Source of the DNA: Escherichia phage ZCEC14
DNA: 64,000 nucleotides
Sequence record: OP168898.1
Reading direction: 5' to 3' (one strand)
Numbering within the stretch: the stretch's first letter is position 1; each line of letters starts with the position of its first letter. Positions 1 to 64,000 of the stretch are shown here, piece after piece. The notes beneath the pieces were generated by a model. That model did no database searches. It saw nothing but the letters and a program-made list of their open reading frames with translations, and had not been told where the DNA came from. The translations under genes were made by a program, and so were the position numbers.

Positions 1-52
1 GGAAAACTACTGATGTAGTTACTGAATACACTAAAGATTTAGAGGAAATCAA

Positions 53-202
53 ATGAGTCCATTTATAGGTATTACAAGCGCGGCATTAGTATCTGGTGGT
101 ATTTTACTGGCGGGTTTAGGTGTTGTTCCAGCCGTAGCAGGAGGTCTTCTTGCGTTCAGCATTCAACGTGTTATCATGACAGTTATCACAGTCATGCAGT
201 AA
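53..202 (+). CDS. small hydrophobic protein, 49 aa, predicted membrane peptide
   Basis: ATG at 53 six nt after AGAGGA; Gly/Ala/Leu/Val-rich ORF with TAA at 200-202, followed directly by a hairpin terminator; absent from ORF track because <60 aa. Confidence 0.35.
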   Translation: MSPFIGITSAALVSGGILLAGLGVVPAVAGGLLAFSIQRVIMTVITVMQ

Positions 203-207
203 TTTTA

Positions 208-237
208 GGGAGAGCCTCGGCTCTCCCTTTTTTATTT
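208..237 (+). terminator. rho-independent terminator
   Basis: GGGAGAGCC-TC-GGCTCTCCC stem-loop followed by TTTTTTATTT. Confidence 0.7.
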
Positions 238-297
238 CAAAAAATTTTTCACAAAACGGTTTACAACCAAAGCATACTGTGGTACTATACAACTATC
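228..297 (+). repeat. promoter-leader repeat family A, copy 1 (partner at 16718-16786)
   Basis: about 70 nt near-identical to 16718-16786, differing only by an indel in the A/T tract. Confidence 0.85.
259..288 (+). promoter_or_regulatory. T4-type early promoter
   Basis: GTTTACA at 259-265, 17-nt spacer, TGG-TACTAT -10 at 283-288; upstream A/T tract. Confidence 0.6.
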
Positions 298-329
298 AAC
301 TACTGATACAGAATTACGGAGATTAGAAA

Positions 330-965
330 ATGTCTAAAGTAACTTACATCATCAAAGCTTCTAACGATGTTCTGAATGAAAAAACTGCTGCGATTTTAAT
401 TACCATTGCTAAGAAAGATTTCATTACAGCCGCAGAAGTTCGTGAGGTGCATCCAGATTTAGGTAATGCAGTAGTTAATAGTAATATTGGGGTATTGATT
501 AAAAAAGGCCTGGTGGAGAAATCTGGTGATGGATTAATCATTACAGGTGAAGCTCAGGATATTATTTCAAATGCAGCAACTTTATACGCGCAGGAAAACG
601 CTCCGGAACTGCTGAAAAAACGAGCAACTCGTAAAGCTCGTGAAATTACTTCTGATATGGAAGAAGATAAAGACTTCATGTTAAAACTTTTAGATGAAAA
701 TGGATTTGTTCTTAAAAAGGTTGAAACTTATCGTAGTAACTATCTCGCTATTTTAGAAAAACGCACTCACGGAATTCGTAATTTTGAAATTAACAACAAT
801 GGAAATATGCGAATTTTTGGATACAAAATGATGGAACATCATATTCAGAAATTTACTGATATCGGAATGTCATGTAAAATCGCTAAAAACGGTAATGTGT
901 ATCTTGACATTAAACGCTCAGCAGAAAACATTGAAGCTGTAATCACCGTAGCATCTGAACTGTGA
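330..965 (+). CDS. motA: MotA, activator of middle transcription
   Basis: 211-aa ORF matching my recall of T4 MotA (MSKVTYIIKASNDVLNEK...), same length; synteny with arn/asiA. Confidence 0.9.
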   Translation: MSKVTYIIKASNDVLNEKTAAILITIAKKDFITAAEVREVHPDLGNAVVNSNIGVLIKKGLVEKSGDGLIITGEAQDIISNAATLYAQENAPELLKKRATRKAREITSDMEEDKDFMLKLLDENGFVLKKVETYRSNYLAILEKRTHGIRNFEINNNGNMRIFGYKMMEHHIQKFTDIGMSCKIAKNGNVYLDIKRSAENIEAVITVASEL

Positions 966-975
966 GGAATAAATA

Positions 976-1305
976 ATGAACAAGTTAGAAATTGTTAATG
1001 AACTTCGTCGTTGCGCAGAACCTACTCAAGAGGGATGGGACATCTGGTACCATGGGGCTTATCTTGGAACTATTGTAAAGATTAAGACTGGTAAATACAT
1101 GATTATTCGTGAAAGTAAAGATGCTCCAGTAGGTATTCGCAATAATTTCATGGCAGCGATAAGTTCCTTTACAGATTCAGCTTACGAAATTTACCTTGCT
1201 GATTATAAAGAATTCCAGGAATCTCAACCAGTTATTCGCTCAATTGGTGTTAACAAAGCTCAACAGAAAACTTTGTGGCAGCGTATTAAAGGATGGTTTA
1301 AATGA
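976..1305 (+). CDS. hypothetical early protein, 109 aa
   Basis: ATG ORF 10 nt after motA stop, AGGAAT SD-like; no recognisable motif. Confidence 0.55.
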   Translation: MNKLEIVNELRRCAEPTQEGWDIWYHGAYLGTIVKIKTGKYMIIRESKDAPVGIRNNFMAAISSFTDSAYEIYLADYKEFQESQPVIRSIGVNKAQQKTLWQRIKGWFK

Positions 1306-1457
1306 AAACATTTAAAATTGTCGTAGAATTTTATAACGGCGAAGGTGTGGTCCATCTTAAAGCGGTCAACCAATTTGATGCGGTAAGAGTATATTGTCAA
1401 TGCTTTGAAAGTTCTAAACAAGCTATAAAAATTAAAAGTGTTGAGGAAACCAAATGA
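1302..1457 (+). CDS. hypothetical small protein, 51 aa
   Basis: ATGA start/stop overlap with upstream ORF and ATG-TGA overlap with downstream ORF (translational-coupling layout); fills the gap 1306-1453; <60 aa so not in track. Confidence 0.4.
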
Positions 1458-1921
1458 AAACCTTCAAAGAGCGTCTTGAATTATTAGACCTGGCTTTATT
1501 ACGTGAAACTCCAGAAAGTCTAGCAGCTAAATTACAGGCCTATGGCGACTACACCGAATATACGGAAGAGGATGTTTTAGAAGAGGTTCCTGAAATCTGT
1601 TGGCAAGTAGCTCATTGGAACAATAATGAAAAATATCAACGTCGAATTGTGTGTGCAGCCAACCGCTTTAAGTTAAAAGATGGTGGGACTCTGGTTATTC
1701 CTGGTGCTCGTCATTATTCTAAAGATATGGCTGAAGTTCTTGACCAGGTAAGTGATAAACTTGTATCAGACCATGTTTGTGGTGAAGACCAAGGATTTAT
1801 TGACCAGTATAGCAATTACTGGACACGTGAAGAAGCAATGATTATTGCAACTTACGCTGGACAAGTGCGTATTGAACGTGGTGGTAGTGAAAAAGAACTT
1901 TACTCTGAGGACCTTTACTAA
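1454..1921 (+). CDS. hypothetical early protein, 155 aa
   Basis: ATG ORF, coupled to neighbours; acidic N- and C-termini; no confident domain call. Confidence 0.55.
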
Positions 1922-2217
1922 TGAATATTAAAAAGTTTCAAATTGATGGAATTAAGAATCAAATCCAGGCGTTGGAATATGCCAATAAAATGATGTCAAC
2001 TAATTGGGGAATTTATACAAATGAACCGGCATTTCAGTTCTGTGATATGGAATTCGCCAAAAAGCTCGTAGGAAAAGATTATGTATGTCCATTTAGTTAT
2101 CCAGTAAATGGAATGCTAAAACTTGCTTTACGCGATCTTTATATTGCGATGAACGAAGAGATGATAAAAGAGCTAAAACGTCAACTGAAGGTGATTCAAT
2201 TTGGCCAGGGAAATTAA
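1921..2217 (+). CDS. hypothetical early protein, 98 aa
   Basis: ATG ORF beginning at the TAATG stop/start overlap. Confidence 0.5.
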   Translation: MNIKKFQIDGIKNQIQALEYANKMMSTNWGIYTNEPAFQFCDMEFAKKLVGKDYVCPFSYPVNGMLKLALRDLYIAMNEEMIKELKRQLKVIQFGQGN

Positions 2218-2419
2218 TTCAAAATCCGATTATTTTAATTCTCTCAATGATAAAGATAAAAATCTAATACGGCATTTTATTGTTGAGATGGGATATACTG
2301 ACACACGTGATTTAAGAGAACATATATTTGAATGTGGTGTAGCTAAAAAGTTTTCATTCACATGCAAATGTTTGAGAGAGGTAATTCAGCACTATGAACA
2401 ATTTAGTCGCAAAGCATAA
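2201..2419 (+). CDS. hypothetical ORF, start uncertain
   Basis: track ORF begins with TTG; first in-frame ATG is at 2285 with poor SD. Confidence 0.25.
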   Translation: MAREINSKSDYFNSLNDKDKNLIRHFIVEMGYTDTRDLREHIFECGVAKKFSFTCKCLREVIQHYEQFSRKA

Positions 2420-2502
2420 TTTTAATAAAGCTTCTGTTCATAAGGATAAGAAGAAAGCGTTTAAAGAATCTAATCGCAAACAGAAACATAAGGGGAAGGT
2501 CT

Positions 2503-2781
2503 ATGATTATTGATTCTCAGTCCGTGGTTCAATACACAATCAAAATTGATATTCTAGAAAAGCTATATAAGTTTCTACCAAATCTATACCACTCAATTGT
2601 CAATGAATTAGTTGAAGAGTTACATCTTGAGAATAATGATTTCTTGATTGGAACTTATAAAGACCTCTCAAAAGCAGGATATTTTTACGTAATTCCAGCT
2701 CCAGGAAAAAGTATTGATGATGTATTAAAAACTATAATGATTTATGTCCATGATTACGAAATTGAAGATTATTTCGAATGA
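2503..2781 (+). CDS. arn: Arn, anti-restriction inhibitor of McrBC
   Basis: 92-aa ORF matching recalled T4 Arn (MIIDSQSVVQYT...DYEIEDYFE); AAGGGGAAGG SD. Confidence 0.85.
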   Translation: MIIDSQSVVQYTIKIDILEKLYKFLPNLYHSIVNELVEELHLENNDFLIGTYKDLSKAGYFYVIPAPGKSIDDVLKTIMIYVHDYEIEDYFE

Positions 2782-2930
2782 GTCATAATCTTGAAAAGGT
2801 AATCGAGCATAATGTAGCTCAGGAACGTGAGTCGTTCAAGGAATTCGTAGAAAAAATTTTTGAAGAAAATAACACAGACCAGTTTACAAATCAAGCGTCT
2901 GATGATATTATAACAAAGTCAACTAATTGA
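2778..2930 (+). CDS. hypothetical small acidic ORF, 50 aa
   Basis: ATGA overlap with arn stop; contains the asiA promoter in its 3' part, so may not be translated. Confidence 0.25.
   Translation: MSHNLEKVIEHNVAQERESFKEFVEKIFEENNTDQFTNQASDDIITKSTN
2882..2911 (+). promoter_or_regulatory. early promoter upstream of asiA
   Basis: GTTTACA 2882-2888, 17-nt spacer, TATTAT 2906-2911. Confidence 0.5.
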
Positions 2931-2942
2931 GTGGTATAGTTA

Positions 2943-3215
2943 ATGAATAAAAATATTGATACAGTTCGTGAAATTATTACTGTTGCGTCTATTTTGATTA
3001 AATTTTCCAGAGAAGATATTGTTGAGAATCGTGCTAATTTTATTGCATTTCTGAATGAGATTGGAGTAACGCATGAAGGTAGAAAATTAAATCAGAATTC
3101 ATTCCGTAAAATTGTTTCTGAATTAACTCAGGAAGATAAGAAAACCCTCATCGACGAATTCAACGAGGGTTTTGAGGGTGTATATCGATATCTAGAGATG
3201 TATACAAACAAATAA
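2943..3215 (+). CDS. asiA: AsiA, anti-sigma-70 factor
   Basis: 90-aa ORF matching recalled T4 AsiA (MNKNIDTVREIITVASILIKF...). Confidence 0.9.
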   Translation: MNKNIDTVREIITVASILIKFSREDIVENRANFIAFLNEIGVTHEGRKLNQNSFRKIVSELTQEDKKTLIDEFNEGFEGVYRYLEMYTNK

Positions 3216-3872
3216 TTATTTAGCCCTTCCTAATATTCTGGCCGCCTGAGAACATATTGATTCAAGGCGGTCATTACTTATATGATCATTTCTATACCAG
3301 TACATGGTTATTGTTCCAGCATAGATATTATCCAAATTAAAATATGGACAACTATACATGTAATTTATTTCGGGAGTAGGCTTTTTAGTTGGTAAAAAAG
3401 CAAATTTTGAATTGGAATAATAATGACGTCCATTTAAATGAACTGTATATTCATCCATAGTTTTATCAACAGGATATCCTCCAAGTGATTTTTCACTTAT
3501 TGTTGAAGGTAATTTTCCTTCATATGCTATAATATCAACAAAATAGTTTAAGTTTTTAGGGCGGAAAGAATACACCGCACTAAAGTCTGCCTCAGATGAT
3601 ATGTGAACTATCTGGAGTTGTTCCAGGGCGACAGATTCAAAGCGTGCATTTCTTTCCTTTTCAATAATTTCACTGTATGTTTCATACTTTGATTGCTTAT
3701 AGTACTCAAAGAAACTATCTCCCCTATACCAAACAATCGCCATTATAAACAAAAGAATTACGACAGCTACCCGGGAAGCAAGAACTTTCCCGGTAGCATT
3801 ATCTTTGAACAAGCGATCTAGAACACCCAACAGAATATCAGAGGGCGAAAATGATATTCTAGGTGCTGCCAT
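3216..3872 (-). CDS. t: holin T
   Basis: 218-aa ORF matching recalled T4 holin (MAAPRISFSPSDIL...ARILGRAK); single N-terminal TM segment; converges on asiA with abutting stop codons. Confidence 0.95.
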   Translation of the reverse strand: MAAPRISFSPSDILLGVLDRLFKDNATGKVLASRVAVVILLFIMAIVWYRGDSFFEYYKQSKYETYSEIIEKERNARFESVALEQLQIVHISSEADFSAVYSFRPKNLNYFVDIIAYEGKLPSTISEKSLGGYPVDKTMDEYTVHLNGRHYYSNSKFAFLPTKKPTPEINYMYSCPYFNLDNIYAGTITMYWYRNDHISNDRLESICSQAARILGRAK

Positions 3873-3902
3873 AGACCCTCCTTTTAAGGATATTTATTCA
3901 AA

Positions 3903-4703
3903 TTATACTCTTGGTCCGTAAATTGTTCCAACAGCACCCCAAGTTGGAGAAGACCCAAACACTGCATGACCAGACGCACCACCAACACCAACTTTAAGAA
4001 CTTTACCGCCGTCAGACCATGCATTCTGACCAGCAGCACCAGCATTACCACCAGCGCCGGAGTGTGCGTTACCATAGTCATAACCACCACCCGGACCTTC
4101 ATACGAAGCAGCACCACCGGAATAACCGCCGCCGCCCGCGGCACCGAAAGGTCGACCGCCACCGCCACCGATATCTTGCCAGTTTGCCCCTGAGTGTGGA
4201 CGATATGCAATACCACCGCCACCGCCACCGCCAGCAGCTATAACACCGTAGTTCCAAATACGAAGCCGTCCACCGATATCATTTTGAATAACATGACCGC
4301 CTTGTGTACCGTTACCGTCGCCTCCTGAGTGAGTGTATCCACCATTACCACCACGACCCCACATATGAACACCACCATGAATATTAAGAACAACATATTC
4401 ATTAGGCGTATCACCATACATAAAGAAAAGTGGCACATCTTTAGAATAAGAAACGATATCACCAACAATATTGAATACAATAGGTGCACCGCCAGCTTCA
4501 AAGCATCTATCACGGAACCACTGACCATTAAAATTGTGGTTTGCTGTTACGGTATGAATAATCTCTTTTGAGCGTCCGGCGAATTGGCTCATCCAACAAG
4601 GAACACCCAATCTTAATTGACCAGCCGCTTGACTCATCCATCGTTGTCCTGTTTCATTTACGGATGAACTTCCAATCCAACCGGGAACACCAACTATTGC
4701 CAT
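3903..4703 (-). CDS. 38: gp38 receptor-recognising adhesin, T2/T6 type, glycine-rich
   Basis: ATG at 4703 six nt after GGAG (track start at 4715 is TTG); 266 aa with poly-Gly motifs (GGGGGGG, GGGGG) between variable segments; position downstream of gene 37. Confidence 0.85.
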
Positions 4704-4716
4704 AATTATCTCCAAA

Positions 4717-4729
4717 GGGGCAAAGCCCC
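4717..4729 (-). promoter_or_regulatory. GC hairpin between gene 37 stop and gene 38 SD
   Basis: GGGG-CTTTG-CCCC on the - strand transcript, located between the gene 37 stop (4736) and the gene 38 SD. Confidence 0.4.
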
Positions 4730-4735
4730 TTGTTG

Positions 4736-7684
4736 TTAGAATTTAAAATAATTACTAATTTTGCGAGCAATTTTAGTGAAGAAAGGCGTTTTTAATTCTT
4801 TAATTTCTTCGCTCATTTCTTGGATAGCCTTAATTAAAAGAGCATTCACAGCGGAGTTAGAAATTGTCAGAACATCAGATCCATCAACTTCAACTTTAGA
4901 CACAGCTTCCGGTAATTCTTTTTCAAGATCCTGAGCAATAATACCAACTTCACGTTTAATAACACTACGATCTTTAATAGACTTAACCTTATCGTATGTA
5001 TAAACTTTCAGTCGGCATACTTTTTCAAGTGCTCCGTTTTCTAGCTCTTTTTTATTAATCTTAAGACGACCATCGGAACGAATATACACATCGCTAAAGT
5101 TACCATTACCAGGAGAATAGAAAGTACCGTCGTAATGAAATTCAAATACCGCGTTAGGATGACCAGCATCAGGAGAAGCCTCCGCAGATCCAACACGAAT
5201 AATTGCTTGTCCCCAATTATTAGGGACACGACGAATACCAAGATCGACGGCAGTTACAAACCCTTGATTGGTGATTACACTTCTTCCTTTAATAATTGGA
5301 TAATAACAATCCTGTGAAACATAACCATGATCGACGAATATTGGCGCTTCTACTCGCCATTGGTTGCCCCAATCACCTGGTTGACTAGCAGTCCAACGTT
5401 CACCATGAACATATAATCGAACGTTATTGACATGAGCCATTTCGACGCCTTTTGGACTTAGCGTGATATCTCCTGCGTTTGTAATGTATACACCAGCATT
5501 AGTAGCATAACTATAGAACGCTAATCCATTATCATCACCACCCTTACCAATATACCAGTTACCAGTCCCGTCTACGTCACCACGAATATGCAAAGAATTA
5601 CTAGCAGGTGCTGATAATACAATAGAATCACCTGGGCTTTGAATTGTCAAGCGTCCGGTCATAATATCACCGCTTTTACCTACGCGAGTATTCAAAGCAG
5701 CGTCTAAGTTGGTTGCATCGTTGTATTTCTTCCAGATTGAACCAGCAATGTTACCATCAGTGTTCAAGAATGCTGCGCCAGCATAAACTCGACTTTGTGA
5801 CATGAATCGGCCAGACGGCAAGAAACGCCATGTAGCTAATTCGTTAGCTGTAGTTCCAGTAGCGGATAAATCACCTTGAGCAATGATACGATATTCTGAA
5901 CTAGCAATATCCATACCAGAAGCCATAGTAATATTTGTTACAGTGTTTTTCTGTTTTACAATAGGAGCAAACTGGTTTTTATTTGAATCGTCAATGGCCT
6001 GATATAATGGCGCAATAGTAATATTCTGATTTGCGTAAGTATTTGAACCAGAACCGCTAGCAGGGCCTTGAATATATGATCCCGGAGCAATTGAAATTTT
6101 CTTATTAGCACCAAGATTAATATCAGCGGTGATATTTAGCAATCCCCTAAAGTTTTGTTGAGCAGTCCAAGTATGTGATCCGTCTTCAAGAACAACACGG
6201 CGACAAGTGTTAGTCCTGTTTCCTGGATTTCCAGCTATACGCACAACAAAATAACGGTAGTTTGTTTGGGATACAGTACCACGCCAAACCTGAACAGTAC
6301 GTCCTGTGCCAGTATGTTCGCTAGGACCAACGGAAAACATAACCAGGTTTCCATCAATCGTGCCCCAATCCATATTTGCTGGCATATTCTTTATTTTTTT
6401 CAAAGGAACGCTAAACATACTACCAGGAACAAAATCAAAGGTTTGCCAATCTAACTCCGATAATTGAGCTTTAATACCACCCATACCCAAAGTAATTGGC
6501 AGAGAATAAGATGTATATACTTCGTTCCATGCACCCCACGCACCACCAGTATATGCACGCTCAAAAATACGATCGCGAGTAGTTTCACCCGTTCCGGCAG
6601 TAGTAAATTTTTGGAAAATAGCACCACCAGAAGCACGCTGTTTAACTTCTAGCAAACCAACAATAACGGCTGGTAAACCTTCGCCTGTAGGGCAATTAAT
6701 AACGGCATCAGTGCCTAAAATATTATATAACCCAGGAGTTTTAAAATCATTCAGATCTCCATCATAAAAAGTCGCTGGTGTGACATTACCGACTTGTTGC
6801 CACGGTCCCCATTTAGGCGCAGAAGCATCCCATGCAGCAGCAAGACAGCGAGTATAAACAACACCAGATCTAGTTGTATAACGCTGAGTTCTTGTGTATA
6901 AACCACCCTCAAAAATTTCCAAAAATCCTTGCGCGGCTGCTCCTTCTTCTGGGTAATGACGGTCAAACGATGCAATAGAACTTGAACTATTTCGCCATAA
7001 GCCGCAATGTTCTAATTCTCCCAAGCTATCAAGGTCAATCGTTTGTGAAAGTGGACGAGTTGACGCTTGAACATTACGCCAAACTCCCCACGGACCGTTA
7101 ACACCGTTCCATTTAGCAGACAAAGATCGAACATATACGTTACCAGATCTTACAGTATATCTCTGAGTACCAGCAAATTGACCGGCCACAAATACTTCTA
7201 GTACACCTACGGCATTTTCTTCTGGGAATTTATTTGCCGGTTGCGCATTTGTTGAAGTAGATTTCGACCAAACCCCAAGATATTCTTCAACAGGCCCATA
7301 CTCATCTAAATTAGCATCAACCGGTAATTCGCCGTTATTTTTTATAAACGTTGTGCTATTGACATTTATGTCAGATGGAGTTAGCGTGATATCTTTTGAC
7401 CCATCAAAGGATATACCATTAATTTTCCTAGGTGTTTGCAATTTAGTAGCTGTGCTAGAATTTCCAATTAAAGTTCCAGTTATATTTCTATTAACAGTTA
7501 AAGAACCATCAATTGTTCCTCCATATTTTAAACCTAATTCTATAACATTGCCTGAGTCATCTTTTGTGAAAATTGCTTTATCTTTTAAATTAATAGCCAA
7601 TTCACCTTCGGCTAATACTGAAGCAGCAGGAAGTTGACCTGCGGTTTTGCTTCTTTTAAATTGTATTTGTTTTAAAGTAGCCAT
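4736..7684 (-). CDS. 37: gp37 long tail fibre distal subunit with C-terminal intramolecular chaperone domain
   Basis: 982-aa ORF, Gly/Ser/Thr-rich fibre sequence; last ~113 aa carry the SDGRLK motif typical of self-cleaving chaperone domains; synteny 34-35-36-37-38. Confidence 0.9.
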
Positions 7685-7692
7685 AAGTCCTC

Positions 7693-8343
7693 TTAATAAT
7701 AGCCGAAATCTTGAACAGAATCCTTAATAACAATTTGATCAAATCGTGGAACATGTGAAGGTTGAGATGCAGGATTCTGTGAAAAAAGGTTTGGCGCAGT
7801 CAAATTTCCTGTCATAGTGTCTCCAGAGCGTAATACTCTAGAGTTTGCGTTTGCTGTAACAATATTTATTGCTCCATCAACATAATCTTTACGAGTAGCA
7901 TCTGATGCTGCGGAAGGAGTAGATGTAACAGTTACAGATGGAGCCGTTACAGCCCTAGTAAATGTTGTCAAACCTTCTGGCGTAATAGTAATTTGTCCAG
8001 TAGTGATTTCACTACCCGCAGGTCTAAAACTAATACCGCCAGAAGAGCCGCCAATTACAAGAGTATTACCGGTACCGCCACCGGAACGAATTCGAATTGG
8101 GGTTTCATTATTACTTAATTGAAGATAACTATTTACCCCGTAATTAATAGTAATTGGACCAGTGTAAGTACCACCAGTAGATTTAGAAACGAAATCATTA
8201 TCAGATGCCTGTGGTTTATTATATTCTGAATATATTTTAAATGATTTGTAGAGTACATCGTCACCGGCTGAATTCAACGGAAAATTTCCTTGATGCCAAA
8301 TGACAGATCCACCTACAGTTGAACCTACTTTTAAATCAGCCAT
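7693..8343 (-). CDS. 36: gp36 long tail fibre hinge connector
   Basis: 216-aa ORF in the gene 36 position; T4 gp36 is about 221 aa. Confidence 0.85.
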
Positions 8344-8367
8344 TGTATGCCCCTTTATTTTTAATAT

Positions 8368-8375
8368 TATTTATA
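8368..8375 (-). promoter_or_regulatory. late promoter (TATAAATA) for gene 36
   Basis: TATAAATA on the - strand 25 nt upstream of the gene 36 ATG. Confidence 0.6.
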
Positions 8376-8384
8376 AAGAAAAAA

Positions 8385-8400
8385 GGAACCCGAAGGCTCC
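8385..8400 (-). terminator. hairpin stable only in the - strand transcript, after gene 35
   Basis: - strand RNA GGAGCC-UUCG-GGUUCC (one G-U pair); the + strand version has an A-C mismatch; followed by a U-rich tract. Confidence 0.5.
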
Positions 8401-8406
8401 CTCAGT

Positions 8407-9525
8407 TTAAACTTCTCTAAATTCCTGTCCAAACACTTTACCAGTTTTAGACGATGCCTGTGTAGGAAGTACCATTATATCTGGAGGTGAAGAGGATTCA
8501 CCGATATAATTAACACGAATACCATTGACACCAAATTCAGCAGGTTTTGAAATTCCGCCATTTCTTGATACTTCAGAAAAGCTTAAATTTCTCATGCCGC
8601 CTTGACCTGCTTGAGCAGTTCTTTGTGCATATATCGTAAATCCTACTGCATTTTCAGGAACAACTACATAATCTTCTTTTAATTCCCAAGACCCAGCTTG
8701 CCCAGTAAACTCAGCTTGGGTCGAGGAAATATATCCATTTGATGCATCATAAAAACGAATAGATATATTTGTAGTTCCAAGATCAAGTAAATCAGCATCA
8801 GCATATAGTTGTGCTTTAAGATAAAGAACATCACCAGGAATTAAATTGTAGTCAGAAAGTTTACTTATAGCAGCTGAAGTTGGCAATCGCGCAATTTCAT
8901 TATTAGTTCCTCCAACCGCAGACATAAATTGCTCAACGCTTTCGTATGTTCTTTTAGGAAATCCTGTCGCTTCAACATCTTCTAAACTATCAAATACAAC
9001 ATCTAACATAGTTTGATAGTCATCCGTGCTTTTTCTATTACTTAGTTTAACATGCTCTAATGCAATAGCTCTTTTAGAAGAAGTATAAAAAGCAGCATAT
9101 GATACGTCAAATCTTGACAATACTGAATCTGATGGAAAAACTGAAGTTCCTGCTCCCCTTAACCAAGATACCACTTCAGGAGGAAAATTAACCTTTCCGC
9201 TAGTTAATATAGCAACAAGTCTATTGTTTGACAAAGAATTCATGAAACTAACAAAAGCAGCTGATGTAGTATTATTTGAAGTAGAAAAAGCATATGACTT
9301 ACTATCAACTAATGCTCCTGTGGAAGGGTCAAAAACTCTTAAATGAAGACCTGCGTCGAACGTTTGACTTCCTACAGGATTATCCTGAAATTTAACGTAT
9401 GGTCCTTCTGCAGTAGAAAGCGGGCAAGAACCCGCTATGCTTATTTTATATCTTACTGAATTGCTTTCCGATAAAAATGGCGTTTGGACATATCCTTGTC
9501 CAAACTCTGCCATAAATTTTTCCAT
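8407..9525 (-). CDS. 35: gp35 long tail fibre hinge protein
   Basis: 372-aa ORF matching recalled T4 gp35 N-terminus (MEKFMAEFGQGYVQTPFLSESNSVRYKISIAG...). Confidence 0.9.
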   Translation of the reverse strand: MEKFMAEFGQGYVQTPFLSESNSVRYKISIAGSCPLSTAEGPYVKFQDNPVGSQTFDAGLHLRVFDPSTGALVDSKSYAFSTSNNTTSAAFVSFMNSLSNNRLVAILTSGKVNFPPEVVSWLRGAGTSVFPSDSVLSRFDVSYAAFYTSSKRAIALEHVKLSNRKSTDDYQTMLDVVFDSLEDVEATGFPKRTYESVEQFMSAVGGTNNEIARLPTSAAISKLSDYNLIPGDVLYLKAQLYADADLLDLGTTNISIRFYDASNGYISSTQAEFTGQAGSWELKEDYVVVPENAVGFTIYAQRTAQAGQGGMRNLSFSEVSRNGGISKPAEFGVNGIRVNYIGESSSPPDIMVLPTQASSKTGKVFGQEFREV

Positions 9526-9533
9526 AATACCTC

Positions 9534-12500
9534 TTATTCAATCCACTCAAATTTAACAGTTTTATTCACTGGGTCAGGAATAATGCGAACATTACCAATT
9601 CGTAAGAAATCACGAATAGTAAGATTACCTATTATTCCATTATCAGATGGGATTGCTCCTATATCCGAAGGTTGAGGAGGGTTACCTCCATCAAATACCT
9701 GAACAAAACTTGACCAAGAGTTTTTAGTTTTTTGCCATGTACGTGTCCAGCGAGTGGTACGTGCTTCTGGAGTCGTTGGATAAGTAATCCAATCTTGGTA
9801 AAGTGAATCAAGTGTGTTACCAAACTGAGTCAATGTACCAGGAGATTTAACTTCTTCGCCACGTTCTAAGTATGGAAGTCCAGTAACTTCATTAGTTTTT
9901 TCAACCATTTTAAAATAACCCGGGAACTGGTTATAAGTGGCTGAATCATTAATATCGATTGACCAGAATCCTACAGTATCAGATGTCGGCGCACGAGTAT
10001 ATAAATCAGATGTTTTAACACCTTGAGAACGAATTCTCGAGTTAACAGTTAAACCACCTGAATTTATAGTAGCACCTTTAGCAATGATCAAGCTTTCACC
10101 AATTGTGACCTGCCCAGATTGATTATTAATGGACAATGGACGTAATCCATTAAATCCACCAGTTTGATTGCCTGATGCAGTAAGCATAAAATTCGTTACT
10201 GACCCGTCATTACGAATAATGAAACCATAATTTCCGTTAATAGCACGGAAAGCATTTGCGCTTCGAGAAATAATTTCACCAGTTGCAGTGACTGAATTAC
10301 CAAATGTTGCTACACCATTTGCATTCAATGTTCCTGAAGCATTAACATTTATCGGTGTTACTGTACCGTTGATATTAAATGTTATATTTCCAGCTTTATT
10401 ACGCTGAGAATAAAAATGACTAGACGTTTCATCACTAACTTCAAATACGGTAGAACGTGTTGTGTCTGATTCCCCACTAAATTGATTTCCCCACACTCTG
10501 ACAGTCATCGTTTGAGCCGGGTTTGTTCCAGTTTGAGGTCCTTTCTCAAAAATCAGACGAGTTGCCGTTCTAGTATTAGAAATAGTTAATGTACTATTTG
10601 CTGAAACTGATCCACCGAATGTAGCAGTACTAGATGATACAAGAGGGGCACTCAGATTCGTTTGTTGGGTTAAGGTTAGTGAACCATTAACTGTTTGTGC
10701 AATGTCCCTACGAATGAACTGGAGCGAATCTAGACCATCTAATAAATTACTATCTACAGCTTTTGCTTTTAATGGCAAATAATTTGCTAATACGCGATTT
10801 AATTCATATGGTGATACTGCATAACCATTTTTCTCGTATAATTCTAATGACTGCGTTGAACCAACGGTATCATTACCAACGAATGTAATTGAACCAGATG
10901 AAGTTTTAACAAACCCTCTTATCAGAGTAGTTGCTGCCCAAGTAGGTTCACTCTGCACAATCCATTTTAAATTTTTTGGAGATACAGCAGTATTTGCTGA
11001 CGTTCCAGTCACAGTTTCAGACTGAGTTGCAACTTTAATAACACCTTCTTGTGCTTCAGTAGATTTAGTACCTAAAAGCTTTTTAGGAGTTATCAAAACA
11101 TTATCTAATGTTCCTGCAGCAGCTTCAACTTGTGTAGCTACACGAAGTGTACCACGTTGTGTCTCGTTTGCTTCAAGAATATTAAGGGTATAATGGTCCC
11201 AGAGAGTTCCTGATTCAACTAATCCAGATAGAGCAACAACAGAAGTACGATCAGTACTATTAAATCTGGTTTTAATTTTTAATGGTGTAGAGATACGAGT
11301 ATCGTCGACGCCTGCGTCGAATTCAACTTGCGTAGCAATTTCAGCTATACCACTTAAACTTTCAGTTGCTATACGGTCATTTAAAGTTTTCGGAGTGACT
11401 GCACGAGTGTAATCAGTTCCTGTATTAACTTCACTTTGCGTAGCAATTTCAATTAAACCAATTCTTCCATCAGTTGATGTCTTTTTATGTAACGTTTCTG
11501 GCGTTACAACCGCATTTGCCCATCCTTCTTGGCTTTGTCCAGCAATTACTTCACTTTCAACTGCTAAAATTACTGCACCTTGTTGTGTTGGAGTAGCTTT
11601 ATACTGATCCAGAGCTTTAGGCGAAACAACTAAATTATTAGTGTTTTTATTATAAACGTTTGTACCATTTAATTCACGACTAGAAGCTGGAGTAGCTCCT
11701 GCGGTAGATACAAAGGTTACAATACCCGATAATGATTCAGAACCTTGTCGAGCTTGAAGCTTTTTAGGAGTGATGATTGTAGTATCATCAGTACCTGTAT
11801 TAGTTTCCTGTTGCGTAGCAATTTCAGCAACGCCTCTACGAGTTTCTGTAGCAGTTCTTTCATTCAGCTTTTTAGGAGTGATGATAATATCATCAGCAAA
11901 AGAGAATGTGGTGTTCTGATTCACTTGAGCAGTAGTTGCTATTCTTGCGATACCTCTACGAGTTTCTGTAGCAGTACGGTTAGCTAATGTTTCTGGTGTA
12001 ATTGCTAATTCTTTTTGTGGAGAATTTTCTAAATCAGCATTTGCTTGAGCTTGCGTAGCTAAAGCAATTACGCCTAATCTTGCTCTAGTAGAAGCATTTA
12101 AAGAGTCTACTCTTTCTACAGTTGGAACGTTTTGCTGTACAACCCAGTATTTTCCATCAGAATCTTCTATATAAGCAAGTTGTAAAACTGGAACATAATT
12201 AGTTTCACCGTTAAAAACTAATTCTTGAACTGTTACCCATTCAGCTTCAGGCGGATATTCTGAACGTTTTGGGAATTGCAGCAATTGAACTGAAGAAGCA
12301 ATTTTATCTTCACCGGCAGCTTTGATTTTAACTGTTTGTCCTTTTCTCATGTAATTCATGGAAATTTTGACAGTATCACCAACAGAAATATCAGTCGGAA
12401 GCTGAAGTTCAATTGTTTGGGGTGTTCCATTATTCGCACCAAACACCATGACTTCTTCATTTGGACGAATATTAGAATTAGTTGTTATAATGCGTAAACG

Positions 12501-13403
12501 TGCTTTACTATCCCCGTCAAACAATCTCCACAATTTCTCATTATCATCAAACATCAAGAAACCGTCAATCGATGTACGGCCTTCAATGGAATGAGTTCCA
12601 ACTTCTTGTACTGAAGTTGTTTCATCATATGTCGTGACAATTGTATGATAAAGTGGATTTAATTTATCCAAATCAACGAAATTAATAATATCGCCATGAT
12701 TAGCAAATCTCGGAAGTTTAATATTAATCGGCGCAGCGGAAGTAAATCTACGCACGATAAAATCATTAGATTGTGCTTGATATGCAGTCGATGGAGTAAC
12801 AATCGCAGCTTCTCTGCTATAATCAGCAACATACATTTGCCACAAACGATTATTAAAAATGAATATCATTTGTGACTTTGGATGAGTCATTAGAACTGAA
12901 CGTACCTGTTCACCTCTAAAATTAACAATACTCTGATTTGAAGAATTTATTTTAACCTGATTTATACCAGGTTTTCCACCAATATCTTGAATTATTACGG
13001 TTTCTCCATCAAGAGGAGAAGGTGGTAAATTAAACTCAATGTCATTACCAACTGATGTATCTACTGAAATTGCTTCTCCGGATTTTAATTGATACGGTCC
13101 AGATGATACGGTTGTATATACGGCATCAGTACGCAATGCTTTCCAACGAATTCTATTAAAACTTCCAGCGGGTTTTGGAATATCATTTATAGCAGCCCAA
13201 AAGCGGTTATTATAAATGATTACAAAATCTTTTAAATATCCACGAGTTGGATCATATTGTTGAACTGTGTTTTCTTGAATTAAGTAATCAACGTTAACAC
13301 CGTCAGTTCCTACGGTACGATCAGCTAAAGCTACGTTGATTATTTTATCGCCACCTGCGTCCAGACCATCTTCTGCTCTGAACTTTCTTTTAATCTCGGC
13401 CAT
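9534..13403 (-). CDS. 34: gp34 long tail fibre proximal subunit
   Basis: 1289-aa ORF, same length as T4 gp34; N-terminus MAEIKRKFRAEDGLDAGGDKIINVALADRT... Confidence 0.95.
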   Translation of the reverse strand: MAEIKRKFRAEDGLDAGGDKIINVALADRTVGTDGVNVDYLIQENTVQQYDPTRGYLKDFVIIYNNRFWAAINDIPKPAGSFNRIRWKALRTDAVYTTVSSGPYQLKSGEAISVDTSVGNDIEFNLPPSPLDGETVIIQDIGGKPGINQVKINSSNQSIVNFRGEQVRSVLMTHPKSQMIFIFNNRLWQMYVADYSREAAIVTPSTAYQAQSNDFIVRRFTSAAPINIKLPRFANHGDIINFVDLDKLNPLYHTIVTTYDETTSVQEVGTHSIEGRTSIDGFLMFDDNEKLWRLFDGDSKARLRIITTNSNIRPNEEVMVFGANNGTPQTIELQLPTDISVGDTVKISMNYMRKGQTVKIKAAGEDKIASSVQLLQFPKRSEYPPEAEWVTVQELVFNGETNYVPVLQLAYIEDSDGKYWVVQQNVPTVERVDSLNASTRARLGVIALATQAQANADLENSPQKELAITPETLANRTATETRRGIARIATTAQVNQNTTFSFADDIIITPKKLNERTATETRRGVAEIATQQETNTGTDDTTIITPKKLQARQGSESLSGIVTFVSTAGATPASSRELNGTNVYNKNTNNLVVSPKALDQYKATPTQQGAVILAVESEVIAGQSQEGWANAVVTPETLHKKTSTDGRIGLIEIATQSEVNTGTDYTRAVTPKTLNDRIATESLSGIAEIATQVEFDAGVDDTRISTPLKIKTRFNSTDRTSVVALSGLVESGTLWDHYTLNILEANETQRGTLRVATQVEAAAGTLDNVLITPKKLLGTKSTEAQEGVIKVATQSETVTGTSANTAVSPKNLKWIVQSEPTWAATTLIRGFVKTSSGSITFVGNDTVGSTQSLELYEKNGYAVSPYELNRVLANYLPLKAKAVDSNLLDGLDSLQFIRRDIAQTVNGSLTLTQQTNLSAPLVSSSTATFGGSVSANSTLTISNTRTATRLIFEKGPQTGTNPAQTMTVRVWGNQFSGESDTTRSTVFEVSDETSSHFYSQRNKAGNITFNINGTVTPINVNASGTLNANGVATFGNSVTATGEIISRSANAFRAINGNYGFIIRNDGSVTNFMLTASGNQTGGFNGLRPLSINNQSGQVTIGESLIIAKGATINSGGLTVNSRIRSQGVKTSDLYTRAPTSDTVGFWSIDINDSATYNQFPGYFKMVEKTNEVTGLPYLERGEEVKSPGTLTQFGNTLDSLYQDWITYPTTPEARTTRWTRTWQKTKNSWSSFVQVFDGGNPPQPSDIGAIPSDNGIIGNLTIRDFLRIGNVRIIPDPVNKTVKFEWIE

Positions 13404-13437
13404 TCTCCCGGGCTCCTATTGTGTTTTCAATAATAAG

Positions 13438-13445
13438 TATTTATA
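13438..13445 (-). promoter_or_regulatory. late promoter (TATAAATA) for gene 34
   Basis: TATAAATA on the - strand about 35 nt upstream of the gene 34 ATG. Confidence 0.65.
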
Positions 13446-13448
13446 CCT

Positions 13449-13478
13449 GTTTACTTTAAGATTTAGATAGTATATAAT
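13449..13478 (+). promoter_or_regulatory. early promoter for rnh
   Basis: GTTTACT 13449-13455, 17-nt spacer, TATAAT 13473-13478; back to back with the gene 34 late promoter. Confidence 0.6.
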
Positions 13479-13507
13479 AGAAATCTCACTAATTGAACGA
13501 GGTTCAT

Positions 13508-14425
13508 ATGGATTTAGAAATGATGCTGGATGAAGATTACAAAGAAGGAATTTGCTTAATTGACTTTAGTCAAATTGCTCTTTCAACTGCTCTGGTAAAC
13601 TTCCCAGATAAAGAAAAAATTAATTTATCAATGGTTCGTCATTTGATATTGAACTCAATTAAGTTTAATGTCAAAAAAGCAAAAACGCTTGGATACACTA
13701 AAATTGTACTGTGTATTGATAACGCGAAATCTGGATACTGGCGTCGTGATTTCGCTTATTATTATAAGAAAAACCGTGGAAAAGCACGAGAAGAATCTAC
13801 TTGGGACTGGGAAGGTTATTTTGAATCCAGTCATAAAGTTATAGATGAATTGAAAGCTTATATGCCATATATTGTTATGGATATTGATAAGTATGAAGCA
13901 GATGACCACATTGCTGTTCTTGTTAAAAAGTTCTCTTTAGAAGGACATAAGATTTTAATCATTTCATCGGACGGTGACTTTACTCAACTTCACAAATATC
14001 CAAATGTTAAGCAATGGTCACCGATGCATAAGAAATGGGTTAAAATTAAAAGCGGTTCTGCTGAAATTGATTGTATGACTAAAATCCTTAAAGGCGACAA
14101 AAAGGATAACGTTGCTTCAGTTAAAGTACGATCTGACTTTTGGTTTACCAGAGTTGAAGGTGAACGGACTCCTTCAATGAAAACTTCAATCGTTGAAGCT
14201 ATTGCTAATGACCGTGAGCAAGCTAAGGTGCTTCTCACAGAATCTGAATATAATCGTTATAAAGAAAATTTAGTTCTAATTGATTTTGATTATATTCCTG
14301 ATAATATTGCTTCAAACATTGTGAATTACTATAATTCATATAAATTACCACCGCGTGGCAAAATTTATTCATATTTTGTAAAAGCGGGTCTTTCTAAATT
14401 AACTAATAGCATTAATGAATTTTGA
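13508..14425 (+). CDS. rnh: RNase H (5'-3' exonuclease/flap endonuclease)
   Basis: 305 aa from the ATG at 13508 (GAGGT SD); matches recalled T4 RNase H (MDLEMMLDEDYKEGICLIDFSQIALS...); track start 13493 is upstream in frame. Confidence 0.9.
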   Translation: MDLEMMLDEDYKEGICLIDFSQIALSTALVNFPDKEKINLSMVRHLILNSIKFNVKKAKTLGYTKIVLCIDNAKSGYWRRDFAYYYKKNRGKAREESTWDWEGYFESSHKVIDELKAYMPYIVMDIDKYEADDHIAVLVKKFSLEGHKILIISSDGDFTQLHKYPNVKQWSPMHKKWVKIKSGSAEIDCMTKILKGDKKDNVASVKVRSDFWFTRVEGERTPSMKTSIVEAIANDREQAKVLLTESEYNRYKENLVLIDFDYIPDNIASNIVNYYNSYKLPPRGKIYSYFVKAGLSKLTNSINEF

Positions 14426-14433
14426 GGTGAATA

Positions 14434-14703
14434 ATGGCTAAAAAAGAAATTGTTGAATTTGATGAAGCTATCCATGGCGAAGACTTGGCTAAATTTATTA
14501 AAGAAGCATCTGATCATAAACTGAAAATTTCTGGTTATAATGAACTGATTAAAGATATTCGAATTCGTGCTAAAGATGAACTTGGCGTTGATGGTAAGAT
14601 GTTTAATCGTCTATTAGCTTTGTATCATAAAGATAACCGTGATGTGTTTGAAGCTGAAACTGAAGAGGTAGTTGAACTTTATGACACAGTTTTCTCTAAA
14701 TGA
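14434..14703 (+). CDS. dsbA: DsbA, dsDNA-binding late transcription enhancer
   Basis: 89-aa ORF matching recalled T4 DsbA (MAKKEIVEFDEAIHGEDLAKFIKE...). Confidence 0.85.
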   Translation: MAKKEIVEFDEAIHGEDLAKFIKEASDHKLKISGYNELIKDIRIRAKDELGVDGKMFNRLLALYHKDNRDVFEAETEEVVELYDTVFSK

Positions 14704-15019
14704 TATTCGTCCGGTCGATGAGACCGGTCTTTCAGAAAAAGAACTTTCAATTAAGAAAGAAAAGGATGAAATAGCAAAGCTTCTTGATCGTCAAGAAAAC
14801 GGATTTATTATTGAAAAAATGGTAGAAGAGTTTGGAATGAGTTATCTTGAAGCTACAACAGCATTCTTAGAAGAAAACTCTATTCCTGAAACTCAATTTG
14901 CTAAATTTATTCCTTCGGGTATAATTGAAAAAATTCAGTCAGAAGCTATTGACGAAAATCTTTTACGTCCTTCTGTTGTTCGTTGTGAAAAAACTAATAC
15001 ATTAGATTTTCTACTATGA
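14681..15019 (+). CDS. 33: gp33 late transcription co-activator
   Basis: 112 aa from the ATG at 14681 (MTQFSLNDIRPV...), overlapping the dsbA 3' end; T4 length. Confidence 0.85.
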   Translation: MTQFSLNDIRPVDETGLSEKELSIKKEKDEIAKLLDRQENGFIIEKMVEEFGMSYLEATTAFLEENSIPETQFAKFIPSGIIEKIQSEAIDENLLRPSVVRCEKTNTLDFLL

Positions 15020-15669
15020 TTAAACTCCGCATGCCTGCTGGTGGTGAAAGATACATTGATGGTAAATCAGTTTATAAATTATACTTAATGATAAAACAAC
15101 ATATGAATGGAAAGTATGATGTAATTAAGTATAATTGGTGCATGCGGGTGTCTGATGCCGCTTATCAAAAGCGAAGGGATAAGTATTTTTTCCAGAAGTT
15201 ATCAGAAAAATATAAATTAAAGGAACTTGCTTTAATCTTTATAAGCAATTTGGTTGCTAACCAAGATGCTTGGATTGGTGACATCTCTGACGCTGATGCA
15301 CTTGTGTTTTATCGTGAATATATCGGACGCTTAAAGCAAATTAAATTTAAGTTTGAAGAAGATATTCGCAACATTTATTATTTTAGTAAAAAAGTTGAAG
15401 TTTCTTCTTTTAAAGAAATCTTTGAATATAATCCAAAGGTTCAGTCAAGTTATATTTTTAAACTTCTGCAATCGAATATAATTTCGTTTGAGACGTTTAT
15501 CTTGCTTGATTCGTTTTTAAATATAATTGATAAACATGATGAACAGACTGATAATTTAGTCTGGAATAATTATTCTGTAAAGTTAAAGGCTTATAGAAAA
15601 ATTTTAAATATTGATTCACAGAAAGCTAAAAATGTTTTCATTGAAACTGTGAAATCTTGTAAGTATTAA
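15016..15669 (+). CDS. 59: gp59 helicase loader
   Basis: 217-aa ORF matching recalled T4 gp59 (MIKLRMPAGGERYIDGKSVYKLY...). Confidence 0.9.
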   Translation: MIKLRMPAGGERYIDGKSVYKLYLMIKQHMNGKYDVIKYNWCMRVSDAAYQKRRDKYFFQKLSEKYKLKELALIFISNLVANQDAWIGDISDADALVFYREYIGRLKQIKFKFEEDIRNIYYFSKKVEVSSFKEIFEYNPKVQSSYIFKLLQSNIISFETFILLDSFLNIIDKHDEQTDNLVWNNYSVKLKAYRKILNIDSQKAKNVFIETVKSCKY

Positions 15670-15670
15670 T

Positions 15671-15694
15671 TGCTTATTATAAATAGATTATAAT
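15671..15694 (+). promoter_or_regulatory. candidate MotA-dependent middle promoter for gene 32
   Basis: TTGCTTAT MotA-box-like element 11-12 nt upstream of TATAAT (15689-15694); imperfect box. Confidence 0.3.
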
Positions 15695-15699
15695 TATCT

Positions 15700-15767
15700 C
15701 ACTGACCAGCTATGAGGTCATACATCGTCATAGCACCAACTGTTAATTAAATTAAAAGGAAATAAAA
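15700..15767 (+). promoter_or_regulatory. gene 32 translational operator (pseudoknot plus unstructured A/U-rich tract)
   Basis: nested complementarity TGACC/GGTCA and GCTATGA/TCATAGC at 15703-15735, then AU-rich AATTAAATTAAAAGGAAATAAAA before the ATG; matches the known T4 gene 32 autoregulatory leader. Confidence 0.6.
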
Positions 15768-16676
15768 ATGTTTAAACGTAAATCTACTGCTGAACTCGCT
15801 GCGCAAATGGCTAAACTGGCTGGAAATAAAGGTGGTTTTTCTTCTGAAGATAAAGGCGAGTGGAAACTGAAACTCGACAATGCGGGTAACGGTCAAGCAG
15901 TAATTCGTTTTCTTCCGTCTAAAAATGATGAACAAGCACCATTCGCAATTCTTGTAAATCACGGTTTCAAGAAAAATGGTAAATGGTATATTGAAAACTG
16001 TTCATCTACCCACGGCGATTACGATTCTTGTCCAGTATGTCAGTACATCAGTAAAAATGATCTGTACAATACTGACAATAAAGAGTACAGTCTTGTTAAA
16101 CGTAAAACTTCTTACTGGGCTAACATTCTTGTTGTAAAAGACCCAGCTGCTCCAGAAAATGAAGGTAAAGTATTTAAATACCGTTTCGGTAAGAAAATCT
16201 GGGATAAAATCAATGCAATGATTGCAGTTGATGTTGAAATGGGTGAAACTCCGGTTGATGTAACTTGTCCGTGGGAAGGTGCTAACTTTGTACTGAAAGT
16301 TAAACAAGTTTCTGGTTTTAGTAACTACGATGAATCTAAATTCCTGAATCAATCTGCGATTCCAAACATTGACGATGAATCTTTCCAGAAAGAACTGTTC
16401 GAACAAATGGTTGACCTTTCTGAAATGACTTCTAAAGATAAATTCAAATCGTTTGAAGAACTGAGCACTAAGTTCAGTCAAGTTATGGGAACTGCTGTGA
16501 TGGGTGGTGCCGCTGCAACTGCTGCTAAGAAAGCTGATAAAGTTGCTGATGATTTGGATGCATTCAATGTTGATGACTTCAATACAAAAACTGAAGATGA
16601 TTTTATGAGCTCAAGCTCTGGTAGTTCATCTAGTGCTGATGACACGGACTTGGATGACCTTTTGAATGACCTTTAA
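15768..16676 (+). CDS. 32: gp32 single-stranded DNA-binding protein
   Basis: 302-aa ORF matching recalled T4 gp32 ([17 protein letters not shown]...), acidic Ser/Asp-rich C-terminus. Confidence 0.95.
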
Positions 16677-16698
16677 TAGATTATATTACTAATTAATT

Positions 16699-16727
16699 GG
16701 GGACCCTAGAGGTCCCCTTTTTTATTT
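16699..16727 (+). terminator. rho-independent terminator after gene 32
   Basis: GGGGACC-CTAGA-GGTCCCC then TTTTTTATTT. Confidence 0.7.
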
Positions 16728-16786
16728 CAAAATTTTTTCACAAAACGGTTTACAACCAAAGCATACTGTGGTACTATACAACTATC
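16718..16786 (+). repeat. promoter-leader repeat family A, copy 2
   Basis: near-identical to 228-297. Confidence 0.85.
16748..16777 (+). promoter_or_regulatory. T4-type early promoter
   Basis: GTTTACA 16748-16754, 17-nt spacer, TACTAT 16772-16777. Confidence 0.6.
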
Positions 16787-16820
16787 GGCAATACTGCTGA
16801 TAATTAAAGAGGAAAATAAT

Positions 16821-17048
16821 ATGGCTAAAATTGATATTGATGTTGTTGATTTTGAATATATTGAAGAAATTATTCGTAATCGTTATCCTGAACTTAGTAT
16901 CATAAGCGCATTAGATGATCCTAATTGTAATGTTTCAGTTGTTATTGAAGGTCCTTTAGATCGTCTTAAACAGTTTATGGTTAATGAATACTGCGACGGT
17001 ATGGATGCTGAAGATGTAGAATTTTACACAGGATTTATTGAACAGTAA
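16821..17048 (+). CDS. hypothetical early protein, 75 aa (frd.3 position)
   Basis: ATG ORF with AAGAGGAAAA SD; acidic. Confidence 0.55.
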
Positions 17049-17093
17049 TTATTAAGGGGCTATAATAGCCCCTATTAAAATGAGGAAAACGTA

Positions 17094-17459
17094 ATGTATA
17101 CCGGTAAAAAGTATGAACTTGTTCCAAGACTTATTGATACATTTATTAATTATCGCCCACGTTCTAATTCAGCAATAGTTAAAATTATTCAAGAAAATGG
17201 CGGATGGTTTGAAGTTAAAGAAGCTTTCTTTGTTGATGGATTTAGAGTAATAAAACACATTGAATGCGCAAATGGAAAGCATTTTTACTTTAACGTTTGT
17301 GAAGACGAATTTCATTGTTTTCGTGAGTATAAAGAACCGACTTCTGAAGAAGATGAAGTTGAAGACAAAGTTTCTGGCGTAACAAAAATTCACTGCATTG
17401 TAGATGAAAACAATGTAGACGAAATCATTGAACTTTTGCGAAAAACTTTCAAAAAGTAG
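17094..17459 (+). CDS. hypothetical early protein, 121 aa (frd.2 position)
   Basis: ATG ORF with GAGGAAAA SD; preceded by the hairpin GGGGCTAT-TAA-ATAGCCCC. Confidence 0.55.
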   Translation: MYTGKKYELVPRLIDTFINYRPRSNSAIVKIIQENGGWFEVKEAFFVDGFRVIKHIECANGKHFYFNVCEDEFHCFREYKEPTSEEDEVEDKVSGVTKIHCIVDENNVDEIIELLRKTFKK

Positions 17460-17488
17460 TTTACAGTAGGGTAGTAGTGTGATACTAT
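17459..17488 (+). promoter_or_regulatory. early promoter
   Basis: GTTTACA 17459-17465, 17-nt spacer, TACTAT 17483-17488. Confidence 0.5.
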
Positions 17489-17514
17489 TACCTTATCAAC
17501 TTGAGGAGAATAAA

Positions 17515-17757
17515 ATGAGATTACAACGTCAGAGCATCAAAGATTCGGAAGTTAGAGGTAAATGGTATTTTAATATCATCGGTAAAGATTCTGAACTTGT
17601 TGAAAAAGCTGAACATCTTTTACGTGATATGGGATGGGAAGATGAATGCGATGGATGTCCTCTTTATGAAGACGGAGAAAGCGCAGGATTCTGGATTTAC
17701 CATTCTGACGTTGAGCAGTTTAAAACTGATTGGAAAATTGTGAAAAAGTCTGTTTAA
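17515..17757 (+). CDS. hypothetical early protein, 80 aa
   Basis: ATG at 17515 after GAGGAG SD; the track ORF from 17479 starts with GTG inside the promoter, so the shorter form is preferred. Confidence 0.5.
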   Translation: MRLQRQSIKDSEVRGKWYFNIIGKDSELVEKAEHLLRDMGWEDECDGCPLYEDGESAGFWIYHSDVEQFKTDWKIVKKSV

Positions 17758-17767
17758 GGAAAATAAT

Positions 17768-18967
<1,200 letters not shown>

Positions 18968-19011
18968 TTATTAGCTTCATAAAATGTATTATAATTTATA
19001 TAAGGTACTAA

Positions 19012-19872
19012 ATGAAACAATACCAAGATTTAATTAAAGACATTTTTGAAAATGGCTATGAAACCGATGACCGAACAGGCACAGGAACAATTGCTTTGTT
19101 CGGTACTAAATTACGCTGGGATTTAACTAAAGGTTTTCCTGCCGTAACAACTAAGAAGCTCGCCTGGAAAGCTTGCATTGCTGAGCTAATATGGTTTTTA
19201 TCGGGAAGCACAAATGTCAATGATTTGCGATTAATTCAACATGATTCATTAATTCAAGGCAAAACAGTCTGGGATGAAAATTACGAAAATCAAGCAAAAG
19301 ATTTAGGATACCATAGCGGTGAACTTGGTCCAATTTATGGAAAACAATGGCGCGATTTTGGCGGTGTAGACCAAATTATAGAAGTTATTGATCGTATTAA
19401 AAAACTGCCAAATGATAGGCGTCAAATTGTTTCTGCATGGAATCCAGCTGAACTTAAATATATGGCATTACCGCCTTGTCATATGTTCTATCAGTTTAAT
19501 GTGCGTAATGGCTATTTGGATTTGCAGTGGTATCAACGTTCGGTAGATGTTTTCCTTGGTCTTCCATTTAATATTGCATCATATGCTACGTTAGTTCATA
19601 TTGTAGCTAAGATGTGTAATCTTATTCCAGGAGATTTGATATTTTCTGGTGGTAATACTCATATCTATATGAATCACGTAGAACAATGTAAAGAAATTTT
19701 GAGGCGTGAACCTAAAGAGCTTTGTGAGTTGGTAATAAGTGGTCTACCTTATAAATTCCGATATCTTTCTACTAAAGAACAATTAAAATATGTTCTTAAA
19801 CTTAGACCTAAAGATTTCGTTCTTAACAACTATGTATCTCACCCGCCAATTAAAGGAAAGATGGCGGTATAA
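19012..19872 (+). CDS. td: thymidylate synthase, uninterrupted (no intron)
   Basis: continuous 286-aa ORF matching recalled T4 Td exons; active-site region ALPPCHMFYQF present. Confidence 0.95.
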   Translation: MKQYQDLIKDIFENGYETDDRTGTGTIALFGTKLRWDLTKGFPAVTTKKLAWKACIAELIWFLSGSTNVNDLRLIQHDSLIQGKTVWDENYENQAKDLGYHSGELGPIYGKQWRDFGGVDQIIEVIDRIKKLPNDRRQIVSAWNPAELKYMALPPCHMFYQFNVRNGYLDLQWYQRSVDVFLGLPFNIASYATLVHIVAKMCNLIPGDLIFSGGNTHIYMNHVEQCKEILRREPKELCELVISGLPYKFRYLSTKEQLKYVLKLRPKDFVLNNYVSHPPIKGKMAV

Positions 19873-19895
19873 TTTTAATTTAATTGAGAGGATAT

Positions 19896-20159
19896 ATGAT
19901 TTTACGATTTAAAGATACTTCTGGTGTAGTTCTTTTTACACTTCCTAACCCAAGCGAGTTAGAAGTTCCAGGACCAAATCAGCCTATTATCATTTATGGC
20001 AAAAAATATTATACTCATAAAATGACTCGTGAGTATTTTGATAATAAAATTTCCACAGTTAAAACTTCTTCTGACTGTTACTACGATATTACTGTTTTAA
20101 CGGAAAAACAATATGCCGAATTATCACCGCGCGGGCCGTCTATGTCGGGTAGTGAATAA
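19896..20159 (+). CDS. hypothetical protein, 87 aa
   Basis: ATG at 19896 after GAGAGGA SD (track start 19884 is TTG). Confidence 0.45.
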
Positions 20160-20439
20160 ATATAAATCCGACTTTGATGTTAATATTCACCGCGGTACAT
20201 TTTGGGGAAATTACGTCGGTAAAGATGCTGGCAGCCGGGAGGCTGCCATTGAATTATTCAAAAAAGATTTTATACGTCGAATTAAATCCGGAGAAATAAC
20301 TAAAGCACATTTAGAGCCTTTACGTGGAATGAGGCTAGGATGCACATGTAAACCAAAGCCGTGTCATGGTGATATAATAGCTCATATAGTTAACCGATTG
20401 TTTAAAGACGATTTTCAAGTTGAGGACTTATGCAATTAA
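20113..20439 (+). CDS. hypothetical protein with Cys/His motif, 108 aa (DUF4326-like)
   Basis: ATG ORF; motifs RGTFWGN and [13 protein letters not shown]; resemblance to the DUF4326 family is from memory, not a search. Confidence 0.45.
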
Positions 20440-22694
20440 TTAATGTTATCAAAAGTAGTGGTGTTTCTCAGAGCTTTGACCCACAAAAAATTATTAAAGT
20501 TTTATCTTGGGCAGCTGAGGGAACATCAGTAGATCCTTATGAATTATATGAAAATATTAAATCTTATCTCCGTGATGGAATGACAACTGATGATATTCAG
20601 ACTATTGTCATTAAGGCCGCTGCGAATTCTATTTCGGTCGAAGAGCCTGATTATCAATATGTAGCTGCACGCTGTTTAATGTTCGCTCTTCGTAAGCATG
20701 TTTACGGGCAGTATGAACCACGTTCATTTATTGACCATATTTCTTATTGCGTAAATGAAGGTAAATATGACCCTGAATTATTGTCAAAATATTCAGCAGA
20801 AGAAATTACATTTTTAGAATCAAAAATTAAGCACGAACGGGATATGGAATTTACTTATTCCGGGGCGATGCAATTAAAAGAAAAATATCTAGTTAAAGAT
20901 AAAACCACTGGTCAAATTTATGAAACTCCACAGTTTGCATTTATGACTATTGGAATGGCATTGCATCAAGATGAACCTGTTGATAGATTAAAACATGTTA
21001 TTCGTTTTTATGAAGCAGTATCTACTCGACAGATTTCATTGCCAACTCCTATTATGGCTGGTTGTCGTACTCCTACTCGACAGTTCAGTTCATGCGTTGT
21101 TATTGAGGCAGGCGATTCATTAAAGTCTATCAACAAGGCTTCTGCTTCAATTGTTGAATATATCTCCAAACGCGCTGGAATTGGTATTAACGTTGGTATG
21201 ATTCGTGCCGAAGGTTCTAAGATTGGCATGGGTGAAGTACGCCATACTGGTGTTATTCCTTTTTGGAAACATTTTCAGACTGCTGTTAAATCATGCTCAC
21301 AGGGTGGAATTCGTGGCGGCGCTGCTACTGCTTATTATCCTATTTGGCATTTGGAAGTTGAAAATCTTCTCGTTTTGAAAAATAACAAAGGCGTAGAAGA
21401 AAACCGCATTCGTCATATGGATTATGGTGTTCAACTGAATGATTTGATGATGGAACGATTCGGAAAGAATGATTACATTACTTTGTTCAGTCCGCATGAA
21501 ATGGGTGGAGAGCTTTATTATTCTTATTTTAAAGACCAAGACCGTTTCCGTGAATTATACGAAGCAGCAGAAAAAGACCCTAATATTCGTAAAAAGCGTA
21601 TTAAAGCCCGTGAACTATTTGAATTGCTCATGACTGAACGCTCAGGAACAGCAAGGATTTATGTGCAGTTCATTGATAATACGAATAACTATACTCCGTT
21701 TATTCGTGAAAAGGCACCTATTCGTCAGAGTAACTTGTGCTGTGAAATTGCTATTCCAACAAATGATGTGAATAGTCCTGATGCTGAAATTGGATTGTGT
21801 ACTCTCTCTGCATTCGTATTAGACAATTTTGACTGGCAAGACCAAGATAAAATTAATGAATTGGCAGAAGTTCAAGTTCGTGCTCTTGATAATCTTTTGG
21901 ATTACCAAGGATATCCAGTTCCTGAAGCAGAAAAAGCTAAAAAGCGTCGTAACCTCGGTGTAGGTGTTACCAACTATGCAGCTTGGCTGGCAAGTAACTT
22001 TGCTTCTTATGAAGATGCTAACGATTTAACACATGAACTATTTGAGAGATTACAGTATGGACTCATTAAAGCATCCATTAAGCTCGCCAAAGAAAAAGGA
22101 CCTTGCGAATATTATTCAGACACTCGTTGGTCTCGAGGCGAATTACCTATCGACTGGTACAATAAAAAGATTGACCAAATCGCAGCTCCAAAATACGTTT
22201 GTGACTGGTCGTCGCTGCGGGAAGACCTTAAGCTCTTTGGCATCCGTAATAGCACATTATCAGCACTTATGCCATGTGAGTCATCTTCCCAAGTTTCTAA
22301 CAGTACAAACGGTATCGAGCCTCCACGTGGACCAGTCTCTGTTAAAGAATCAAAAGAGGGCTCCTTTAATCAAGTCGTGCCCAATATTGAGCATAACATA
22401 GACCTCTATGATTATACATGGAAATTAGCTAAGAAAGGTAATAAACCTTATCTTACGCAGGTAGCTATTATGCTGAAATGGGTTTGTCAATCAGCTTCAG
22501 CGAATACATACTATGACCCACAGATTTTTCCAAAAGGAAAGGTTCCAATGTCAATAATGATTGATGACCTTTTGTATTTTTGGTATTTTGGCGGAAAAAA
22601 TTTCTATTATCATAATACCCGCGATGGTTCTGGTACTGATGATTATGAAATAGAAACTCCAAAAGCTGAAGATTGTTCATCCTGTAAATTATGA
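20430..22694 (+). CDS. nrdA: aerobic ribonucleotide reductase large subunit
   Basis: 754-aa ORF, same length as T4 NrdA; N-terminal ATP-cone and catalytic motifs. Confidence 0.95.
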   Translation: MQLINVIKSSGVSQSFDPQKIIKVLSWAAEGTSVDPYELYENIKSYLRDGMTTDDIQTIVIKAAANSISVEEPDYQYVAARCLMFALRKHVYGQYEPRSFIDHISYCVNEGKYDPELLSKYSAEEITFLESKIKHERDMEFTYSGAMQLKEKYLVKDKTTGQIYETPQFAFMTIGMALHQDEPVDRLKHVIRFYEAVSTRQISLPTPIMAGCRTPTRQFSSCVVIEAGDSLKSINKASASIVEYISKRAGIGINVGMIRAEGSKIGMGEVRHTGVIPFWKHFQTAVKSCSQGGIRGGAATAYYPIWHLEVENLLVLKNNKGVEENRIRHMDYGVQLNDLMMERFGKNDYITLFSPHEMGGELYYSYFKDQDRFRELYEAAEKDPNIRKKRIKARELFELLMTERSGTARIYVQFIDNTNNYTPFIREKAPIRQSNLCCEIAIPTNDVNSPDAEIGLCTLSAFVLDNFDWQDQDKINELAEVQVRALDNLLDYQGYPVPEAEKAKKRRNLGVGVTNYAAWLASNFASYEDANDLTHELFERLQYGLIKASIKLAKEKGPCEYYSDTRWSRGELPIDWYNKKIDQIAAPKYVCDWSSLREDLKLFGIRNSTLSALMPCESSSQVSNSTNGIEPPRGPVSVKESKEGSFNQVVPNIEHNIDLYDYTWKLAKKGNKPYLTQVAIMLKWVCQSASANTYYDPQIFPKGKVPMSIMIDDLLYFWYFGGKNFYYHNTRDGSGTDDYEIETPKAEDCSSCKL

Positions 22695-22745
22695 TATAAT
22701 TTGACTCACGGACGAGTCACCAACTATTAACTAAGTGGAAAATTT

Positions 22746-23924
22746 ATGAGCACAGTTTTTAATACAAATCCAGTTGATGTTTTAAAAGAACCTATGTTTT
22801 TTGGTTCAGGTCTTGGTATTGCGCGTTATGATATTCAACGTCATAAAGTTTTTGAAGATTTAACCGAAAAGCAATTATCATTTTTCTGGCGTCCCGAAGA
22901 AGTAAACTTAATGATGGATGCTGCACAATTTAATAAACTTCCTCAGTATCAGCAGAATATTTTTACTAACAACTTGAAGTATCAATCACTTTTGGATAGC
23001 ATTCAGGGTCGTGCACCGTCTGCTGTACTTATGTCATTAATTTCAGACCCAAGTCTTGATACATGGGTTGCTACATGGACTTTTAGTGAAACTATTCACA
23101 GTCGTTCATATACTCATATCATGCGAAATCTTTATACTGATCCATCGAAGGTATTTGATGAGATTGTATTAGATGAAGCTATTATGAAACGTGCTGAATC
23201 CATTGGGCGTTATTATGATGATGTTCTGATTAAAACCCGTGAATGGGAAAATGCTAAAGAATTTGTAGAACTAGCTAAAGAATCTCCTGATGCTGTCTTT
23301 CGTTTAAACCGAGCTATTAAACAAGAAGCCGAAGCTAAACGTGCTTTAATGAAATCTCTTTACCTCTGTTTGCACGTTATTAATGCCTTAGAAGCTATTC
23401 GTTTTTATGTATCTTTCGCATGCACCTTTAACTTCCATAAGAACATGGAAATCATGGAAGGTAATGCCAAGATTATGAAGTTCATTGCACGTGATGAGCA
23501 GCTTCACCTTAAAGGCACTCAATATATTATTCGTCAGCTTCAATCCGGTACTGATGGTGATGAATGGGTTAAAATTGCTCAAGAGTGTGAACAAGAAGCA
23601 GTTGATATTTTCATGGAAGTTAACCGCCAAGAAAAAGATTGGGCAGTTCATTTATTTAAAGACGGCGATGTTCCTGGATTAAATACAAATAGCATGTGGA
23701 GCTTTATTGATTACTTAACTGTATCTCGTATGAAACAGTGTGGTCTTCCATGCCCAATTACCGATGCTCCGGTTAAACATCCATATCCTTGGATTCGTGA
23801 ATATCTTAATTCTGATAATGTTCAATCAGCGCCACAAGAAGTAGAACTGTCATCTTACCTTGTTGCACAGATTGATAATGATGTTGATGATAAAGTTATG
23901 ATGAGTTTTAAAAAATACTTTTAA
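22746..23924 (+). CDS. nrdB: aerobic ribonucleotide reductase small subunit, uninterrupted (no intron)
   Basis: continuous 392-aa ORF with the di-iron/tyrosyl-radical fold; starts 51 nt after nrdA. Confidence 0.95.
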   Translation: MSTVFNTNPVDVLKEPMFFGSGLGIARYDIQRHKVFEDLTEKQLSFFWRPEEVNLMMDAAQFNKLPQYQQNIFTNNLKYQSLLDSIQGRAPSAVLMSLISDPSLDTWVATWTFSETIHSRSYTHIMRNLYTDPSKVFDEIVLDEAIMKRAESIGRYYDDVLIKTREWENAKEFVELAKESPDAVFRLNRAIKQEAEAKRALMKSLYLCLHVINALEAIRFYVSFACTFNFHKNMEIMEGNAKIMKFIARDEQLHLKGTQYIIRQLQSGTDGDEWVKIAQECEQEAVDIFMEVNRQEKDWAVHLFKDGDVPGLNTNSMWSFIDYLTVSRMKQCGLPCPITDAPVKHPYPWIREYLNSDNVQSAPQEVELSSYLVAQIDNDVDDKVMMSFKKYF

Positions 23925-23951
23925 GGAGTGGGCCGCAAGGCCCATTTTATT

Positions 23952-23954
<3 letters not shown>
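23923..23954 (+). promoter_or_regulatory. split ribosome-binding site for denA (SD-hairpin-ATG)
   Basis: AAGGAG at 23923-23928, hairpin TGGGCC-GCAA-GGCCCA at 23929-23944, ATG at 23952; 23 nt linear spacing, about 7 nt if the hairpin forms. Confidence 0.5.
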
Positions 23955-25539
<1,585 letters not shown>

Positions 25540-25542
25540 GTT

Positions 25543-25596
25543 GTTTACAAGTCACTCGTGTTGTGTTATAGTAGTCTTACTGACATAACATGAGGA
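25543..25596 (+). repeat. promoter-leader repeat family B, copy 1 (partner at 41070-41123)
   Basis: 54 nt identical to 41070-41123; contains GTTTACA 25543-25549, extended -10 TGTTATAGT, and GAGGA SD. Confidence 0.85.
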
Positions 25597-25603
25597 CTTT
25601 ATG

Positions 25604-26107
25604 ATGGATTTGCAGCTTATTACTACTGAAATGGTCGTTGAAGCATACGGTGATACTACAGATGGGATTTCTGTATTCAAAGGAAATCGTCGAGTTGGAT
25701 ATATCACCGATCTTAAGAAAGATTTAGCTAAGCAAGTCAAGCGGAAAACGACCATTAAAGAATATCGAAATCGTCGTCTTGAGCAAGCCCGTGATATGCT
25801 TCCTGATGCGGTTGAAGAGATGAAAGTCTTTTTAGAAAATCAACTCGCTAAGTATGAGTGCGAAGTGTTCATTAATCAGACTCAACCCAATGTTCATATC
25901 AATAGCTGCAAATGCTATATCATCGTTAATCCTTTGACAGGAAAACATCGTCTTGGAATTAGTAATCCAAATCGTAGTGCATCGGATATGGCAGAAGATG
26001 TTGAGGCATGCTTTAAAATTTCTAAATCTCCAGCTGAACATCATATTTTAATTAACGGTCTTTCTCAAGACGATATTATAGAGGTTATTAAAACTTTATG
26101 CATGTAA
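25604..26107 (+). CDS. alc: Alc, inhibitor of host transcription on cytosine-containing DNA
   Basis: 167 aa from the ATG at 25604 (T4 length); position after rnlA; identification by synteny and partial sequence recall. Confidence 0.7.
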   Translation: MDLQLITTEMVVEAYGDTTDGISVFKGNRRVGYITDLKKDLAKQVKRKTTIKEYRNRRLEQARDMLPDAVEEMKVFLENQLAKYECEVFINQTQPNVHINSCKCYIIVNPLTGKHRLGISNPNRSASDMAEDVEACFKISKSPAEHHILINGLSQDDIIEVIKTLCM

Positions 26108-26451
26108 GTAATTTTACAGCTGGATTGCTATTACTTGTAATAGCATTTGGCGGAACATCTATTATTTTAAAAAATAAGGTAGAAAGATTAGAAACATCGG
26201 TTACTGAAATTACAAAAACTGCCAATGAAAACGCTTTAGCATTAAATAATTTGCGAATTCAGTATAATTATATTGATGCGATGAATAATAAAAATCGTGA
26301 GGCAATTGCCGCTATTGAGCGTGAAAATGAAAAACTGCGCAAAGACGCAAAGAAGGCGGATGTGGTGGCTCATAAGCCAGGATTGGTTGAAAAACAAATC
26401 AACAACTCCTTCAACAAGTTCGCAGAAGACATCCAGGACCTTTCTAAATGA
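26098..26451 (+). CDS. inner-membrane spanin (i-spanin)
   Basis: N-terminal TM helix (FTAGLLLLVIAFGGTSIIL) followed by coiled-coil-like sequence; immediately upstream of a lipoprotein ORF; corresponds to the T4 pseT.3 position. Confidence 0.6.
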   Translation: MHVSNFTAGLLLLVIAFGGTSIILKNKVERLETSVTEITKTANENALALNNLRIQYNYIDAMNNKNREAIAAIERENEKLRKDAKKADVVAHKPGLVEKQINNSFNKFAEDIQDLSK

Positions 26452-26747
26452 TTAAACTATCAGCAGTAATATTATCTATTGGTCTTCTAGTTGGTTGTTC
26501 GACAAAGCCTCTAGAAGTAAAGAAAGAAACAGTTCATCCCAATTGGCCTGTGCAAATAAAGTCATATGACGAAGCTAAACTATCTTGGCAAGTTAAAGTT
26601 ATCGATGGTAAAGCTTGGGTCGGTATGCCATTTGAAGATTCCCAGGAATTTCGAATTTGGCTTAATGATGTAAAACGATATGTACATGACCAGAAAACTA
26701 TGATATGTTATTATCGTCAAGAGCTAAAAGAGGATAAATGTAAATGA
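26448..26747 (+). CDS. outer-membrane lipoprotein spanin (o-spanin)
   Basis: signal peptide with lipobox LLVGCST; ATGA overlap with the i-spanin gene; corresponds to the T4 pseT.2 position. Confidence 0.6.
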   Translation: MIKLSAVILSIGLLVGCSTKPLEVKKETVHPNWPVQIKSYDEAKLSWQVKVIDGKAWVGMPFEDSQEFRIWLNDVKRYVHDQKTMICYYRQELKEDKCK

Positions 26748-26970
26748 TTTCATGGCATCAATTTGAACATCTCAAAGGATTGATTTATGAATCCGAGATG
26801 GCTGCAATGATTTATGGACGCCAGATTCAGCGGTTAGAATCTTTACCTCCAACTAATGATGTTTTATTAGCTCAATCGCGTGCTAATCTCAAAAATGAAT
26901 ATCAAAATAAGTGGGGCAAAGCATCTAAAGACCTGCATGATTATATTCAATCATTGGTTGAGAAAAATAA

Positions 26971-26974
<4 letters not shown>
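26744..26974 (+). CDS. hypothetical protein, 76 aa
   Basis: track ORF; overlapping stop/start layout. Confidence 0.45.
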
Positions 26975-28178
<1,204 letters not shown>

Positions 28179-28242
28179 TGGCTTTGCACCATGAAACTTG
28201 GTATGTTATTAATTGGCTTGAAGAAAATTATGTGAGGTAAAT

Positions 28243-28518
28243 ATGTTTCCGACTTACTCTAAAATCGTAGAAGTAGTGTTTAGCCAAATTATCGCTAATA
28301 ATATGTTTGAAAAACTTGATAATGCAGCCGAGCTTCGAATCCATGCTCAAGTGACTCATGTATTGAACGCTTTGCTTCCAGACCAGGTGGATTCTATTGC
28401 CATTACACTGTATCCAGGTTCCGCGCATATCATTGTCGTATTTGGTCTTGATGCTGAGCTAGTTATCAAAGGCGATATTCGTTTTGAATCGCAGACAGCA
28501 GAATTCAAAGCAATTTAA
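28243..28518 (+). CDS. hypothetical protein, 91 aa
   Basis: ATG with GAGGT SD. Confidence 0.45.
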   Translation: MFPTYSKIVEVVFSQIIANNMFEKLDNAAELRIHAQVTHVLNALLPDQVDSIAITLYPGSAHIIVVFGLDAELVIKGDIRFESQTAEFKAI

Positions 28519-28520
28519 TA

Positions 28521-28550
28521 GTTTACTTTACGGTAGAGTTGTGATATTAT
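28521..28550 (+). promoter_or_regulatory. early promoter
   Basis: GTTTACT 28521-28527, 17-nt spacer, TATTAT 28545-28550; the -10 lies inside the inverted repeat GGTAGAG/CTCTACC. Confidence 0.45.
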
Positions 28551-28580
28551 AGCTCTACCAAAACAAATGAGGAAATTGAA

Positions 28581-29111
28581 ATGAGCGAATGGTTTGAAGA
28601 AGATAAGGTTTATCGCTTTAAAACTGGGTATAAAGATATTTTTAATGAAACTTGCGGGGCTAATAAACGAATTGCCCAGTTTATTGGGGAAAATTCATTT
28701 AAAGTAAAAATAGATCCTGCGAAAAATGTTATTAGCATTAAACGCGAAATTGATGACTGTTGGTATAAAGCTGTTGATGTAATGGGCGAATCCTATAAAG
28801 TTAGCCCGTTATTTTCAATTGCTTATATGTTAGAATATTCTTTTTTCGAAGAAGTTCAAAAAGATGATTCTGTCAGTAAATTTGAAATTAAAACTGATAA
28901 AGAAATTAAGTGGAAAGTAGTAGGTATTACTGGTTGTATGTTTTATATCTATGCTCAAACTGATACGAAGGAAGAAGCTAAAAAGAAAGCTCTAGAATAT
29001 CTTGAAGAGTATGAAGAAGGTCCGGTAATGATTACTCAAGATGCTGAATTAGTTTCTGTCAAATTAGTTAAAAACGTTGAAAGTAAGGAGCTGGGATCAA
29101 CATGCTGCTAA
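28581..29111 (+). CDS. hypothetical protein, 176 aa
   Basis: ATG with GAGGAAA SD. Confidence 0.5.
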   Translation: MSEWFEEDKVYRFKTGYKDIFNETCGANKRIAQFIGENSFKVKIDPAKNVISIKREIDDCWYKAVDVMGESYKVSPLFSIAYMLEYSFFEEVQKDDSVSKFEIKTDKEIKWKVVGITGCMFYIYAQTDTKEEAKKKALEYLEEYEEGPVMITQDAELVSVKLVKNVESKELGSTCC

Positions 29112-29341
29112 GTGAAAAACCAATTACTGTTAAAGAATTCCAAGAAAAAGTTAAACTATTTGCACAGGAATTAGTAAATAAGGTTTCTGAACGATTTCCT
29201 GAAACATCGGTTCGTGTTATTACCGAAACTCCTCGTTCAGTATTAGTAATTGTGAATCCAGGTGATGGCGATCAAATATCGCATCTTAAACTGGATTTTG
29301 ATGGATTAGTTGAAGCACAAAGGGTGTATGGCGTACTATGA
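29102..29341 (+). CDS. hypothetical protein, 79 aa
   Basis: track ORF, overlaps the upstream ORF end. Confidence 0.4.
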   Translation: MLLSEKPITVKEFQEKVKLFAQELVNKVSERFPETSVRVITETPRSVLVIVNPGDGDQISHLKLDFDGLVEAQRVYGVL

Positions 29342-29676
29342 TGAATTTAACTGATATAATTGATAATTGTCTTGAAAATGATACTGGCGATCATAGAGCG
29401 CTTGATTCTGAAACAGCACAGTTCATTAGAATAACTTTAATGAATGATACTCTGGTGAATAGTATTCATCCTTCTGTGTATGATGCTATTATTGTGACGA
29501 AGTATCCGGTTGAGCTTCACAAAAAGATGACTGGCGCCGTTTTTATTGATAAGAAAAACCGCTTTAAAGATGGGCAGAATATAATTAGTTCTGTTATTAA
29601 AAGTATAACTAAACTTCGTCACGAAATTTATCGGGTTGAAACTGCTAAATCTGCTTATCTGGTGATTATGAAATGA
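29338..29676 (+). CDS. hypothetical protein, 112 aa
   Basis: track ORF, ATGA-type overlap. Confidence 0.45.
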   Translation: MMNLTDIIDNCLENDTGDHRALDSETAQFIRITLMNDTLVNSIHPSVYDAIIVTKYPVELHKKMTGAVFIDKKNRFKDGQNIISSVIKSITKLRHEIYRVETAKSAYLVIMK

Positions 29677-30254
29677 AAGCGAGTACAGTACTTCAAATTG
29701 CATATTTAGTATCGCAGGAATCAAAATGCTGCTCTTGGAAGGTAGGAGCAGTAATTGAAAAGAATGGACGTATTATTTCTACTGGGTATAATGGTTCACC
29801 TGCAGGGGGTGTGAACTGTTGTGATTATGCTGCTGAGCAAGGTTGGTTGTTGAATAAGCCTAAACACACTATCATTCAAGGTCATAAGCCTGAATGCGTA
29901 TCATTTGGTTCAACTGATCGGTTTGTCTTAGCGAAAGAACATCGTAGTGCTCACTCGGAATGGTCATCTAAAAATGAAATTCATGCTGAACTAAACGCAA
30001 TTTTGTTTGCTGCACGAAATGGTTCTTCTATTGAAGGTGCTACTATGTATGTAACACTTTCTCCTTGTCCAGATTGTGCAAAAGCGATAGCTCAATCTGG
30101 AATTAAAAAGCTGGTTTATTGCGAAACATACGACAAAAATAAACCTGGTTGGGATGATATTCTGCGAAATGCAGGTATTGAAGTGTTTAATGTTCCTAAG
30201 AAAAACTTGAATAAGTTAAACTGGGAAAATATCAACGAATTCTGTGGTGAATAA
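29673..30254 (+). CDS. cd: dCMP deaminase
   Basis: 193-aa ORF (T4 length); zinc-binding HAE...PCxxC deaminase motifs. Confidence 0.9.
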   Translation: MKASTVLQIAYLVSQESKCCSWKVGAVIEKNGRIISTGYNGSPAGGVNCCDYAAEQGWLLNKPKHTIIQGHKPECVSFGSTDRFVLAKEHRSAHSEWSSKNEIHAELNAILFAARNGSSIEGATMYVTLSPCPDCAKAIAQSGIKKLVYCETYDKNKPGWDDILRNAGIEVFNVPKKNLNKLNWENINEFCGE

Positions 30255-30490
30255 TGAAATTTCGTTTGGTAAAGCTTACAGCAATTAGTTCTTATTCTAA
30301 TGAGAACATCTCGTTTGCTGTAGAGTATAAGAAGTATTTTTTCTCTAAATGGAAACAGTATTATAAAACTGATTGGACTAGTATTGATAGGCCGTATAGT
30401 TGGAAATCTGATTTAGAAAAATGCCAAAAATTGCTTTCCACTCTTAAAGAGCGTGGAACAACCCATATTAAAACTGTAATAGGTAAATAA
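30254..30490 (+). CDS. hypothetical protein, 78 aa
   Basis: TAATG overlap with the cd stop. Confidence 0.4.
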   Translation: MKFRLVKLTAISSYSNENISFAVEYKKYFFSKWKQYYKTDWTSIDRPYSWKSDLEKCQKLLSTLKERGTTHIKTVIGK

Positions 30491-30799
30491 ATGAAACTGA
30501 CAACTGAACAGAAAGTAGCAATTCGTGAAATTTTGAAAACTAAATTGTCCATGGGTATTTCAAACATAGTTTTTGAAAAGTCTGATGGTACTATTCGTAC
30601 TATGAAAGGTACTCGTGATGCAGATTTTATGCCAACCATGCAAACTGGTAAATTGACTGAATCTACTCGGAAAGAATCTACTGACATGATTCCAGTATTT
30701 GATGTTGAACTTGGTGCATGGCGAGGTTTTTCTATTGACAAATTGATTTCCGTTAATGGTATGAAAGTTGAGCATTTGCTCCAATTTATTGGTAAATAA
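30491..30799 (+). CDS. hypothetical protein, 102 aa
   Basis: ATG ORF. Confidence 0.45.
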   Translation: MKLTTEQKVAIREILKTKLSMGISNIVFEKSDGTIRTMKGTRDADFMPTMQTGKLTESTRKESTDMIPVFDVELGAWRGFSIDKLISVNGMKVEHLLQFIGK

Positions 30800-30855
30800 A
30801 TGCTTTAAGAATTATTTGTTATTATTAATTCATCTGTTAACAAAAAGGAAAAACG

Positions 30856-31191
30856 ATGTCTGAAGTACAACAGTTACCAATTCGTGCTGTCGGTGAATAT
30901 GTTATTTTAGTTTCTGAACCTGCACAAGCTGGTGATGAAGAAGTTACAGAATCAGGACTTATTATTGGTAAACGTGTCCAAGGTGAAGTTCCTGAACTGT
31001 GTGTAGTTCACTCTGTCGGTCCTGATGTTCCTGAAGGTTTTTGCGAAGTTGGTGATTTGACTTCTCTTCCAGTTGGTCAAATTCGAAATGTTCCGCATCC
31101 TTTTGTAGCTCTGGGTCTTAAGCAGCCAAAAGAAATTAAACAAAAATTCGTTACTTGCCACTATAAAGCTATTCCGTGTCTTTATAAGTGA
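30856..31191 (+). CDS. 31: gp31 co-chaperonin (GroES-like)
   Basis: 111-aa ORF matching recalled T4 gp31 ([39 protein letters not shown]...). Confidence 0.9.
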
Positions 31192-31338
31192 TATAAATAA
31201 TAATATGAATTGGGTGTCGGAATAATAAGTTAACCGAACAATTCTATGTGGTAGTCTACAACTGAGAGATCTGTCGAAAGAAGATGAAATTCAGAAGAAC
31301 GTGACTACCGAGTTTTAATCTCTAACGAGAATTTTTAA

Positions 31339-31587
31339 ATGATTAAACAATTACAACACGCTCTTGAACTGCAACGAAACGCATGGAATAATGGTCACGA
31401 AAACTATGGCGCATCTATTGATGTTGAAGCCGAAGCTCTTGAAATCCTGCGTTATTTCAAACATCTGAATCCTGCTCAAACTGCATTAGCTGCTGAGCTT
31501 CAGGAAAAAGATGAACTTAAATATGCTAAGCCTCTGGCTTCTGCTGCACGAAAAGCAGTTCGTCACTTTGTGGTAACATTGAAGTAA
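31339..31587 (+). CDS. rIII: rIII lysis-inhibition accessory protein
   Basis: 82-aa ORF matching recalled T4 rIII (MIKQLQHALELQRNAWNNGHENYG...). Confidence 0.85.
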   Translation: MIKQLQHALELQRNAWNNGHENYGASIDVEAEALEILRYFKHLNPAQTALAAELQEKDELKYAKPLASAARKAVRHFVVTLK

Positions 31588-31875
31588 TTTATTGGAGATT
31601 CACTGCCTTAGTGTGAGCTAAATCGAGGAGCCGTCGAACTGTCTGATTAATGATTTGCGAATCATTATAGTTTTAAGACCCCGGCAGTTTTACGGTGTAC
31701 CTCTTGAATGTTACTATCATGCGTCAGAAAAGTGTTATCTGTGTAAGTCTTGGTGGTATGATGACGGGTTTATGGTTATCCTGGTCGTTAAATATCCAAA
31801 AACCTATGTTCCCCTTGAGGGCTTGCGCAGGCAATGCCAATAAGTCCTGCATTTTCATTTAAAAGAGAATTTATA

Positions 31876-32052
31876 ATGGCAAAACAAGCTAAAGCAAAGA
31901 AAGCAGTTGAAAAGAAAGTTGGTGATTCTAAACGCGCTGGCTACAAGCGTGGGTCGAACTCTCGTATCAATCAAACTGTTGAGAAGATCATGCGCCGAGC
32001 ACGTGCGGTTCTTCGAGATGATGCTTCTCGTTTTGGTAAGCAGAAAGCATAA
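31876..32052 (+). CDS. small lysine/arginine-rich protein, 58 aa
   Basis: ATG at 31876 (track ORF from 31834 has a longer N-terminus); ends at a strong terminator. Confidence 0.4.
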   Translation: MAKQAKAKKAVEKKVGDSKRAGYKRGSNSRINQTVEKIMRRARAVLRDDASRFGKQKA

Positions 32053-32057
32053 GTTGA

Positions 32058-32086
32058 GGACTCCTTCGGGAGTCCTTTTTTATTTT
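32058..32086 (+). terminator. rho-independent terminator
   Basis: GGACTCC-TTCG-GGAGTCC then TTTTTTATTTT. Confidence 0.75.
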
Positions 32087-32105
32087 CCAAAGACTGCACA
32101 AAGTT

Positions 32106-32135
32106 GTTTACAGTACGGTTCCTTTGTGATAGTAT
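32106..32135 (+). promoter_or_regulatory. early promoter
   Basis: GTTTACA 32106-32112, 17-nt spacer, TAGTAT 32130-32135. Confidence 0.5.
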
Positions 32136-32162
32136 TATCTTACACAAACAAAGGAGAATAAA

Positions 32163-32495
32163 ATGAAAACTATTAATCTGAACGCTACAGTTAAAACTAA
32201 ATGCTTCAATGGTAAATATAATGAAACTATGTGGTTCTTAATGGCAGTTGAAGGTGATATTATTGAAGTAGAAACAACAGAAGGTATGGGAACAGATTTC
32301 ACCTTTACAATTCAAGTTCATAATTTCTTTACTGGTTGGATTTATGAATTGAATACAGTAATCGTTGGAAAAATTGAACAAAATGAATTAGGCGAATGGC
32401 ATTATGTTACAGCTCGCCAACGTGCAGAACGTTTAATTGAGAAGATGAAAAAAGTTGGTAAACTTGACATGCAGCACTGGAAAGTAGTAAAATAA
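32163..32495 (+). CDS. hypothetical protein, 110 aa
   Basis: ATG with AAGGAG SD. Confidence 0.5.
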   Translation: MKTINLNATVKTKCFNGKYNETMWFLMAVEGDIIEVETTEGMGTDFTFTIQVHNFFTGWIYELNTVIVGKIEQNELGEWHYVTARQRAERLIEKMKKVGKLDMQHWKVVK

Positions 32496-32563
32496 TTGTT
32501 TACTTTGGTACAGGATATGATATTATATACCTGTACCGCAATTAAACATCTCGGAGAATAAAA

Positions 32564-32929
32564 ATGAACTACATCAACTTTGAACGTAAATATGTTTCTA
32601 ATGGTATTGCAGGTTCTATTGATACCATCTGCCTTTGGAAACATCAAAATGGATCAGTATGCGAAATTGAACAGTATATGACTCCTAACTACGTTTATAT
32701 GCGATTTGAAAATGGCATCACGGTTTCAATCACGAAAGAAGGTTCTTCCTTTAAAATCGCATTAGATGATGATTTCCGTCAACGTGATTTAGGTACTCAT
32801 CCTTGTTGGAATGGCGTTAATCGCAAGCTTCTGGTTAAAACTTGGATTCGTCATATTCTGAGTAACAGAGCTAAACCTGAGCATCTTGAAGCAATCTTTG
32901 ATGTAGTTCTTAACGAATTTGATATTTAA
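32564..32929 (+). CDS. hypothetical protein, 121 aa
   Basis: ATG with GGAGAA SD. Confidence 0.5.
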   Translation: MNYINFERKYVSNGIAGSIDTICLWKHQNGSVCEIEQYMTPNYVYMRFENGITVSITKEGSSFKIALDDDFRQRDLGTHPCWNGVNRKLLVKTWIRHILSNRAKPEHLEAIFDVVLNEFDI

Positions 32930-32971
32930 AAAATAAATGAGGGGCTTCGGCCCCTTACTGAGGAAAATACT

Positions 32972-33259
32972 ATGTTTATGACTACTTATTTTGATACCCG
33001 TAAAAATTTCTGTGAAGTGGTTTTCTCAAAGGCGCCTAAAGGCCTTCCTGCTCATTTGCAACCTACCAGTGAATCGATTAAAAACTACGTTAATGTAGTA
33101 TGTCCTTTAGAGTTCCGTACTGTAAATGGACGTGATACTCTAGCAATCATTAAACTCAATCGTGAAATTGACATTGACCCTTCAATTGCGCGTGAAATTA
33201 ATATTTCTGACATTGGTGGTGGTAATGTTAAATCGCACGGATTTCAGATGAGGTTCTAA
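32972..33259 (+). CDS. hypothetical protein, 95 aa
   Basis: ATG with GAGGAAAA SD, preceded by the hairpin GGGGC-TTCG-GCCCC. Confidence 0.5.
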   Translation: MFMTTYFDTRKNFCEVVFSKAPKGLPAHLQPTSESIKNYVNVVCPLEFRTVNGRDTLAIIKLNREIDIDPSIAREINISDIGGGNVKSHGFQMRF

Positions 33260-33456
33260 TGAAATTCTTTTTGGGTCAAACTGTTGAATTAAAGGGAGTT
33301 GGTATACCTGGATTAATTTCTAAGGTTCTACCTCCATTTAAATGGAGTGGTATTCAAATAAAAGAGGCTTATATTGTTTCCTGGGTAGATGGAAATGAAG
33401 ACCTTCGTATGGGTGATGAATTATCTCCTATTTACGGATTAAAGGAATTAGTATGA
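33259..33456 (+). CDS. hypothetical protein, 65 aa
   Basis: track ORF, TAATG overlap. Confidence 0.4.
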   Translation: MKFFLGQTVELKGVGIPGLISKVLPPFKWSGIQIKEAYIVSWVDGNEDLRMGDELSPIYGLKELV

Positions 33457-33659
33457 ATATAATTAATAAGATTTTTGGAATTCAGTACATTAAGGTCACA
33501 TATAAAGTAACAGATAAAAATCCATATACTGATGAACACGAAGAACCACAAGTTGAATCTATTATATTAGAAAAGGACCCTAACTGGCCAGTTGAATTTC
33601 GTCTTCCTTGCTATGGTCATTGGGCTGATGTTGAAATTATAAGCATTGAAAATGTCTGA
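33453..33659 (+). CDS. hypothetical protein, 68 aa
   Basis: track ORF, ATGA-type overlap. Confidence 0.4.
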   Translation: MNIINKIFGIQYIKVTYKVTDKNPYTDEHEEPQVESIILEKDPNWPVEFRLPCYGHWADVEIISIENV

Positions 33660-34110
33660 GTTAGAGATTAGAAGTAATTTTAGATGGCCATCATGTGCAT
33701 TAAGTAATTTTGCCCAATGGCCTTTCGTTATGGATGGTATTCAATTTGGAGGTCTTGAAGGATTCCTCCAAGGGTGCAAGGTGAAAAATGTTGAACAACA
33801 ACGTCGTATATTTGGGTTATCCGGGCTTGCCGCCCAACAAGCTGGAAGGTCTTATGCTAGAGCTCAGGACCGTGGGACCCTCTTTTGGCTTGGAGTTCCG
33901 TTTTCAAGATACTCCCCGGCGTGGAAAGAATTATACACAAATGCATATTTTGAAGCAGCGATCCAAAACAAGGGCTTTCGTGATGCATTACAAGCCTCGA
34001 AAGGAAAAGTTTTGAAGCACAGCATGGCTAGTGGTCTAACAAAAGATGATACAATACTAACCGAAGCTGAATTTATTGATGTGTTAAACCTATTAAGAGA
34101 CTCTCTATGA
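33652..34110 (+). CDS. NADAR-like (YbiA-like) domain protein, 152 aa
   Basis: ATG at 33652 (track start 33646 is TTG); motif SNFAQWPF...DGIQFGGLEGFLQGCK resembles the NADAR/YbiA signature; assignment from motif recall only. Confidence 0.55.
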   Translation: MSELEIRSNFRWPSCALSNFAQWPFVMDGIQFGGLEGFLQGCKVKNVEQQRRIFGLSGLAAQQAGRSYARAQDRGTLFWLGVPFSRYSPAWKELYTNAYFEAAIQNKGFRDALQASKGKVLKHSMASGLTKDDTILTEAEFIDVLNLLRDSL

Positions 34111-34952
34111 AGCCTACTATTTTAACTGATATTGATGGAGTATGTTTAAGCTGGCAATCAGGCCTTCCTTATTTTGCTCAGAAATATAATCTTCCGTTGG
34201 AACATATTTTAAAAATGATCCAGGATGAGAAATTTATTTCTCCAGGTAAACTCTTTAATTGTGATGAAGAACTTGGCGTCAAGTTAATTGAAAAATACAA
34301 TCGTTCAGATTTTATTCGTTACTTGTCTCCGTATAAAGATGCCCTGTGTGCAATTAACAAATTAAAAGAAGATTATAATTTTGTAGCTGTTACAGCATTG
34401 GGTGATTATATTGACGCTCTGTTGAATCGTCAATTTAATTTGAATGCTCTTTTTCCTGGTGCCTTCTCAGAAGTAATGATGTGTGGTCATGATTCTTCAA
34501 AAGAAGAGTTATTCAAAAAGGCAAAAGAGAAATATAACGTAATTTGTTATATTGACGATCTCGCTCATCACTGCGATCACGCGAGTGAAATATTAAATGT
34601 TCCTGTTTATTGGATGGCTCGAGGAGAGCGTGGCAATATTCCAAAAACTGCCCAGCGAGTTTATACATGGAATGATGTAGAAAATAAGCTTTTTTCGCCG
34701 AAGGAAAATAAAGAAAGTTTTGATAATGAAAAAGCTATAAAAGATGTAATTGAGAAGATGGTTAAAAACGATTCTTTTCCTTGGAACACTACCTGGAGAA
34801 CGCCTGGATTTAATCCTTATAATCCATATTATCTATATCATCCATATCAGACACATCCGTTTCAGACATGGAACTATATTAAACCTGGCGGCATAGAGTA
34901 TTTGTATAATAGACCTACTTGTGGTGATAATATTTTCCAAGGAGCATTCTAA
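34107..34952 (+). CDS. HAD-superfamily nucleotidase-like protein with Pro/Tyr/Trp-rich C-terminal tail, 281 aa
   Basis: HAD motif I ILTDIDGV at the N-terminus; C-terminal 60 aa rich in P, Y, W, N. Confidence 0.55.
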   Translation: MKPTILTDIDGVCLSWQSGLPYFAQKYNLPLEHILKMIQDEKFISPGKLFNCDEELGVKLIEKYNRSDFIRYLSPYKDALCAINKLKEDYNFVAVTALGDYIDALLNRQFNLNALFPGAFSEVMMCGHDSSKEELFKKAKEKYNVICYIDDLAHHCDHASEILNVPVYWMARGERGNIPKTAQRVYTWNDVENKLFSPKENKESFDNEKAIKDVIEKMVKNDSFPWNTTWRTPGFNPYNPYYLYHPYQTHPFQTWNYIKPGGIEYLYNRPTCGDNIFQGAF

Positions 34953-35221
34953 TGTTTGTTGTTCACACTATTTATGAAAATGAAGGTAATACTACACGTG
35001 ATTACGGTCACGTAAATCAATTTTTTAGATGCAATCCAGAATTCCGAGCTCAAAAAGACGAACGAATTTTTAAAAAATGTGTGGAGCAAGGTTTCATTTA
35101 CGTCAAGCATTGGATGCAAGGAAATAAAGTTAGAACTACATATCATAGGTCTTTGACTGAGCTTAATGATGAATTGATTTATAATAGAGCTGTAAACCAA
35201 ACTCTAAAGGATGAACAATGA
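34952..35221 (+). CDS. hypothetical protein, 89 aa
   Basis: TAATG overlap; coupled to the ligase start. Confidence 0.45.
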   Translation: MFVVHTIYENEGNTTRDYGHVNQFFRCNPEFRAQKDERIFKKCVEQGFIYVKHWMQGNKVRTTYHRSLTELNDELIYNRAVNQTLKDEQ

Positions 35222-36678
35222 TTCTTAAAATTCTGAACGAAATAGCATCTATTGGTTCAACTAAGCAGAAGCAAGCAATTCTTGAAAAGAATAAAGATAA
35301 TGAATTGCTTAAACGAGTATATCGTCTGACTTATTCTCGTGGGTTGCAATATTATATCAAGAAATGGCCTAAACCTGGTATTGCTACCCAGAGTTTTGGA
35401 ATGTTGACTCTTACCGATATGCTTGACTTCATTGAATTCACGTTAGCTACTCGGAAATTGACCGGAAATGCGGCAATTGAGGAATTAACTGGATATATCA
35501 CCGATGGTAAAAAGGATGATGTTGAAGTTTTGCGTCGAGTTATGATGCGAGACCTTGAATGTGGTGCTTCAGTATCTATTGCAAACAAAGTTTGGCCAGG
35601 TTTAATTCCTGAACAACCTCAAATGCTGGCAAGTTCTTATGATGAAAAAGGCATTAGTAAGAATATCAAATTTCCAGCCTTTGCACAGTTAAAAGCAGAT
35701 GGAGCTCGGTGTTTTGCTGAAGTTAGAGGTGATGAATTAGATGATGTTCGTCTTTTATCACGAGCTGGTAATGAATATCTAGGATTAGATCTTCTTAAGG
35801 AAGAGTTAATCAAAATGACTGCTGAAGCCCGCCAGATTCATCCAGAAGGTGTGTTAATCGATGGTGAATTGGTATACCATGAGCAAGTTGAAAAGGAGCC
35901 AGAAGGCCTAGATTTTCTTTTTGGCACTCCTGAAATTAGTAAAGCTAAAGAATTCGCCGAAGTAGCTGAATCTCGTACTGCTTCTAATGGAATCGCCAAT
36001 AAATCTTTAAAGGGAACTATTTCAGAAAAAGAAGCACAATGTATGAAGTTTCAGGTCTGGGATTATGTTCCGTTAGTAGAAATATACGGTCTTCCGACGT
36101 TTCGTTTAAAATATGATGTACGTTTTTCTAAACTAGAACAAATGACATCAGGATATGATAAAGTAATTTTAATTGAAAACCAGCTAGTAAATAACCTAGA
36201 TGAAGCTAAGGTAATTTATAAAAAGTATATTGACCAGGGTCTTGAAGGTATTATTCTCAAAAATACCGATGGATTGTGGGAAAATGCTCGTTCAAAAAAT
36301 CTCTATAAATTTAAAGAAGTAATTGATGTTGATTTAAAAATTGTAGGAATTTATCCTCACCGTAAAGACCCTACTAAAGCGGGTGGATTTATTCTTGAAT
36401 CAGAGTGTGGAAAAATTAAAGTCAATGCTGGCTCAGGTTTAAAAGATAAAGCTGGTGTAAAATCGCATGAACTTGACCGTACTCGTATTATGGAAAACCA
36501 AAATTATTATATTGGAAAAATTCTAGAGTGCGAATGCAACGGTTGGTTAAAATCTGACGGCCGCACTGATTACGTTAAATTATTTCTTCCGATTGCGATT
36601 CGTTTACGTGAAGATAAAACTAAAGCTAATACATTCGAAGATGTATTTGGTGATTTTCATGAGGTAACTGGTCTATGA
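35218..36678 (+). CDS. 30: ATP-dependent DNA ligase
   Basis: 486-aa ORF matching recalled T4 DNA ligase; adenylation-site context KADGAR. Confidence 0.95.
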   Translation: MILKILNEIASIGSTKQKQAILEKNKDNELLKRVYRLTYSRGLQYYIKKWPKPGIATQSFGMLTLTDMLDFIEFTLATRKLTGNAAIEELTGYITDGKKDDVEVLRRVMMRDLECGASVSIANKVWPGLIPEQPQMLASSYDEKGISKNIKFPAFAQLKADGARCFAEVRGDELDDVRLLSRAGNEYLGLDLLKEELIKMTAEARQIHPEGVLIDGELVYHEQVEKEPEGLDFLFGTPEISKAKEFAEVAESRTASNGIANKSLKGTISEKEAQCMKFQVWDYVPLVEIYGLPTFRLKYDVRFSKLEQMTSGYDKVILIENQLVNNLDEAKVIYKKYIDQGLEGIILKNTDGLWENARSKNLYKFKEVIDVDLKIVGIYPHRKDPTKAGGFILESECGKIKVNAGSGLKDKAGVKSHELDRTRIMENQNYYIGKILECECNGWLKSDGRTDYVKLFLPIAIRLREDKTKANTFEDVFGDFHEVTGL

Positions 36679-36863
36679 AAGCTTACTTAGAAACAATTGT
36701 TATAGCTCAAAAAGAAGGTGGAGATGTTTCTACTTCTGTATCACAAGTCATTCTCGAATTTGTAGATGCGTATGCTTATAATAAATTTACAGAAACATTT
36801 GATGCCTACGAAAAAGGTCCAAAGTTTGAAATATATCGTACTCTCTTACCATTAGATTATTAA
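36675..36863 (+). CDS. hypothetical protein, 62 aa
   Basis: ATGA overlap with the ligase stop. Confidence 0.4.
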   Translation: MKAYLETIVIAQKEGGDVSTSVSQVILEFVDAYAYNKFTETFDAYEKGPKFEIYRTLLPLDY

Positions 36864-36879
36864 AGGCCTTCGGGCCTTT
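36862..36879 (+). terminator. hairpin terminator
   Basis: AAAGGCC-TTCG-GGCCTTT. Confidence 0.5.
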
Positions 36880-36884
36880 AATTT

Positions 36885-36892
36885 TATAAATA
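36885..36892 (+). promoter_or_regulatory. late promoter (TATAAATA) for the alt genes
   Basis: TATAAATA on the + strand about 20 nt upstream of the alt-1 start. Confidence 0.6.
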
Positions 36893-36915
36893 GAATAAAC
36901 ACTAGAGAGGATATG

Positions 36916-39009
36916 ATGGAACTTATTACAGAATTATTTGACGAAGATACTACTCTTCCGATTACAAACTTAAATCCAAAGAAGAAAATACCGCAAATTT
37001 TTTCAGTTCATGTTGATGATGCAATTGAACAACCAGGCTTTCGTTTATGTACCTATACATCTGGAGGTGATACTAACCGTGATTTAAAGATGGGCGATAA
37101 AATGATGCACATTGTTCCTTTTACACTAACTGCTAAAGGTTCAATTGCTAAATTAAAAGGTCTCGGTCCAAGCCCAATTAATTACATCAATTCAGTTTTT
37201 ACTGTTGCAATGCAAACAATGCGTCAGTATAAAATTGATGCCTGTATGCTTCGTATTCTTAAGTCTAAAACTGCTGGTCAAGCTCGACAAATTCAAGTTA
37301 TTGCTGATAGACTTATCCGTAGTCGTTCAGGTGGCAGATACGTCCTTCTTAAGGAACTCTGGGACTATGATAAAAAGTATGCATATATTCTTATACATCG
37401 CAAAAATGTATCACTAGAAGACATTCCAGGAGTTCCGGAAATTAGTACCGAGCTCTTTACTAAAGTTGAATCGAAGGTCGGCGATGTTTATATCAATAAA
37501 GATACCGGAGCTCAAGTAACTAAAAATGAGGCAATTGCAGCATCTATTGCACAAGAAAATGATAAACGTTCTGACCAAGCTGTTATTGTTAAAGTTAAAA
37601 TTTCCCGTAGAGCAATTGCGCAAAGTCAATCATTAGAATCTTCTAGATTTGAAAGTGAATTATTCCAGAAGTATGAATCTACCGCAGCTAATTTTAATAA
37701 ACCTGCTACCGCTCCTTTAATTCCCGAAGCAGAAGAAATGAAGCTTGGAATTAATTCATTAGCTTCTAAAACTAAGGCAGCAAAAATTATTGCTGAAGGA
37801 ACTGCAAATGAACTTCACTATGACTATAAATTCTTTTCAAAAAGTGAGGTTGATGAAGTTTCTGAAAAAATTAAAGATGTAATTCTTAATGCGATTAAAA
37901 ATGAACCAACTACTTCAATAAAATGTTTAGAGAAATACGCAGCAGCTGTTAATAAATTCTTTGAAGAATATAAAGATAATTGGCTTGATAAACATAATAA
38001 AACCCGTAAAGGACAGCCAGATGAAGTCTGGGAAGAAATAACTAAAAATTCCTGGAACGCAGCAAAAACTAAATTCCTCAAACGAATGATTTATAGTTTT
38101 TCTGGAATTGGTGCAGGTCCAATGATTGATATTACTATTGCCCGTGATGGTTCTAAATATACTCCATCACAAAAGCGCGGCATTAGAGAATATTGTGGAT
38201 CAGGATATACTGACATCAATAATCTTCTTTTAGGCCGCTACAATCCAGAACGATATGATGTAATGAGTGAAAAAGAAATTGAATCTGCGATAAATAATTT
38301 AGATTCAGCTTTTGAAAATGGTGATCGTATACCAGAAGGCATTACAGTTTATCGTGCTCAAAGCATGACTGCTCCTATATACGAAGCACTAGTTAAAAAT
38401 AAAGTGTTCTATTTCAGAAATTTTGTATCTACTTCTTTAACTCCTATCATTTTTGGACGTTTTGGAATTACACATGCTGGTATCGGTCTTTTAGAACCAG
38501 AAGCTCGCAATGAATTAACAGTTGATAAAAATGAAGAAGGAATAACTATTAATCCAAACGAAATAAGAGCGTATAAAGAAAATCCTGAATACGTTAAAGT
38601 TCAAATAGGATGGGCAATTGATGGAGCTCATAAAGTTAATGTTGTATATCCAGGAAGTCTCGGAATAGCAACAGAAGCTGAAGTTATTCTACCGCGCGGA
38701 TTGATGGTCAAAGTTAATAAAATAACTGATGCTTCTAATAATGACGGAACAACATCTAATAATACAAAACTCATTCAAGCTGAAGTTATGACTACGGAAG
38801 AACTCACCGAATCAGTAATTTATGACGGTGACCGTCTAATGGAAACTGGCGAAGTAGTTGCAATGACAGGTGATATTGAAATAGAAGACAGAGTTGACTT
38901 TGCATCATTTGTTTCATCAAATGTTAAACAGAAAGTAGAATCATCTCTTGGAATTATTGCGTCTTGCATAGATATTACAAACATGCCTTACAAGTTCGTT
39001 CAAGGATAA
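36916..39009 (+). CDS. alt: Alt-like ADP-ribosyltransferase, paralog 1 (697 aa)
   Basis: N-terminus MELITELFDE... shared with paralog 2; C-terminal R / STS / ExE-type transferase motifs (YRAQ, FVSTSL, EAEVILPRG). Confidence 0.8.
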   Translation: MELITELFDEDTTLPITNLNPKKKIPQIFSVHVDDAIEQPGFRLCTYTSGGDTNRDLKMGDKMMHIVPFTLTAKGSIAKLKGLGPSPINYINSVFTVAMQTMRQYKIDACMLRILKSKTAGQARQIQVIADRLIRSRSGGRYVLLKELWDYDKKYAYILIHRKNVSLEDIPGVPEISTELFTKVESKVGDVYINKDTGAQVTKNEAIAASIAQENDKRSDQAVIVKVKISRRAIAQSQSLESSRFESELFQKYESTAANFNKPATAPLIPEAEEMKLGINSLASKTKAAKIIAEGTANELHYDYKFFSKSEVDEVSEKIKDVILNAIKNEPTTSIKCLEKYAAAVNKFFEEYKDNWLDKHNKTRKGQPDEVWEEITKNSWNAAKTKFLKRMIYSFSGIGAGPMIDITIARDGSKYTPSQKRGIREYCGSGYTDINNLLLGRYNPERYDVMSEKEIESAINNLDSAFENGDRIPEGITVYRAQSMTAPIYEALVKNKVFYFRNFVSTSLTPIIFGRFGITHAGIGLLEPEARNELTVDKNEEGITINPNEIRAYKENPEYVKVQIGWAIDGAHKVNVVYPGSLGIATEAEVILPRGLMVKVNKITDASNNDGTTSNNTKLIQAEVMTTEELTESVIYDGDRLMETGEVVAMTGDIEIEDRVDFASFVSSNVKQKVESSLGIIASCIDITNMPYKFVQG

Positions 39010-39012
39010 ATC

Positions 39013-41070
39013 ATGGAACTTATTACAGAATTATTTGACGGCGCTTCGGCGCCGGTTGTTAACTTAAATCCTAAGCATAAAATACCTCAAATTTTTGCTA
39101 TTCAAGCCGGCGAAGAAAGCGTGCTTCCTGGATTTAGATTTTGTACATACACCTCTGGTGGTGATACAAATAAAAACGTTAAGCCAGGTGATAAAATGAT
39201 GCATATCGTAATGATAGGTGTCAATGAGAAACTATCATTAGTTAAACTTAAAAACTTGGGTGGAAATCCAATTGGTGTCATTAATGCTGTTTTTGATACT
39301 GCTCTTCAAACAATGAAACAATATAAAATCGACGCATGCCTATTCCGCGTACTAAAAAGTAAAACAAATGGCGCAGCTCGTCAAATGCAAGTTATTGCTG
39401 ACCGTTTAGTACGTACTAAAGGAGCAGGTCGTTATGTTCTTTTAAAGGAAATCTGGGACTATGATAAAAAGTATGCATATATTATGGTTTACCGTAAAAA
39501 TGCCAATTTAGAAGACATTCCAGGTGTACCTCCTATTTCAACTGAGTTATTCACAAAAGTTGAATCGAAGGTCGGTGATGTTTATGTAGACGTTAAAACA
39601 GGTAATGCTGTTCCTAAAGCTGTCGCTGTTGCTGCTTCTATTGCTTTAGAAAATGATAAACGTACTGACCAAGCGGTTATTCAGAAAACTAAAATTAGTC
39701 GTCGATTAGCAGCGCAAGCTCAATATTCTACTGTCGATGCTTCACTTCAGGGTGATAGCTTCGCTGCCAAGAAATATCAAGAGTTTGAATCTAAAGTTCC
39801 GGTATATAAAGCAGAAGGACCAATGAACTCTGGCGTTATTCAGATTGGTTCAAACTTCAGCAAAGGAGCTATCGGTGGTATGAGGAGTGCTTCTCGTTTT
39901 AAATCTAACGATTATGAACTAGAAAACTTCCGAAATCATATTGCATTAGCCCATGCGCGTTTACGTGATCCATCTATCAAGTTGCAGAGCGATATAACAT
40001 ATCAAGGTTCTCAAGAATATTTAAAGAATAAAGAATTCTTTGATTATAAAACTGATAAAATTTTAAGCGATCTTGCTGATATTAATATTTCTAATAGCTT
40101 TGATGTTATTAAGAAAATTATCAATGATTTGGTTAAAGGTTCTAAAGCTACGCCAGATGAAAAGACAGCTATTATTCAATTTGTAATGAATGGCATTTAT
40201 AAATTGATTAATGAATCTGCTGCTCAGGCGTATGAATATGCAAGTACTGAAGTAACTCCAAAAGGATTAACTCAGGCTGAATCTGACGTAATTGAAGATT
40301 ATTGTGCTGATTCATATGTTGAAATGAACTCGTTCCTTTTGGGTAAACCAGATTCTACCCGTGAAGAATATATGGAACGAGCTATTAAACACATCGAGAC
40401 GTTGGATTCTGCCTTTGCCAAAGGATCAGTTCTTCCTCCAGGAACTACGCTTTATCGCGGACAAGAAGTTACATTTAAAACTTTGCGTCATAACATTGAA
40501 AATAAAATGTTCTATTTCAAGAACTTCGTATCCACATCGCTTAAACCAAATATCTTCGGTGAGCATGGTAAAAACTATATGGCTCTAGATGATTCCGGCG
40601 CAGTATTTTCTGGTGAAGGAGAAGGTTCCGTTGATGCAGAAGATTTGATGCATATGGGTAGTCATTCTACATATGCTAATGAAGATGCTGAAACTAGCGT
40701 GGGTATGGTAATTAAAGGAGCTGAACGAATCAAAGTTATCGTTCCAGGTCATTTATCAGGATTTCCATCAGAAGCTGAAGTTATTCTACCACGTGGAATT
40801 TTACTGAAGATTAATAAAGTAAGTACGTACTTTATGAAAGAAACTGCTTATAACAAGTATCTAATCGAAGGTACAATCGTTCCTCCTTCCGAACAATTAG
40901 AAGAATCGGTATATGATGGTGACCATCTGATGGAAACTGGTGAAGTTCGTCCAATGACTGGATTTAACCAATTCCTTGTAGAAGAATCAAAAGAAGAGGA
41001 AAACGAAGTTTCTCAAATCTTGGCTTCTTTGGTTAACATCAACGGAATGTCTAAAAAGTTCAAGATGTAG
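39013..41070 (+). CDS. alt: Alt-like ADP-ribosyltransferase, paralog 2 (685 aa)
   Basis: N-terminus MELITELFDG...; C-terminal motifs YRGQ, FVSTSL, EAEVILPRG; closer to the T4 Alt length (682 aa). Confidence 0.8.
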   Translation: MELITELFDGASAPVVNLNPKHKIPQIFAIQAGEESVLPGFRFCTYTSGGDTNKNVKPGDKMMHIVMIGVNEKLSLVKLKNLGGNPIGVINAVFDTALQTMKQYKIDACLFRVLKSKTNGAARQMQVIADRLVRTKGAGRYVLLKEIWDYDKKYAYIMVYRKNANLEDIPGVPPISTELFTKVESKVGDVYVDVKTGNAVPKAVAVAASIALENDKRTDQAVIQKTKISRRLAAQAQYSTVDASLQGDSFAAKKYQEFESKVPVYKAEGPMNSGVIQIGSNFSKGAIGGMRSASRFKSNDYELENFRNHIALAHARLRDPSIKLQSDITYQGSQEYLKNKEFFDYKTDKILSDLADINISNSFDVIKKIINDLVKGSKATPDEKTAIIQFVMNGIYKLINESAAQAYEYASTEVTPKGLTQAESDVIEDYCADSYVEMNSFLLGKPDSTREEYMERAIKHIETLDSAFAKGSVLPPGTTLYRGQEVTFKTLRHNIENKMFYFKNFVSTSLKPNIFGEHGKNYMALDDSGAVFSGEGEGSVDAEDLMHMGSHSTYANEDAETSVGMVIKGAERIKVIVPGHLSGFPSEAEVILPRGILLKINKVSTYFMKETAYNKYLIEGTIVPPSEQLEESVYDGDHLMETGEVRPMTGFNQFLVEESKEEENEVSQILASLVNINGMSKKFKM

Positions 41071-41123
41071 TTTACAAGTCACTCGTGTTGTGTTATAGTA
41101 GTCTTACTGACATAACATGAGGA
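41070..41123 (+). repeat. promoter-leader repeat family B, copy 2
   Basis: 54 nt identical to 25543-25596; GTTTACA 41070-41076, TATAGT 41094-41099, GAGGA SD. Confidence 0.85.
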
Positions 41124-41130
41124 ACACAAA

Positions 41131-41421
41131 ATGAAATCTTCTTTGCGCTTTTTAGGTCAAGAACTTGTAGTTGAAGGCGTTATTCCTGCTGATAACGCTT
41201 TTAATGAAGCGGTTTACGACGAATTTATCAAAATTTTTGGAACAGATAAAAAGTTTGGAATTTTTCCTTCTGAAAATTTTTCAAAGCCAGAACAGACTGA
41301 AAACATTTTCCAAGGTGTAGTAACAGGTAAATTTGAGTCAGAAGCTCCGGTAAAAATTGAAGTTTATATTGAAGACAGTTTAGTTGCTTCAGTTGCTGCT
41401 TTTATTTCATTCCGTAAATAA
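41131..41421 (+). CDS. hypothetical protein, 96 aa
   Basis: ATG 8 nt after the family B GAGGA. Confidence 0.5.
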   Translation: MKSSLRFLGQELVVEGVIPADNAFNEAVYDEFIKIFGTDKKFGIFPSENFSKPEQTENIFQGVVTGKFESEAPVKIEVYIEDSLVASVAAFISFRK

Positions 41422-41425
41422 AAAC

Positions 41426-41447
41426 ATGGGGACCGAAAGGTCCCCAT
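41426..41447. terminator. bidirectional hairpin terminator between convergent genes
   Basis: ATGGGGACC-GAAA-GGTCCCCAT flanked by A-run upstream and T-rich downstream. Confidence 0.6.
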
Positions 41448-41449
41448 TA

Positions 41450-42415
41450 TTATATTGCTCCTAATATTTTACTTTGCGAATTGACAATTCCCGTCATAGT
41501 ATTAATGTTTGAAATGCTTCCTGCAGTTCCTCCTAATCTACTAAGTCGTGAAAGCGAATTAGATAGTCCAGTAACACCTCCACTATTTCCGAGAACGCTT
41601 TGAATACCATTTATAGCAGCAGATTCAAGCCATTCAAGCGCAGCTTGCCTATCAACTGCTCCAGCCTGCATCACTCTATACGCAAAAGTAACATCAAATG
41701 TAGTTATTTGGTTATCTCCGTCATATGATAACTCAGGAGCGCTCACTGATATTGGAATGCATCCGGTGAACATCACCGCAGTATGAGGCAATCCATTACG
41801 AGAATGAAGATTAACCTGAATATCTGCCTCGACATCTTGTGGCAAAGCACGCAGTCCAGTTACTGGGTCTTGAACAGAGTTAACCCAGTCTTGCATTGCA
41901 CGATAGTTACAAGCTTCTGAATCCATTCTAAATGAAATAACCAAAGGGTCTAATTCTCTCCCAGTTATACGAATATTAGGAGAATTATAGTTCCAGTCAG
42001 TTTCATAGGATAATCTATTCTCTGGCATTTTTACAGAATATATCATCAATCCAGATGAGTTATATGCCATGTTAAAGAAGTCAATTAAATATGTACCAAC
42101 TGTAAATGAGCCTAATAAACTTTGAACTGTACGTTGACTCATGGCACCAATAAGATATTTACTAACCCCTGATTTTCTTATCAGTTTTTGTGTGCCAGCT
42201 GTAATTAGCGTGGTAATTCCCTGATTAATATCACCTTGAGTTAATCCTAACCAATCTGAATTTAGGCCCAAGTTATTATAAGAAAAGTTGCTAATTGAAC
42301 TTATCAACGAAGAGCTTTTAGTTGATGGAGTTGTTGCAAAAACGCAGCTAAACATATTATTACGTTGGAAATCTGCATTTATTGCTTGATTATTAAATTC
42401 CTCTAAAGAATACAT
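41450..42415 (-). CDS. 54: gp54 baseplate tail-tube initiator
   Basis: 321-aa ORF matching recalled T4 gp54; synteny. Confidence 0.85.
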   Translation of the reverse strand: MYSLEEFNNQAINADFQRNNMFSCVFATTPSTKSSSLISSISNFSYNNLGLNSDWLGLTQGDINQGITTLITAGTQKLIRKSGVSKYLIGAMSQRTVQSLLGSFTVGTYLIDFFNMAYNSSGLMIYSVKMPENRLSYETDWNYNSPNIRITGRELDPLVISFRMDSEACNYRAMQDWVNSVQDPVTGLRALPQDVEADIQVNLHSRNGLPHTAVMFTGCIPISVSAPELSYDGDNQITTFDVTFAYRVMQAGAVDRQAALEWLESAAINGIQSVLGNSGGVTGLSNSLSRLSRLGGTAGSISNINTMTGIVNSQSKILGAI

Positions 42416-43509
42416 TAAAAAGTCCCCGCATATAAAGAAGCACGGTTTAACGTGATAATTTCTCTCATAGTAATCTCGAGAGTAAATGTACTAGGGAGGT
42501 TTGGAGCAATAGCTAATCCGTTAAAGTTACCATTAGGTGTTTTGTCAAATCTGATGCTCTGTATTTGGCATGGACCAAATATTTCCGTTTTTCCATCAAA
42601 CTTAGATGTTGCACCAAAGTTTTTAACCATCCAAACTGTCGGGTTTGAAACTACTAGAACGTTAGTTAAACTCGATGTCATTTTCTCAAATAGTGTTTTA
42701 TTTTTAGCTGCGTCTTCCGGAGATAAAGGTTCAATTAACGTAGAACGATACCAATCATCTAAATACCCCTTTATTTCAGCAGCATATTGAGATTTACCCG
42801 TTTCACCATAAGAAAAATAGTTAAAATATTGATAGATATTAATAATAGCCATTAAATCTTCTGTTGAACGAGGAGTCAAATCCCATGTAAACACTTTAGT
42901 TCTATTTTCAGCACCACCATACATACTTCTGGCTGTCGTATAAATCTGTTCATTATTATCAGCCATTATACCTTGTGTTATACTTTCCAACGCCCCAAAT
43001 ACTGCGGTTGAAGCAATATTACTTAGCACTCCAGTAGCAGTACCTCCGCCTCTGCTGATAAGACTTTCTTGAACATCATTAAATCTATGTGATGATGTAT
43101 CAACATCAGATTTAGATCTCGGTAAAAGAATATTTGCGATAGGAGCTTTACTTATTGTTCCTGAATTATTATTTGATATTAATCCATTTGATAGTTTTGA
43201 TACTGTATTACTGATAGTGTTTCTGGCTGTACGTAAAATACTCGAAGATGAAGAAGAGTAGTTAGATCTCATCGATCTAAGACTTCCAGAATCCCTAGAT
43301 GACATATTGTATGCAGTAAATAATAATCCATTCTTATATAGATCTGTTACCTGGAAGTCCCCTGTAGTGTCATTACCACTAGCACGCCCAGTTGGAAACT
43401 GGGCAGTGTATGTTTTAGTTGTTACTTCTGATTTAGTACTCTGTCCGGCTGAAATTTTCTCACCGGACTTTTTAATTAAATCAGCAGTTATTTCTTTAAC
43501 AATTGCCAT
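42415..43509 (-). CDS. 48: gp48 baseplate tail-tube cap
   Basis: 364-aa ORF, T4 length; synteny. Confidence 0.85.
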   Translation of the reverse strand: MAIVKEITADLIKKSGEKISAGQSTKSEVTTKTYTAQFPTGRASGNDTTGDFQVTDLYKNGLLFTAYNMSSRDSGSLRSMRSNYSSSSSSILRTARNTISNTVSKLSNGLISNNNSGTISKAPIANILLPRSKSDVDTSSHRFNDVQESLISRGGGTATGVLSNIASTAVFGALESITQGIMADNNEQIYTTARSMYGGAENRTKVFTWDLTPRSTEDLMAIINIYQYFNYFSYGETGKSQYAAEIKGYLDDWYRSTLIEPLSPEDAAKNKTLFEKMTSSLTNVLVVSNPTVWMVKNFGATSKFDGKTEIFGPCQIQSIRFDKTPNGNFNGLAIAPNLPSTFTLEITMREIITLNRASLYAGTF

Positions 43510-43517
43510 ATTATTCC

Positions 43518-45290
43518 TTAATTAACTCCAGTCGCATCAAATACACCAGGAGCAGTTGTGCTCGTGACAGGTGTCATATTATGAACGACAGTATTTTTCT
43601 TAATAACATTATTAGTATTATTGATTGAAGGAGATGCTTGTTGAACAGGAGCTTGTTGTGCTTTGTTCTTTTCAATAACCTGGACTTGTTTTGCTTCTGG
43701 CGATTTAGCAGAAGTTTCAGGCTTGGCGTTAGGCTGATTTTTCTTGAGCTCTTGATAAGTAGCATCAATTTTAGAAAATCTAGCAGCAAGTTCTTTTTTA
43801 ACTGCTGGTGAATTATTTAAATCCGGGTCATCCATCCGTTTTTTAAGGTCTTCATAGGCAGCTTCAACTGATTTAACCGTTGAGTCTTTACTCATATCAG
43901 CTGAATCAGCATATTTTTCAAAGCGAATCATCGCGGCACGAGCTTCATTAGCCTTCATTAAAGCATTTTTTCTTTCTTCCGGCGAAAGTTGCTTTAATTT
44001 TTCTTCTTCCGCTGCACGTTCTTCGTCAGTTGTTAATGCTTCTTTATTATCAACACCACGAATCCAGTTAGATGCGCGAGTTTTCCAGTTCGCAATTTTA
44101 TCTAGTCCTTCTGCTATTGGACCGAGGTCTCCATTCATTCGTTTATCTTGATAATTTGCTACTTTTTCTTGGTCTTCTTTATTAAGAGATGCTCCAGTAG
44201 AATTTTGGAAATTTTCCAGTGCTCTTCCTTCTACTTCATCAGCAGTATCCTTCATGCCAGGAATGACTCGAAGAATTGCAGCAGATAATTTAGCCATACC
44301 TAATTGGATAAGTTCACCTAAATTATAAAGAACCTTTCCAAGTCCTTCTACAATAGCTACCGTCAAACCGCCCCAATCTCCCGCTTCCCAGAATTTTTTA
44401 ATTTCATCAATAGAACTAAAGATGCTTTGTAATAAAGGACCCCATGTTCCGGTTTCGCTAGAGAATTTAGTAAAGTCTGTACTAAACAAATCCCAAGCCT
44501 GCGAAAATTTATCTGACCAATATTTAAAATGAACCATCAACAGGTCTATTCCAACAACAACAGCCAATATCATTGCAGTCATTTTAGCAGCTTCAATAGC
44601 AGCGCTGACGGTATACTTAAATAACATGCTTGATATTTTATCAGTAATTGAAATGGATTTCTTAAATCCAAAATCAACAGTCTTTGTTAATTTATCTAAA
44701 GATTGAGATAATTTTAAGTTAAATGCGTCTTTTTTCTGTTTTTCTTCTGGCGATTCTTGTTTGGGCTCAACTGGTTGAGGAGTAGGGAAAAAATCAGCAT
44801 CAGGATCATTATTAACTGCTTCAGGAGCCGGTAATAAAGGACCCACAGATTCAGCTGTATCATCCTCAACGACTTTAACAGGAATAGCGCTTTCAACAGT
44901 GGCTAAACTGGTTCCTGTTTGTTGAATTCCAGCTGTCTGAATTTTTTGCTCTAATAAACTCGTTAATTTATCTAATTTACTCCCGAGCGATTCACCGATT
45001 TCTTTATTAATATTGTTGCCAATTTCGACAGTTTCAGCAATTAACTCAGAACCAGCAGTAGTATCACTCACTGCGTTTTCTACGTTGTCAATTGCTCCAA
45101 TTATTTCATTCGATTTTTCTTCGACAGTTTGAGCAATTAATTCAGAAGCAGCTTGAGCATCATCCAATTTCGTAGATATATCGTTAAGTCCAGATAAAGT
45201 GTTAGAAGCGGATTTAGCCGCTTCCTGTGTTGGTTTATTATCTGAAATAACTTTTCTACGCATCGTTTGCATTTCTTGTGGCTTTTTCAT
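43518..45290 (-). CDS. 29: gp29 baseplate hub / tail-length determinant
   Basis: 590-aa ORF, T4 length; synteny. Confidence 0.85.
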   Translation of the reverse strand: MKKPQEMQTMRRKVISDNKPTQEAAKSASNTLSGLNDISTKLDDAQAASELIAQTVEEKSNEIIGAIDNVENAVSDTTAGSELIAETVEIGNNINKEIGESLGSKLDKLTSLLEQKIQTAGIQQTGTSLATVESAIPVKVVEDDTAESVGPLLPAPEAVNNDPDADFFPTPQPVEPKQESPEEKQKKDAFNLKLSQSLDKLTKTVDFGFKKSISITDKISSMLFKYTVSAAIEAAKMTAMILAVVVGIDLLMVHFKYWSDKFSQAWDLFSTDFTKFSSETGTWGPLLQSIFSSIDEIKKFWEAGDWGGLTVAIVEGLGKVLYNLGELIQLGMAKLSAAILRVIPGMKDTADEVEGRALENFQNSTGASLNKEDQEKVANYQDKRMNGDLGPIAEGLDKIANWKTRASNWIRGVDNKEALTTDEERAAEEEKLKQLSPEERKNALMKANEARAAMIRFEKYADSADMSKDSTVKSVEAAYEDLKKRMDDPDLNNSPAVKKELAARFSKIDATYQELKKNQPNAKPETSAKSPEAKQVQVIEKNKAQQAPVQQASPSINNTNNVIKKNTVVHNMTPVTSTTAPGVFDATGVN

Positions 45291-45820
45291 TCAAATAATC
45301 CAATAATATTGCCAATTCCGGTTATTGGACCATTAGGGCCAGGAATTGCTAAAGTTGTAAAAATATCATTTGCCCATTTTAAAACGAATGCTGGCATCTC
45401 AAGAAAATTAATTTCTTTAACTTCATCATTGACCTTAAGCAAGCATTTGGATAACATATCGCTCACAGTTAAAAATTGTTCAAATTTTCCAGGAGGTCTA
45501 AAATAAAATGTATTTCCTTGGTATTGAAATTCTAATCTTTGGCACACATAAACATCATTAATGTCATAAGTATAACCATCTATTTCTTTACGAGATTTAA
45601 TCTTTCCATTAAATTCCAATAAATGAATGGAAACGAAATCAACTTCTGCTGGTGATAAATTCGGACAAATAGAATCAATAAGAAGTTTTAAATTTTCATC
45701 AGGTCCTTTAACATCTTTTAAAATGTTATAATGTTTAAGACCCATTTTAGGAATAGAAACTTCTTTATTGCTTATTGGAAGAACTACTTTCTTCAGTGGT
45801 AGTATCAGATTTAAATTCAT
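45287..45820 (-). CDS. 28: gp28 baseplate hub distal subunit
   Basis: 177-aa ORF, T4 length; start codon not verified (overlaps gene 27 by 56 nt). Confidence 0.75.
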
Positions 45821-46940
45821 TTTTAACCTTAACTGGGTCTATTGTTTCCAGTTTCGTTGCATTAGTGAACATATAAAGATGAGTTACTGAATTATTATTG
45901 GATAATTCATGGATAACTTCATCAACGTAAAATTCTGTTTTAAATTGGTTTTTACTATCATTAAAAATAATTTTAACGCCAGGAGTCAAGTTAAAATTAC
46001 CGACAGTAGAACATTTAGCATAGCCGTCATATTGTGCCATAGTTTGAAGACGAATAGCTTCTTCATATCCATTCCTATAAGTCATTTCAGAATAAGCACC
46101 TGACCTTGACACTACAATAGAGTTTTCACCCTTTCCTGTAGTAATCATTGGTATTGAAGAATCTAAAAATGAATGCGCATAGATAGTAGCATTTTTCATT
46201 GGGTCACGTTTGTGAGGATTCGATTTAGTCAACCAAACGAAATCATATGCTAATGGATATTTTAATTCTTGGACAAATTGACCTATTAAAGATGGCTCAC
46301 CGACAATCATTGGATATGGTTCTTGATTTATCATCATATCATAGTCCATCATGTTAACTCCCATGATGTCTTGCCACACAAATACAAATTTGTCACTTCC
46401 TACAGCTAGAGCAACTTCTCTTACATATGACAAATAGTTTTCAAATGTGCTAGTCCATGGAATATCAGGAACATAAGCATTTATAGCATTTATTGCTGGA
46501 GTTAATAATGTGCGATCCTGATAAATGACACCAAGCATTTCTTTTATAGATTCACCTGCATCAGGGAAAAATGGTCTACCAAATTTAAGATTTTCTATAG
46601 AATGAATAGTTCCCAATTCAATAGCAATGATGTTATCACCTTTTGAATCTACTGACACGGAAAAATGCTTACATCCATAAATTCGTGTTTTAACATTATT
46701 AATATCATTTGCATTAGCTACAGAAATCTGAATTATTTCATTTCCATCCATTTTTGTATGGATGTTTTTAGAATCATAAAACTGCAACATTCCTTCATTT
46801 CGGCCATAAAGAGAATCCCGCATAGTTAATGTGGTAATAGTAGCAGCTAATTCAACAAATCTATTATTACTCCAAGCGTCGTAGCTATCAAATAATTTAA
46901 CGCTGAGATTTGGATATCCGGGGCGTTGCAACATACTCAT
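45765..46940 (-). CDS. 27: gp27 baseplate hub subunit
   Basis: 391-aa ORF matching recalled T4 gp27 ([18 protein letters not shown]...). Confidence 0.9.
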
Positions 46941-47689
46941 TATTGTTTATCCTTCTCAATCAGTTTTAATACGAATCCGCGCTCAGCAGGAATCATTTTC
47001 ATTATTGAATTTAAGCTATAATTACTTTTTACGAGTGTGTGATTAATTTGATAAAAAGTAAATATCTCATCTGGGTTAACTAATAGCTTAAACACGTCTA
47101 CTATATCAGTGTATTTTTTAACGTACTTATTACAGCATGACATATGTAGAGTTAAATTAATAGGATTCATTGCATCGAGAATTTTTTCTAATGTTTCTAT
47201 CTCGATGGCGTCAACTAGTTCTATTTGACTGGACTCGCTAATTTCCTTCCAATCATACCATATTTCATCTACTTGAACAGAATGAATATTTTCAGTAATC
47301 ATCTTTGCTTTATTTTCATAAAACTCAGAAGGAAACTTTAATTTAATTTTAACATTAGCTACATCAAAAACAGGTTCCTTTAATTCTTTTTGATATATTT
47401 CAAATGGAACTGTCTTTTCTTTTTTACATTTTGGACATACAAATGTGACCGGTACTTTAGTTTTACCTATTGACCCTACAAATACCTGCAAAAATATAAA
47501 TGGTTGCCAAGTCTTCGGATAGTCTCCAAAATAATCATCAATTAAATCAGTAATTATTTCTTTTTGTTCTTGTGGTGACCGATGTTCTATATCGTTTCGA
47601 ACTAACAAAAAATCTCGATAATCTTCTACCGTAAATGGTTTAAAACGATGAACACCATCTGGTAATTTACAACGAATAATGTTTGCCAT
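46940..47689 (-). CDS. 51: gp51 baseplate hub assembly catalyst
   Basis: 249-aa ORF, T4 length; synteny. Confidence 0.85.
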
Positions 47690-47706
47690 AGATGCTCCTT
47701 TTATTC

Positions 47707-47718
47707 TATTTATAAATA
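47707..47718. promoter_or_regulatory. overlapping divergent late promoters (palindrome TATTTATAAATA)
   Basis: TATAAATA on the + strand at 47711-47718 (23 nt before the gene 26 ATG) and on the - strand at 47707-47714 (18 nt before the gene 51 ATG). Confidence 0.6.
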
Positions 47719-47740
47719 TGATAAATAAAGGAGCTAAAAT

Positions 47741-48367
47741 ATGTATGAATACAAATTTGATGTGAGAGTTGGTTCTAAAATAATCAATTGTCGCGCATTC
47801 ACGCTTAAAGAATATCTAGAACTTATTACTGCCAAAAATAATGGTTCCGTAGAAGTAGTTGTTAAAAAGCTAATCAAAGACTGCACAAATGCAAAAGATT
47901 TAAACCGCCAAGAATCAGAACTATTGTTGATTCATTTATGGGCACATTCTCTCGGTGAAGTTAATCACGAAAACTCCTGGAAGTGCACCTGTGGAACTGA
48001 AATACCAACCCATATAAATCTATTACATACACAAATAGATGCACCAGAAGACCTCTGGTATACACTGGGTGACATTAAAATTAAATTCCGATACCCTAAA
48101 ATTTTTGATGATAAAAATATAGCCCACATGATAGTATCATGCATAGAAACGATTCATGCTAACGGGGAAAGCATTCCAGTTGAAGACTTAAATGAAAAAG
48201 AACTGGAAGATTTATACTCTATCATCACAGAGTCAGATATTGTAGCTATAAAAGATATGCTTTTAAAGCCTACTGTTTATTTGGCTGTTCCAATTAAGTG
48301 TCCAGAGTGTGGAAAAACCCATGCTCACGTAATAAGAGGCCTCAAAGAGTTCTTTGAGTTACTATAA
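47741..48367 (+). CDS. 26: gp26 baseplate hub subunit
   Basis: 208-aa ORF, T4 length; AAGGAG SD. Confidence 0.85.
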
Positions 48368-48765
48368 TGGCAAATATTAATAAGCTTTATTCTGACATTG
48401 ACCCGGAAATGAAAATGGATTGGAACAAAGACGTTTCCAGATCGCTTGGATTAAGGTCAATTAAAAACAGTCTTTTAGGAATTATTACAACAAGAAAAGG
48501 TTCAAGACCGTTTGACCCTGAATTTGGATGTGATTTATCAGATCAGCTTTTTGAAAATATGACTCCTCTTACTGCTGACACAGTTGAGCGCAATATCGAA
48601 AGCGCAGTAAGAAACTATGAGCCGCGTATTGATAAATTATCAGTTAATGTGATACCCGTTTATGACGATTATACTCTGATAGTAGAAATACGCTTTTCGG
48701 TCATCGATAACCCCGATGATATTGAGCAGATAAAACTGCAACTGGCTTCCAGTAATAGAGTATAA
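48367..48765 (+). CDS. 25: gp25 baseplate wedge subunit
   Basis: 132-aa ORF matching recalled T4 gp25 ([22 protein letters not shown]...). Confidence 0.9.
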   Translation: MANINKLYSDIDPEMKMDWNKDVSRSLGLRSIKNSLLGIITTRKGSRPFDPEFGCDLSDQLFENMTPLTADTVERNIESAVRNYEPRIDKLSVNVIPVYDDYTLIVEIRFSVIDNPDDIEQIKLQLASSNRV

Positions 48766-48831
48766 TGCTTCACGTATAAACGTGGTATAATGAATCTAAG
48801 TCCATCCAATAACAATTGAATAGAGAACAAT

Positions 48832-49245
48832 ATGAGATTAGAAGATCTTCAAGAAGAATTGAAGAAAGATGTGTTTATAGATTCGACTAAATTACAGTAT
48901 GAAGCAGCTAATAATGTGATGTTATATAGTAAATGGCTTAATAAGCATTCAAGTATTAAAAAGGAAATGCTTAGAATTGAAGCACAGAAAAAAGTTGCTC
49001 TTAAAGCTAAATTAGACTACTACTCGGGACGAGGAGATGGTGATGAATTTAGTATGGATCGTTACGAGAAATCAGAAATGAAGACAGTTCTATCAGCTGA
49101 TAAGGATGTTTTAAAGGTTGATACCTCGTTACAGTATTGGGGGATTTTATTAGATTTCTGTAGCGGAGCTCTTGATGCTATTAAATCACGTGGATTTGCT
49201 ATTAAGCATATTCAAGACATGCGGGCATTTGAGGCTGGAAAATAA
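48832..49245 (+). CDS. uvsY: UvsY recombination mediator
   Basis: 137-aa ORF matching recalled T4 UvsY (MRLEDLQEELKKDVFIDSTKLQYEAANNVM...). Confidence 0.9.
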   Translation: MRLEDLQEELKKDVFIDSTKLQYEAANNVMLYSKWLNKHSSIKKEMLRIEAQKKVALKAKLDYYSGRGDGDEFSMDRYEKSEMKTVLSADKDVLKVDTSLQYWGILLDFCSGALDAIKSRGFAIKHIQDMRAFEAGK

Positions 49246-49469
49246 TGAAATACAGCATTGATGATGCTTTTAATTATGAAGAAGAATTTGAAACGGAAAT
49301 TCAATTCTTAATGAAAAAGTATAATCTCAAGCGTCAGGATATTCGTGTCCTGTCCGATCACCCGTGTGGTGAAGATGTCCTTTATATTAAAGGAAAATTT
49401 GCCGGATATCTTGATGAATATTTTTATTCTAAAGATATGGGCATTGATATGCATATGAGAGTTGTATAA
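49245..49469 (+). CDS. hypothetical protein, 74 aa
   Basis: TAATG overlap with the uvsY stop. Confidence 0.5.
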   Translation: MKYSIDDAFNYEEEFETEIQFLMKKYNLKRQDIRVLSDHPCGEDVLYIKGKFAGYLDEYFYSKDMGIDMHMRVV

Positions 49470-49472
49470 ATA
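49465..49472 (+). promoter_or_regulatory. late promoter (TATAAATA)
   Basis: TATAAATA 26 nt upstream of the small ORF at 49498. Confidence 0.5.
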
Positions 49473-49497
49473 GATATATAATTCAGAGGAGACAATC

Positions 49498-49665
49498 ATG
49501 TCAGATAAGATTTGTGTTGTCTGTAAAACTCCAATCGATTCTGCATTGGTTGTTGAAACAGACAAAGGTCCTGTACATCCTGGGCCTTGCTATAATTACA
49601 TTAAAGAACTACCAGTTTCAGAAAGTTCGGAAGAACAATTAAATGAAACACAACTTTTGCTATAG
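49498..49665 (+). CDS. small Cys-rich protein, 55 aa, zinc-ribbon-like
   Basis: ATG after GAGGAGA SD; CVVC...GPC motif; own late promoter; <60 aa so not in track. Confidence 0.5.
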   Translation: MSDKICVVCKTPIDSALVVETDKGPVHPGPCYNYIKELPVSESSEEQLNETQLLL

Positions 49666-49688
49666 TGTGACCTTTAGTCTATAGTTTT

Positions 49689-49717
49689 GGCCCTTCCTTT
49701 TTGGTTGGGCCTTTTTT
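49689..49717 (+). terminator. rho-independent terminator
   Basis: GGCCC...GGGCC stem with internal loop, followed by TTTTTT. Confidence 0.5.
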
Positions 49718-49720
49718 AAT

Positions 49721-49951
49721 TTAAAAGCTTTCTTCTACTTCATCGTCTGAATCTTCTAATTCAGCTCTTTTTCCTGCCAAAGCATCTCTGACTGAGATGT
49801 CATCAGTATCTTTTAATTCAGTTTCTTTAACTCTTTTCTTATAATAAGCTTCAAGTTCTTCTAAACCTTCTAATGTTTGACAAGAGGCAATTTTACCCAT
49901 AAATTCATCAATAGAAGCTTCATAAAGAAATTGTTTAAATTCTAGTAACAT
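49721..49951 (-). CDS. uvsW.1: UvsW.1, small acidic protein
   Basis: 76 aa from the ATG at 49951 after GGAG (track start 49963 is TTG); T4 UvsW.1 length. Confidence 0.75.
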   Translation of the reverse strand: MLLEFKQFLYEASIDEFMGKIASCQTLEGLEELEAYYKKRVKETELKDTDDISVRDALAGKRAELEDSDDEVEESF

Positions 49952-49976
49952 CTTTTTCTCCAAAGGGCCGAAGCCC

Positions 49977-51488
49977 TTATAAATTAACTGTTTTCATTAC
50001 GTAATTAAATTTTTCATCTGCGTAGCGCTGAATACGATCAATGCCGTGTTTTAAAAGATAGTTCAAATGAACATATTTCTTTTTAGTATTAGCAGATTTT
50101 GGCTTAACACCACAATCATCTATGAGGTCCCAGACTGTTGCTATTGTCTTAGAACCATGCTTACGTAATACACGACCGATTGTTTGTAATACAATGATTT
50201 TTGATTTAACACCGTGCGCTAAAACAACGTGATGCAGATTTTTAACTGAAATACCAGTAGAAAATACACCATAACTAGCTACTATAATTATTCCTTTACC
50301 ATTTTCAGCTAAGGTTTTCATTATATTGCGGGTTTCGGTATCAACTTCCCCTGATACGTAATAAACTTTATCGTATTCATTTTTAATTAAATCGAAAATA
50401 GCTTTACCGTGCGATACATGTTTAAACATGACAAAAGCGTTTTCATCTTTTTGCGCAAGCTTAATAGCTAATTTCGCGATCCATTTATTTCTTTTACTAA
50501 GCCCAGTAATAATTTTTATTTCTTCTTGATAAGTTTTTCCCTTTAATTTAGTAGTGAACTCATCAGGATAGCGAAGAAAAATACTATTAATTTTTAACTC
50601 AGTTACTTGTCCATCTTCCATTAATTTAGAAGTCGTTACTGGTTTAAATATTTCACCAAACATTCCAACGTACTGCATGATATTGGCTTTGCCATCACGT
50701 AATGAACCTGATAGACCAAATTTAAACATACAGTTATTTAAACCTGATATGATAGATGAAATACTTTTTCCTGTAGCAAGATGACATTCATCATTCATCA
50801 TCATTCCAAACTGTGAGAACCATTCTTTTGGTTGTTTAACTACAGTTTGCCATGTACCAACAACGACTGGTGCATCATTTTTATATTTATCATCTTTTGA
50901 TGCTCCTCCACCGATTTTCTTTATCATTGCATGACTGAATAAACGATAGTCAACGAAGTCATCAGCCATCTGAGTTGTCAGAGCGGTTGTTGGAACAATG
51001 ATAAGAATTTTACCTTCATAATTTTCCAAATAATACCGAGCAAGCAAAGCTTGAATTAAAGATTTACCTGCGGATGTTGGAAGATTAAGAATTCTACGAC
51101 GATTAACTAATCCTTCGAACACTGCATCTTTTTGATACCAGTGTGGTTCAATTCTTTTATTTCCTGAATAGATTTCTAATTTAGAAAGCCATTCATCAAA
51201 ATCTTTTCTTGATAATTCTTCTTTTTCGTTAATCTGTGGGTCAATCCAGGCTTTATAGCCAAAGTTATCACAGAACTTTTTAATTTGCCCGACTAAGCCG
51301 AATGGAAGAAGGCGATTATAATCTAAAAGACGGATTCGTCCATCCCAGTGGCCATATTTGTATTTCGGATTAAAACGATACCCATCAGCTTCAAAGCTAA
51401 AGAAATCACGGAGTTCATGAAATGTACTTTCTTCACAATCAATTCTCACGTGACTAAAATCATAAAAATGTACTTTAATGTCAGTCAT
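49977..51488 (-). CDS. uvsW: UvsW DNA/RNA helicase
   Basis: 503-aa ORF, T4 length; helicase motifs PTSAGKS (Walker A) and DECH box. Confidence 0.9.
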   Translation of the reverse strand: MTDIKVHFYDFSHVRIDCEESTFHELRDFFSFEADGYRFNPKYKYGHWDGRIRLLDYNRLLPFGLVGQIKKFCDNFGYKAWIDPQINEKEELSRKDFDEWLSKLEIYSGNKRIEPHWYQKDAVFEGLVNRRRILNLPTSAGKSLIQALLARYYLENYEGKILIIVPTTALTTQMADDFVDYRLFSHAMIKKIGGGASKDDKYKNDAPVVVGTWQTVVKQPKEWFSQFGMMMNDECHLATGKSISSIISGLNNCMFKFGLSGSLRDGKANIMQYVGMFGEIFKPVTTSKLMEDGQVTELKINSIFLRYPDEFTTKLKGKTYQEEIKIITGLSKRNKWIAKLAIKLAQKDENAFVMFKHVSHGKAIFDLIKNEYDKVYYVSGEVDTETRNIMKTLAENGKGIIIVASYGVFSTGISVKNLHHVVLAHGVKSKIIVLQTIGRVLRKHGSKTIATVWDLIDDCGVKPKSANTKKKYVHLNYLLKHGIDRIQRYADEKFNYVMKTVNL

Positions 51489-51517
51489 GTCTAAATACCA
51501 TGTAATAAATATATCTA

Positions 51518-51525
51518 TATTTATA
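51518..51525 (-). promoter_or_regulatory. late promoter (TATAAATA) for uvsW
   Basis: TATAAATA on the - strand about 30 nt upstream of the uvsW ATG. Confidence 0.55.
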
Positions 51526-51538
51526 CTGAGGAAATATT

Positions 51539-52219
51539 ATGATAGATAAAGATTATATTGCAGAGCTGAAGGCTCTTGATGATAATAAAGAAGCTAAAGC
51601 TAAATTAGCTGAATACGCTGAACAGTTTGGTATAAAGGTCAAAAAGAATAAATCTTTTGATAATATCGTTGTTGATATTGAAGAAGCCCTCCAGAAGCTC
51701 GCTAGTGAACCTATGCCGGAGACTGATGGGTTATCTATTAAAGACTTAATTGATGCTGCTGATGCTGCAGAGGGATTAAAATATGACGATGAAGAAGTCA
51801 ATCCAGAAGCAGCACTTCTGATTGATTCTCCGGTTAAATCTGACATTAAAATTGAAGTAGTAGAAACGGATAAAATTCCTGAAAATACTGATATTTTGAT
51901 TGAAGATACTCCCTTTGTTGAAGAAAAATTTGAACAGGCTGTATCTGAGATTATTGAATCTGAAAAGCCGTCTGTATTTACTCTTCCGGAAAACTTTAGT
52001 CCGAATCTTCAGCTGATTGGAAAAAATCCAGGATTCTGCACTGTTCCTTGGTGGATTTATCAATGGATCGCTGAAACTCCGGATTGGAAATCTCACCCAA
52101 CTAGTTTTGAACATGCGTCAGCACACCAAACTTTATTTAGCTTAATTTATTACATTAACCGTGACGGATCAGTTTTAATTCGTGAAACACGCAACTCTTC
52201 TTTCGTAACATTAAAATAA
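51539..52219 (+). CDS. inh: Inh, inhibitor of prohead protease
   Basis: 226-aa ORF (T4 length) in the inh position; assignment mainly by synteny. Confidence 0.7.
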   Translation: MIDKDYIAELKALDDNKEAKAKLAEYAEQFGIKVKKNKSFDNIVVDIEEALQKLASEPMPETDGLSIKDLIDAADAAEGLKYDDEEVNPEAALLIDSPVKSDIKIEVVETDKIPENTDILIEDTPFVEEKFEQAVSEIIESEKPSVFTLPENFSPNLQLIGKNPGFCTVPWWIYQWIAETPDWKSHPTSFEHASAHQTLFSLIYYINRDGSVLIRETRNSSFVTLK

Positions 52220-52228
52220 GGATAACTT

Positions 52229-53646
52229 ATGGCTTTTACAGTTGATATAACTCCTAAAACACCTACTGGAGTTATAGATCAGACTCAGCAGTTTACTGCT
52301 ACACCCAGTGGTGAAACTGGAGGCGGAACTATTACCTATGCTTGGAGCGTAGATAATGCTCCCCAAGAAGGATCAGCAGCAACTTTTGATTATGTATTAA
52401 AAGGACCTGCTGGTCAAAAAACTATTAAGGTAGTTGCAACAAATACTATTCCTGATTCTGAAGCTGAAACAGCTGAAATTAGTACAACTATCACAGTTCA
52501 AAATAAGACACAAACGACTACCTTAGCCGTAACTCCTAATAGTCCTCCGGAAGGAGTAATCGGAACAGCTATTGAATTTACTGCCGCTTTAGCTTCGCAG
52601 CCACCAGGTGCATCTGCTACGTATCAATGGTACGTTGACGGTTCTCCTGTGGGCGAAGCAACTTCTGCTACATTCAATTACACTCCTGCCGAAAGCGGGG
52701 TAAAAAGAATTAAGTGTGTGGCTCAAGTAACCGCAACAGATTATGATGCAAAAGAAGTTACTTCTAATGAAGTGTCACTGACTGTTAATAAAAAGACACA
52801 GACAACTACTTTGGCAGTAACTCCTGATAGTCCTTCAGCTGGAGTAATTGGAACCCAGTTCAATTTACTGCTGCCTTAGCTTCTCAACCAGTTGGAGCGT
52901 CTGCTACGTATCAGTGGTATGTAGATGATTCACAAGTTGGTGGAGAAACTAACTCTACATTTAACTATACTCCAACTACAAGTGGAGTAAAAAGAATTAA
53001 ATGCGTAGCCCAAGTAACTGCTGAAAATTACAATGAAAAGGAAGTTACTTCGAATGAAGTATCATTAACGGTTAATAAGAAGTCAATGAATCCACAGGTT
53101 ACATTGACTCCTCCTTCTATTAACGTGCAGCAAGATGCTTCGGCTACATTTACAGCTAATGTTACTGGTGCACCAGAAGAAGCACAAATTACTTATTCAT
53201 GGAAGAAAGATTCTTCTCCTGTAGAAGGGTCAACTAACGTATATACTGTTGATACCTCATCTATTGGAAGTCAAACTATTGAAGTTACTGCAACTGTTAC
53301 TGCGGCTGATTATGATAGCAAAACTATTATAGCAGAAGGTCAAGTTCAGGTAACTGATAAAGTTGCTCCGGAACCAGAAGGTGAATTACCTTATGTTCAT
53401 CCTCTTCCACACCGTAGCTCAGCTTACATCTGGTGTGGTTGGTGGGTTATGGATGAAATCCAAAAAATGACTGAAGAAGGTAAAGATTGGAAAACTGAAG
53501 ATCCAGATAGTAAATACTACCTGCATCGTTACACTCTTCAGAAGATGATGCAAGATTATCCAGAAGTTGATGTTCAAGAATCACGTAATGGATACATCAT
53601 TCATAAAACTGCTTTAGAAACTGGTATCATCTATACCTATCCATAA
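52229..53646 (+). pseudogene. hoc: hoc (outer capsid Ig-domain protein) with duplicated Ig domain, interrupted by a 1-nt frameshift
   Basis: ORF 52229-52879 ends at TAG; the -1 frame is open from 52831 to 53646 and continues the Ig repeat and the C-terminal capsid-binding region; shift coincides with CCC at 52854-52856. Confidence 0.7.
52505..53080 (+). repeat. tandem direct repeat, 2 x ~288 bp, encoding Ig-like domains of hoc
   Basis: unit 1 ~52505-52792 and unit 2 ~52793-53080 are near-identical (AAGACACA..ACTACCTTAGCCGTAACTCCT...); unit 2 is 1 nt shorter. Confidence 0.85.
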
Positions 53647-53650
53647 TCAT

Positions 53651-53676
53651 AAGGGGCTTCGGCCCCTTTCTTCATT
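53651..53676 (+). terminator. rho-independent terminator after hoc
   Basis: AAGGGGC-TTCG-GCCCCTT followed by a T-rich tract. Confidence 0.65.
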
Positions 53677-53735
53677 TTGAAAGCACGCAAAACACAATCA
53701 GAAAATGATGTATATAATGGCACCAACTCGATAAC

Positions 53736-53951
53736 ATGAGATTGATTATGAGAACTGAGGTTGTGGTGTTTACTCTTCATGAGTCTGGAAAGTCATTCAT
53801 TGAAATTGCTCGTGAATTAAATTTACAGGCGAAAGAAGTGGCTGTATTATGGGCTCGAGCTATGACTGCTAAGAATAAATTTGAGACTCGAGAAAAAATT
53901 GTCTATAGAAAAAGACATATTAATAAAAAGGTGAAAAATGGAACAGTATGA
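53736..53951 (+). CDS. small helix-turn-helix protein, 71 aa
   Basis: ATG ORF; predicted HTH SGKSFIEIARELNLQAKEVAVLWARAM. Confidence 0.45.
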   Translation: MRLIMRTEVVVFTLHESGKSFIEIARELNLQAKEVAVLWARAMTAKNKFETREKIVYRKRHINKKVKNGTV

Positions 53952-54216
53952 TCTTTATGAAAACGAATCTTTTGCCAATCAATTACGCGAAAAAGCACTA
54001 AAAAGTAAACAGTTTAAACTAGAGTGTTTTATTAAAGATTTTTCAGAACTTGCTAATAAAGCAGCTGAACAAGGTAAAACATATTTTAGTTATTATTGTA
54101 CTGCTCGTGATAAATTGATTACTGAAGAAATTGGTGATTGGCTGAGAAAAGAAGGATTTAGCTTTAAAGTCAATAGTGACCAGCGTGATGGTGATTGGTT
54201 AGAAATTACATTTTGA
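53938..54216 (+). CDS. hypothetical protein, 92 aa
   Basis: track ORF overlapping the upstream stop. Confidence 0.45.
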   Translation: MEQYDLYENESFANQLREKALKSKQFKLECFIKDFSELANKAAEQGKTYFSYYCTARDKLITEEIGDWLRKEGFSFKVNSDQRDGDWLEITF

Positions 54217-54225
54217 GGATTAATT

Positions 54226-55230
54226 ATGTTTAAAAAGTATAGCAGTCTTGAAAATCATTACAACTCTAAATTTATTGAAAAACTTTATAGCTTGGGATTG
54301 ACTGGTGGGGAGTGGGTAGCTCGTGAAAAGATTCACGGCACAAATTTCTCGTTGATTATTGAGCGTGATAAAGTGACTTGCGCTAAACGTACTGGACCGA
54401 TTCTTCCTGCTGAAGATTTCTTTGGGTATGAAATTATTCTAAAGAATTACGCTGATTCCATTAAAGCAGTACAAGATATTATGGAAACTTCAGCAGTTGT
54501 ATCTTATCAAGTCTTTGGTGAATTCGCCGGACCTGGCATTCAGAAGAATGTTGATTATGGCGATAAAGATTTTTATGTATTTGACATTATTGTTACTACA
54601 GAAAGTGGTGATGTGACTTATGTTGATGATTATATGATGGAATCATTCTGTAATACATTTAAATTTAAAATGGCTCCACTTTTAGGTCGCGGTAAATTTG
54701 AAGAGCTTATTAAATTGCCAAACGATTTAGATTCTGTCGTCCAGGATTATAATTTTACGGTAGACCATGCTGGATTAGTTGATGCAAATAAATGCGTTTG
54801 GAATGCTGAAGCAAAAGGCGAAGTATTTACCGCTGAAGGATATGTATTGAAACCTTGCTATCCTTCTTGGATGCCTAATGGCAATCGTGTAGCTATCAAA
54901 TGCAAGAACTCTAAATTTAGTGAAAAGAAAAAGTCTGATAAGCCTATTAAAGCTAAAGTTGAACTGTCAGAAGCTGATAACAAATTGGTGGGAATTTTAG
55001 CTTGTTACGTTACACTGAACCGAGTAAATAACGTTATTTCTAAAATTGGCGAAATTGGTCCAAAGGATTTTGGAAAGGTGATGGGACTAACTGTTCAAGA
55101 TATTTTAGAAGAAACTTCTCGTGAAGGTATTACTCTAACTCAAGCAGATAATCCTTCTTTGATTAAAAAGGAATTAGTTAAAATGGTGCAAGATGTACTT
55201 CGTCCAGCTTGGATTGAGTTGGTGAGCTAA
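54226..55230 (+). CDS. rnlB: RNA ligase 2
   Basis: 334-aa ORF (T4 length); nucleotidyl-transferase motif I KIHGTN. Confidence 0.9.
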
Positions 55231-55232
55231 AT

Positions 55233-55258
55233 AAAAAGGGACCTTTCGGTCCCTTTGT
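55233..55258. terminator. bidirectional hairpin terminator between convergent rnlB and gene 24
   Basis: AAAAAGGGACC-TTTC-GGTCCCTTT. Confidence 0.6.
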
Positions 55259-55259
55259 T

Positions 55260-56543
55260 TTATTCATCAATAATAATTTTTGGTAATTTAACACCTAATA
55301 AAACAGACAAATCTGAACGACCCGCCATTTTATCCATGTCTCCACCATCAATTATTCTTGCTTCTTTTTCATCTTTTGCTACGGTATAAGGATTTGCTGA
55401 TAAAGCATATCTAACTAATAAACCGATAGATGGTTGTAAGCTTTCTGGATCAACTACAACTTTAAATGCACCTACATGTTCAGGGTCATCTAAGTCAAGA
55501 CCTTCTGTATACGGAGCATAGAAAATTGATCCAACAATTTCTTTTTCGCCAATATTTTCTACCACACCAACGATTACATAATCTAATGGGCTGTTAGTAT
55601 CGCAATAAAGCGGTAAACCATTAGCTAAGAACCCATAGGCATTTTGTGAAAGATATTTATCATCTTCTGGTTTATGTTTTAACCAACCTGATGCAGCAAG
55701 AATCGCGGCGGCACGAGCTGAAGCAACACAGAACGTTGCTGTATAAGTTGATTCTTTTTGGATATGCGAAACCATTTCACACACCATTCGATATAATGAA
55801 CGACCAGCTTCAGGGGCAGATGCATAACTCAAATCAATGAATCCAGTATCAGTAATTCCTGTAACTTTATAGCGTTTTGACACTGTAATCAAAGACTGCA
55901 GAATATCTTTATTGATTTCATCTGCCATTTCAGTTGCAAGCAAATCTTCCAAGAAATTAGGAGCATCGAATCCATTTGCTTCTAAATCTTGTGCTAATTC
56001 GACTGTGATGCCAGTTTTAAGTTTACGAGATTTAACTGCGGTTTGCCATTTATTAATCTGGAATCTAGCATCCGCAATTTCACTATCAGAGCTTTCAAAT
56101 TTGCTTGTTACTGCAGCATCAGAAAATAGACGAACTTTTAAAAGAACAATTGCAATCTGAAGAGCTAATTCTAAATCGCTTTCTTCAATATCAGCAAATG
56201 GTGTATCTTCTAATACTTTATAAACGATATTATTATATTTGAATAAATCGCCTTTATTGAGAGTTAATTTAGACTCTTCTGTTAATTCTGTGATTTGTTC
56301 TCGGTCTACATATCCAGCTTCGCCAGCATAAGTAGCACCAGTTTTAAATGTAAATTCGTTGTCTGGGTTAAGGTATTTGATACCATAAAAAGCAGCAACA
56401 GGTTGATTAGTTCTTTGCGTTGCTACAATGTCAGAATATATTAATTTAGTGGTAGCGCGAGTCAAAGCAACGAGATTTGGGCGACCGATTGAGTTGCTAT
56501 TCGTTGTGGTTGATTCGCGCAGAAGTTCGTTGATTTTAGCCAT
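55260..56543 (-). CDS. 24: gp24 head vertex protein
   Basis: 427-aa ORF, T4 length; synteny next to gene 23. Confidence 0.9.
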   Translation of the reverse strand: MAKINELLRESTTTNSNSIGRPNLVALTRATTKLIYSDIVATQRTNQPVAAFYGIKYLNPDNEFTFKTGATYAGEAGYVDREQITELTEESKLTLNKGDLFKYNNIVYKVLEDTPFADIEESDLELALQIAIVLLKVRLFSDAAVTSKFESSDSEIADARFQINKWQTAVKSRKLKTGITVELAQDLEANGFDAPNFLEDLLATEMADEINKDILQSLITVSKRYKVTGITDTGFIDLSYASAPEAGRSLYRMVCEMVSHIQKESTYTATFCVASARAAAILAASGWLKHKPEDDKYLSQNAYGFLANGLPLYCDTNSPLDYVIVGVVENIGEKEIVGSIFYAPYTEGLDLDDPEHVGAFKVVVDPESLQPSIGLLVRYALSANPYTVAKDEKEARIIDGGDMDKMAGRSDLSVLLGVKLPKIIIDE

Positions 56544-56570
56544 TGCGCTTTCCTTTTGGTTTATATGATT

Positions 56571-56578
56571 TATTTATA
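56571..56578 (-). promoter_or_regulatory. late promoter (TATAAATA) for gene 24
   Basis: TATAAATA on the - strand 28 nt upstream of the gene 24 ATG. Confidence 0.6.
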
Positions 56579-56595
56579 CCATAAAAACAACTAAA

Positions 56596-56611
56596 GGGAC
56601 CCGAAGGTCCC
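56596..56611 (-). terminator. hairpin after gene 23
   Basis: GGGACC-UUCG-GGUCCC on the - strand transcript, 16 nt after the gene 23 stop. Confidence 0.55.
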
Positions 56612-56626
56612 TTAAATCGTCAAAGA

Positions 56627-58192
56627 TTAGATACCTTTAACATATACACGGCGGAAGTAAGCGTTTTTACCAAGGCTATTCAGAATAGAAGGCATACCGC
56701 TCTGGATGCGAGAAGCCGGAGCCTGAGCAGCGGATTCTGCAAATGGGTTGATACCGATACCGTAACGAGTTTTGAATCCCATTACCGGTTGGAAGTTCTT
56801 CGGATCGGAACCACGCAGCGGAGTCAGAGCTACATATGGAGCATAGTAAATACCAGCATCCATTTCATTCGGACCTTTATAACCTACAGTGAAATAATCC
56901 TGTTTAGCATACTGGTCGATATATACACGGTATTTACCACCCAGAACACCAGCAAATACTGACTTGGTAGTATCAGTGTTAAAGCCAGTAGCCAGACCCT
57001 GTGCAGCATAAGAAATGCCAGTATCAACTGAAGCCAGAACGTTAACTACGTTACGGGAAGCGATAATGAAGTTACCTTCGCCACGACCGGTCTGACGAGC
57101 AATTTCAACTGCTTCTTTGTCAATCTGGAACAACAGAGCTTTAAAGGATTCACCTGCCCAGCGAGCACCACGAATATCGATTGGGTCCTGGAAGTCAAAT
57201 ACACCAGCTTTAGAACCCGGAGTCAGGGTCATACCAGATTTACCAACCTGAGCTGAGTAGTTAATCCAATCAACAACTTCACGGTTGATTTCCAGCATAA
57301 TTTCTGTAGCCAGAATACCAGACAGTTCAGCATCAGCATCCATACCGTGAACAGCGCGGAGGTCTTGTGCTAATTCGATAGAGTAAGCAGCTTTCAGCTG
57401 GCGAGATTTAGCTTCGATAACTTGTTTATCGATACGGAAGCCCATTTCATTCCATGGGTTATCGGTAGAACCATTGAAACCTTCCTGGAGTTCAGCGATA
57501 GAAGTAGCCATACCTTCAGCGATTTCTACTAGTGCACCAGCTTCCATTTGTTTCTTAACTTCGGCATCTAATTTAGCAGCATCAGTCGCGCTAGAACCAA
57601 GTGTTACGACAGCAGAAGCTTGCAGATATACGGTACCAGTTTCCTGGAAGAAGTGAGAATAAATGTCACCTACTACTGTAGTGGTATTAGCAGCCAGAGC
57701 TGGGAATTTCTTAGCAGCACCCTGACCAGAGAACATTGCATCTGGACCATACATTGGGTGGAATGCTTCTTTAGCACCGGCAGCCACCGGATCTTTACCA
57801 TATACTGCACGCAGTGCGAATACCTGGCCAGTCGGGCTGTTCATCGGCTGAACACCGCAAATATCGAAAGCAATCAGGTTAGGAATAGCACGACGTACCA
57901 TACCCATAACAGCTGGGCCAATCTGAGTTACTGCGCCAGAAGTCTGACCTGCAGCGATGTTGGTAGCATTGTAACCGTGGTCACCGCCGATTTCAGCTTC
58001 TGTTAAGAAAGAACCGAATGCCTGAGCAATTTTTTCGTCTTTATATTCCGGAGCTGTCTGGAAATCTTTTTCCTGGTTTTCAAAGATTTTAGCGATAATC
58101 GCTTGTTTGCTATTAGCAATTTCCGGTAAACCTTCACCTTCCAGTAATGGCTTCCATTTGTTCAAAAGTTCAGCTTTAGTTTTGATAGTCAT
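56627..58192 (-). CDS. 23: gp23 major capsid protein
   Basis: 521-aa ORF matching recalled T4 gp23 (MTIKTKAELLNKWKPLLEGEG...). Confidence 0.95.
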   Translation of the reverse strand: MTIKTKAELLNKWKPLLEGEGLPEIANSKQAIIAKIFENQEKDFQTAPEYKDEKIAQAFGSFLTEAEIGGDHGYNATNIAAGQTSGAVTQIGPAVMGMVRRAIPNLIAFDICGVQPMNSPTGQVFALRAVYGKDPVAAGAKEAFHPMYGPDAMFSGQGAAKKFPALAANTTTVVGDIYSHFFQETGTVYLQASAVVTLGSSATDAAKLDAEVKKQMEAGALVEIAEGMATSIAELQEGFNGSTDNPWNEMGFRIDKQVIEAKSRQLKAAYSIELAQDLRAVHGMDADAELSGILATEIMLEINREVVDWINYSAQVGKSGMTLTPGSKAGVFDFQDPIDIRGARWAGESFKALLFQIDKEAVEIARQTGRGEGNFIIASRNVVNVLASVDTGISYAAQGLATGFNTDTTKSVFAGVLGGKYRVYIDQYAKQDYFTVGYKGPNEMDAGIYYAPYVALTPLRGSDPKNFQPVMGFKTRYGIGINPFAESAAQAPASRIQSGMPSILNSLGKNAYFRRVYVKGI

Positions 58193-58210
58193 TTGTGTTA
58201 ACCTTTAAAA

Positions 58211-59020
58211 TTAGAAACGAGATGCGACTTTCGCATATACACTTACAATATCTTCTGCACCCTGTGCAGCTTTATCTTCTACAGCTTCAGTGACGAAATT
58301 CAGTCCGGCTGCTTCAGTATCAGGAGTATTTATACCCTCAGTAATAGTGCTTTCATCTTTATTAGACTTCTTCACCATTTCTACGATGGCACTCAATTTA
58401 CTTGAGAATTCATCTGAATAATCCATACCTTCGACCAGAGCAGAGACTTTTTCTTTTTGAGACTCAGTCAGATCTTTAGTACTTTCGCTCAATGCCACTT
58501 CACGCTGCACATAATTGATATATGCGTCGCGCATATTGAGTTCTTCGAACAGACGAGCTGATTCTTCTTTATGTTCTTGCAGCTCTTCTTCCATTTCAGC
58601 TACAACATCAACTGATTCTTCTGGAACAACAACGTTGTGTTCAACAAAGAGCTCTTTTAATCCACCAAGCATGGATTCAAACAGTTCGGCTTTGATACCT
58701 TTATCAACTGCTAATTTATTTTCAGCTAGCCATTCTTTCGCAAGATGGTCAATGAATTTAGAAGCTTGCTCAGCGATTTTCTTCTCAGCTTTTTCTTCGG
58801 CTTCTTCTTTATTTTTTTCTACTTCTTCTTCTGCTTTTTCAGCAATTTTAGCGATATGAGATTCAGCTAATTTAACGGCGTGCTGCTTGACGGTAGCTTC
58901 GAATACAGTGCCGAAAGTTTCTTTTGCTTCCGGAGAAATATTAACTGATTCGAAAATACTATCAAGAGCAACGGAAGCATCAATTTTCTGCGCTTCGGCA
59001 ATCAGTTGTTCTTTAAGCAT
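58211..59020 (-). CDS. 22: gp22 prohead core scaffold protein
   Basis: 269-aa acidic, helical ORF, T4 length; synteny. Confidence 0.9.
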   Translation of the reverse strand: MLKEQLIAEAQKIDASVALDSIFESVNISPEAKETFGTVFEATVKQHAVKLAESHIAKIAEKAEEEVEKNKEEAEEKAEKKIAEQASKFIDHLAKEWLAENKLAVDKGIKAELFESMLGGLKELFVEHNVVVPEESVDVVAEMEEELQEHKEESARLFEELNMRDAYINYVQREVALSESTKDLTESQKEKVSALVEGMDYSDEFSSKLSAIVEMVKKSNKDESTITEGINTPDTEAAGLNFVTEAVEDKAAQGAEDIVSVYAKVASRF

Positions 59021-59050
59021 TTTGTAGTCCTGTTGTTTAGATAATAATAT

Positions 59051-59689
59051 TTATAACGCTTTTTTCATGGCCTCTGCGAGAGCCATATAGGCGTCATCGG
59101 CACTTGTATCGGCTTCCGCCGTCTGTGATTCGGTAATTTCCTTAGGAGTTACCCATGCATCTGGAGCACTTGGACCCCATACTGCATCAACACCTACAGT
59201 TAATTTGAATCCTTCGTTTACGATACGATAACCTTTATTTGTGTCAGTCAATGAACCTAATCCACGAGAAGAAACTCCTGGAATCCATCCGGCACGAATA
59301 TTAGCTGCTAATTTATCTCCAGGACCATGGTCACCTTCAATAACACGAGCTCGTCCGTATACGTCATTTCCTTTCCACCACATATCTTCTATAATGATAG
59401 CGGCTTGCATTGGGTCAACATTAGCGCGTGGAGGATGATTTAATTCTCCGAGAGCTTGTTTAGTTAAAACTTGCTCATTAATATAGTCTTTTACCGCTTT
59501 TTCTAATATACGTTTTGGATAAAGACGTTTATTTCTATTGACGACTTCCGCTTGCATGAATATTCCTTCGATGTATAAACCCGGTTTTAAACCTAAGTCT
59601 TTTCCATCATGGGATTCAAGCATTGGCACGCCATCAATAATTTCGCCAGGTTGACCCCAAGTTTCAATTAGTAATTGGGGTTCATTCAT
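59051..59689 (-). CDS. 21: gp21 prohead core protease
   Basis: 212-aa ORF, T4 length; synteny. Confidence 0.9.
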   Translation of the reverse strand: MNEPQLLIETWGQPGEIIDGVPMLESHDGKDLGLKPGLYIEGIFMQAEVVNRNKRLYPKRILEKAVKDYINEQVLTKQALGELNHPPRANVDPMQAAIIIEDMWWKGNDVYGRARVIEGDHGPGDKLAANIRAGWIPGVSSRGLGSLTDTNKGYRIVNEGFKLTVGVDAVWGPSAPDAWVTPKEITESQTAEADTSADDAYMALAEAMKKAL

Positions 59690-60114
59690 TAGCTTAATCC
59701 TAATGCTTTACGGCGTTTAAGAGCTTTTTTACGCTTACGCTGAGCACGAGATTGACCTGCTGGATTGGCAATCTTCGTTTTGGTAGCTTTACGAGCAATT
59801 TGTCTACGTTTTGCTTTAGAAAGCCCAGTGGTTTGAAATGCATTACGTTCACGCGTTTTGCGGTCTTTAGTACGAGTAATTTCACCACGGGCGGAAACAT
59901 GTTTAACGATGAATTCATTTAACGGCATATTTTCATTAATAGAAGCTAATGCAACCGCTAAATCAGTTTCATTATCAAGCATATTCTCGACAATTGTATT
60001 TATATCGTCTTTATTTAAAGCAGAAGACAATTCGTCAAAGCGACCCTGTGCTTCAGGAATAAGTGCTTCGACATTCTCGAGAACTAATTCATGAGTTTCA
60101 GGGATCAGAAGCAT
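59689..60114 (-). CDS. 68: gp68 prohead core protein
   Basis: 141-aa ORF, T4 length; synteny. Confidence 0.85.
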
Positions 60115-60361
60115 TATTCATCATCCTCGTCTTCGTCATCTTCATCAGAGTCTTTGTCTTTTTTGTCGTCTTTATCATCACTATCTTCGTCTTCGTCATC
60201 ATCCTCGTCTTCAGGTTCTTCACCTTCGATTAAGAAATTACGAGCGATAGCGATTTTTTCTTCTTTAATTAAATCAATCGTTCTTGCAGCCATGGCTTCA
60301 GCAAATAATTTACGAGCGGCTACGAGGTCGTTTGATTTAATAGCTTCAATTAAACCTTCCA

Positions 60362-60362
<1 letters not shown>
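60114..60362 (-). CDS. 67: gp67 prohead core protein
   Basis: 82-aa ORF with poly-Asp/Glu C-terminus; synteny. Confidence 0.85.
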
Positions 60363-61987
<1,625 letters not shown>

Positions 61988-61996
61988 TTAAGCAGG

Positions 61997-62014
61997 ATGG
62001 GGATTTCTCCCCAT
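61997..62014 (-). terminator. hairpin after gene 19
   Basis: ATGGGGA-GAAA-TCCCCAT on the - strand transcript, just after the gene 19 stop. Confidence 0.5.
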
Positions 62015-62019
62015 TCATT

Positions 62020-62511
62020 TTATTCCCAATAATCGAGAGCAAGAGTTACTTCAAAGGTTTGGATTTCATTGTTTGAATCCCAATCTAATTGAAGTTCACC
62101 CACGTTAGTAGGCCACAGACCTTTAATTTCAATTTCTTTTGTTACTGTTTTAGCGTCACGAGCATATTGACGAACGATAGCGCTCTTTTTATACTCTGCA
62201 GGTTTTCCACCAGTAATTTCGTTTCCTTGCCCCGCAGCAATGCTTTGCCAATCAACAAACTTCTGGCGAGCATCATGTGCCTCATCGTTCATTACTGTAA
62301 CAGTCCAGTCATCGAATGTACGATCGCCTGCTACGTTAATTTTACGATTCATAAATCCGACTGGAATTTTTTCTACAATACCAGCTGGTAGAGCAGTAGC
62401 TTTACATTGGAATGTAAAATTTTGTCCAAGATAAGAAATTTCTACTTGGAATAAGTTAGGTCGAGCAAAATCACCAGATTCAAACGCTCGTGTTACATCA
62501 TCTACAAACAT
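62020..62511 (-). CDS. 19: gp19 tail tube protein
   Basis: 163-aa ORF, T4 length; synteny. Confidence 0.9.
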   Translation of the reverse strand: MFVDDVTRAFESGDFARPNLFQVEISYLGQNFTFQCKATALPAGIVEKIPVGFMNRKINVAGDRTFDDWTVTVMNDEAHDARQKFVDWQSIAAGQGNEITGGKPAEYKKSAIVRQYARDAKTVTKEIEIKGLWPTNVGELQLDWDSNNEIQTFEVTLALDYWE

Positions 62512-62525
62512 ATTAGCCTCTGTAG

Positions 62526-62533
62526 TATTTATA
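62526..62533 (-). promoter_or_regulatory. late promoter (TATAAATA) for gene 19
   Basis: TATAAATA-CTACAG-AGGCTAAT-ATG on the - strand. Confidence 0.6.
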
Positions 62534-62584
62534 TCCCTATGTTTAACCTAGGGCATATAGAATTAAAGAATTAAGGATATAGTG

Positions 62585-62592
62585 TATTTATA
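62585..62592 (-). promoter_or_regulatory. second TATAAATA late promoter, directly after the HNH gene
   Basis: TATAAATA on the - strand right after the hairpin at 62594-62611. Confidence 0.5.
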
Positions 62593-62618
62593 TGGCCTGC
62601 CGAAACAGGCCTTTAGAA

Positions 62619-63269
62619 TCATTCTAGTAAATCCCAAAGATCTACACTATTTCTTTTTGATTTTTCTCGGTTAGATTCCCAAGTGATTATTTCTAAATTA
62701 TTAATACCGCCAATTATTTCAGCAGGAATTAAATTATCAAAACCGTATTTGATAGATACCTTATGATCAAGTTGGTAAGCACCTTTTGTACCGCACACTC
62801 CTATTTTATCAGCATTTGGCCATTTTGACCAAATTTTCTTATGCTTACGAGTTTCTTTATATACCAATGAAATATATTCACGCATTTCAGATTTATTTGG
62901 GTTCCATCTTGGATGATTTACGCCATGCATACATTCTACTGTTTTTCCTTTATTCGCGGAACCATATGAATTATTGCGCATTTTATCTTTATGACGGCAA
63001 TCACGACAAATATCAGTGTTTCTTCCAATGCGTTGGTTATATTCAATTCCACATTTATCGCAACGGCATTTTACATACGCGGTACTACCTTTAATGTCTT
63101 CAACTTTAACATCAATTTCATAATACCTAAATCCATGTTTAACCGCTCCAAGAGGTGTTAATTTATAACCCTTTGATTGATAATGTTTAAAATTTGATGG
63201 TACAATTTTCACTTTAACAAACTTAGAAATAATCACTTGTTTCCTCGAGAATAGGGGCCGAAGCCCCAT
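62619..63269 (-). CDS. HNH endonuclease, 216 aa
   Basis: ATG at 63269 (track start 63275 is TTG); zinc-finger-like CRCDKCG...CRDCRH and HNH motif YQLDHKVSIKYGFDN...NLEIITWESN. Confidence 0.75.
   Translation of the reverse strand: MGLRPLFSRKQVIISKFVKVKIVPSNFKHYQSKGYKLTPLGAVKHGFRYYEIDVKVEDIKGSTAYVKCRCDKCGIEYNQRIGRNTDICRDCRHKDKMRNNSYGSANKGKTVECMHGVNHPRWNPNKSEMREYISLVYKETRKHKKIWSKWPNADKIGVCGTKGAYQLDHKVSIKYGFDNLIPAEIIGGINNLEIITWESNREKSKRNSVDLWDLLE
63254..63267 (-). promoter_or_regulatory. GC hairpin overlapping the HNH start codon
   Basis: - strand RNA GGGGC-UUCG-GCCCC directly after the gene 18 stop; includes the first two nt of the HNH ATG. Confidence 0.5.
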
Positions 63270-63275
63270 AATCAA

Positions 63276-64000
63276 TTAACCTGCAAGACCAGTTAACTCA
63301 TCGAAGTCTGCACCAGTAGCAGTTGCGACGAAATTCAAAGTAATATAATTTATACTGCGCGCCGGTTGGATGTAGAATGTTGCAACAAACTCATTTCTAT
63401 CAATTACTGACGGAGTGTTATTTGTTGTATCGCAAACTACACGATATTCATAAATTCCACCGAGAGCTTTAATTCCCTGTAAGTACTGGGCAGTTTCTGT
63501 GCGGAATGATGAACGAGTAAACGCGTTGTTTAATTCGAACAAACGATATTTTGAACTACGTCCGATATTTGTTTTCAACATATTAAACAGACGACGAACG
63601 TTAATACGATCAAACGGAGAAGGAACAGAAGTAGCTGTTTTATCACCATACAATACGTAACCATCGCCACCTGTACCAGTTACCGGGTTGATAGCTTCTT
63701 GGTATAAACGGTCGCGCTGAGCCTGGCGAGTTTCAATAGCAAGTTTAATAACGTTAAGAATCTGGCCACGATTATAACCAGCTGGAGACATCCAAGTCTG
63801 AGATACGTTATCAGTTCTTGCGCATAAACCAGCAATATCAGCTGCTAATGGAACCCAACGATTCACATCATTATATTTGTCATACTGATACTTGTAGTTA
63901 CCATCAATTGCTGCGTAGGTTGAACTGATATTAAAGTTATTATCAGTGTATGAACCTGCAGCAGTTCTCCAATTGACTAAGTTATCAACAGCACGAGTTA
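63276..64000 (-). CDS. 18: gp18 tail sheath protein, C-terminal part (5' end outside window)
   Basis: reading frame open to the window edge; C-terminus ...GADFDELTGLAG; position upstream of gene 19. Confidence 0.8.
   Translation of the reverse strand, partial: TRAVDNLVNWRTAAGSYTDNNFNISSTYAAIDGNYKYQYDKYNDVNRWVPLAADIAGLCARTDNVSQTWMSPAGYNRGQILNVIKLAIETRQAQRDRLYQEAINPVTGTGGDGYVLYGDKTATSVPSPFDRINVRRLFNMLKTNIGRSSKYRLFELNNAFTRSSFRTETAQYLQGIKALGGIYEYRVVCDTTNNTPSVIDRNEFVATFYIQPARSINYITLNFVATATGADFDELTGLAG

Follow-up and report, generated by a model that had tools for sequence, protein, structure and literature searches.

The window analysed here is a stretch of 64,000 nucleotides of Escherichia phage ZCEC14 (OP168898.1), and all positions are counted from its first letter. 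It belongs to a Tequatrovirus (T4-like coliphage): its first 3 kb matched genomes of this group with identity up to 98.2%, and the IMG/VR viral contigs included 100% identical MotA proteins. From the left end the window carries motA.1, motA, arn.4-arn and asiA; t and genes 38-34 follow on the opposite strand, and after them come rnh, dsbA, 33, 59, 32, frd.3 and frd.2. The gene order of PST and T4 is the same. Four genes on the + strand border the two sites studied here. The motA.1 ORF (53-202, 49 aa) was found in the ORF list and is annotated at the same place in PST, T4, RB14 and AR1. The genes motA (330-965, 211 aa, ATG at 330) and 32 (15768-16676, ssDNA-binding protein of 302 aa, stop at 16676) were assigned by the ORF list together with the annotation of relatives, and frd.3 (16821-17048, 75 aa, ATG at 16821), a variable gene, was assigned by the ORF list. 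A promoter-like repeat, called family A below, lies between motA.1 and motA (copy 1) and again between the gene 32 stop and frd.3 (copy 2, the post-32 site), which is the placement given in an earlier sequence-only reading of this DNA.

Two other features of the window were observed. The segG homing-endonuclease gene between genes 59 and 32 is absent in the window (~15660-15768), RB14, T2, AR1 and FT, and present in T4 and PST. At about 36900-41000, the direct-repeat families D3, D11, D12, D13 and D17 have a constant spacing of 2094-2103 nt, which indicates two tandem paralogous genes of about 2.1 kb.

Structure of the two cassettes

A different hairpin stands before each copy, as described earlier (207/208-227/228 and 16699-16717), and both hairpins run into T6ATTT. 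Hairpin 1 (207-228, + strand), detected by terminator scan and folding, has a 9-bp GC-rich stem and a CUCG loop; it is located 5 nt after the motA.1 stop and folds with -18.6 kcal/mol (z -5.1). Hairpin 2 (16699-16717, + strand), detected in the same way, has a 7-bp stem (GGGGACC/GGTCCCC) and the loop CTAGA, is located 22 nt after the gene 32 stop and folds with -14.3 kcal/mol. The parts of an intrinsic terminator, a GC hairpin followed by the U-run U6AUUU downstream of a stop codon, are thus found at both copies. The hairpin 1 site is annotated as terminator in R5505, and the hairpin 2 site in R5505 and ASO78A. Among relatives, the hairpins at both sites occur as two alleles that are exact reverse complements (GGGGACCCTAGAGGTCCCC vs GGGGACCTCTAGGGTCCCC; GGGAGAGCCTCGGCTCTCCC vs GGGAGAGCCGAGGCTCTCCC), which is a flip-flop loop inversion. 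At the post-32 hairpin, both loop orientations were found with each of two spacer alleles described below, the motA type and the PST type.

Copy 1 (224-297, + strand) consists of the hairpin end, the T-tail, A6T5, CACAAAACG, the -35 hexamer, the spacer, the TGn/-10 element and the start region. By sequence, its T-tail and A/T tracts upstream of -35 (228-259) are UP-element-like. They are followed by the -35 hexamer TTTACA (260-265, within GTTTACA at 259-265), the 14-nt spacer core ACCAAAGCATACTG (266-279) and the extended -10, TGG plus TACTAT (280-288, hexamer at 283-288). Copy 2 (16713-16786, + strand) has the -35 hexamer at 16749-16754, the spacer core at 16755-16768 and TGG plus TACTAT at 16769-16777. 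Because the -10 hexamers lie at 283-288 and 16772-16777, transcription start is predicted by sigma-70 geometry at A295, 7 nt after the -10, and at A16784; the identity of the two copies ends at 297/16786, about +3 from these positions. GTTTACA, a 17-nt spacer and TGG-TACTAT had been noticed in both copies, and this is right: both have the hexamers of a T4-type early promoter (TTTACA-17-TACTAT with TG), and both match the consensus GTTTAC(N14)gtggTAttaT quoted in the ASO78A annotation. The UP-like region, T6ATTTC A4-6 T5-6 at about -37 to -68, is also present in both. In ASO78A, the annotation of the site orthologous to copy 2 names a rho-independent terminator and a T4 early promoter.

In T4, the early promoter regions of motA and frd.3 are the orthologues of the two cassettes, and for annotation both sites can be given the label terminator plus early promoter, for motA in one case and for frd.3 in the other. 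The intrinsic hairpin would end transcription from the upstream gene (motA.1 or gene 32). Directly after it, a strong host sigma-70 early promoter (A/T tracts, GTTTACA, 17-bp spacer, TGgTACTAT) would restart transcription at about A295 for motA-arn-asiA and at about A16784 for frd.3-frd.2. We infer this promoter and terminator activity in ZCEC14, as well as the start at A295/A16784, from the sequence and from T4, where motA is treated in the literature as a typical early transcript. The frd.3 RNA of T4 ranks with the most abundant of its NAD-capped RNAs. This kind of cap needs a +1A start, so an active A-start promoter is indirectly indicated for frd.3 by way of T4.

The leaders following the two promoters on the + strand are each unique to their copy. 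The motA leader (298-329) has the Shine-Dalgarno sequence GGAG (318-321) and the frd.3 leader (16787-16820) has GAGGA (16809-16813). Homology between the two leaders was not significant, as 239 of 2000 shuffles scored as well. The copies had been said to be identical well into the transcribed leader; since the leaders match no better than shuffled sequence and the identity ends at about +3, this part of the claim is wrong. The small 5' hairpins of the two leaders are weak (z -0.2 and -2.1). At 318-328 the motA leader (GGAGATTAGAA) agrees at 10 of 11 positions with the RegB endoribonuclease cleavage consensus GG*AGRAYARAA (PMC3014915), and the frd.3 leader has GAGGA but no GGAG.

Extent and specificity of the repeat

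Self-comparison of the window gave 92% identity over the full repeat without gaps, and 72 of 74 positions match if one gap is allowed. The copies had been described as near-identical, differing only by an indel in the A/T tract. The near-identity stands, and the difference is one indel plus one substitution (A6T5 in copy 1, A4T6 in copy 2). An exact core of 48 nt (250-297 = 16739-16786) has only these two occurrences in the window even at <=3 mismatches, so the ~70-nt cassette is indeed present twice; in shuffled sequence the core was matched in 0 of 100 shuffles. In related genomes the repeat occupies about 2 places each, with a maximum of 4 reached in a few of them.

Nine plausible early promoters of the window were aligned in register over the same 74 nt. 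Compared with the 92% of the family-A pair, 34 other pairs had a mean identity of 46% and a maximum of 61%, and the pair 25544/41071 had 74%. The other early promoters are without the family-specific CACAAAACG and ACAACTATC. Similarity within family A is not confined to the -35/-10 hexamers but includes the spacer and 36 nt upstream of -35, which confirms by self-comparison that the identity is more than promoter function requires. The pair with 74% belongs to a second early-promoter repeat pair, at 25540-25596 and 41067-41123 (57 nt, 98% identity), in which the identity runs from -35 (GTTGTTTACA) through the leader to the Shine-Dalgarno GAGGA and the sequence upstream of -35 is unrelated.

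Three composites of hairpin, T-tail and early promoter were found by scanning the 64-kb window: copy 1, copy 2 and a third, diverged cassette at 32057-32135 (+ strand), upstream of a 110-aa ORF (32163-32495). The third contains a hairpin, T5ATTTT, CACAAAGTTG and TTTACA-17-TAGTAT. Its internal spacing is that of family A, with which it shares only about 50% identity.

A transposon or MITE (IS/MITE-like) was also considered and rejected; there are two copies in the window, with no terminal inverted repeats and no target duplication. The two ends of the repeat fall at the terminator and at the predicted transcription start.

Spacer alleles and exchange at the two sites

Eleven genomes were compared, including the window and one IMG/VR contig (L003/L006). 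At the motA site the spacer was ACCAAAGCATACTG in the window and in 9/9 relatives in which the cassette was located; the PinkRuby cassette was not located at this site. At the post-32 site there are at least 3 spacer alleles among the compared genomes. The window, T4_ev240, PinkRuby, R5505 and RB14 have the motA-type spacer; PST, T2, AR1 and FT have TCCTTGTCCTTCCA (PST-type), with a one-base variant in one IMG/VR contig; and T4 has AGCATAAAGCTTTA. Both sites exist in T4 and PST. There the two sites agree exactly in the blocks CCC-T6ATTTY-A/T tract-CACAAAACGGTTTACA and TGGTACTATACAACTATC, but the 14-nt post-32 spacer is completely different from the motA-site spacer. Two blocks are common to both sites in every relative examined, one of ~42 nt (T-tail through GTTTACA) and one of 18 nt (TGGTACTATACAACTATC). 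These flanking blocks are nearly constant among relatives, with <=1 base different at the post-32 copy. The upstream C/T variants of copy 1/copy 2 were C/C in four genomes, T/T in two and T/C in three, counted over genomes that are not independent; together with the A/T-run variants they may be a weak hint of concerted evolution between the copies.

In more distant T4-like phages (MotA 52-70% identical) a hairpin, or at least an early promoter, stands before motA, and the two most distant contigs (MotA 52% identical) keep CACAAAACAGTTTACA there. In three ZN18-like contigs (L007, L008, L009), family A has one more promoter copy. Its spacer is of a fourth type, TACCACAAGGACCG, and it lacks a GC hairpin. 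The copy stands a few kb upstream of motA, before an 87-aa ORF that has no counterpart in the window.

These alleles bear on whether functional constraint alone could explain the repeat, with two strong early promoters arriving at one optimal sequence by convergence, or being kept there, and no recombination between them. Constraint would agree with the extra, unusually long consensus of T4 early promoters, which extends over UP, -35, TGn and -10 (PMC2988021), and with the conservation of both flanking blocks at the two sites in every relative. However, the 14-nt spacer, which matters mainly by its length, is identical here and yet completely different at the post-32 site in T4 and PST. The other early promoters of the window, with their 46% on average and without the two family-specific motifs, do not fit either, and the independence of the spacer allele from the neighbouring frd.3 allele (below) also speaks against it. 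So we regard constraint alone as very unlikely.

Scans of IMG/VR (family pattern, MotA and Frd.3) yielded just a few Tequatrovirus contigs, not enough to survey the population, and the survey was therefore made in the INPHARED phage collection. About 59 of 501 INPHARED records were >=95% identical to window positions 16690-16830. A 60-nt diagnostic for the motA-type post-32 spacer gave about 37 full-length matches at >=96.7%, taken from the ranked table alone because the BLAST identity bands were confounded by partial matches to the shared blocks. At >=95% identity, roughly 250 records matched the PST type and roughly 100 the T4 type. The post-32 arrangement of the window is therefore a widespread minority allele, present in about 8-12% of roughly 500 relatives. 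An assembly or sequencing artefact as the origin of the duplication has practically no chance, and is refuted by the same arrangement in dozens of phages that were sequenced independently, among them RB14, R5505, PinkRuby, EP01 and Hafnia phage IsaacDaniel.

The post-32 spacer allele is uncoupled from the downstream frd.3 allele. R5505 (motA-type spacer) and FT (PST-type spacer) are 99.3% identical over leader and frd.3, and the frd.3 of the window is only 82-84% identical to those of R5505 and RB14, although all three have the same spacer. A sharp mosaic boundary runs across copy 2: gene 32 is 96-98% identical to relatives and frd.3 is 82-87% identical, with the exception of T4_ev240, whose frd.3 is 97.4-100% identical to the window. 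The segment of frd.3 and frd.2 (16787-17459) gave about 80-90% identity or partial matches to relatives.

The promoter and frd.3 might instead have been imported together from another phage as one PeSL-plus-ORF cassette, by a mini-circle or a double crossover and with no intragenomic conversion from the motA site. PeSL (promoter-early stem-loop) is the published kind of element that combines a T4 early promoter with a terminator, and replacement of PeSL-flanked ORFs is a published mechanism (PMC2839356, PMC4122927). Joint import would suit the unusual frd.3 of the window, for which T4_ev240 is the best match, and five phages with >=97.6% identity to the window over promoter plus frd.3 (T4_ev240, Solly, ECO78, IsaacDaniel, a Hafnia phage, and Pu-Krd-SF5) all have the motA-type spacer or a one-base variant of it. 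However, the motA-type spacer also stands before quite different frd.3 alleles in RB14, R5505 and PinkRuby, giving at least 3 backgrounds. It means that the spacer moves independently of the gene, at least sometimes. We consider joint import doubtful, though it keeps some weight.

Copy 1 is also a place of exchange. In FT and many relatives, a 75-aa ORF with its own early promoter lies between the family-A promoter and motA; the extra length is roughly 340 bp and splits the matches to the first 3 kb of the window into two pieces. In FT and in one contig (L005), the insert has 33-nt direct repeats, TACTATA(C/G)A(A/C)CTATCAAATAAATGAACTGAAAC, at its ends, which overlap the -10 and the leader. The coordinates of the insert are 657-1070 in L032 (phage FT) and 1283-1700 in L005. 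In the insert-bearing relatives, the motA-proximal promoter resembles the motA promoter of the more distant T4-like phages. The sequence-only reading had taken such cassettes as substrates for homologous recombination, and the spacer swap, the insertion of the 75-aa ORF at copy 1 and the mosaic boundary at copy 2 bear this out.

The same reading went further and proposed that recombination between the copies could delete or shuffle the tail-fibre block of 16.5 kb. The pair would then be recombination linkers, at which crossovers delete, duplicate or circularise the motA-gene 32 block and shuffle host range. At 74 nt, these direct repeats exceed the <50 bp of homology required in T4 recombination (Singer et al. 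1982, cited in PMC2839356), and PeSL mini-circles were demonstrated between nearby cassettes (Arbiol et al. 2010, PMC2839356). Two crossover products were built in silico, motA.1-promoter-frd.3 and gene 32-promoter-motA, and their junctions were contiguous in 0/724 and 0/503 matching phage records. Gene order was kept in 9/9 relatives fetched, and the spacing of the copies was roughly 16.4-17.4 kb in 8/8 fetched relatives with both copies located. The interval between the copies contains motA, asiA, t, genes 34-38, rnh, 33, 59 and 32. Several genes of this interval are essential in T4, so that deletion between the copies would be lethal, and a duplication of 16.5 kb would exceed the T4 headful and terminal redundancy. 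Because deletion is lethal and duplication is too long to package, only non-crossover patches can survive between two copies flanking essential genes, and the allele pattern between the copies shows such patches. The proposed deletion or shuffling of the block thus found no support in these genomes, and the linker role is highly improbable.

We give a probability of about 85% to the reading that these are composite terminator plus sigma-70 early promoter cassettes of the PeSL class, whose spacer identity came about by short-patch recombination; activity, start and donor direction are predicted parts of this reading. In this reading, common ancestry together with functional constraint accounts for the shared blocks of ~42 nt and 18 nt. 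The identity of the 14-nt spacers comes only from the presence, at the post-32 site of this lineage, of the motA-site spacer. That the motA-type spacer occurs with several different frd.3 alleles speaks for short-patch recombination or gene conversion within the promoter. As judged from the allele pattern, the most likely cause of the spacer identity would be short-patch homologous recombination (non-crossover gene conversion) by the phage recombination system, primed by the conserved blocks. Conversion probably went from the motA site to the post-32 site, because the motA-site spacer is constant wherever it was located and the post-32 site is polymorphic. It could also be that the motA-type spacer was ancestral at both sites and was later replaced in the PST-type and T4-type lineages. 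The source of these two other post-32 alleles was looked for and no donor turned up; for the PST-type spacer, the window gave one chance-level match with 2 mismatches and IMG/VR gave the post-32 site only.

Over about 10 genomes, the spacer patch, the terminator loop orientation and the downstream allele reassort around two short invariant blocks, which makes a clean worked example. A more far-reaching idea is that the post-32 spacer is an exchangeable patch between invariant blocks subject to active, promoter-targeted gene conversion in T-even phages, for instance with recombination primed at the open complexes or R-loops of very strong early promoters. We hold this to be unlikely. If it were true, dispersed early promoters would be homogenised, and the family-A pair could be portable homology arms around the tail-fibre (host-range) block in co-infection.

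Relation to known elements

Both cassettes are of an already known kind, PeSL, and do not represent a new one. T4 early promoters (Pe) have reportedly been catalogued by Liebig and Rüger in 1989, Wilkens and Rüger in 1996 and Miller et al. in 2003. The copies in the window are like them in having GTTTAC at -35, a 17-bp spacer, gTGgTAnnAT at -10, upstream A/T tracts and a position before early genes, and the T4 genome has orthologous sequences at both sites. Unlike T4, the post-32 copy of the window has the motA-site spacer allele instead of the T4 allele; nothing functional differs.

Repoila et al. (EMBO J, 1994) are said to have described ~70-bp sequences of early promoter and inverted repeat that flank the internal-protein genes of T-even phages, and reportedly proposed that these repeats mediate recombinational shuffling of the flanked ORFs. 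The present cassettes are similar in length (~70 bp) and in combining a T4 early promoter with an inverted repeat. They differ in locus and sequence, and the internal-protein stem-loops are weaker and AT-rich whereas strong GC hairpins occur here.

The PeSL class was defined for RB49 and phi1 by Arbiol et al. 2010 (PMC2839356), who showed that promoter and terminator were active in PeSLs taken as examples. Comeau et al. 2014 (PMC4122927) extends the class to PST and T4, with TTTACW-N17-TAYWAT and a stem-loop just upstream, and both copies fit this PST/T4 consensus as given there. The PeSL anatomy is present in both copies: a stem-loop terminator beside a sigma-70-type early promoter, an AT-rich region upstream of -35, and a Shine-Dalgarno sequence and start codon on the 3' side. 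Like PeSL, the element is repeated in the genome (the three composites of the window), and the neighbouring ORF changes between close relatives, here as the 75-aa ORF indel at copy 1 and the frd.3 allele boundary at copy 2. PeSL cassettes are associated with the insertion, deletion and replacement of ORFs, and such events are likewise seen here, in the 75-aa ORF insert of FT and L005 and in the reassortment of spacer and frd.3 alleles. Unlike PeSL, which flanks a small ORFan in a hyperplastic region, these copies flank a 16.5-kb block of core genes, and what is exchanged between them is a 14-nt spacer patch and not an excised ORF.

The cassettes can also be compared with the "linker" sequences of Botstein and Campbell for modular phage evolution, as discussed in PMC2839356. 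Those linkers are a concept for lambdoid phages, not a sequence family, but the likeness is that of a conserved intergenic regulatory crossover point between divergent modules, here gene 32 and frd.3. According to a published idea, T4-type mosaicism has its crossover points in regulatory cassettes, and the reassortment found at these two sites supports this.

Follow-up and report, generated by a model that had tools for sequence, protein, structure and literature searches.

The long tail fibre protein gp37 of Escherichia phage ZCEC14 very probably ends in a self-cleaving intramolecular chaperone of the peptidase S74 family

The long-tail-fibre locus of Escherichia phage ZCEC14 raises the question where the distal fibre subunit, gp37, ends in the mature fibre and, by extension, which protein carries the receptor-binding element. 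An original prediction, made from the letters of the 64-kb window (i.e. the whole stretch of DNA that was analysed), held that the C-terminus of gp37 constitutes an intramolecular chaperone (IMC) that folds the fibre trimer and then excises itself at a conserved serine. The analysis presented here leads to the view that gp37 residues 870-982 form a C-terminal IMC domain of the peptidase S74 family, which very probably cleaves itself off, after which gp38 would cap the exposed tip. The DNA of the locus is 97.7% identical to that of Escherichia phage vB_VIPECOOM01, in which the gene is annotated as long tail fiber distal subunit, and it also resembles many other Tequatrovirus genomes in a megablast search. 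The layout of the gene and its product is as follows:

4736..7684, minus strand: gp37 precursor (distal long-tail-fibre subunit), an ORF of 982 aa plus stop
5078..7684, minus strand: predicted mature gp37, residues 1-869, with the C-terminal end ...NFSDVYIR, as delimited by the putative R869-S870 site
5075..5077, minus strand: codon of Ser870, the predicted nucleophile, with which the released chaperone would begin (position 1 of PF13884; S16 alignment; 24/24 homologues)
5060..5062, minus strand: codon of Lys875, predicted general base at Ser+5 (spacing as in T5 pb1; kept in the homologues that span the site)
4739..5077, minus strand: C-terminal IMC/peptidase S74 domain, residues 870-982, 113 aa (Pfam, PDB sequence matches, AlphaFold2, Foldseek)
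4901..5077, minus strand: Pfam core of Peptidase_S74, residues 870-928 (profile positions 1-57 of 58)
4748..4858, minus strand: long C-terminal helix, residues 943-979, presumed to be a coiled coil in the trimer (AlphaFold2 monomer model)

The last residue, Phe982, is encoded on the minus strand at 4739-4741 and the stop codon lies at 4736-4738; given the codon positions of Ser870 and of this last residue, the interval 4739-5077 corresponds exactly to Ser870-Phe982, i.e. 113 residues, and the coordinates and residue numbers given beforehand for the domain were thus exact to the base. In the translated ORF the 15-residue motif that had been singled out comprises residues 868-882 and includes Ser870.

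A search of gp37 against Pfam-A yielded two matches, namely PF20744 (gp37_trimer) at residues 693-736 and PF13884 (Peptidase_S74, "chaperone of endosialidase") at residues 870-928. The latter (E = 9.9e-12) scores 45.4 bits, the curated cutoff being 22 bits, opens precisely at Ser870 and spans positions 1-57 of the 58 in the profile, so that the similarity to the S74/chaperone-of-endosialidase profile on which the original prediction had staked its case is found well above the threshold. The domain occupies the extreme C-terminus (residue 870 to the last, 982) of a protein that builds a trimeric fibre. When searched with phmmer against the sequences in the PDB, the last 134 residues of gp37 give a match to 6F45_A, the S16 gp37 construct, that extends over the cleavage site (E = 3e-5, 27.8 bits); with a profile built from 23 homologues the same match improves to E = 5e-15, and this profile also reaches the ICA domain of the myelin regulatory factor (MyRF; 7dc3). 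By tblastn, a homologous C-terminal domain was recovered in 1555 phage records, mostly annotated as 'long tail fiber distal subunit' or 'tail fiber', which include T-even relatives, RB69, RB43, T5-like phages, Streptococcus PblB proteins and cyanophages. Within the 64-kb window, an IMC profile run against 343 six-frame ORFs found gp37 as its sole match (E = 7e-49, the next best being 0.79), i.e. no second IMC is present on other ORFs, such as other fibre genes.

The catalytic motif of the family is intact in gp37: S870-D-G-R-L-K875 provides a Ser and a Lys at +5 (S-x4-K), and a regex check recovered one S-D-x-x-L-K motif in each of the 24 homologues that span the site. These homologues came from a word-indexed search and are mostly short, partial proteins, which suffice for assessing motif conservation and make for a shallow alignment in the case of AlphaFold. 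Ser870, which is position 1 of the Pfam profile, aligns with the second Ser of the S16 cleavage site DLNVS^SDRRIKK. T5 pb1 is cleaved between Thr1263 and Ser1264, with Lys1269 activating Ser1264, and the exchange S1264A blocks self-cleavage of the recombinant protein in E. coli (PMC4690869); the spacing of Ser1264 and Lys1269 equals that of Ser870 and Lys875 in gp37. The assignment of the conserved Ser as the site of excision is therefore upheld as far as the residue is concerned, and cleavage at this residue is to be expected by analogy with S16 and T5.

In T5 and K1F a 'folding sensor', in which an upstream Arg of the neighbouring chain (with an Asp) contributes to the oxyanion hole, couples cleavage to correct folding. 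The equivalent sensor Arg/Asp could not be located in gp37 by alignment, because the sequence of the tip before the cleavage site is unrelated to that of T5 and K1F; Arg869 (at P1) and Asp865 do lie near the site.

A second 'SD' (in SDVYIR, residues 864-869; 5078-5095, minus strand) lies six residues upstream of the true SDGRLK. It caused MAFFT to shift the distant homologues, which carry SDVALK, by six columns in an alignment of the family (A1). The resulting register, in which SDVALK is set against the decoy SDVYIR and not against SDGRLK, was discarded, since each sequence contains a single S-D-x3-K and the position of Ser870 is set by the Pfam profile. Automated calls of cleavage sites in this S74 gp37 family could repeat the same six-residue misregister. 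The profile derived from A1 also matched chains of the Bordetella phage protein Mtd (1yu0 and others). These matches involve profile positions 3-65, which derive from the N-terminal parts of homologues of unrelated length, and they are irrelevant here because the matched columns stem from those other homologues and not from the sequence in the window.

At the level of structure, an AlphaFold2 monomer model of the C-terminal fragment (based on a shallow alignment of 23 sequences; mean pLDDT 72.9, with no residue at or above 90) consists of a compact alpha/beta unit followed by a continuous helix of 37 residues (fragment residues 95-131, i.e. gp37 943-979), the pLDDT averaging about 61-85 per block. 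The helical segment that had been anticipated downstream of the motif thus has a modelled counterpart at residues 943-979. The pLDDT drops below 50 for exactly the 22 residues up to and including Ser870. A Foldseek search of the model against the PDB returned IMC domains for all 12 best matches (7dc3, 3gud, 3gw6, 4uw8), the remainder being noise (E of at least 1). The best match is the MyRF ICA domain 7dc3 (E = 2e-5, TM-score 0.65); for endoNF and T5 the TM-score reaches only 0.44-0.51. The model therefore suggests a fold of the IMC type, i.e. a small mixed alpha/beta unit with a C-terminal helix that would presumably form a trimeric coiled coil.

The protein that would cap the gp37 tip is encoded next to it. 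The flanking genes follow the T-even order g35-g36-g37-g38-t-asiA:

3903..4703, minus strand: gp38 adhesin of the T2/S16 type, 266 aa plus stop (PF05268 GP38, E = 7.5e-67; PF21721 Gp38_N, E = 3.5e-19)
4578..4703, minus strand: N-terminal attachment domain of gp38, residues 1-42, with Trp9, Trp22 and Trp37 (Gp38_N match, T2 alignment)
330-965: 211-aa ORF of the size of motA (synteny, size, annotations of megablast hits)
2943-3215, plus strand: 90-aa ORF in the place of asiA (same evidence)
3216-3872, minus strand: putative holin t, 218 aa (same evidence)
7693-8343, minus strand: putative gp36, 216 aa (same evidence)
8407-9525, minus strand: putative gp35, 372 aa (same evidence)

The ATG of gp38 opens 32 nt downstream of the gp37 stop codon. 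The program-made ORF list starts gp38 at a TTG (4713-4715), and the ATG at 4701-4703 comes seven bases after a GGAG (4710-4713). The latter should be taken as the real start, because both the Gp38_N match (residues 5-46 in the numbering from the TTG, or 1-42 when counted from the ATG) and the alignment with T2 gp38 begin at MAIVGVPGW. Overall the protein is 44% identical to T2 gp38, with a nearly identical N-terminus in which Trp9, Trp22 and Trp37 are kept; in S16, three Trp residues of gp38 plug into pockets at the gp37 tip (PMC6851490). The T2-type gp38 partner that the original prediction called for is thus encoded directly downstream, as an adhesin of the glycine-rich GP38 family that has both the Gp38_N domain and the three docking Trp residues, and judging by the S16 structure 6F45 and by T2 genetics one copy of it would be expected to cap the processed gp37 trimer.

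The 32-nt gap between g37 and g38 contains a GC-rich hairpin, AAGGGGC-TTT-GCCCCTT, at 4715-4731 (minus strand), for which RNAfold gives -11.9 kcal/mol in a 41-nt context and which is followed by no T-run. The hairpin could influence the stability of the mRNA or translational coupling of g38. None of the Rfam families matches at its gathering threshold anywhere in the 64-kb window.

By homology with the characterized members of the family, for chaperone function, self-cleavage, the exact scissile bond and capping by gp38 alike, the following course of events can be proposed. Three copies of the IMC would associate, probably via the long C-terminal helix, and this association would nucleate the trimerisation and folding of the upstream, beta-structured fibre tip. 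After correct folding of the tip, Lys875 would activate Ser870 for attack on the Arg869-Ser870 bond in each chain, upon which the 113-residue chaperone would dissociate. The new C-terminus, ...DVYIR, would then form a flat trimeric tip that serves as the socket for a single gp38, which would dock through the three Trp residues of its N-terminal helical bundle. Given a mature fibre that ends at Arg869, the receptor-binding element, i.e. the receptor-binding loops, would therefore be borne by gp38 and not by the C-terminus of gp37.

It is conceivable that the domain is a genuine S74-type chaperone which is removed by another phage or host protease instead of by self-cleavage, and the statement in PMC3157838 that the C-terminus is 'proteolytically cleaved', which names no protease, would be compatible with this. 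Nevertheless, the strict conservation of the Ser/Lys pair, the fact that one Ser-to-Ala change abolishes cleavage of T5 pb1 in a recombinant setting in E. coli (PMC4690869) and the reported autocleavage of the S16 IMC (PMC7917993) render it extremely unlikely. Alternatively, the IMC might be a degenerate, non-cleaving version that is kept in the virion, in which case gp38 would bind elsewhere or would not be a tip adhesin at all. We consider this just as improbable, in view of the intact catalytic motif, the conservation with T2 of the gp38 attachment domain and its three Trp residues, and the obvious conservation of the domain itself (45% identity to T2 versus about 24% for the fibre shaft); moreover, in S16 the docking surface becomes exposed only after release of the IMC (PMC7917993). 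The idea that the motif resembles IMCs by accident and that the C-terminus simply belongs to the fibre shaft can be dismissed in the face of a Pfam match over the full profile (E = 1e-11), top fold-search matches that are exclusively IMC domains and the homologous C-termini in 1555 phage records.

Self-cleavage by an S74-type IMC is thus the reading that we retain. Compared to T2, gp37 is strongly mosaic, with 78% identity over residues 1-63, 45% identity over residues 846-969 and, for the shaft that separates them, about 24% identity or no possible alignment. Compared to the Yersinia phage fPS-2, similarity is restricted to residues 1-62 and 531-982. An unusually tight mosaic junction just before the IMC has been described in PMC7917993.

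The very end of the domain is a basic/aromatic tail of 17 residues (gp37 residues 966-982; 4739-4789, minus strand), which lies beyond the end of the T2 IMC; the S16 sequence was aligned only up to gp37 residue ~967. The tail is identical in fPS-2, nearly so in P0001, and absent from more distant IMCs. Probably it does no more than complete the helix or coiled coil. We deem it very unlikely that the tail gives the released chaperone a second job, for instance in transient membrane association or in handing gp38 to the DVYIR tip; if it did, the role of the IMC would go beyond that of a throw-away aid to folding.

The self-cleaving IMC end of gp37 is already known: it has been published for near-identical Yersinia phages, and experiments on T2 and S16 support it. 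The value of the present finding therefore lies mainly in annotation and engineering; it brings no new biology and will not surprise a specialist. In practical terms, constructs for fibre expression or for swapping host range need to retain the IMC for the trimer to fold, and the DVYIR tip, the IMC and the N-terminal domain of gp38 are best treated as one co-adapted module.

The arrangement in ZCEC14 can be compared with several known systems. K1F endoNF (3GW6) and T5 pb1 (4UW8) share with gp37 the Pfam family, the Ser...Lys(+5) motif, the location at the C-terminus of a trimeric fibre or spike and a related predicted fold. They differ from it in that the identity in the fold alignments is low (9-16%) and the folded protein upstream is another one; in addition, the shorter domain of gp37 shows no sign of the long beta-hairpin 'tentacles' found in T5 pb1.

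T4 gp37 holds the same position in the fibre, has a homologous N-terminus and is encoded within the same gene order as in ZCEC14. For the folding of its fibre T4 uses the separate chaperones gp38 and gp57A. In a Pfam control, T4 gp37 showed no match to S74 and ended in Collar and fibre-repeat domains, and T4 gp38 matched no adhesin family. The same control applied to T2 placed PF13884 at residues 1243-1300 of its gp37 (1341 aa) and the GP38 adhesin in the next gene. The contrast between T2-type phages and T4 that had been claimed beforehand hence holds at the level of the sequence, with both S74 and the GP38 adhesin in T2 and neither in T4. Receptor binding in T4 is the task of gp37 itself (PMC6851490, PMC3157838).

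For S16 the gp37-gp38 tip complex is available as PDB 6F45 (work of Dunne et al. 2018, described here after PMC7917993 and PMC6851490). In S16 gp37 the IMC takes up the 113 C-terminal residues; it autocleaves at DLNVS^SDRRIKK and thereby exposes the docking surface for gp38 (PMC7917993). The system resembles that of ZCEC14 in the 113-residue C-terminal IMC, and after its autocleavage one gp38 caps the trimer via three Trp residues. The sequence of the tip before the cleavage site is nevertheless unrelated, P1 is a Ser in S16 and an Arg in gp37, and the similarity of the IMCs is moderate.

T2 gp37 shows 45% identity to that of ZCEC14 over the stretch that starts about 24 residues ahead of the site and runs to the C-terminus; VYIR^SD is conserved there, with NVYIR in T2 in the place of DVYIR, whereas identity in the fibre shaft amounts to only about 24%. 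The part that T2 would lose comprises 99 residues, as against 113 in ZCEC14 gp37, and the IMCs hence differ in length at the C-terminal end, where that of T2 is without the 17-residue tail. The C-terminus of gp37 of T2 and T6 is described as 'proteolytically cleaved' (PMC3157838), and the processing of T2 gp37 was shown by Drexler et al. 1986, a paper cited in PMC3157838.

The closest counterparts are the Yersinia phages fPS-2, -65 and -90. Here a paper from 2021 predicts cleavage at DVYIR^SDGRLKI, and this claim is, as in the present case, a prediction; the same paper takes the DVYIR strand to be the docking tip for gp38 (PMC7917993). The cleavage-site string is identical to that of ZCEC14 gp37. 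Gp245 of fPS-2 is somewhat longer (1018 aa versus 982 aa), its first ~62 residues are 77% identical, and BLASTP found no significant similarity to it between gp37 residues ~62 and ~531. Over gp37 residues 531-982 the two are 68% identical overall, and within the IMC 112 of the 113 residues are the same. The gene order g36-g37-g38-t is shared as well, and the published reading equals the one given here, i.e. the IMC would cleave itself off and gp38 would dock onto the DVYIR tip.

Follow-up and report, generated by a model that had tools for sequence, protein, structure and literature searches.

Two gene pairs of Escherichia phage ZCEC14, rnlA-alc and alt paralog 2-alt.-3, are separated by one and the same stretch of 54 nucleotides. 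The repeat raises the question of what this sequence does at two loci 15.5 kb apart, and how it came to be present twice. The window (the whole analysed DNA of 64,000 nucleotides, record OP168898.1) is a Tequatrovirus (T4-like) sequence with 97-98% identity to T4 and its relatives, and its plus strand corresponds to the T4 minus strand. The explanation that we favour, and consider reasonably probable as a whole, combines an early promoter, a gate that would make translation depend on where the transcript started, an alt.-3 copy that was derived from the alc cassette, and a later gene conversion between the two copies.

The repeat and its loci

The two copies (GTTTACAAGTCACTCGTGTTGTGTTATAGTAGTCTTACTGACATAACATGAGGA; Table 1) lie on the plus strand and are identical at 54 of 54 positions, the exact match that the sequence-only reading had claimed. 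At up to three mismatches the repeat has just these two matches in the window, and 100 dinucleotide-preserving shuffles yielded none by chance. Upstream the likeness runs 3 nt further with one mismatch (57 nt, 98%), and downstream it breaks off sharply after GAGGA. At both loci the cassette makes up the whole intergenic gap. The gene downstream of copy 1 carries the Pfam ALC family and is alc, as had been proposed; its start codon is the ATG at 25601 or at 25604, the T4 annotation using the second ATG (25604 here). The stop codon TAG of alt paralog 2 shares its G with the GTTTACA of copy 2, so the early-type promoter said to stand directly after the late alt pair is indeed found there, in front of alt.-3.

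Both copies are present in T4 at the same two loci, where they are identical to each other at 53 of 54 positions. Among about 500 Tequatrovirus records, 409 are matched by the copy-1 query and 465 by the copy-2 query. An assembly artefact was ruled out, since T4 and hundreds of independently determined genomes carry both copies.

Table 1 Features of the two cassette copies and of the neighbouring genes in the window.
Feature	Position	Strand	Remarks
rnlA (RNA ligase 1)	24415..25539	+	Pfam; stop TAA 25537-25539, 3 nt before copy 1
Cassette copy 1	25543..25596	+	rnlA-alc gap
Copy 1 -35 (TTTACA)	25544-25549
Copy 1 TG	25564-25565
Copy 1 -10 (TATAGT)	25567-25572
Copy 1 SD (GAGGA)	25592-25596
Copy 1 predicted +1	~25579	+
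Copy 1 RNA hairpin (predicted)	25549..25599	+	All five SD bases paired
Copy 1 hairpin core	25555-25573; 25574-25577; 25578-25594		5' arm; loop GUCU; 3' arm
Copy 1 hairpin lower extension	25549-25553		Paired with 25595-25599
alc (inhibitor of host transcription)	25601..26107	+	Pfam ALC
Late-promoter consensus TATAAATA (T4 type)	36885..36892	+	Upstream of alt pair; equivalent feature annotated in MZ726795
alt paralog 1 (ADP-ribosyltransferase)	36913..39009	+	ASO78A annotation
alt paralog 2	39013..41070	+	Pfam ADP-ribosyltransferase; stop overlaps first base of copy 2
Cassette copy 2	41070..41123	+	alt-paralog-2 to alt.-3 gap
Copy 2 -35 (TTTACA)	41071-41076
Copy 2 -10 (TATAGT)	41094-41099
Copy 2 SD	41119-41123
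Copy 2 predicted +1	~41106	+
Copy 2 RNA hairpin core, 17 bp (predicted)	41082..41121	+	SD G, A and G paired
alt.-3 (DUF5498, 96 aa)	41131..41421	+	Pfam; served by copy 2
Bidirectional intrinsic terminator	41426..41447	.	Between alt.-3 and convergent gene 54

The alt pair of the window consists of two full-length paralogs, and T4 alt.-1/alt.-2 (T4 locus L002, 1072-1457) resemble an internal deletion of the second one. The junction of this apparent deletion lies at the microhomology CTAAAAAGT, and the copy-2 cassette is untouched by it.

Other repeats were seen in the window. A second repeated regulatory cassette occupies 224-297 and 16713-16786 (74 nt, 92% identity), with a partial copy at 32074-32112; it is made up of the T-tail of a terminator, a UP-like segment rich in A/T, GTTTACA and a -10, and is probably the 'family A' of the earlier reading. 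A 227-nt direct repeat of 75% identity with a spacing of 287 nt spans 52572-53085, and a cluster of 30-46-nt repeats at ~11.3-12.0 kb (11298-11975) probably lies within coding regions.

Promoter elements and expression timing

T4 early promoters are of the UP/-35/TGn/-10 type, with a GTTTACA -35, a 17-nt spacer, TGn and a TAnnnT -10 (Hinton 2010, PMC2988021). Both copies carry TTTACA, a 17-nt spacer, TG-n and TATAGT, with a sigma70 score of 10/12 and an extended -10, and thus present the complete set of T4-type early (sigma70) elements (GTTTAC(A), 17-nt spacer, TGn, TAnnnT). The -35, extended -10, leader and SD were located where the sequence-only reading had placed them within the repeat. The cassette sites are annotated as predicted T4 early promoters in the GenBank records of two relatives, fPS-65 and ASO78A, and match the Miller 2003 consensus as given in MZ726795 and LR215724; the GenBank entry of T4 carries no promoter annotation there. 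The promoter identity of the cassette is well supported. Host RNA polymerase would start about 7 nt past TATAGT, near repeat position 37, which would give short-leader early mRNAs for alc and alt.-3.

Co-regulation of the two downstream genes, a point raised from the sequence, is borne out in T4, where the time-resolved transcriptome and proteome place both alc and alt.-3 in the early-RNA/early-protein class (PMC9697503). In the same data rnlA is early-RNA/late-protein and alt is late. Transcription from upstream into the cassettes is plausible, given the T4 middle promoters at nrdB/nrdA (PMC2988021, Table 1, which lists no further one in the rnlA-alc interval) and, for copy 2, the late promoter TATAAATA upstream of alt, from which transcripts could reach the cassette with no terminator in between. 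The nrdB gene (22746-23924) is uninterrupted in the window and is joined from two pieces in the T4 record. Searches of the readable literature turned up no account of a promoter, a transcription start or a structured leader for alc or alt.-3, and no start-site mapping, RNA structure probing or translation data on the cassette; an older description may exist.

Predicted hairpin over the ribosome-binding site

Folding of the sense-strand RNA of the cassette predicts a 17-bp hairpin in which positions 13-25 and 28-31 pair with positions 36-52 around a GUCU loop. The 5' arm (positions 13-31) is formed by the promoter spacer and the -10, between the -35 and the leader, and the 3' arm (positions 36-52) by the leader and the GAG of the SD GAGGA. 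The predicted folding energy is -24.4 kcal/mol (z -4.8) for copy 1 and -21.2 kcal/mol (z -3.8) for copy 2. Three of its pairs are G.U and none is an A.C mismatch, in line with a structure of the sense-strand RNA. The predicted +1 at about repeat position 37 falls inside the 3' arm, such that the cassette's own transcript would by geometry lack the 5' arm. The conserved leader had been taken to suggest a shared post-transcriptional signal. A predicted SD-sequestering hairpin, which that reading had not noticed, is in keeping with such a signal, but half of it lies upstream of the predicted start and hence outside the 5' UTR of the cassette's own transcript.

The cost of opening the region from SD to AUG was compared between RNA that begins 100 nt upstream of the cassette (read-through RNA) and RNA from the cassette's own promoter. 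The calculated cost is 11.5 versus 2.1 kcal/mol at copy 1 and 11.4 versus 2.2 kcal/mol at copy 2. At copy 1 the probability that the SD is unpaired is 0.01 in the read-through RNA and 0.75 in the own transcript; at copy 2 three of the five SD bases are firmly paired, the first three having a probability of 0.00 of being unpaired. The difference between the two kinds of RNA is largest at these two copies among the nine early-promoter cassettes of the window, those at 28521 and 32106 being intermediate and five having no difference at all.

The two intermediate cassettes were noted in their own right. In the early promoter at 32106-32165 (ORF from 32163, 110 aa), UCCUUUG pairs with the CAAAGGA of the SD AAGGAG, and the alc-derived covariance model described below matches this segment at 24.7 bits; the design, with an anti-SD in the spacer, is the same. 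The SD opening cost is 6.7 versus 0.3 kcal/mol for this cassette and 7.7 versus 1.2 kcal/mol for that at 28521.

Rfam covariance models gave no match at copy 1 and, at copy 2, only a chance miRNA match (17.9 bits against a gathering score of 200). A search for intrinsic terminators (GC-rich stem-loop plus U-tract) found 0 terminator-like sites at either copy, and the hairpin was rejected as an intrinsic terminator because it has no U-tract. As to RegB, the SD GAGGA does not contain the GGAG motif.

The mechanism that these predictions suggest is as follows. RNAs started upstream, namely middle-mode nrdB/rnlA transcripts at copy 1 and late alt transcripts at copy 2, would carry both arms, and their ribosome-binding site would be buried. 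RNAs from the cassette promoter, which would lack the 5' arm, would be translatable. Synthesis of Alc and Alt.-3 would then follow the brief activity of the early promoter.

Comparative analysis of the alc upstream region

The helix was compared at alc in seven annotated phages of other genera and 41 IMG/VR loci. At least 10 further Tevenvirinae lineages have the same anti-SD/SD helix in front of alc, built from different stems that co-vary. Immediately behind GTTTACA, a pyrimidine-rich anti-SD that pairs with the SD of alc is found in Dhakavirus, Karamvirus, Winklervirus, several Klebsiella-phage lineages and others. The remainder of the stem varies from lineage to lineage, as in the arm pairs TCTCCATTTGGTT/AACCAAATGGAGA, TCCTCATTTCGTT/AACGAAATGAGGA, ACCTCTCATTTTT/GAAAATGAGAGGT, GCCTCGTTTGTT/AACAAACGAGG and ATCCCATTTTGTT/AACAAAATGGGGAT.

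An alignment-free test in which arms were mixed and matched as duplexes gave a mean of -18.2 kcal/mol for cognate and of -9.45 kcal/mol for non-cognate arms; in 12 of 13 rows the best partner is the cognate arm, and none of 100,000 permutations reaches the observed value. In the covariance-model alignment, which is itself fitted to the structure and for which the mix-and-match test serves as the independent test, 92.4% of the cells are paired and both sides change in 10 of the 17 pairs. Double changes number 55 cells versus 15.8 in shuffles (0/500), and slid controls on the same alignment are 34-47% paired. A MAFFT alignment of the alc cassettes, which placed the lineage helices out of register, was left out of the pair counts. 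The first covariance-model search mixed reverse-strand palindromic matches and non-alc promoters, and was replaced by a restricted search.

Within Tequatrovirus the variants are mostly pairing-neutral (G16A, C11T, C15T and G40A). Copy 2 of Yersinia phage ZN18 has G29A, which creates a perfect TATAAT but breaks the stem pair G29-C38, so that promoter strength and hairpin stability visibly trade off against each other.

The SD is not masked at alc in every lineage. In Mosigvirus only a small spacer hairpin is found and SD sequestration is absent; in Gaprivervirus there is neither a promoter directly before alc nor SD sequestration there; in MHG19 and at loci L046 and L052 the hairpin encloses the -10 and stops just 5' of the alc SD; and several distant phages of Acinetobacter/Aeromonas type have no such structure at alc. 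The gate is therefore dispensable in some lineages. In the Gapriverviruses (VR7, locus L014, and loci L038, L039 and L067) rnlA and alc are separated by an additional small ORF that is annotated as Alc-like, with a terminator-like GGGGTG...CCCC hairpin upstream of it and the GTTTACA promoter absent directly before alc.

A translational gate at alc is supported by the calculated thermodynamics and by strong covariation, within the limits of predicted structures. The predicted gate at alt.-3 may be incidental. The alt.-3 genes of other genera, described next, have no anti-SD, and the hairpin may therefore be functionally irrelevant at copy 2.

Origin of the alt.-3 copy and exchange between copies

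In JS98, KaAlpha, Roth80, Virsaitis27 and the Gaprivervirus contigs, alt.-3 is preceded by a different early promoter that abuts the alt stop codon. The spacer of this promoter forms a small hairpin of the CCACAAGGATGTGG kind, an anti-SD is lacking, and the promoter is not a repeat of the alc cassette of the same genome. The different promoter in these outgroups marks the alc cassette as ancestral and indicates that the Tequatrovirus alt.-3 copy was derived from it. The alc cassette would have replaced the other early promoter in the Tequatrovirus ancestor, probably through recombination at the -35 and the SD; the ends of the replacement do coincide with these two universally conserved elements. 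The duplication history of the cassette is well supported.

Repeat position 12 points to a later exchange. It is A in both window copies and C in T4 and all other Tequatrovirus cassettes compared, except copy 2 of fPS-65 and ZN18. A 39-nt megablast query that matches only if position 12 agrees found A12 in 11 of 50,697 records, all at the alt.-3 site and none at the alc site, although a copy-1 A12 accompanied by a second mismatch close by would escape this query. The 11 records are the closest relatives of the alt.-3 region of the window. Recent ectopic gene conversion is the parsimonious reading of A12 at both window copies: a short tract would have passed from copy 2 to copy 1 in the window lineage and restored the 54/54 identity. 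The duplication or recombination proposed by the sequence-only reading thus takes the form of a transfer of the cassette from alc to alt.-3 followed by a recent conversion, as judged from the outgroup states and A12. The copies differ at one position in T4, three in fPS-65 and four in ZN18, so that homogenisation appears to be occasional and not continuous. An exact-core scan of IMG/VR returned nine loci, two of them unrelated chance matches, a number too small for a population test of concerted evolution.

Hybrid alc cassettes were found in IMG/VR 2706795356 (Dhakavirus-like; L053 and L076) and in Klebsiella phage Roth80 (L017 and L022). Their 5' half is of alc type and includes the anti-SD, and over their 3' 29-43 nt they have the same or almost the same sequence as the alt.-3 cassette of their own genome, unlike their relatives. 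As far as sequence patterns tell, this suggests repeated partial conversions between alc and alt.-3 in other genera. The donor of the 3' halves in Roth80 and IMG/VR 2706795356 could instead be a third cassette.

Alternative explanations

The repeat could be a duplicated promoter and nothing else, its identity reflecting recent ectopic recombination of PeSL-like cassettes and its hairpin having no function at either locus. T4-type early cassettes do have a long consensus in common and recombine (PMC2839356, PMC4122927), the alt.-3 promoter of other genera has no anti-SD, and the copies drift apart in some Tequatroviruses. Neither drift nor promoter constraint, however, predicts that the anti-SD/SD helix at alc is kept by compensatory changes, and most Tequatrovirus variants preserve the pairing; we regard this explanation as unlikely. 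It is decidedly unlikely that the stem-loop acts as a terminator or attenuator of upstream transcription, the role ascribed to PeSL stem-loops, with insulation at the level of RNA synthesis and not of translation. In a transcriptional lacZ fusion a PeSL stem-loop lowered expression to the same extent as a strong terminator (PMC2839356), WebGeSTer flags the copy-2 hairpin in MZ726795 as a terminator, and copy 1 is followed by CUUUAU. Yet neither copy is followed by a T-run, the terminator scan was empty at both copies, the sequence after copy 2 and after most orthologous alc hairpins is A-rich, and it is the complementarity to the SD that co-varies, of which termination has no need.

The stop codons give some ground for translational coupling, in which the SD would stay closed unless ribosomes on rnlA or alt paralog 2 melt the hairpin, and the genes would be co-translated on long transcripts: TAA lies 3 nt before copy 1, TAG overlaps copy 2, and the arrangement is the same in JS98 and other genera. 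The core anti-SD (positions 13-15) nevertheless begins 12-18 nt downstream of the first stop-codon base, and unwinding by a terminating ribosome would be expected to reach less far, judging from ribosome footprints; moreover, rnlA yields a late and alc an early protein in T4, which speaks against joint synthesis and leaves coupling a very improbable explanation. Least probable, and by a wide measure implausible, is a role in RNA processing or stability, in which RNase III would cut the stem or the hairpin would protect the 3' end of the upstream mRNA once it has been cleaved. Such a role would suit a long, nearly perfect stem at a gene boundary in a phage whose mRNAs are extensively processed (PMC3014915), but a 17-bp stem with a bulge is short for RNase III, and the SD would be left unexplained as the conserved pairing partner.

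Discussion

The early promoter with a transcript-origin gate remains the reading that we prefer for the alc cassette. Its general form is that the Tevenvirinae alc promoter, set inside an anti-SD hairpin, is a sensor of transcript origin that limits translation of Alc to immediate-early RNAs, and that this portable unit was copied to alt.-3 and is still exchanging by short-patch conversion. We offer this broader proposal tentatively, as a real possibility. The gate, if true, would explain how strictly early protein is made from genes that lie downstream of the middle- and late-transcribed rnlA and alt. It would also give a function to the PeSL stem-loops over the -10, which have so far been read as terminators. 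Exchange between the copies would span 15.5 kb including essential genes, and the pair would be a clear case from nature in which a second gene acquired an existing regulatory module and conversion on ~54 bp of homology keeps the copies alike, which is relevant to how T4-like genomes shuffle regulation. A modest consequence for annotation is that such intergenic repeats would be described as promoter-plus-translational-insulator units.

The cassette resembles known T4 early promoters in having the same elements and early downstream expression in T4 (PMC2988021). It differs from them in that the other early promoters of the window are only partly alike beyond the consensus, whereas this pair is identical including the leader, and in that its spacer is constrained by pairing with the SD.

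The PeSL cassettes of T4-type phages carry a strong sigma70-like early promoter, TTTACW N17 TAYWAT for the T4/PST pair (PMC2839356, PMC4122927), and their copies recombine between the -10 and the SD/ATG (PMC2839356); T4-type early-promoter cassettes in general have long consensus stretches in common and are known to recombine (PMC2839356, PMC4122927). The present cassette is organised like a PeSL (PMC2839356): from stop codon to start codon it has a sigma70 promoter, a stem-loop that covers the -10 and includes G.T pairs, and an SD, and it occurs likewise in repeated near-identical copies. Its layout is that of PeSL, with stop codons that abut or overlap the -35, a stem-loop that encloses the -10 and an SD at the 3' end. 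PeSLs, however, flank variable ORFans in a hyperplastic region, whereas the copies here lie 15.5 kb apart beside conserved genes of which several are essential; both alc and alt.-3 occupy conserved loci, though T4 appears to have an internal deletion in alt paralog 2 next to copy 2. The repeat also has no AT-rich segment or terminator, and its stem-loop has no U-tract and uses the leader and SD as its 3' arm. The predicted role of the stem-loop is likely to be translational masking rather than termination.

The closest functional counterpart is found in T4 e, soc, 49 and I-TevI, in which hairpins sequester the ribosome-binding site and a late promoter within or beside the helix gives a translatable RNA (Uzan & Miller 2010, PMC3014915). 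In both cases (by prediction here) the SD is buried on RNA started upstream, the own transcript lacks the 5' strand, and the structure is kept in related phages. The promoter there is the late TATAAATA and translation is delayed; here it is an early sigma70 promoter, and the gate would restrict translation to the earliest minutes. Neither alc nor alt.-3 appears among the readable published examples of hairpins of this type (PMC3014915). As modelled, the cassette works like the e/soc/49/I-TevI gate and is not a strict member of that class, since its internal promoter is an early sigma70 promoter and not a late one. If true, it would be the early-class counterpart to the RBS-masking hairpins of T4 late genes, and the immediate-early restriction of Alc would mirror, in time, the gate of genes e and soc.

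Follow-up and report, generated by a model that had tools for sequence, protein, structure and literature searches.

Two overlapping open reading frames (ORFs) in Escherichia phage ZCEC14, one NADAR-like and the other HAD-like, lie close to a DNA ligase gene and raise the question of whether they act together. A first-pass annotation, made from the letters of the window (the whole 64,000-nt stretch of sequence record OP168898.1 that was analyzed), had proposed that they constitute one ADP-ribose- or nucleotide-processing module, possibly for counter-defense or DNA repair. The elements that drew attention to the locus, namely, an SNFAQWPF motif in the first ORF and an ILTDIDGV motif and a Pro/Tyr/Trp-rich tail in the second, were present as described. 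We examined the identity of the locus, the likely function of each product and the evidence for a partnership between them.

Identity and organization of the locus

A stretch of ∼1.9 kb around the two ORFs matched 658 phage records, almost all of them from T4-like phages of enterobacteria. Identity was 95 to 99% in 418 phage records, phage T6 among them (97.3%), and was 97.5% with Escherichia phage ELT1. The same ORFs are annotated in the same order in T4 and T6, namely, 30.6, 30.5, 30.4, 30.3, 30.2, 30.1, 30 (DNA ligase), alt.1 and alt. The window is from a Tequatrovirus, a T4/T6-like phage, and the ORF pair is T4 genes 30.3 and 30.2 (Table 1). Comparison with relatives gave dN/dS values of 0.06 to 0.09 for the core of the gene 30.2 product (gp30.2) and of 0.05 to 0.47 for its tail. 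Conservation across hundreds of genomes and dN/dS values far below 1 indicated that both genes are genuine.

Neighboring genes overlapped by 1, 4 or 8 nt at each junction from 30.6 (position 32972) to alt.1 (position 36863), a run of eight genes. A scan of positions 31000 to 37000 for promoters and terminators produced counts that were not above those for shuffled sequence, and none was found that divided 30.3 from 30.2. The pair had been described as sitting just before the DNA ligase gene; proximity to this gene was confirmed, but gene 30.1 separates 30.2 from the ligase gene and hence the pair is not directly upstream.

Table 1. Coordinates of genes, motifs and domains at the gene 30.3/30.2 locus of the window
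Feature	Position	Strand	Remarks
Gene 30.3 = adfN (anti-DarT factor NADAR)	33652..34110	+	ATG start, 152 aa, full length
AdfN catalytic E36 (GAA)	33757-33759	+	In LEGFLQGCK motif; invariant among 38 family members
AdfN catalytic K43 (AAG)	33778-33780	+	In LEGFLQGCK motif; at least 90% conserved among 38 family members
AdfN H123 (CAC)	34018..34020	+	Last strand; marker of the phage gp30.3 branch of NADARs; invariant among 38 members
ATGA shared by adfN stop codon and 30.2 start codon	34107..34110	+	4-nt overlap, read from sequence
Gene 30.2	34107..34952	+	281 aa; starts MKPTILTDIDGV, ends in Pro/Tyr/Trp-rich tail; stop codon 34950-34952
gp30.2 residues 1-195, predicted HAD-superfamily phosphatase core with helical C1-type cap	34107..34691	+	Model pLDDT >90
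HAD motif I, ILTDIDGV	34119..34142	+	D8 34128-34130, D10 34134-34136
HAD motifs II-IV	34392..34559	+	T96 34392-34394, K132 34500-34502, D150-D151 34554-34559
gp30.2 residues 223-281, Pro/Tyr/Trp-rich tail, predicted disordered	34773..34949	+	Followed by stop codon 34950-34952
Conserved box GGIEYLYNRPT	34887..34919	+	Family consensus GTGIEYLxRQPT; 15-19 residues from C terminus
Gene 30.1 (DUF3045)	34952..35221	+	Pfam PF11243, E 2.9e-64
Gene 30, ATP-dependent DNA ligase	35218..36678	+	Pfam PF01068; steadiest neighbor of gene 30.2

Gene 30.3 and the NADAR enzyme AdfN

The product of gene 30.3 matched the Pfam family Phage_30_3 (PF08010) with an E value of 2.2e-70 and a score of 235 bits (cutoff, 36 bits), the alignment covering profile positions 1 to 138 of 138. 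It was identical to T4 gp30.3, known as AdfN, at 151 of 152 residues and of equal length, with M125 in the window and I125 in T4 as the lone change. Its C terminus is the T4 C terminus, so that the 152-aa protein has an intact C-terminal helix. The protein carries SNFAQWPF...DGIQFGGLEGFLQGCK, and a family profile of 38 diverse relatives detected Escherichia coli YbiA in the PDB (E value, 0.006) across the SNFA...DG...E.FQ..K motif. An AlphaFold (AF2) model of the protein had a pLDDT of 94.3. Foldseek comparison of this model with the PDB recovered YbiA (2b3w), the P. nicotianae NADAR with ADP-ribose (8bau) and the G. lovleyi DarT-linked NADAR (8bat), each with a probability of at least 0.99, and no match beyond these NADAR structures. 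By sequence and predicted fold, the gene 30.3 product is the stand-alone NADAR ADP-ribosylglycohydrolase AdfN.

Experiments on the T4 protein have been published. Purified T4 AdfN hydrolyzed guanosine-linked ADP-ribose and did not hydrolyze the thymidine-linked form (Toxins 2024, PMC11125620), and the purified protein alone was able to strip ADP-ribose off DNA in vitro (PMC11825919). The gene was found through phage crosses and was renamed adfN (Johannesman et al., Nat Commun 2025, PMC11825919; preprint PMC11257639). Deletion of adfN from T4 or T2 reduced plaquing on DarTG1 hosts by approximately four logs, no effect of AdfN on DarTG2 was detected (PMC11825919), and function of the T4 protein was abolished by E36A and K43A (PMC11257639). 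Phage RB69, whose own allele is without the last 15 residues and is inactive, was rescued by ectopic AdfN (PMC11825919). T4 AdfN could not relieve DarT1 toxicity in uninfected cells (PMC11125620; PMC11825919) and was fully effective only during a T-even infection, DNA modification having been ruled out as the reason (PMC11825919). The authors of that study suggested that AdfN may depend on a further T-even protein (PMC11825919). The unrelated NADARs of Bas32 and Bas60 needed no helper (PMC11825919).

The first-pass reading of this ORF as a NADAR enzyme that reverses guanine ADP-ribosylation by DarT was upheld by the Pfam match, the 99% identity to T4 AdfN, the NADAR fold and the published work (PMC11125620; PMC11825919). 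The in vitro assays and the plaque tests of a deletion mutant that it had proposed have already been published for T4 AdfN, the plaque tests with DarTG1 hosts (PMC11125620; PMC11825919). Reversal of DarT DNA ADP-ribosylation by a phage NADAR is known, having been published in 2024 to 2025, and the window, in which the published protein differs by one residue, adds nothing new on AdfN. From the identity, the conserved catalytic residues and the fold we infer the same activity for the window protein, the activity of the T4 protein having been shown experimentally. During infection, guanines in the phage DNA would be ADP-ribosylated by the host DarT1 toxin, and cleavage of ADP-ribose from these guanines by AdfN would enable phage replication to go on. 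AdfN would be an orphan-antitoxin counter-defense against DarTG1 and, due to its inactivity on thymidine-linked ADP-ribose, would not counter DarTG2.

Gene 30.2: a predicted phosphatase with a Pro/Tyr/Trp-rich tail

Searches with the single sequence of gp30.2 were nearly blank, and hence profiles and structure prediction were needed. No Pfam match was obtained at an E value of ≤1 and no match to NCBIfam, the protein itself fell below the Pfam NT5C and HAD thresholds, no curated HAD sequence model matched, and the PDB search detected a weak match to cdN (2jao; E value, 0.37). The protein matched PHROG 420, which is annotated as being of 'unknown function', and a few GenBank records label its homologues '5' nucleotidase' or 'phosphatase'. 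A search of a paper library for gp30.2 or gene 30.2 of bacteriophage T4 returned nothing relevant and no experimental report, and '30.2' appeared nowhere in a T4-related genome review.

A homology search recovered 100 relatives of gp30.2, and each one with a source name was from a T4-like phage. An exhaustive profile search of a protein library clustered at 50% identity yielded 1,391 cluster representatives with E values of ≤0.001, mostly of 190 to 215 residues. The sole meaningful match of the family profile in the PDB was cdN (2jao; E value, 0.023). A Pfam scan of 70 of these representatives, all distant relatives, detected NT5C most commonly (18 of the 70 at E values of <0.01; best E value, 4e-10), Hydrolase (PF00702) in 12 and HAD_2 (PF13419) in 11. 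Residues D8, D10, G11, K132, D150 and D151 were invariant and T96 was at least 90% conserved in an alignment of 31 relatives; among 71 distant relatives, D8, D10 and K132 were invariant, with T96 and D151 at least 90% conserved. The predicted structure contained the Rossmann-like HAD core fold and a helical insertion of roughly 70 residues (approximately residues 16 to 86) between motifs I and II, which corresponds to a C1-type cap. Deoxyribonucleotidases were among the Foldseek matches with the lowest rmsd and the highest target TM-scores.

A DxD pair in the HAD superfamily denotes a phosphotransferase and not a dehalogenase. Capped members of the superfamily act on small molecules, while cap-less members, such as Pnkp, act on macromolecules. 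Sequence conservation and the structural model make it near certain that gp30.2 is a HAD phosphatase; our best guess for its subfamily is a divergent NT5C-like nucleotidase. The protein would function as a Mg-dependent HAD phosphomonoesterase using the conserved DxD nucleophile/acid pair, Thr, Lys and DD motif, and its helical cap would be of a type that closes over small substrates. By analogy with its nearest relatives, the substrate is most likely a (deoxy)nucleoside monophosphate. The likeness to 5'(3')-deoxyribonucleotidases reported in the first-pass annotation was correct as to the superfamily and the nearest relatives but did not extend to a score above the Pfam NT5C/HAD thresholds.

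In the gp30.2 model, a helix at residues 202 to 221 preceded the tail, and pLDDT values of <50 were observed at residues 225 to 234, 238 to 263 and 272 to 281. Aromatic residues or Pro accounted for 31% of the last 86 residues (196 to 281). Within Tequatrovirus, the dN/dS values indicated purifying selection on the tail, looser than that on the core, and variation in the tail consisted of in-frame indels only, located in the PYNPY...HPY stretch; T4 differed by a 3-aa indel. Tails of at least 40 residues, rich in Trp, Tyr, Phe and Pro, were present in ∼60% of representatives of the gp30.2 family and missing from ∼40%, with tail-less proteins occurring in RB69-like, Acinetobacter and other phages. 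The tails were mostly unalignable from lineage to lineage. One sub-group of them, drawn from several phage lineages and including the tail in the window, ends with a conserved GIEYLxxxPT box. The sequence GGIEYLYNRPT was unique within the window, and a profile search with the box for other proteins returned only two gp30.2 C-terminal fragments. The natural interpretation of a tail predicted to be disordered and bearing such a box (GIEYLYNRPT here) is a docking element, through which the enzyme would probably attach to another protein.

Gene neighborhoods and the relationship between AdfN and gp30.2

The neighborhoods of gene 30.2 were examined in 78 viral-contig loci containing a gp30.2 relative, with 4-kb flanks, and in one complete genome, that of Phi1. 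A ligase gene was detected within the flanks in 73 of the 78 loci, being downstream of the gp30.2 gene in 70 and usually <600 nt away. Gene order was rearranged around the most distant relatives (loci L074 to L076 and L089), where ligase was still close but upstream. An AdfN relative was found within 4 kb in 37 of the 78 loci, adjacent to the gp30.2 gene in 22 and split from it by 480 to 1250 nt of inserted ORFs in 15. The AdfN homologue of Klebsiella phage vB_VIPKPNOM02 was located 59 kb away from gp30.2, in a group of tRNA genes. That of Krischvirus Phi1 directly overlapped the ligase gene, and a profile search of all ORFs in this complete genome detected no gp30.2 (top score, 12 bits). Seven AdfN-family loci outside the T4-like phages had no gp30.2 relative within 4 kb. 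At the genome level, the spread of the two families was nearly equal, with 1510 phage records for AdfN and 1455 for gp30.2 and matching host genera.

A functional pair could take either of two forms. In one, gp30.2, an obvious candidate from its position, would be the T-even-specific factor on which AdfN depends in vivo and might, for instance, localize or stabilize AdfN through the tail; in the other, gp30.2 would clear reaction products of nucleotide or ADP-ribose origin. The pairing draws on the adjacency and the overlapping stop and start codons in Tequatrovirus and Mosigvirus-like loci, on the near-identical spread of the families over T4-like phages and on the contrast between T4 AdfN, fully working only in T-even infection, and the helper-free NADARs of Bas32 and Bas60; the docking-like appearance of the tail and its terminal box fits the helper form. 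Translational coupling was rejected as a sign of partnership, since the 4-nt ATGA does exist but overlaps of 1 to 8 nt run through the whole eight-gene series from 30.6 to alt.1 and are generic to the block. Co-distribution was rejected as well, as any two widely kept genes of the T4 family would give the same pattern, which many other T4-family-specific genes share, and Phi1, in which AdfN abuts the ligase gene without gp30.2, is a direct counter-example. The presence of AdfN near fewer than half of the gp30.2 loci (37 of 78), the 59-kb separation in the Klebsiella phage and the loci outside T4-like phages also counted against a pair. Furthermore, purified AdfN is active alone in vitro (PMC11825919), and RB69-type gp30.2 is tail-less, yet RB69 was fully rescued by ectopic AdfN. 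The two forms, even taken jointly, were judged to be very improbable, and the single ADP-ribose/nucleotide-processing module of the first-pass annotation was not sustained by the partial proximity, the Phi1 genome or the generic overlap. If gp30.2 were nevertheless the T-even factor for AdfN, this would account for the effectiveness of T4-type AdfN in vivo.

The linkage to ligase suggested another role, in which gp30.2 would act on DNA ends as a 3'-phosphatase, much as the T4 Pnkp HAD domain does, and would convert nicks with 3'-phosphates into ligatable 3'-OH ends. Ligase was present in 73 of the 78 loci and stayed adjacent in two arrangements, lying downstream in 70 loci and upstream in the rearranged ones, and a weak PHROG match of gp30.2 to 'polynucleotide kinase' was detected (E value, 0.006). 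Against such a role, a small substrate is indicated by the helical cap that separates motifs I and II, Pnkp is already encoded in phages of this type (locus L090; pseT of Phi1), and the linkage may reflect inheritance of the gene order; we regard help to ligase as improbable. Another reading, also on the unlikely side, is that gp30.2 acts as a HAD phosphatase on a non-nucleotide metabolite, for example, a sugar phosphate or phosphoglycolate, or as a pool-cleaning enzyme with no connection to DNA ends or ADP-ribose; in its favor, the protein in the window does not match Pfam NT5C. A nucleotide substrate is favored over this alternative by cdN being the only sequence-profile match of the family in the PDB, by NT5C being the top Pfam family in the distant relatives and by the position of deoxyribonucleotidases among the best Foldseek rmsd values and target TM-scores.

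Overall, the evidence favors genes 30.3 and 30.2 being independent genes within a shared, conserved and tightly packed early block upstream of DNA ligase. It is highly likely that 30.3 encodes AdfN, that 30.2 encodes a HAD phosphatase and that the two are neighbors through conserved gene order. The remaining value of the locus lies in gp30.2, a putative phosphatase of T4-like phages that is widespread, with about 1,450 records from phages, and persistently linked to ligase.

The T4 AdfN protein resembles window gp30.3 in the catalytic residues E36, K43 and H123, in length and in the position of its gene between 30.4 and 30.2; the one substitution, M125 for I125, is conservative and no functional difference is expected. 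The DarG1/DarT1-linked NADARs (8bat) and YbiA (2b3w) have the YbiA/NADAR fold and the SNFA...E.FQ..K motif in common with AdfN and, like T4 AdfN, hydrolyze guanine-linked ADP-ribose in vitro (PMC11125620). The position occupied by His in AdfN and other phage NADARs is Asp in the DarG1/DarT1-linked NADARs and Glu in YbiA (PMC11125620). DarG1-type NADARs have an N-terminal extension that AdfN is without. Unlike the DarT1-linked NADAR antitoxins, AdfN has no linked DarT gene and does not rescue uninfected cells from DarT1.

The predicted architecture of gp30.2, with a HAD fold, a helical cap, a DxDGV motif I and a DD motif IV, is that of cdN, mdN and the bacterial deoxyribonucleotidase-like protein 3bwv (NT5C, PF06941), to which it has about 15 to 20% identity. 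In contrast to these proteins, gp30.2 has an 86-residue C-terminal extension, of which about 60 residues are predicted to be disordered. The HAD 3'-phosphatase domain of T4 Pnkp (1ltq and 5uj0) aligned with gp30.2 over the core only (126 to 129 residues), and gp30.2 differs from this domain by its inserted cap, the feature that points to a small substrate.

Linkage of the gp30.2-type gene to the DNA ligase gene

The gp30.2-type phosphatase gene is linked more tightly to the DNA ligase gene than to adfN, which encodes the NADAR ADP-ribosylglycohydrolase AdfN. An ATP-dependent DNA ligase gene adjoined the phosphatase gene in 73 of the 78 viral loci carrying a gp30.2 relative (window 34107-36678), and two gene orders were detected, with the ligase gene downstream in 70 loci and upstream in L074 to L076 and L089. 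In the window, the gene for the Alt ADP-ribosyltransferase lies ∼2.8 kb downstream of adfN, and thus both a writer and an eraser of ADP-ribose are encoded in the same early block. The order phosphatase-ligase-Alt was also present in a distant relative (L090, with Alt at 7544-8702). The run of eight genes that begins with 30.6 and ends with alt.1 (window 32972-36863) has an overlap of 1, 4 or 8 nt at every junction; stop/start overlap is therefore uninformative here about specific functional pairing.

Analysis of the gp30.2 tails, which are disordered, rich in aromatic residues and proline, and otherwise unalignable, detected a C-terminal box, GTGIEYLxRQPT (window 34887-34919), that is conserved in several phage lineages and was seen in the gp30.2 family only.

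The 30.8/30.7 region, with both of its flanking hairpins, is located upstream of adfN and 30.2. Terminator-like sites were no more frequent in window 31000-37000 than in shuffled sequence.

Features of the adfN region in the window
Feature	Position	Strand	Remark
Strong terminator-like hairpin	32056-32077	+	Flanks 30.8/30.7 region
Strong terminator-like hairpin	32940-32955	-	Flanks 30.8/30.7 region
ORF 30.3'	33788-34015	+	Within adfN, different reading frame
Alt gene	36913-39009		Downstream of adfN

Coding content of gene 30.3

In T4, 30.3' is annotated as 'internal translation in a different reading frame'. This frame of 75 codons was open in the window and in most relatives. Comparison of these sequences makes 30.3' doubtful as a gene: of eight relatives of ∼86% identity, seven had ATC, ATT or ACG in place of its ATG, as did the close relative L003, and the eighth (L009) retained the ATG but had a stop after 13 codons.

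Gene 30.3 itself codes for 152 residues in both T4 and the window, which is discrepant with the T4 gp30.3 construct of 'residues 1-208' described in the Methods of a 2024 study (Toxins; PMC11125620).

AdfN in Krischvirus Phi1

No gp30.2 relative was found in the genome of Krischvirus Phi1 (NC_009821), in which the gene for the AdfN homologue directly overlaps the ligase gene (L092, 3495-5457). Phi1, having an AdfN homologue and lacking gp30.2, therefore offers a naturally occurring test of whether NADARs of the AdfN type depend on gp30.2.

Follow-up and report, generated by a model that had tools for sequence, protein, structure and literature searches.

Two intact tandem Alt-type ADP-ribosyltransferase genes in Escherichia phage ZCEC14

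The 64,000-nt stretch of Escherichia phage ZCEC14 DNA analysed here (the window; OP168898.1) exhibits two adjacent ORFs, alt and alt.-2 (Table 1), which the sequence-only reading had taken for tandem, diverged Alt paralogs. The analysis bears this out: their products (697 and 685 aa) align over the full length with 41% identity (pairwise BLASTP, E = 9e-159) and both contain the PF03496 domain. We consider it quite probable that this part of the window is the alt locus of a Tequatrovirus of the T2/T6/RB32 type and that it encodes the injected mono-ADP-ribosyltransferase Alt as two intact paralogs in tandem. Both proteins would follow one plan, consisting of a short N-terminal propeptide, a shared N-domain of alpha/beta type (about 240 aa), a helical centre, a C3/VIP2-type arginine-specific transferase domain and a C-terminal propeptide.

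The gene order (ligase - alt.1 - alt - alt.-2 - alt.-3 - gp54) matches that of RB32 and T6. The locus is flanked by gene 30/alt.1 and by alt.-3/gene 54 and is transcribed towards gene 54, the arrangement by which the family is recognised; alt.-3 occupies the identical position in T4, RB32, RB69 and T6. The second of two ATGs (36916) is the likely start of alt, because it is located 5 nt past the GAGG and T4 Alt begins with MELITE. Between the alt stop codon (TAA, 39007-39009) and the alt.-2 ATG there are 3 nt. An NCBIfam search of the four locus proteins gave no matches, and a tRNA scan and an Rfam scan of the entire window gave none either.

Table 1. Positions of the features of the alt locus in the window (residue numbers where so marked).
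Feature	Position	Strand	Remarks
Hairpin, AAAGGCC-TTCG-GGCCTTT core, then T run	36859-36882	+	predicted folding energy -13.5 kcal/mol; z-score -3.4
TATAAATA, T4-type late promoter octamer (putative)	36885-36892	+	24 nt upstream of alt start codon; directly after hairpin
GAGG, putative ribosome-binding site of alt	36907-36910	+	sequence reading; 5 nt to ATG 36916, 2 nt to ATG 36913
alt, alternative start	ATG 36913	+	698-aa ORF ending 39009
alt	36916-39009	+	697 aa; intact ORF
alt N-domain	aa 1-239
alt catalytic residues	R480 38353-38355; S505-T-S507 38428-38436; E587-A-E589 38674-38682	+
alt protease motifs	ITE-6; LTE-632 (E codon 38809-38811)	+	sequence motif
AAGGA, putative ribosome-binding site of alt.-2	39002-39006	+	sequence reading; within alt 3' end
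alt.-2, full-length (second Alt paralog)	39013-41070	+	685 aa; uninterrupted ORF
alt.-2 domains	N-domain aa 1-238; helical centre 239 to ~470; catalytic ~480-625; disordered tail 632-685
alt/alt.-2 recombination zone, shared N-domain	39159-39682	+	six distinct junctions, parent-specific site patterns (L007-L012)
Junctions	39159-68, 39306-16, 39333-36, 39451-84, 39555-76, 39675-82	+
alt.-2 catalytic residues	R482 40456-40458; S507-T-S509 40531-40539; E587-A-E589 40771-40779	+
alt.-2 protease motifs	ITE-6; LEE-631 (E codon 40903-40905)	+	sequence motif, in register
T4-early-like promoter before alt.-3, GTTTACA - 17 nt - TG-extended TATAGT	41071-41099	+	consensus match only
alt.-3	41131-41421	+	96 aa, DUF5498; PF17602 match 6e-64; downstream neighbour
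Bidirectional hairpin terminator between alt.-3 and gene 54	41426-41447	both	9 pairs, 6 G-C

The late promoter that had been placed ahead of the first copy is found there as TATAAATA, and the hairpin, the octamer and the double ATG precede T4 alt in the same arrangement. By itself the octamer, with 17 copies across the window versus 8.5 expected, is weak evidence for a late promoter, and its function is putative. The next plus-strand copy beyond 36885 is at 47711; therefore the copy ahead of alt would be the only late promoter for alt and alt.-2, which it would drive together as a late co-transcribed pair. As alt.-3 lies on the same strand, the late transcript could reach it too. The upstream hairpin, a probable terminator of the gene 30/alt.1 transcript, was absent from the list of a consensus terminator scan and was confirmed by folding. 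The late alt transcript probably ends at the hairpin following alt.-3.

Against the PF03496 (ADPrib_exo_Tox) profile, alt scores 129 bits (1.8e-37) and alt.-2 scores 71.9 bits (5.8e-20), both above the curated cut-off of 23.4 bits. phrog_802 matches the two proteins end-to-end (alt aa 1-696, 1e-272; alt.-2 aa 1-685, 7e-257). Records of cluster P0001 (99% identical) and of the hybrids described below list the N-domain family PF26846 (Tevenvirinae_ADPRT); a Pfam scan of the window proteins with a local copy did not return it. The sequence-only reading had allowed that one copy might lack the catalytic Arg, Ser or Glu, which is not the case: both keep the Arg, the Ser-Thr-Ser and the Glu-x-Glu, in register with the catalytic residues of CDTa and VIP2. 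The catalytic and cleavage residues are invariant across a 22-sequence alignment of homologs, and the E-x-E motif predicts arginine specificity for both copies. An AlphaFold model, made for alt.-2 only (pLDDT 74), exhibits an ADP-ribosyltransferase fold. Foldseek matched it to Vis, Certhrax, CDTa, C3 and VIP2 with a probability of 1.0 and E-values down to 2e-6; target TM-scores range from about 0.3 to 0.66, the top values being reached by targets with a single domain (e.g. Vis, C3). A PDB sequence search returned weak toxin matches only and no solved Alt structure. The assignment of both window genes as Alt-type ADP-ribosyltransferase genes is supported.

The resemblance between the two copies is unevenly distributed. 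Identity is 68% in the N-terminal region (aa 1-238), 12% in the centre (aa 239-415), 34% in the catalytic domain (aa 416-631) and 44% in the C-terminal tail. Divergence is greatest in the central helical region and in the loops of the catalytic domain, with indels clustering in the loops between STS and ExE. All shared protein motifs quoted beforehand were found in the alignments. Identical DNA runs exist as well, although the claim of "several" stretches of 25-35 nt is slightly overstated, only two falling in that range (32 nt at 37358/39452 and 28 nt at 36916/39013); shorter runs are located at 38672/40769 (22 nt) and 37462/39556 (20 nt). When the codon columns of the N-domain alignment were shuffled 5000 times, the longest run reached at least 32 nt in 64 cases and the second-longest at least 28 nt in two; the observed runs are therefore somewhat longer than chance. 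The shared N-domain may represent a head-incorporation or delivery module, and the centre with the catalytic domain an exchangeable effector cassette. The two cassettes would most likely modify different host substrates, an inference that fits where the divergence falls.

The tandem pair is already annotated in RB32 and T6, under the names alt and alt.-2, and is carried by T2, so that the novelty implied by a comparison with T4 does not stand. It is the common state in Tequatrovirus and ordinary as a genome observation; PMC1524935 and PMC4177764 both refer to duplications of Alt. The alt.-2 of RB32, T6 and T2 (e.g. YP_803136, annotated as [quoted passage not shown]) is the same gene as the window alt.-2, of equal length and position, the RB32 and window proteins being 99.6% identical. 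An intact alt.-2 enzyme is found in T2, T6 and roughly three quarters of the sequenced Tequatroviruses, and alt.-2 proteins with an amino acid identity of 95% or more are encoded in about 396 phage records. Relative to RB32, dN/dS is 0.023 for alt and 0.014 for alt.-2 (dS about 0.13). Both genes are under strong purifying selection, and by dN/dS and conservation in relatives both appear to be functional.

T4 presents a different picture. Its sequence record describes alt.-1 and alt.-2 as an old partial duplication of alt. These ORFs, of 61 and 67 aa, correspond to the N-terminal ~116 codons of the window alt.-2 paralog: T4 aligns to window positions 39013-39360, then picks up at 41051. In T4 the reading frame of the second copy shifts near codon 55, and about 1.69 kb, including the whole effector, has been deleted; slur14 holds the same remnant in place of the second copy. 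Of the two window proteins, it is alt.-2 that phrog_23015 and phrog_15247 match better. Judging from these alignments, T4 alt.-1/alt.-2 is a decayed remnant of a full-length alt.-2. One might suppose from T4 and slur14 that the window alt.-2 is itself a pseudogene decaying towards the T4 state; we give this practically no credence, its ORF being unbroken over 685 codons, strongly selected and nearly unchanged in those hundreds of records.

The two effectors have separate relatives outside the genus. The window alt effector resembles WG01 ORF200 (65% identity in the centre, 95% in the catalytic domain), and the alt.-2 effector WG01 ORF199 (46% and 58%). N-domains cluster within a genome; effector parts are orthologous across genera. 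The cassettes thus appear to form old, distinct lineages, separately conserved across genera. At least six independent in-frame recombinants join an alt N-domain to an alt.-2 effector in a single gene. Such a hybrid is the sole alt gene in the isolates ECML-134 and PST and in four metagenome contigs, and the SCS4 hybrid has the same junction as ECML-134. Single short-read hybrid contigs could be chimeric. As a general explanation, assembly artefacts were rejected because the junctions are of six different kinds, three of the hybrids are in isolate genomes (ECML-134, SCS4 and PST), one contig comes from a k=99 assembly and most junctions lie in identical runs far below the assembly k-mer length. 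The six hybrids suggest that the N-domain is interchangeable between Alt effectors. A fold resembling it is also found at the start of large uncharacterised proteins of unrelated myoviruses.

These data bear on whether alt.-2 is a redundant duplicate, providing a higher dose of the same injected activity on the same targets as Alt. The two copies do share their architecture, E-x-E motif type, propeptide and cleavage motifs, and natural phages can lose either effector: T4 and slur14 lack that of alt.-2, ECML-134 and PST that of alt. Each effector is therefore individually dispensable in nature, and the two may be partially redundant. A simple dosage duplicate is nevertheless not expected, given the low identity of centres and catalytic domains, the loop indels, and the conservation of each lineage across genera under strong purifying selection. 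We regard this explanation as unlikely and favour distinct effectors on a common N-domain.

T4 Alt is a prohead-core protein, present in 40 copies and cut at ITE-6 and LTE-619 (PMC5694885, PMC9026906). Motifs for the gp21 protease are found at both ends of alt and alt.-2. The aligned L-x-E|S site is kept in both window proteins, E6 and E631 are invariant in the 22 sequences, and the alt.-2 tail past the C-terminal site is predicted to be disordered. By analogy with T4 Alt, both proteins would enter the prohead core and be trimmed by gp21 after Glu6 and after the Leu-x-Glu near residue 631/632. Packaged alongside the DNA, they would then be injected when the next host is infected and would ADP-ribosylate proteins of that host ahead of any phage gene expression. 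Head packaging has been demonstrated for T4 Alt only, and what is deduced for alt.-2 is late expression. An alt.-2 protein that is not injected, and either acts late in the producing cell or chiefly helps to build the prohead core, would agree with this. Such a role is improbable, and slightly more so than dosage: alt.-2 retains the MELITE propeptide, both L/I-x-E sites and the shared N-domain, keeps all catalytic residues under purifying selection, and its effector is carried behind an alt N-domain as the sole Alt protein of hybrid phages. We continue to prefer the injection of both copies.

Research on ADP-ribosylation by phages is built on T4, with its "three ADP-ribosyltransferases" (PMC10468400). 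A literature search for functional work on the second Alt paralog (alt.-2) found genomic mentions only. We propose tentatively, at somewhat less than even confidence, that full-length alt.-2 adds a fourth ADP-ribosyltransferase to those of the T-even phages, one that is injected and directed at host targets unlike those of Alt (e.g. defence or translation factors, not RNA polymerase alpha). Its loss from the reference phage T4 would then explain why it has been overlooked. The enzyme is intact, strongly conserved and apparently packaged in T2, T6 and many Tequatroviruses. If this proposal is true, the 240-aa N-domain would act as a portable module for delivery to the head. Effectors are exchangeable on this shared N-domain, as cassette swapping and the hybrids show, and it could bring other cargo into the head.

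Among the closest known systems is T4 Alt (gpAlt, NP_049811), a head-packaged NAD:arginine mono-ADP-ribosyltransferase that modifies Arg265 of RNA polymerase alpha. The window alt is its ortholog at the same locus, 70% identical in a mosaic pattern: about 99-100% in aa 1-240 and about 90-100% across the final ~70 residues, versus 32% in the centre and 66% in the catalytic domain. R/STS/ExE residues and ITE-6/LTE cleavage motifs are the same. In its centre and catalytic domain the window gene (697 versus 682 aa) represents another allele, nearer to Dhakavirus WG01 ORF200 (95% in the catalytic domain) than to T4 Alt. T4 ModA and ModB and the C3, VIP2, iota and CDTa toxins have the R-S-E catalytic class and the fold in common with the window Alts. 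Unlike the Alts, ModA and ModB are small, expressed early and not packaged; neither the phage N-domain nor the propeptides occur in the toxins. The comparison of copy number across relatives that had been suggested reveals one to three Alt copies at the locus in other genera: three genes in WG01, two full and one partial in Aeromonas phage 31, and one in RB69. These other Straboviridae Alt arrays exhibit the same ligase-to-gp54 locus and architecture as the window, with varying copy number.

The window is a segment of a Tequatrovirus genome, with about 95-97% DNA identity to many T2/RB32-like phages. The products of alt and alt.-2 align across their full length with 41% amino acid identity (pairwise E = 9e-159). 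Both match Pfam PF03496 far above the cut-off, and both are covered end to end by the PHROG family 'Alt-like RNA polymerase ADP-ribosyltransferase'. Their identification is secure. The motifs quoted in a sequence-only reading of this DNA are all found in the alignments, and the shared N-terminal region and differing centre that it described correspond to 68% identity over the first 238 residues versus 12% over residues 239-415. Identity is 34% in the catalytic domain and 44% in the C-terminal tail. Between the copies, the longest stretches of identical DNA (32, 28, 22 and 20 nt) are all in register. Shuffling of codon columns gave a top run of at least 32 nt in 64 of 5000 trials and a second run of at least 28 nt in 2 of 5000, so that the joint presence of the two longest runs is unusual.

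Gene order at the alt locus (window positions)
Gene	Position	Remark
DNA ligase gene 30	35218-36678	
alt.1	36675-36863	Pfam 'Phage blade protein'
alt (697-aa ORF)	36916-39009	
alt.-2 (685-aa ORF)	39013-41070	
alt.-3	41131-41421	DUF5498
Baseplate genes 54 and 48	beyond alt.-3	strand opposite to the alt locus

The small alt.1 gene exhibits a dN/dS of 0.30 against RB32, well above the 0.01-0.05 of its neighbours but based on low counts. Downstream, a T4-early-like promoter of its own (GTTTACA, 17 nt, TG-extended TATAGT; 41071-41099) precedes alt.-3, and a bidirectional terminator (41426-41447) follows it. T4 Alt.-3 mutants with a C-terminal extension escape the CmdTAC defence system (PMC11618068). 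In the closest database record (PP526941.1, Escherichia phage vB_EcoM_ECO78) the alt gene is labelled 'thymidylate synthase', an apparent mis-annotation.

The late promoter octamer TATAAATA, previously proposed to precede the first copy, is located at 36885-36892, immediately 3' of a stable hairpin (36859-36882), and T4 exhibits the identical arrangement of hairpin, octamer and ATGATGG. The next TATAAATA on the + strand occurs only at 47711, with none in between, and alt.-2 starts 3 nt past the alt stop codon with its own AAGGA ribosome-binding site. Given the uniqueness of the octamer up to 47711 and the 3-nt gap, a single late transcript covering both genes would be the simplest reading. Two overlapping octamers on opposite strands (47707-47718) are possibly divergent late promoters. 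An adjacent in-frame ATG pair, also present in T4, opens alt (36913-36918). The second ATG has the better GAGG spacing and agrees with the published numbering of the ITE-6 cleavage site; the 7-residue propeptide counted in one review would suit the first.

Neither copy has lost its catalytic residues, a loss that would have counted against the original proposal. R480, S505-T-S507 and E587-A-E589 of alt, and R482, S507-T-S509 and E587-A-E589 of alt.-2, align with the catalytic residues of CDTa and VIP2, and the Arg/Ser-Thr-Ser/Glu-x-Glu set does not vary among 22 aligned sequences (relatives sharing 42-96% identity with alt.-2). In the AlphaFold model of alt.-2 (pLDDT 74), an alpha/beta N-domain is followed by a long helical centre, the C-terminal catalytic domain and a disordered tail, and a structure search with it matched Vis, Certhrax, CDTa, C3 and VIP2 with probability 1.0. 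The shared 240-aa N-domain (alt.-2 copy at 39013-39747; model mb32b41e94882) lacks a strong match among solved structures, and its weak matches are GNAT-like. In Erwinia, Dickeya, Vibrio and Agrobacterium myoviruses, large uncharacterised proteins begin with a similar predicted fold, and some of these proteins carry Zeta-toxin or deaminase domains.

T4 Alt is a prohead-core protein of 40 copies, cut by the gp21 prohead protease after ITE-6 and LTE-619 (PMC5694885; PMC9026906). ITE-6 is retained in both window proteins, as is an aligned L-x-E | S site (LTE-632 in alt, LEE-631 in alt.-2); E6 and E631 are unchanged across the 22 aligned relatives. Mature masses are predicted at about 70.1 kDa (alt) and 69.2 kDa (alt.-2). 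At the motif level these sites support probable processing and packaging of both proteins, and we infer that alt.-2 is packaged.

Most likely, both proteins would be synthesised late from one promoter, enter the prohead core via their shared N-terminal module, be trimmed by gp21 and then be injected, to modify partly different host proteins as arginine-specific ADP-ribosyltransferases. They differ mainly in the helical centre and in the loops separating STS from ExE, which touch the substrate in related C3-like toxins. Distinct targets for alt.-2 are thus suggested.

Four database proteins that share 89-96% identity with alt.-2 carry alt-type N-termini of varying length. In such hybrids (loci L007-L012), a single gene joins the alt N-domain in frame with the centre and catalytic domain of alt.-2. 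Four hybrid contigs are metagenomic; in the two that reach past the gene, the hybrid is the sole alt gene between alt.1 and alt.-3, and the remaining two stop just past it. Parent-specific sites reveal one clean switch per hybrid contig. Isolates ECML-134 and SCS4 share a junction inside the 32-nt identical run (39451-39484), and that of Yersinia phage PST lies at 39306-39316; with the four metagenome contigs, there are six distinct junctions, all within 39159-39682. The hybrids match the product predicted for homologous recombination between the tandem paralogs, with about 2.1 kb lost. Six such junctions would imply that either N-domain can functionally replace the other.

With dS against RB32 of about 0.13 for each gene, dN/dS comes to 0.023 (alt) and 0.014 (alt.-2), neither value exceeding the 0.051 of the neighbouring ligase. 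Compared domain by domain with Dhakavirus WG01, alt is 65% (centre) and 95% (catalytic domain) identical to ORF200, and alt.-2 46% and 58% identical to ORF199. N-domain identity is higher within one genome (63-68%) than between genera (43-47%). Window 37596-38852 exhibits 80.7% DNA identity to WG01 (L003, its alt locus, 3593-4849), versus 64-66% for the flanking ligase and baseplate genes; the same alt cassette of centre and catalytic domain has about 50% protein identity to T4 Alt. These identities together point to probable cassette exchange between genera. As the cassettes pair across genera and the N-domains within genomes, the effector cassettes appear to be old lineages moving between genomes, and the N-domains to be genome-specific or homogenised within a genome.

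The tandem pair is a common arrangement, annotated already. RB32 and T6 have the same two genes annotated as alt and alt.-2 (in RB32 with the note 'similar to alt'), T2 also carries both, and about 396 phage records encode alt.-2 at >=95% identity among roughly 500-540 Tequatrovirus-like records. PMC1524935 and PMC4177764 both mention duplications of Alt; a literature search for functional work on alt.-2 found none. That both copies might be universal and near-identical in relatives, a possibility raised with the original proposal, largely holds and removes the novelty of the pair, leaving its biology untouched. Its interest is low to moderate, and lies in the model phage T4 being without an alt.-2 enzyme. 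T4 possesses only a remnant, whose small ORFs alt.-1 and alt.-2 align with window 39013-39360 before T4 resumes at 41051 (a frameshift near codon 55 and a deletion of about 1.69 kb); the T4 record itself describes them as deriving from an old duplication of the beginning of alt. The window alt is mosaic relative to T4 Alt, with 95-99% DNA identity over codons 1-240 and the last ~40 codons and only 41-73% in between. Phage slur14 has the same remnant, and each of the four pairings of an alt allele (682 or 697 aa) with an alt.-2 state (intact or remnant) is represented, across T4, slur14, TOPO13 and the window. At the same locus RB69 has one alt gene, WG01 three, and Aeromonas phage 31 two full genes and one partial.

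Follow-up and report, generated by a model that had tools for sequence, protein, structure and literature searches.

Whether a gene that reads as two open frames is broken, wrongly sequenced or somehow expressed from both pieces is the question raised by the hoc locus of Escherichia phage ZCEC14 (OP168898.1). The gene encodes the highly immunogenic outer capsid protein, and its frame is interrupted inside the second unit of a tandem repeat of immunoglobulin (Ig)-like domains, which adds the question of whether that repeat is particular to this phage. We have followed the locus in a 64,000-nt stretch of the genome, referred to here as the window. It is probable, in our view, that hoc has been knocked out by a genuine and very recent single-base deletion, from CCCC to CCC at 52854-52856.

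The window is that of a T4-like Tequatrovirus, with ~97% identity to Shigella phage Sf22 and to RB3 to RB10 (24 kb compared), and the best match in the phage collection over 24 kb was 97.3%. The gp20 and uvsW genes of one 32-kb record, MG010123.1 ('Staphylococcus phage SAJK-IND'), are T4-like, with 98 and 94.5% identity to those of the window. It is implausible that they come from a Staphylococcus phage, and mislabelling or contamination of the record is probable. hoc is found on the + strand between inh and 24.3, a conserved late head-gene position that it also occupies in T4, and the gene order inh-hoc-24.3-24.2-rnlB matches the synteny of RB3, with uvsW upstream on the - strand. On the + strand, neither inh nor hoc is closely preceded by an exact T4 late promoter, TATAAATA; AATAAATA at 51505-51512 may be a variant of this promoter. 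A sigma-70 promoter scan is uninformative for hoc, which is a late gene. Elsewhere in the window, five homing-endonuclease genes of RB3 (segE, segG, mobE, I-TevI and I-TevIII) are without a match, the corresponding sites being ~51489-51538, ~15667-15767 and the nrdB/td/nrdA regions (~19000-24000), and a 44-nt insertion relative to RB3 is found in the rIII/30.9 interval at ~31714. The genes of gp37 and gp38 (3906-7684, - strand) are strongly diverged from those of RB3, whereas the adjoining genes are 97-99% identical. The distal tail-fibre protein gp37 is 57% identical in its C-terminal half and unmatched in its middle part, and gp38, the adhesin/chaperone, is 61% identical. This is the usual mosaicism of the host-range cassette.

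The identity of the gene, proposed earlier from its letters, is confirmed by the protein that is obtained when the frame is restored. This matches T4 Hoc in the PDB (5vf3_Z) with E = 7e-216, along with four further capsid-structure entries, and the PHROG family phrog_1149, 'Hoc-like head decoration', with E = 2e-137; phrog_21694 matches residues 408-472 (E = 2e-41), and the Pfam families PKD, Ig_3 and I-set score above their cut-offs. The alignment with T4 Hoc consists of two blocks, in which restored residues 1-106 correspond to T4 residues 1-106 and restored residues 189-472 to T4 residues 93-376. It skips the first tandem unit, in agreement with the earlier proposal of one Ig domain more than in the 376-aa T4 protein. 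The N-terminal part is a string of Ig-like domains, with four units of ~96 aa ahead of the C-terminal domain. In T4 Hoc, the capsid-binding domain comprises residues 281-376 (Fokine et al. 2023, PMC10385173), and the homologous restored residues 377-472 of ZCEC14 are nearly identical to it and out of frame. The features of the locus are collected in Table 1.

Table 1. Features of the hoc locus of ZCEC14, with positions numbered from the first letter of the window
Feature	Position	Strand	Basis
inh, inhibitor of gp21 prohead protease, intact, upstream of hoc	51539..52219	+	98% aa identity to RB3 Inh, full length
hoc (highly immunogenic outer capsid protein), 472-aa allele class, with 1-nt deletion	52229..53646	+	T4 Hoc, PHROG and Pfam matches; synteny
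Frame-0 ORF, 216 aa: 209 native Hoc residues and missense tail QFNLLLP	52229..52879	+	ORF list, alignment
Tandem unit 1, 288 nt, 96 aa; Ig-like domain absent from T4 Hoc	52505..52792	+	Tandem Repeats Finder, 5vf3_Z alignment
Tandem unit 2, 287 nt as found (288 restored); orthologue of T4 Hoc domain 2, contains the deletion	52793..53079	+	
C3 run, site of the 1-nt deletion	52854..52856	+	C4 in aligned relatives; C5 in BCPEco_001
Rest of hoc, -1 frame, restored residues 210-472	52857..53646	+	Free of further stop or indel
Premature frame-0 stop, TAG	52877..52879	+	Sequence, ORF list
Downstream ORF, 186 aa, from first in-frame ATG; last Ig and capsid-binding domain; putative restart product	53086..53646	+	
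C-terminal capsid-binding domain (equivalent of T4 Hoc 281-376), out of frame with the start codon	53356..53643	+	5vf3_Z alignment
Intrinsic-terminator-like hairpin 3' of hoc	53651..53668	+	GGGGCTTCGGCCCC then T-run

The tandem repeat is the more conspicuous feature of the gene and the more readily explained. A single array, 52505-53082, was detected by Tandem Repeats Finder (period 287, 2.0 copies, 76% matches), and a repeat search broke it into two segments, one spaced at 288 nt and the other at 287 nt, as expected from a 1-nt deletion inside unit 2. The two units are 75% identical in nucleotides (218/289) and 80% in amino acids (77/96), and the duplication is therefore old. The sequence-only reading was right that there is a tandem Ig duplication with two units; its description of them as near-identical is not upheld by these values. 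Among 49 full-length matches, drawn evenly down the ranking of matching Tequatrovirus records, hoc falls into two size classes, one of ~1419 nt (20/49) and a T4-type class of ~1131 nt (29/49), and the two-unit gene of 1419 nt is found in hundreds of records. The GenBank record for hoc of RB30 (AY101183) even carries the annotation 'intragenic repeat led to appearance of additional immunoglobulin-like domain'. A recent or phage-specific duplication is ruled out by the identity of the units and by this wide occurrence, and so too is a repeat created during assembly, given that an equal two-unit gene is present in hundreds of records and annotated in RB30. The closest intact protein to restored Hoc in a protein search is the 472-aa Hoc of BF15, with 96% identity, and there are many other proteins of 472 aa. 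The ZCEC14 allele is thus a member of the common 472-aa class, and the duplication is not particular to it.

Longer forms are also on record. Hoc proteins of 568-570 aa, for example those of Escherichia phages UGKSEcP1 and UGKSEcP2, are ~80% identical to the restored protein and appear to hold three copies of the 96-aa unit, and the copy number of the unit within the genus would therefore range from 1 to 3. Across 650 Hoc homologues, the number of Ig domains is variable and reaches up to ten (Fokine et al. 2023, PMC10385173). Two full-length homologues are entered at NCBI as 'endonuclease [Shigella sonnei]' and 'endonuclease [Bacillus cereus]'; the probable reason is that phage DNA contaminated the bacterial assemblies and that the product was misnamed.

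The description of the frame break in the sequence-only reading stands in all its main points. Frame 0 ends at TAG 52877-52879, 216 codons from 52229, and its 209 native residues cover Ig1, the additional Ig domain and 21 residues at the start of the one that follows. The -1 frame, said to carry the remainder of the gene, is open from 52831 through TAA 53644-53646, and the insertion of one C gives a 1419-nt ORF of 472 codons, the length predicted for the fused protein. No single uninterrupted frame runs from the Ig domains to the capsid-binding domain: TAG 52877-52879 intervenes after the 1-nt deletion. Comparison of hoc with close relatives, which had been proposed as a check, places the shift where it had been put, at CCC 52854-52856. 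The three most similar records, SHFML-11 and BCPSen_003 (95.2% identity each) and BF15 (94.8%), were aligned, and the window has a single 1-nt gap relative to all three, reading ACCCAG (52853-52858) against ACCCCAG, or, in letters, GGAACCCAG in the window against GGAACCCCAG/GGAACCCCGG in the relatives. RB3 is also one C longer than the window at this run.

The shortened run appears to be private to ZCEC14. An 81-nt query centred on the deletion matched 371 phage records, none of them with at least 99% identity, and all 30 matches listed, of the 371, span 82 nt, one base more than the query. A 31-mer with three Cs was not found in IMG/VR, metagenome contigs or genome contigs; its version with four Cs was found in IMG/VR. 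Neither the 216-aa nor the 186-aa product gave a hit in an exact look-up. A change at the same run is seen in PV295200.1 (Escherichia phage vB_Eco_BCPEco_001), in which hoc has C5 at nt ~625, where the window has C3; the same gene has a G5 frameshift at nt 38, which makes a net change of +2.

A shift between two long open frames invites the suggestion that full-length Hoc is still produced, via programmed -1 ribosomal frameshifting or transcriptional slippage. The one feature that lends itself to this is a hairpin in the RNA downstream of the about 52-nt overlap of the two frames (52831-52879), with a folding energy of -32.4 kcal/mol and z = -2.0, yet 7 of 200 shuffled sequences were equally stable. 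No slippery heptamer of the form X XXY YYZ occurs in the zero frame in 52826-52879, as had been pointed out from the sequence, and a run of three Cs is much too short for slippage by RNA polymerase. Furthermore, the shift is not shared, none of the 371 matches being at least 99% identical and all 30 of those listed being one base longer; the two-frame arrangement is not seen in any of the relatives listed. The aligned relatives use one frame, and a recoding signal therefore cannot have been selected. With no heptamer, no conservation and a marginal downstream fold, both forms of recoding were rejected as extremely improbable, in keeping with the earlier judgement on programmed frameshifting.

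The condition of the sequence beyond the shift bears on the age of the lesion. Relative to BF15, the out-of-frame part contains 30 synonymous and 9 non-synonymous codon differences, a ratio like that of the part upstream of the shift (20 and 8), and against residues 114-376 of RB3 Hoc it aligns as one high-scoring segment (HSP) with 97% aa identity. The out-of-frame part still looks selected, with no added stop or indel; purifying selection must have acted on it until a short time ago, and the lesion is therefore very recent. An old pseudogene is ruled out on the same grounds. The sequence-only reading had offered a natural pseudogene and a homopolymer error as the two alternatives, and this is the right pair to consider; however, 'pseudogene' overstates the age of the lesion, and 'fresh knockout' fits the gene better.

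The perfect preservation of this part of hoc is also what would be expected of the second alternative, in which hoc is intact in the phage itself (CCCC, 472 aa) and one C of the homopolymer went missing from the consensus in sequencing or assembly. We regard this as possible but distinctly less probable than a deletion in the phage. The lesion does lie in a homopolymer, the addition of one base gives a protein 96% identical to BF15 Hoc, and the opposite change in length (C5) in BCPEco_001 could mean that the run is error-prone in some chemistries. The privacy of the C3 state must be counted against a genuine mutation, as an error would look alike. The run is, however, a short one (C4), and hoc is the only broken gene among the ~80 checked in the window, despite hundreds of runs that are equally long or longer. 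Each of the about 75-80 orthologues of RB3 genes in the 64-kb window aligns in a single frame over all or nearly all of its length, with the exceptions of hoc and of gp37, the C-terminal half of which is too diverged from RB3 to be followed in the frame check. In a 62.6-kb alignment with RB3, position 52856 is the sole isolated 1-nt indel within conserved coding sequence; the remaining indels of a length not divisible by three fall between genes or, as compensating pairs, where the two sequences have strongly diverged. The assembly is therefore not full of homopolymer errors, and generally poor assembly quality was rejected for the window on the basis of these in-frame orthologues and the one isolated coding indel.

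A different line of evidence comes from the frequency with which hoc is broken in other phages. In a sample taken evenly down the ranking of matches, with the match span in each record as the frame test, hoc had a net or compensated frameshift, verified by alignment, in 5 of 49 Tequatrovirus records (~10%). In four of the 49, the length is not a multiple of three; the fifth is PM105, with two compensating indels and three CDSs. The two control genes gave no frameshifts, with 0/37 for gp20, the portal gene, and 0/43 for uvsW, and the difference between 5/49 and 0/80 is significant by a one-sided Fisher test (p = 0.007), these being samples of 49, 37 and 43 records and not a census. The control genes also contain more homopolymer runs of at least four bases in the window (31 in gp20 and 40 in uvsW, compared with about 18-19 in hoc). 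Error-proneness therefore does not explain the excess in hoc, and the absence of net frameshifts from gp20 and uvsW in 80 sampled genomes weighs against an error in ZCEC14 as well. The base rate may be inflated by sequencing artefacts among the other broken hoc genes, of which that of PM105 (302 annotated features, two compensating indels) is one candidate.

At least two broken hoc alleles are seen in more than one record. The hoc frameshift of T6 is identical in AP018814/NC_054907 and MH550421, and one of G4 to G5 at hoc nt 38 is common to Yersinia phage PST, Shigella phage SHFML-11 and three BCP phages, and looks like an inherited hoc-null lineage. As broken alleles recur across records, natural hoc-null T4-like phages must exist. 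The lesion in T6 (NC_054907.1 and MH550421.1; locus 572-1703) is one extra base in GGAGTTAAAAAGAAT, an A-run, with a stop at codon 162, and is annotated as two CDSs in one record and not at all in the other. PV295201.1 is among the records with G5 at nt 38, and for hoc of PST (NC_027404.1, 1601-3020) RefSeq annotates only a C-terminal ORF of 309 aa. The A-run of the SGVK(R/K)IKC motif, which recurs in each repeat unit, has +1 or -1 indels in NHEP10, FN, CE1 and PM105: in PM105, unit 1 has gained one base and unit 2 has lost one, and FN differs from its sibling F1 by one base of the A-run. Every hoc lesion examined is a 1-nt change in a short homopolymer, be it the G-run at nt 38, the A-run of SGVK(R/K)IKC or the C-run. 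A literature search found nothing specific on natural frameshifts in hoc.

Taken together, the clean assembly, the base rate and the recurrent alleles lead us to favour a genuine mutation over a consensus error, and we infer that the deletion is located in the phage, with replication slippage in the short C homopolymer as its most likely origin. A more ambitious proposal is that hoc is a recurrent target of homopolymer slippage, that phage populations are mixtures of Hoc-plus and Hoc-minus particles and that CCC in the window is the OFF state. A handful of cases is consistent with this, namely the CCCCC run of BCPEco_001 and the other tracts altered in T6, the PST lineage, FN, NHEP10, CE1 and PM105. 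The C-run itself has changed in length in two cases, to C3 in ZCEC14 and to C5 in BCPEco_001, which among ~19 runs of at least four bases could be a coincidence. We consider the proposal unlikely. If true, it would amount to a contingency-type switch acting on mucus adherence, aggregation and immunogenicity.

If the deletion is present in the phage, as we favour, translation from the normal start would yield a soluble fragment of 216 residues, with two and a fraction Ig domains followed by seven wrong residues. On the virion, Hoc of the T4 type is bound where each gp23 hexamer has its centre. The capsid-binding domain is absent from the 216-aa product, which should therefore not bind the capsid; no attachment to the hexamer centres would be expected, and the virions would be Hoc-less. 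The phage would tolerate such a loss, since laboratory growth does not require hoc, which the RB30 record (AY101183) labels as non-essential.

Particles might still be decorated if expression were split, with the 186-aa ORF (53086-53646) translated from its own ATG and the capsid bearing a stub with one Ig domain. This ORF holds the whole capsid-binding domain, and its ATG at 53086 is the first in-frame start past the shift, with a weak Shine-Dalgarno-like AAGAAG 3 nt upstream; gene callers annotate the equivalent ORF in the broken hoc genes of FN, CE1 and PM105. However, both the match to the Shine-Dalgarno sequence and its spacing are poor, and the ATG lies 207 nt past the TAG, too distant for translational coupling. 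The sequence encoding KK(S/T)MNPQ is also present inside intact hoc genes, and it has therefore not been selected as a start. Decoration by such a stub seems to us quite unlikely, and particles without Hoc are the outcome that we would predict.

The value of the finding is practical. In annotation, the locus should be described as hoc disrupted by a frameshift and not as two 'capsid and scaffold' proteins, and where ZCEC14 is used for Hoc display, in work on mucus adherence or in therapy, the presence of Hoc on the particles needs to be checked. More widely, about one in ten deposited T4-like genomes is frameshifted in hoc and none in two neighbouring genes of similar size, in what is a small sample. 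This suggests that loss of Hoc is common during isolation or propagation, again with the reservation of sample size. In one model, Hoc mediates the adherence of phage to mucus, and a frequent loss of the protein would bear on that model.

Viewed against known systems, hoc of ZCEC14 is ordinary: the gene is well known and dispensable, the long allele is common, and what is private is the single-base deletion. Its C-terminal capsid-binding domain hardly differs from that of T4 Hoc (376 aa; PDB 5VF3 chain Z, 8T1X and others); what sets the ZCEC14 gene apart is one more Ig-like domain (unit 1, 52505-52792) and the 1-nt deletion. The likeness to RB30 (AY101183), BF15 and many other Tequatrovirus phages with a 472-aa Hoc is closer still, the length and domain order being the same as those of the restored protein, but their genes are unbroken and read CCCC where ZCEC14 has CCC. 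In a recent preprint, homopolymers of at least six bases are proposed as contingency loci of T2 and T4, and switching is shown to be reversible and of high frequency (Gomez, Barrick and Waters 2025, bioRxiv 10.1101/2025.10.21.683753). The lesion described here resembles those loci, as presented there, in that the gain or loss of one homopolymer base shifts the frame of a phage gene, but a run of C3 (C4 in relatives) falls short of the length in that definition, and a term search of the main text did not find hoc. The nearest parallels are the genes of T6, PST/SHFML-11/BCP, FN, NHEP10, CE1, PM105 and BCPEco_001, in which 1-nt indels in short homopolymers have split hoc in the same manner as in ZCEC14, the genomes being complete in other respects. 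These differ in that most are insertions and lie at other sites, BCPEco_001 being altered at the C-run of ZCEC14 as well, and the C3 state is seen in ZCEC14 only.
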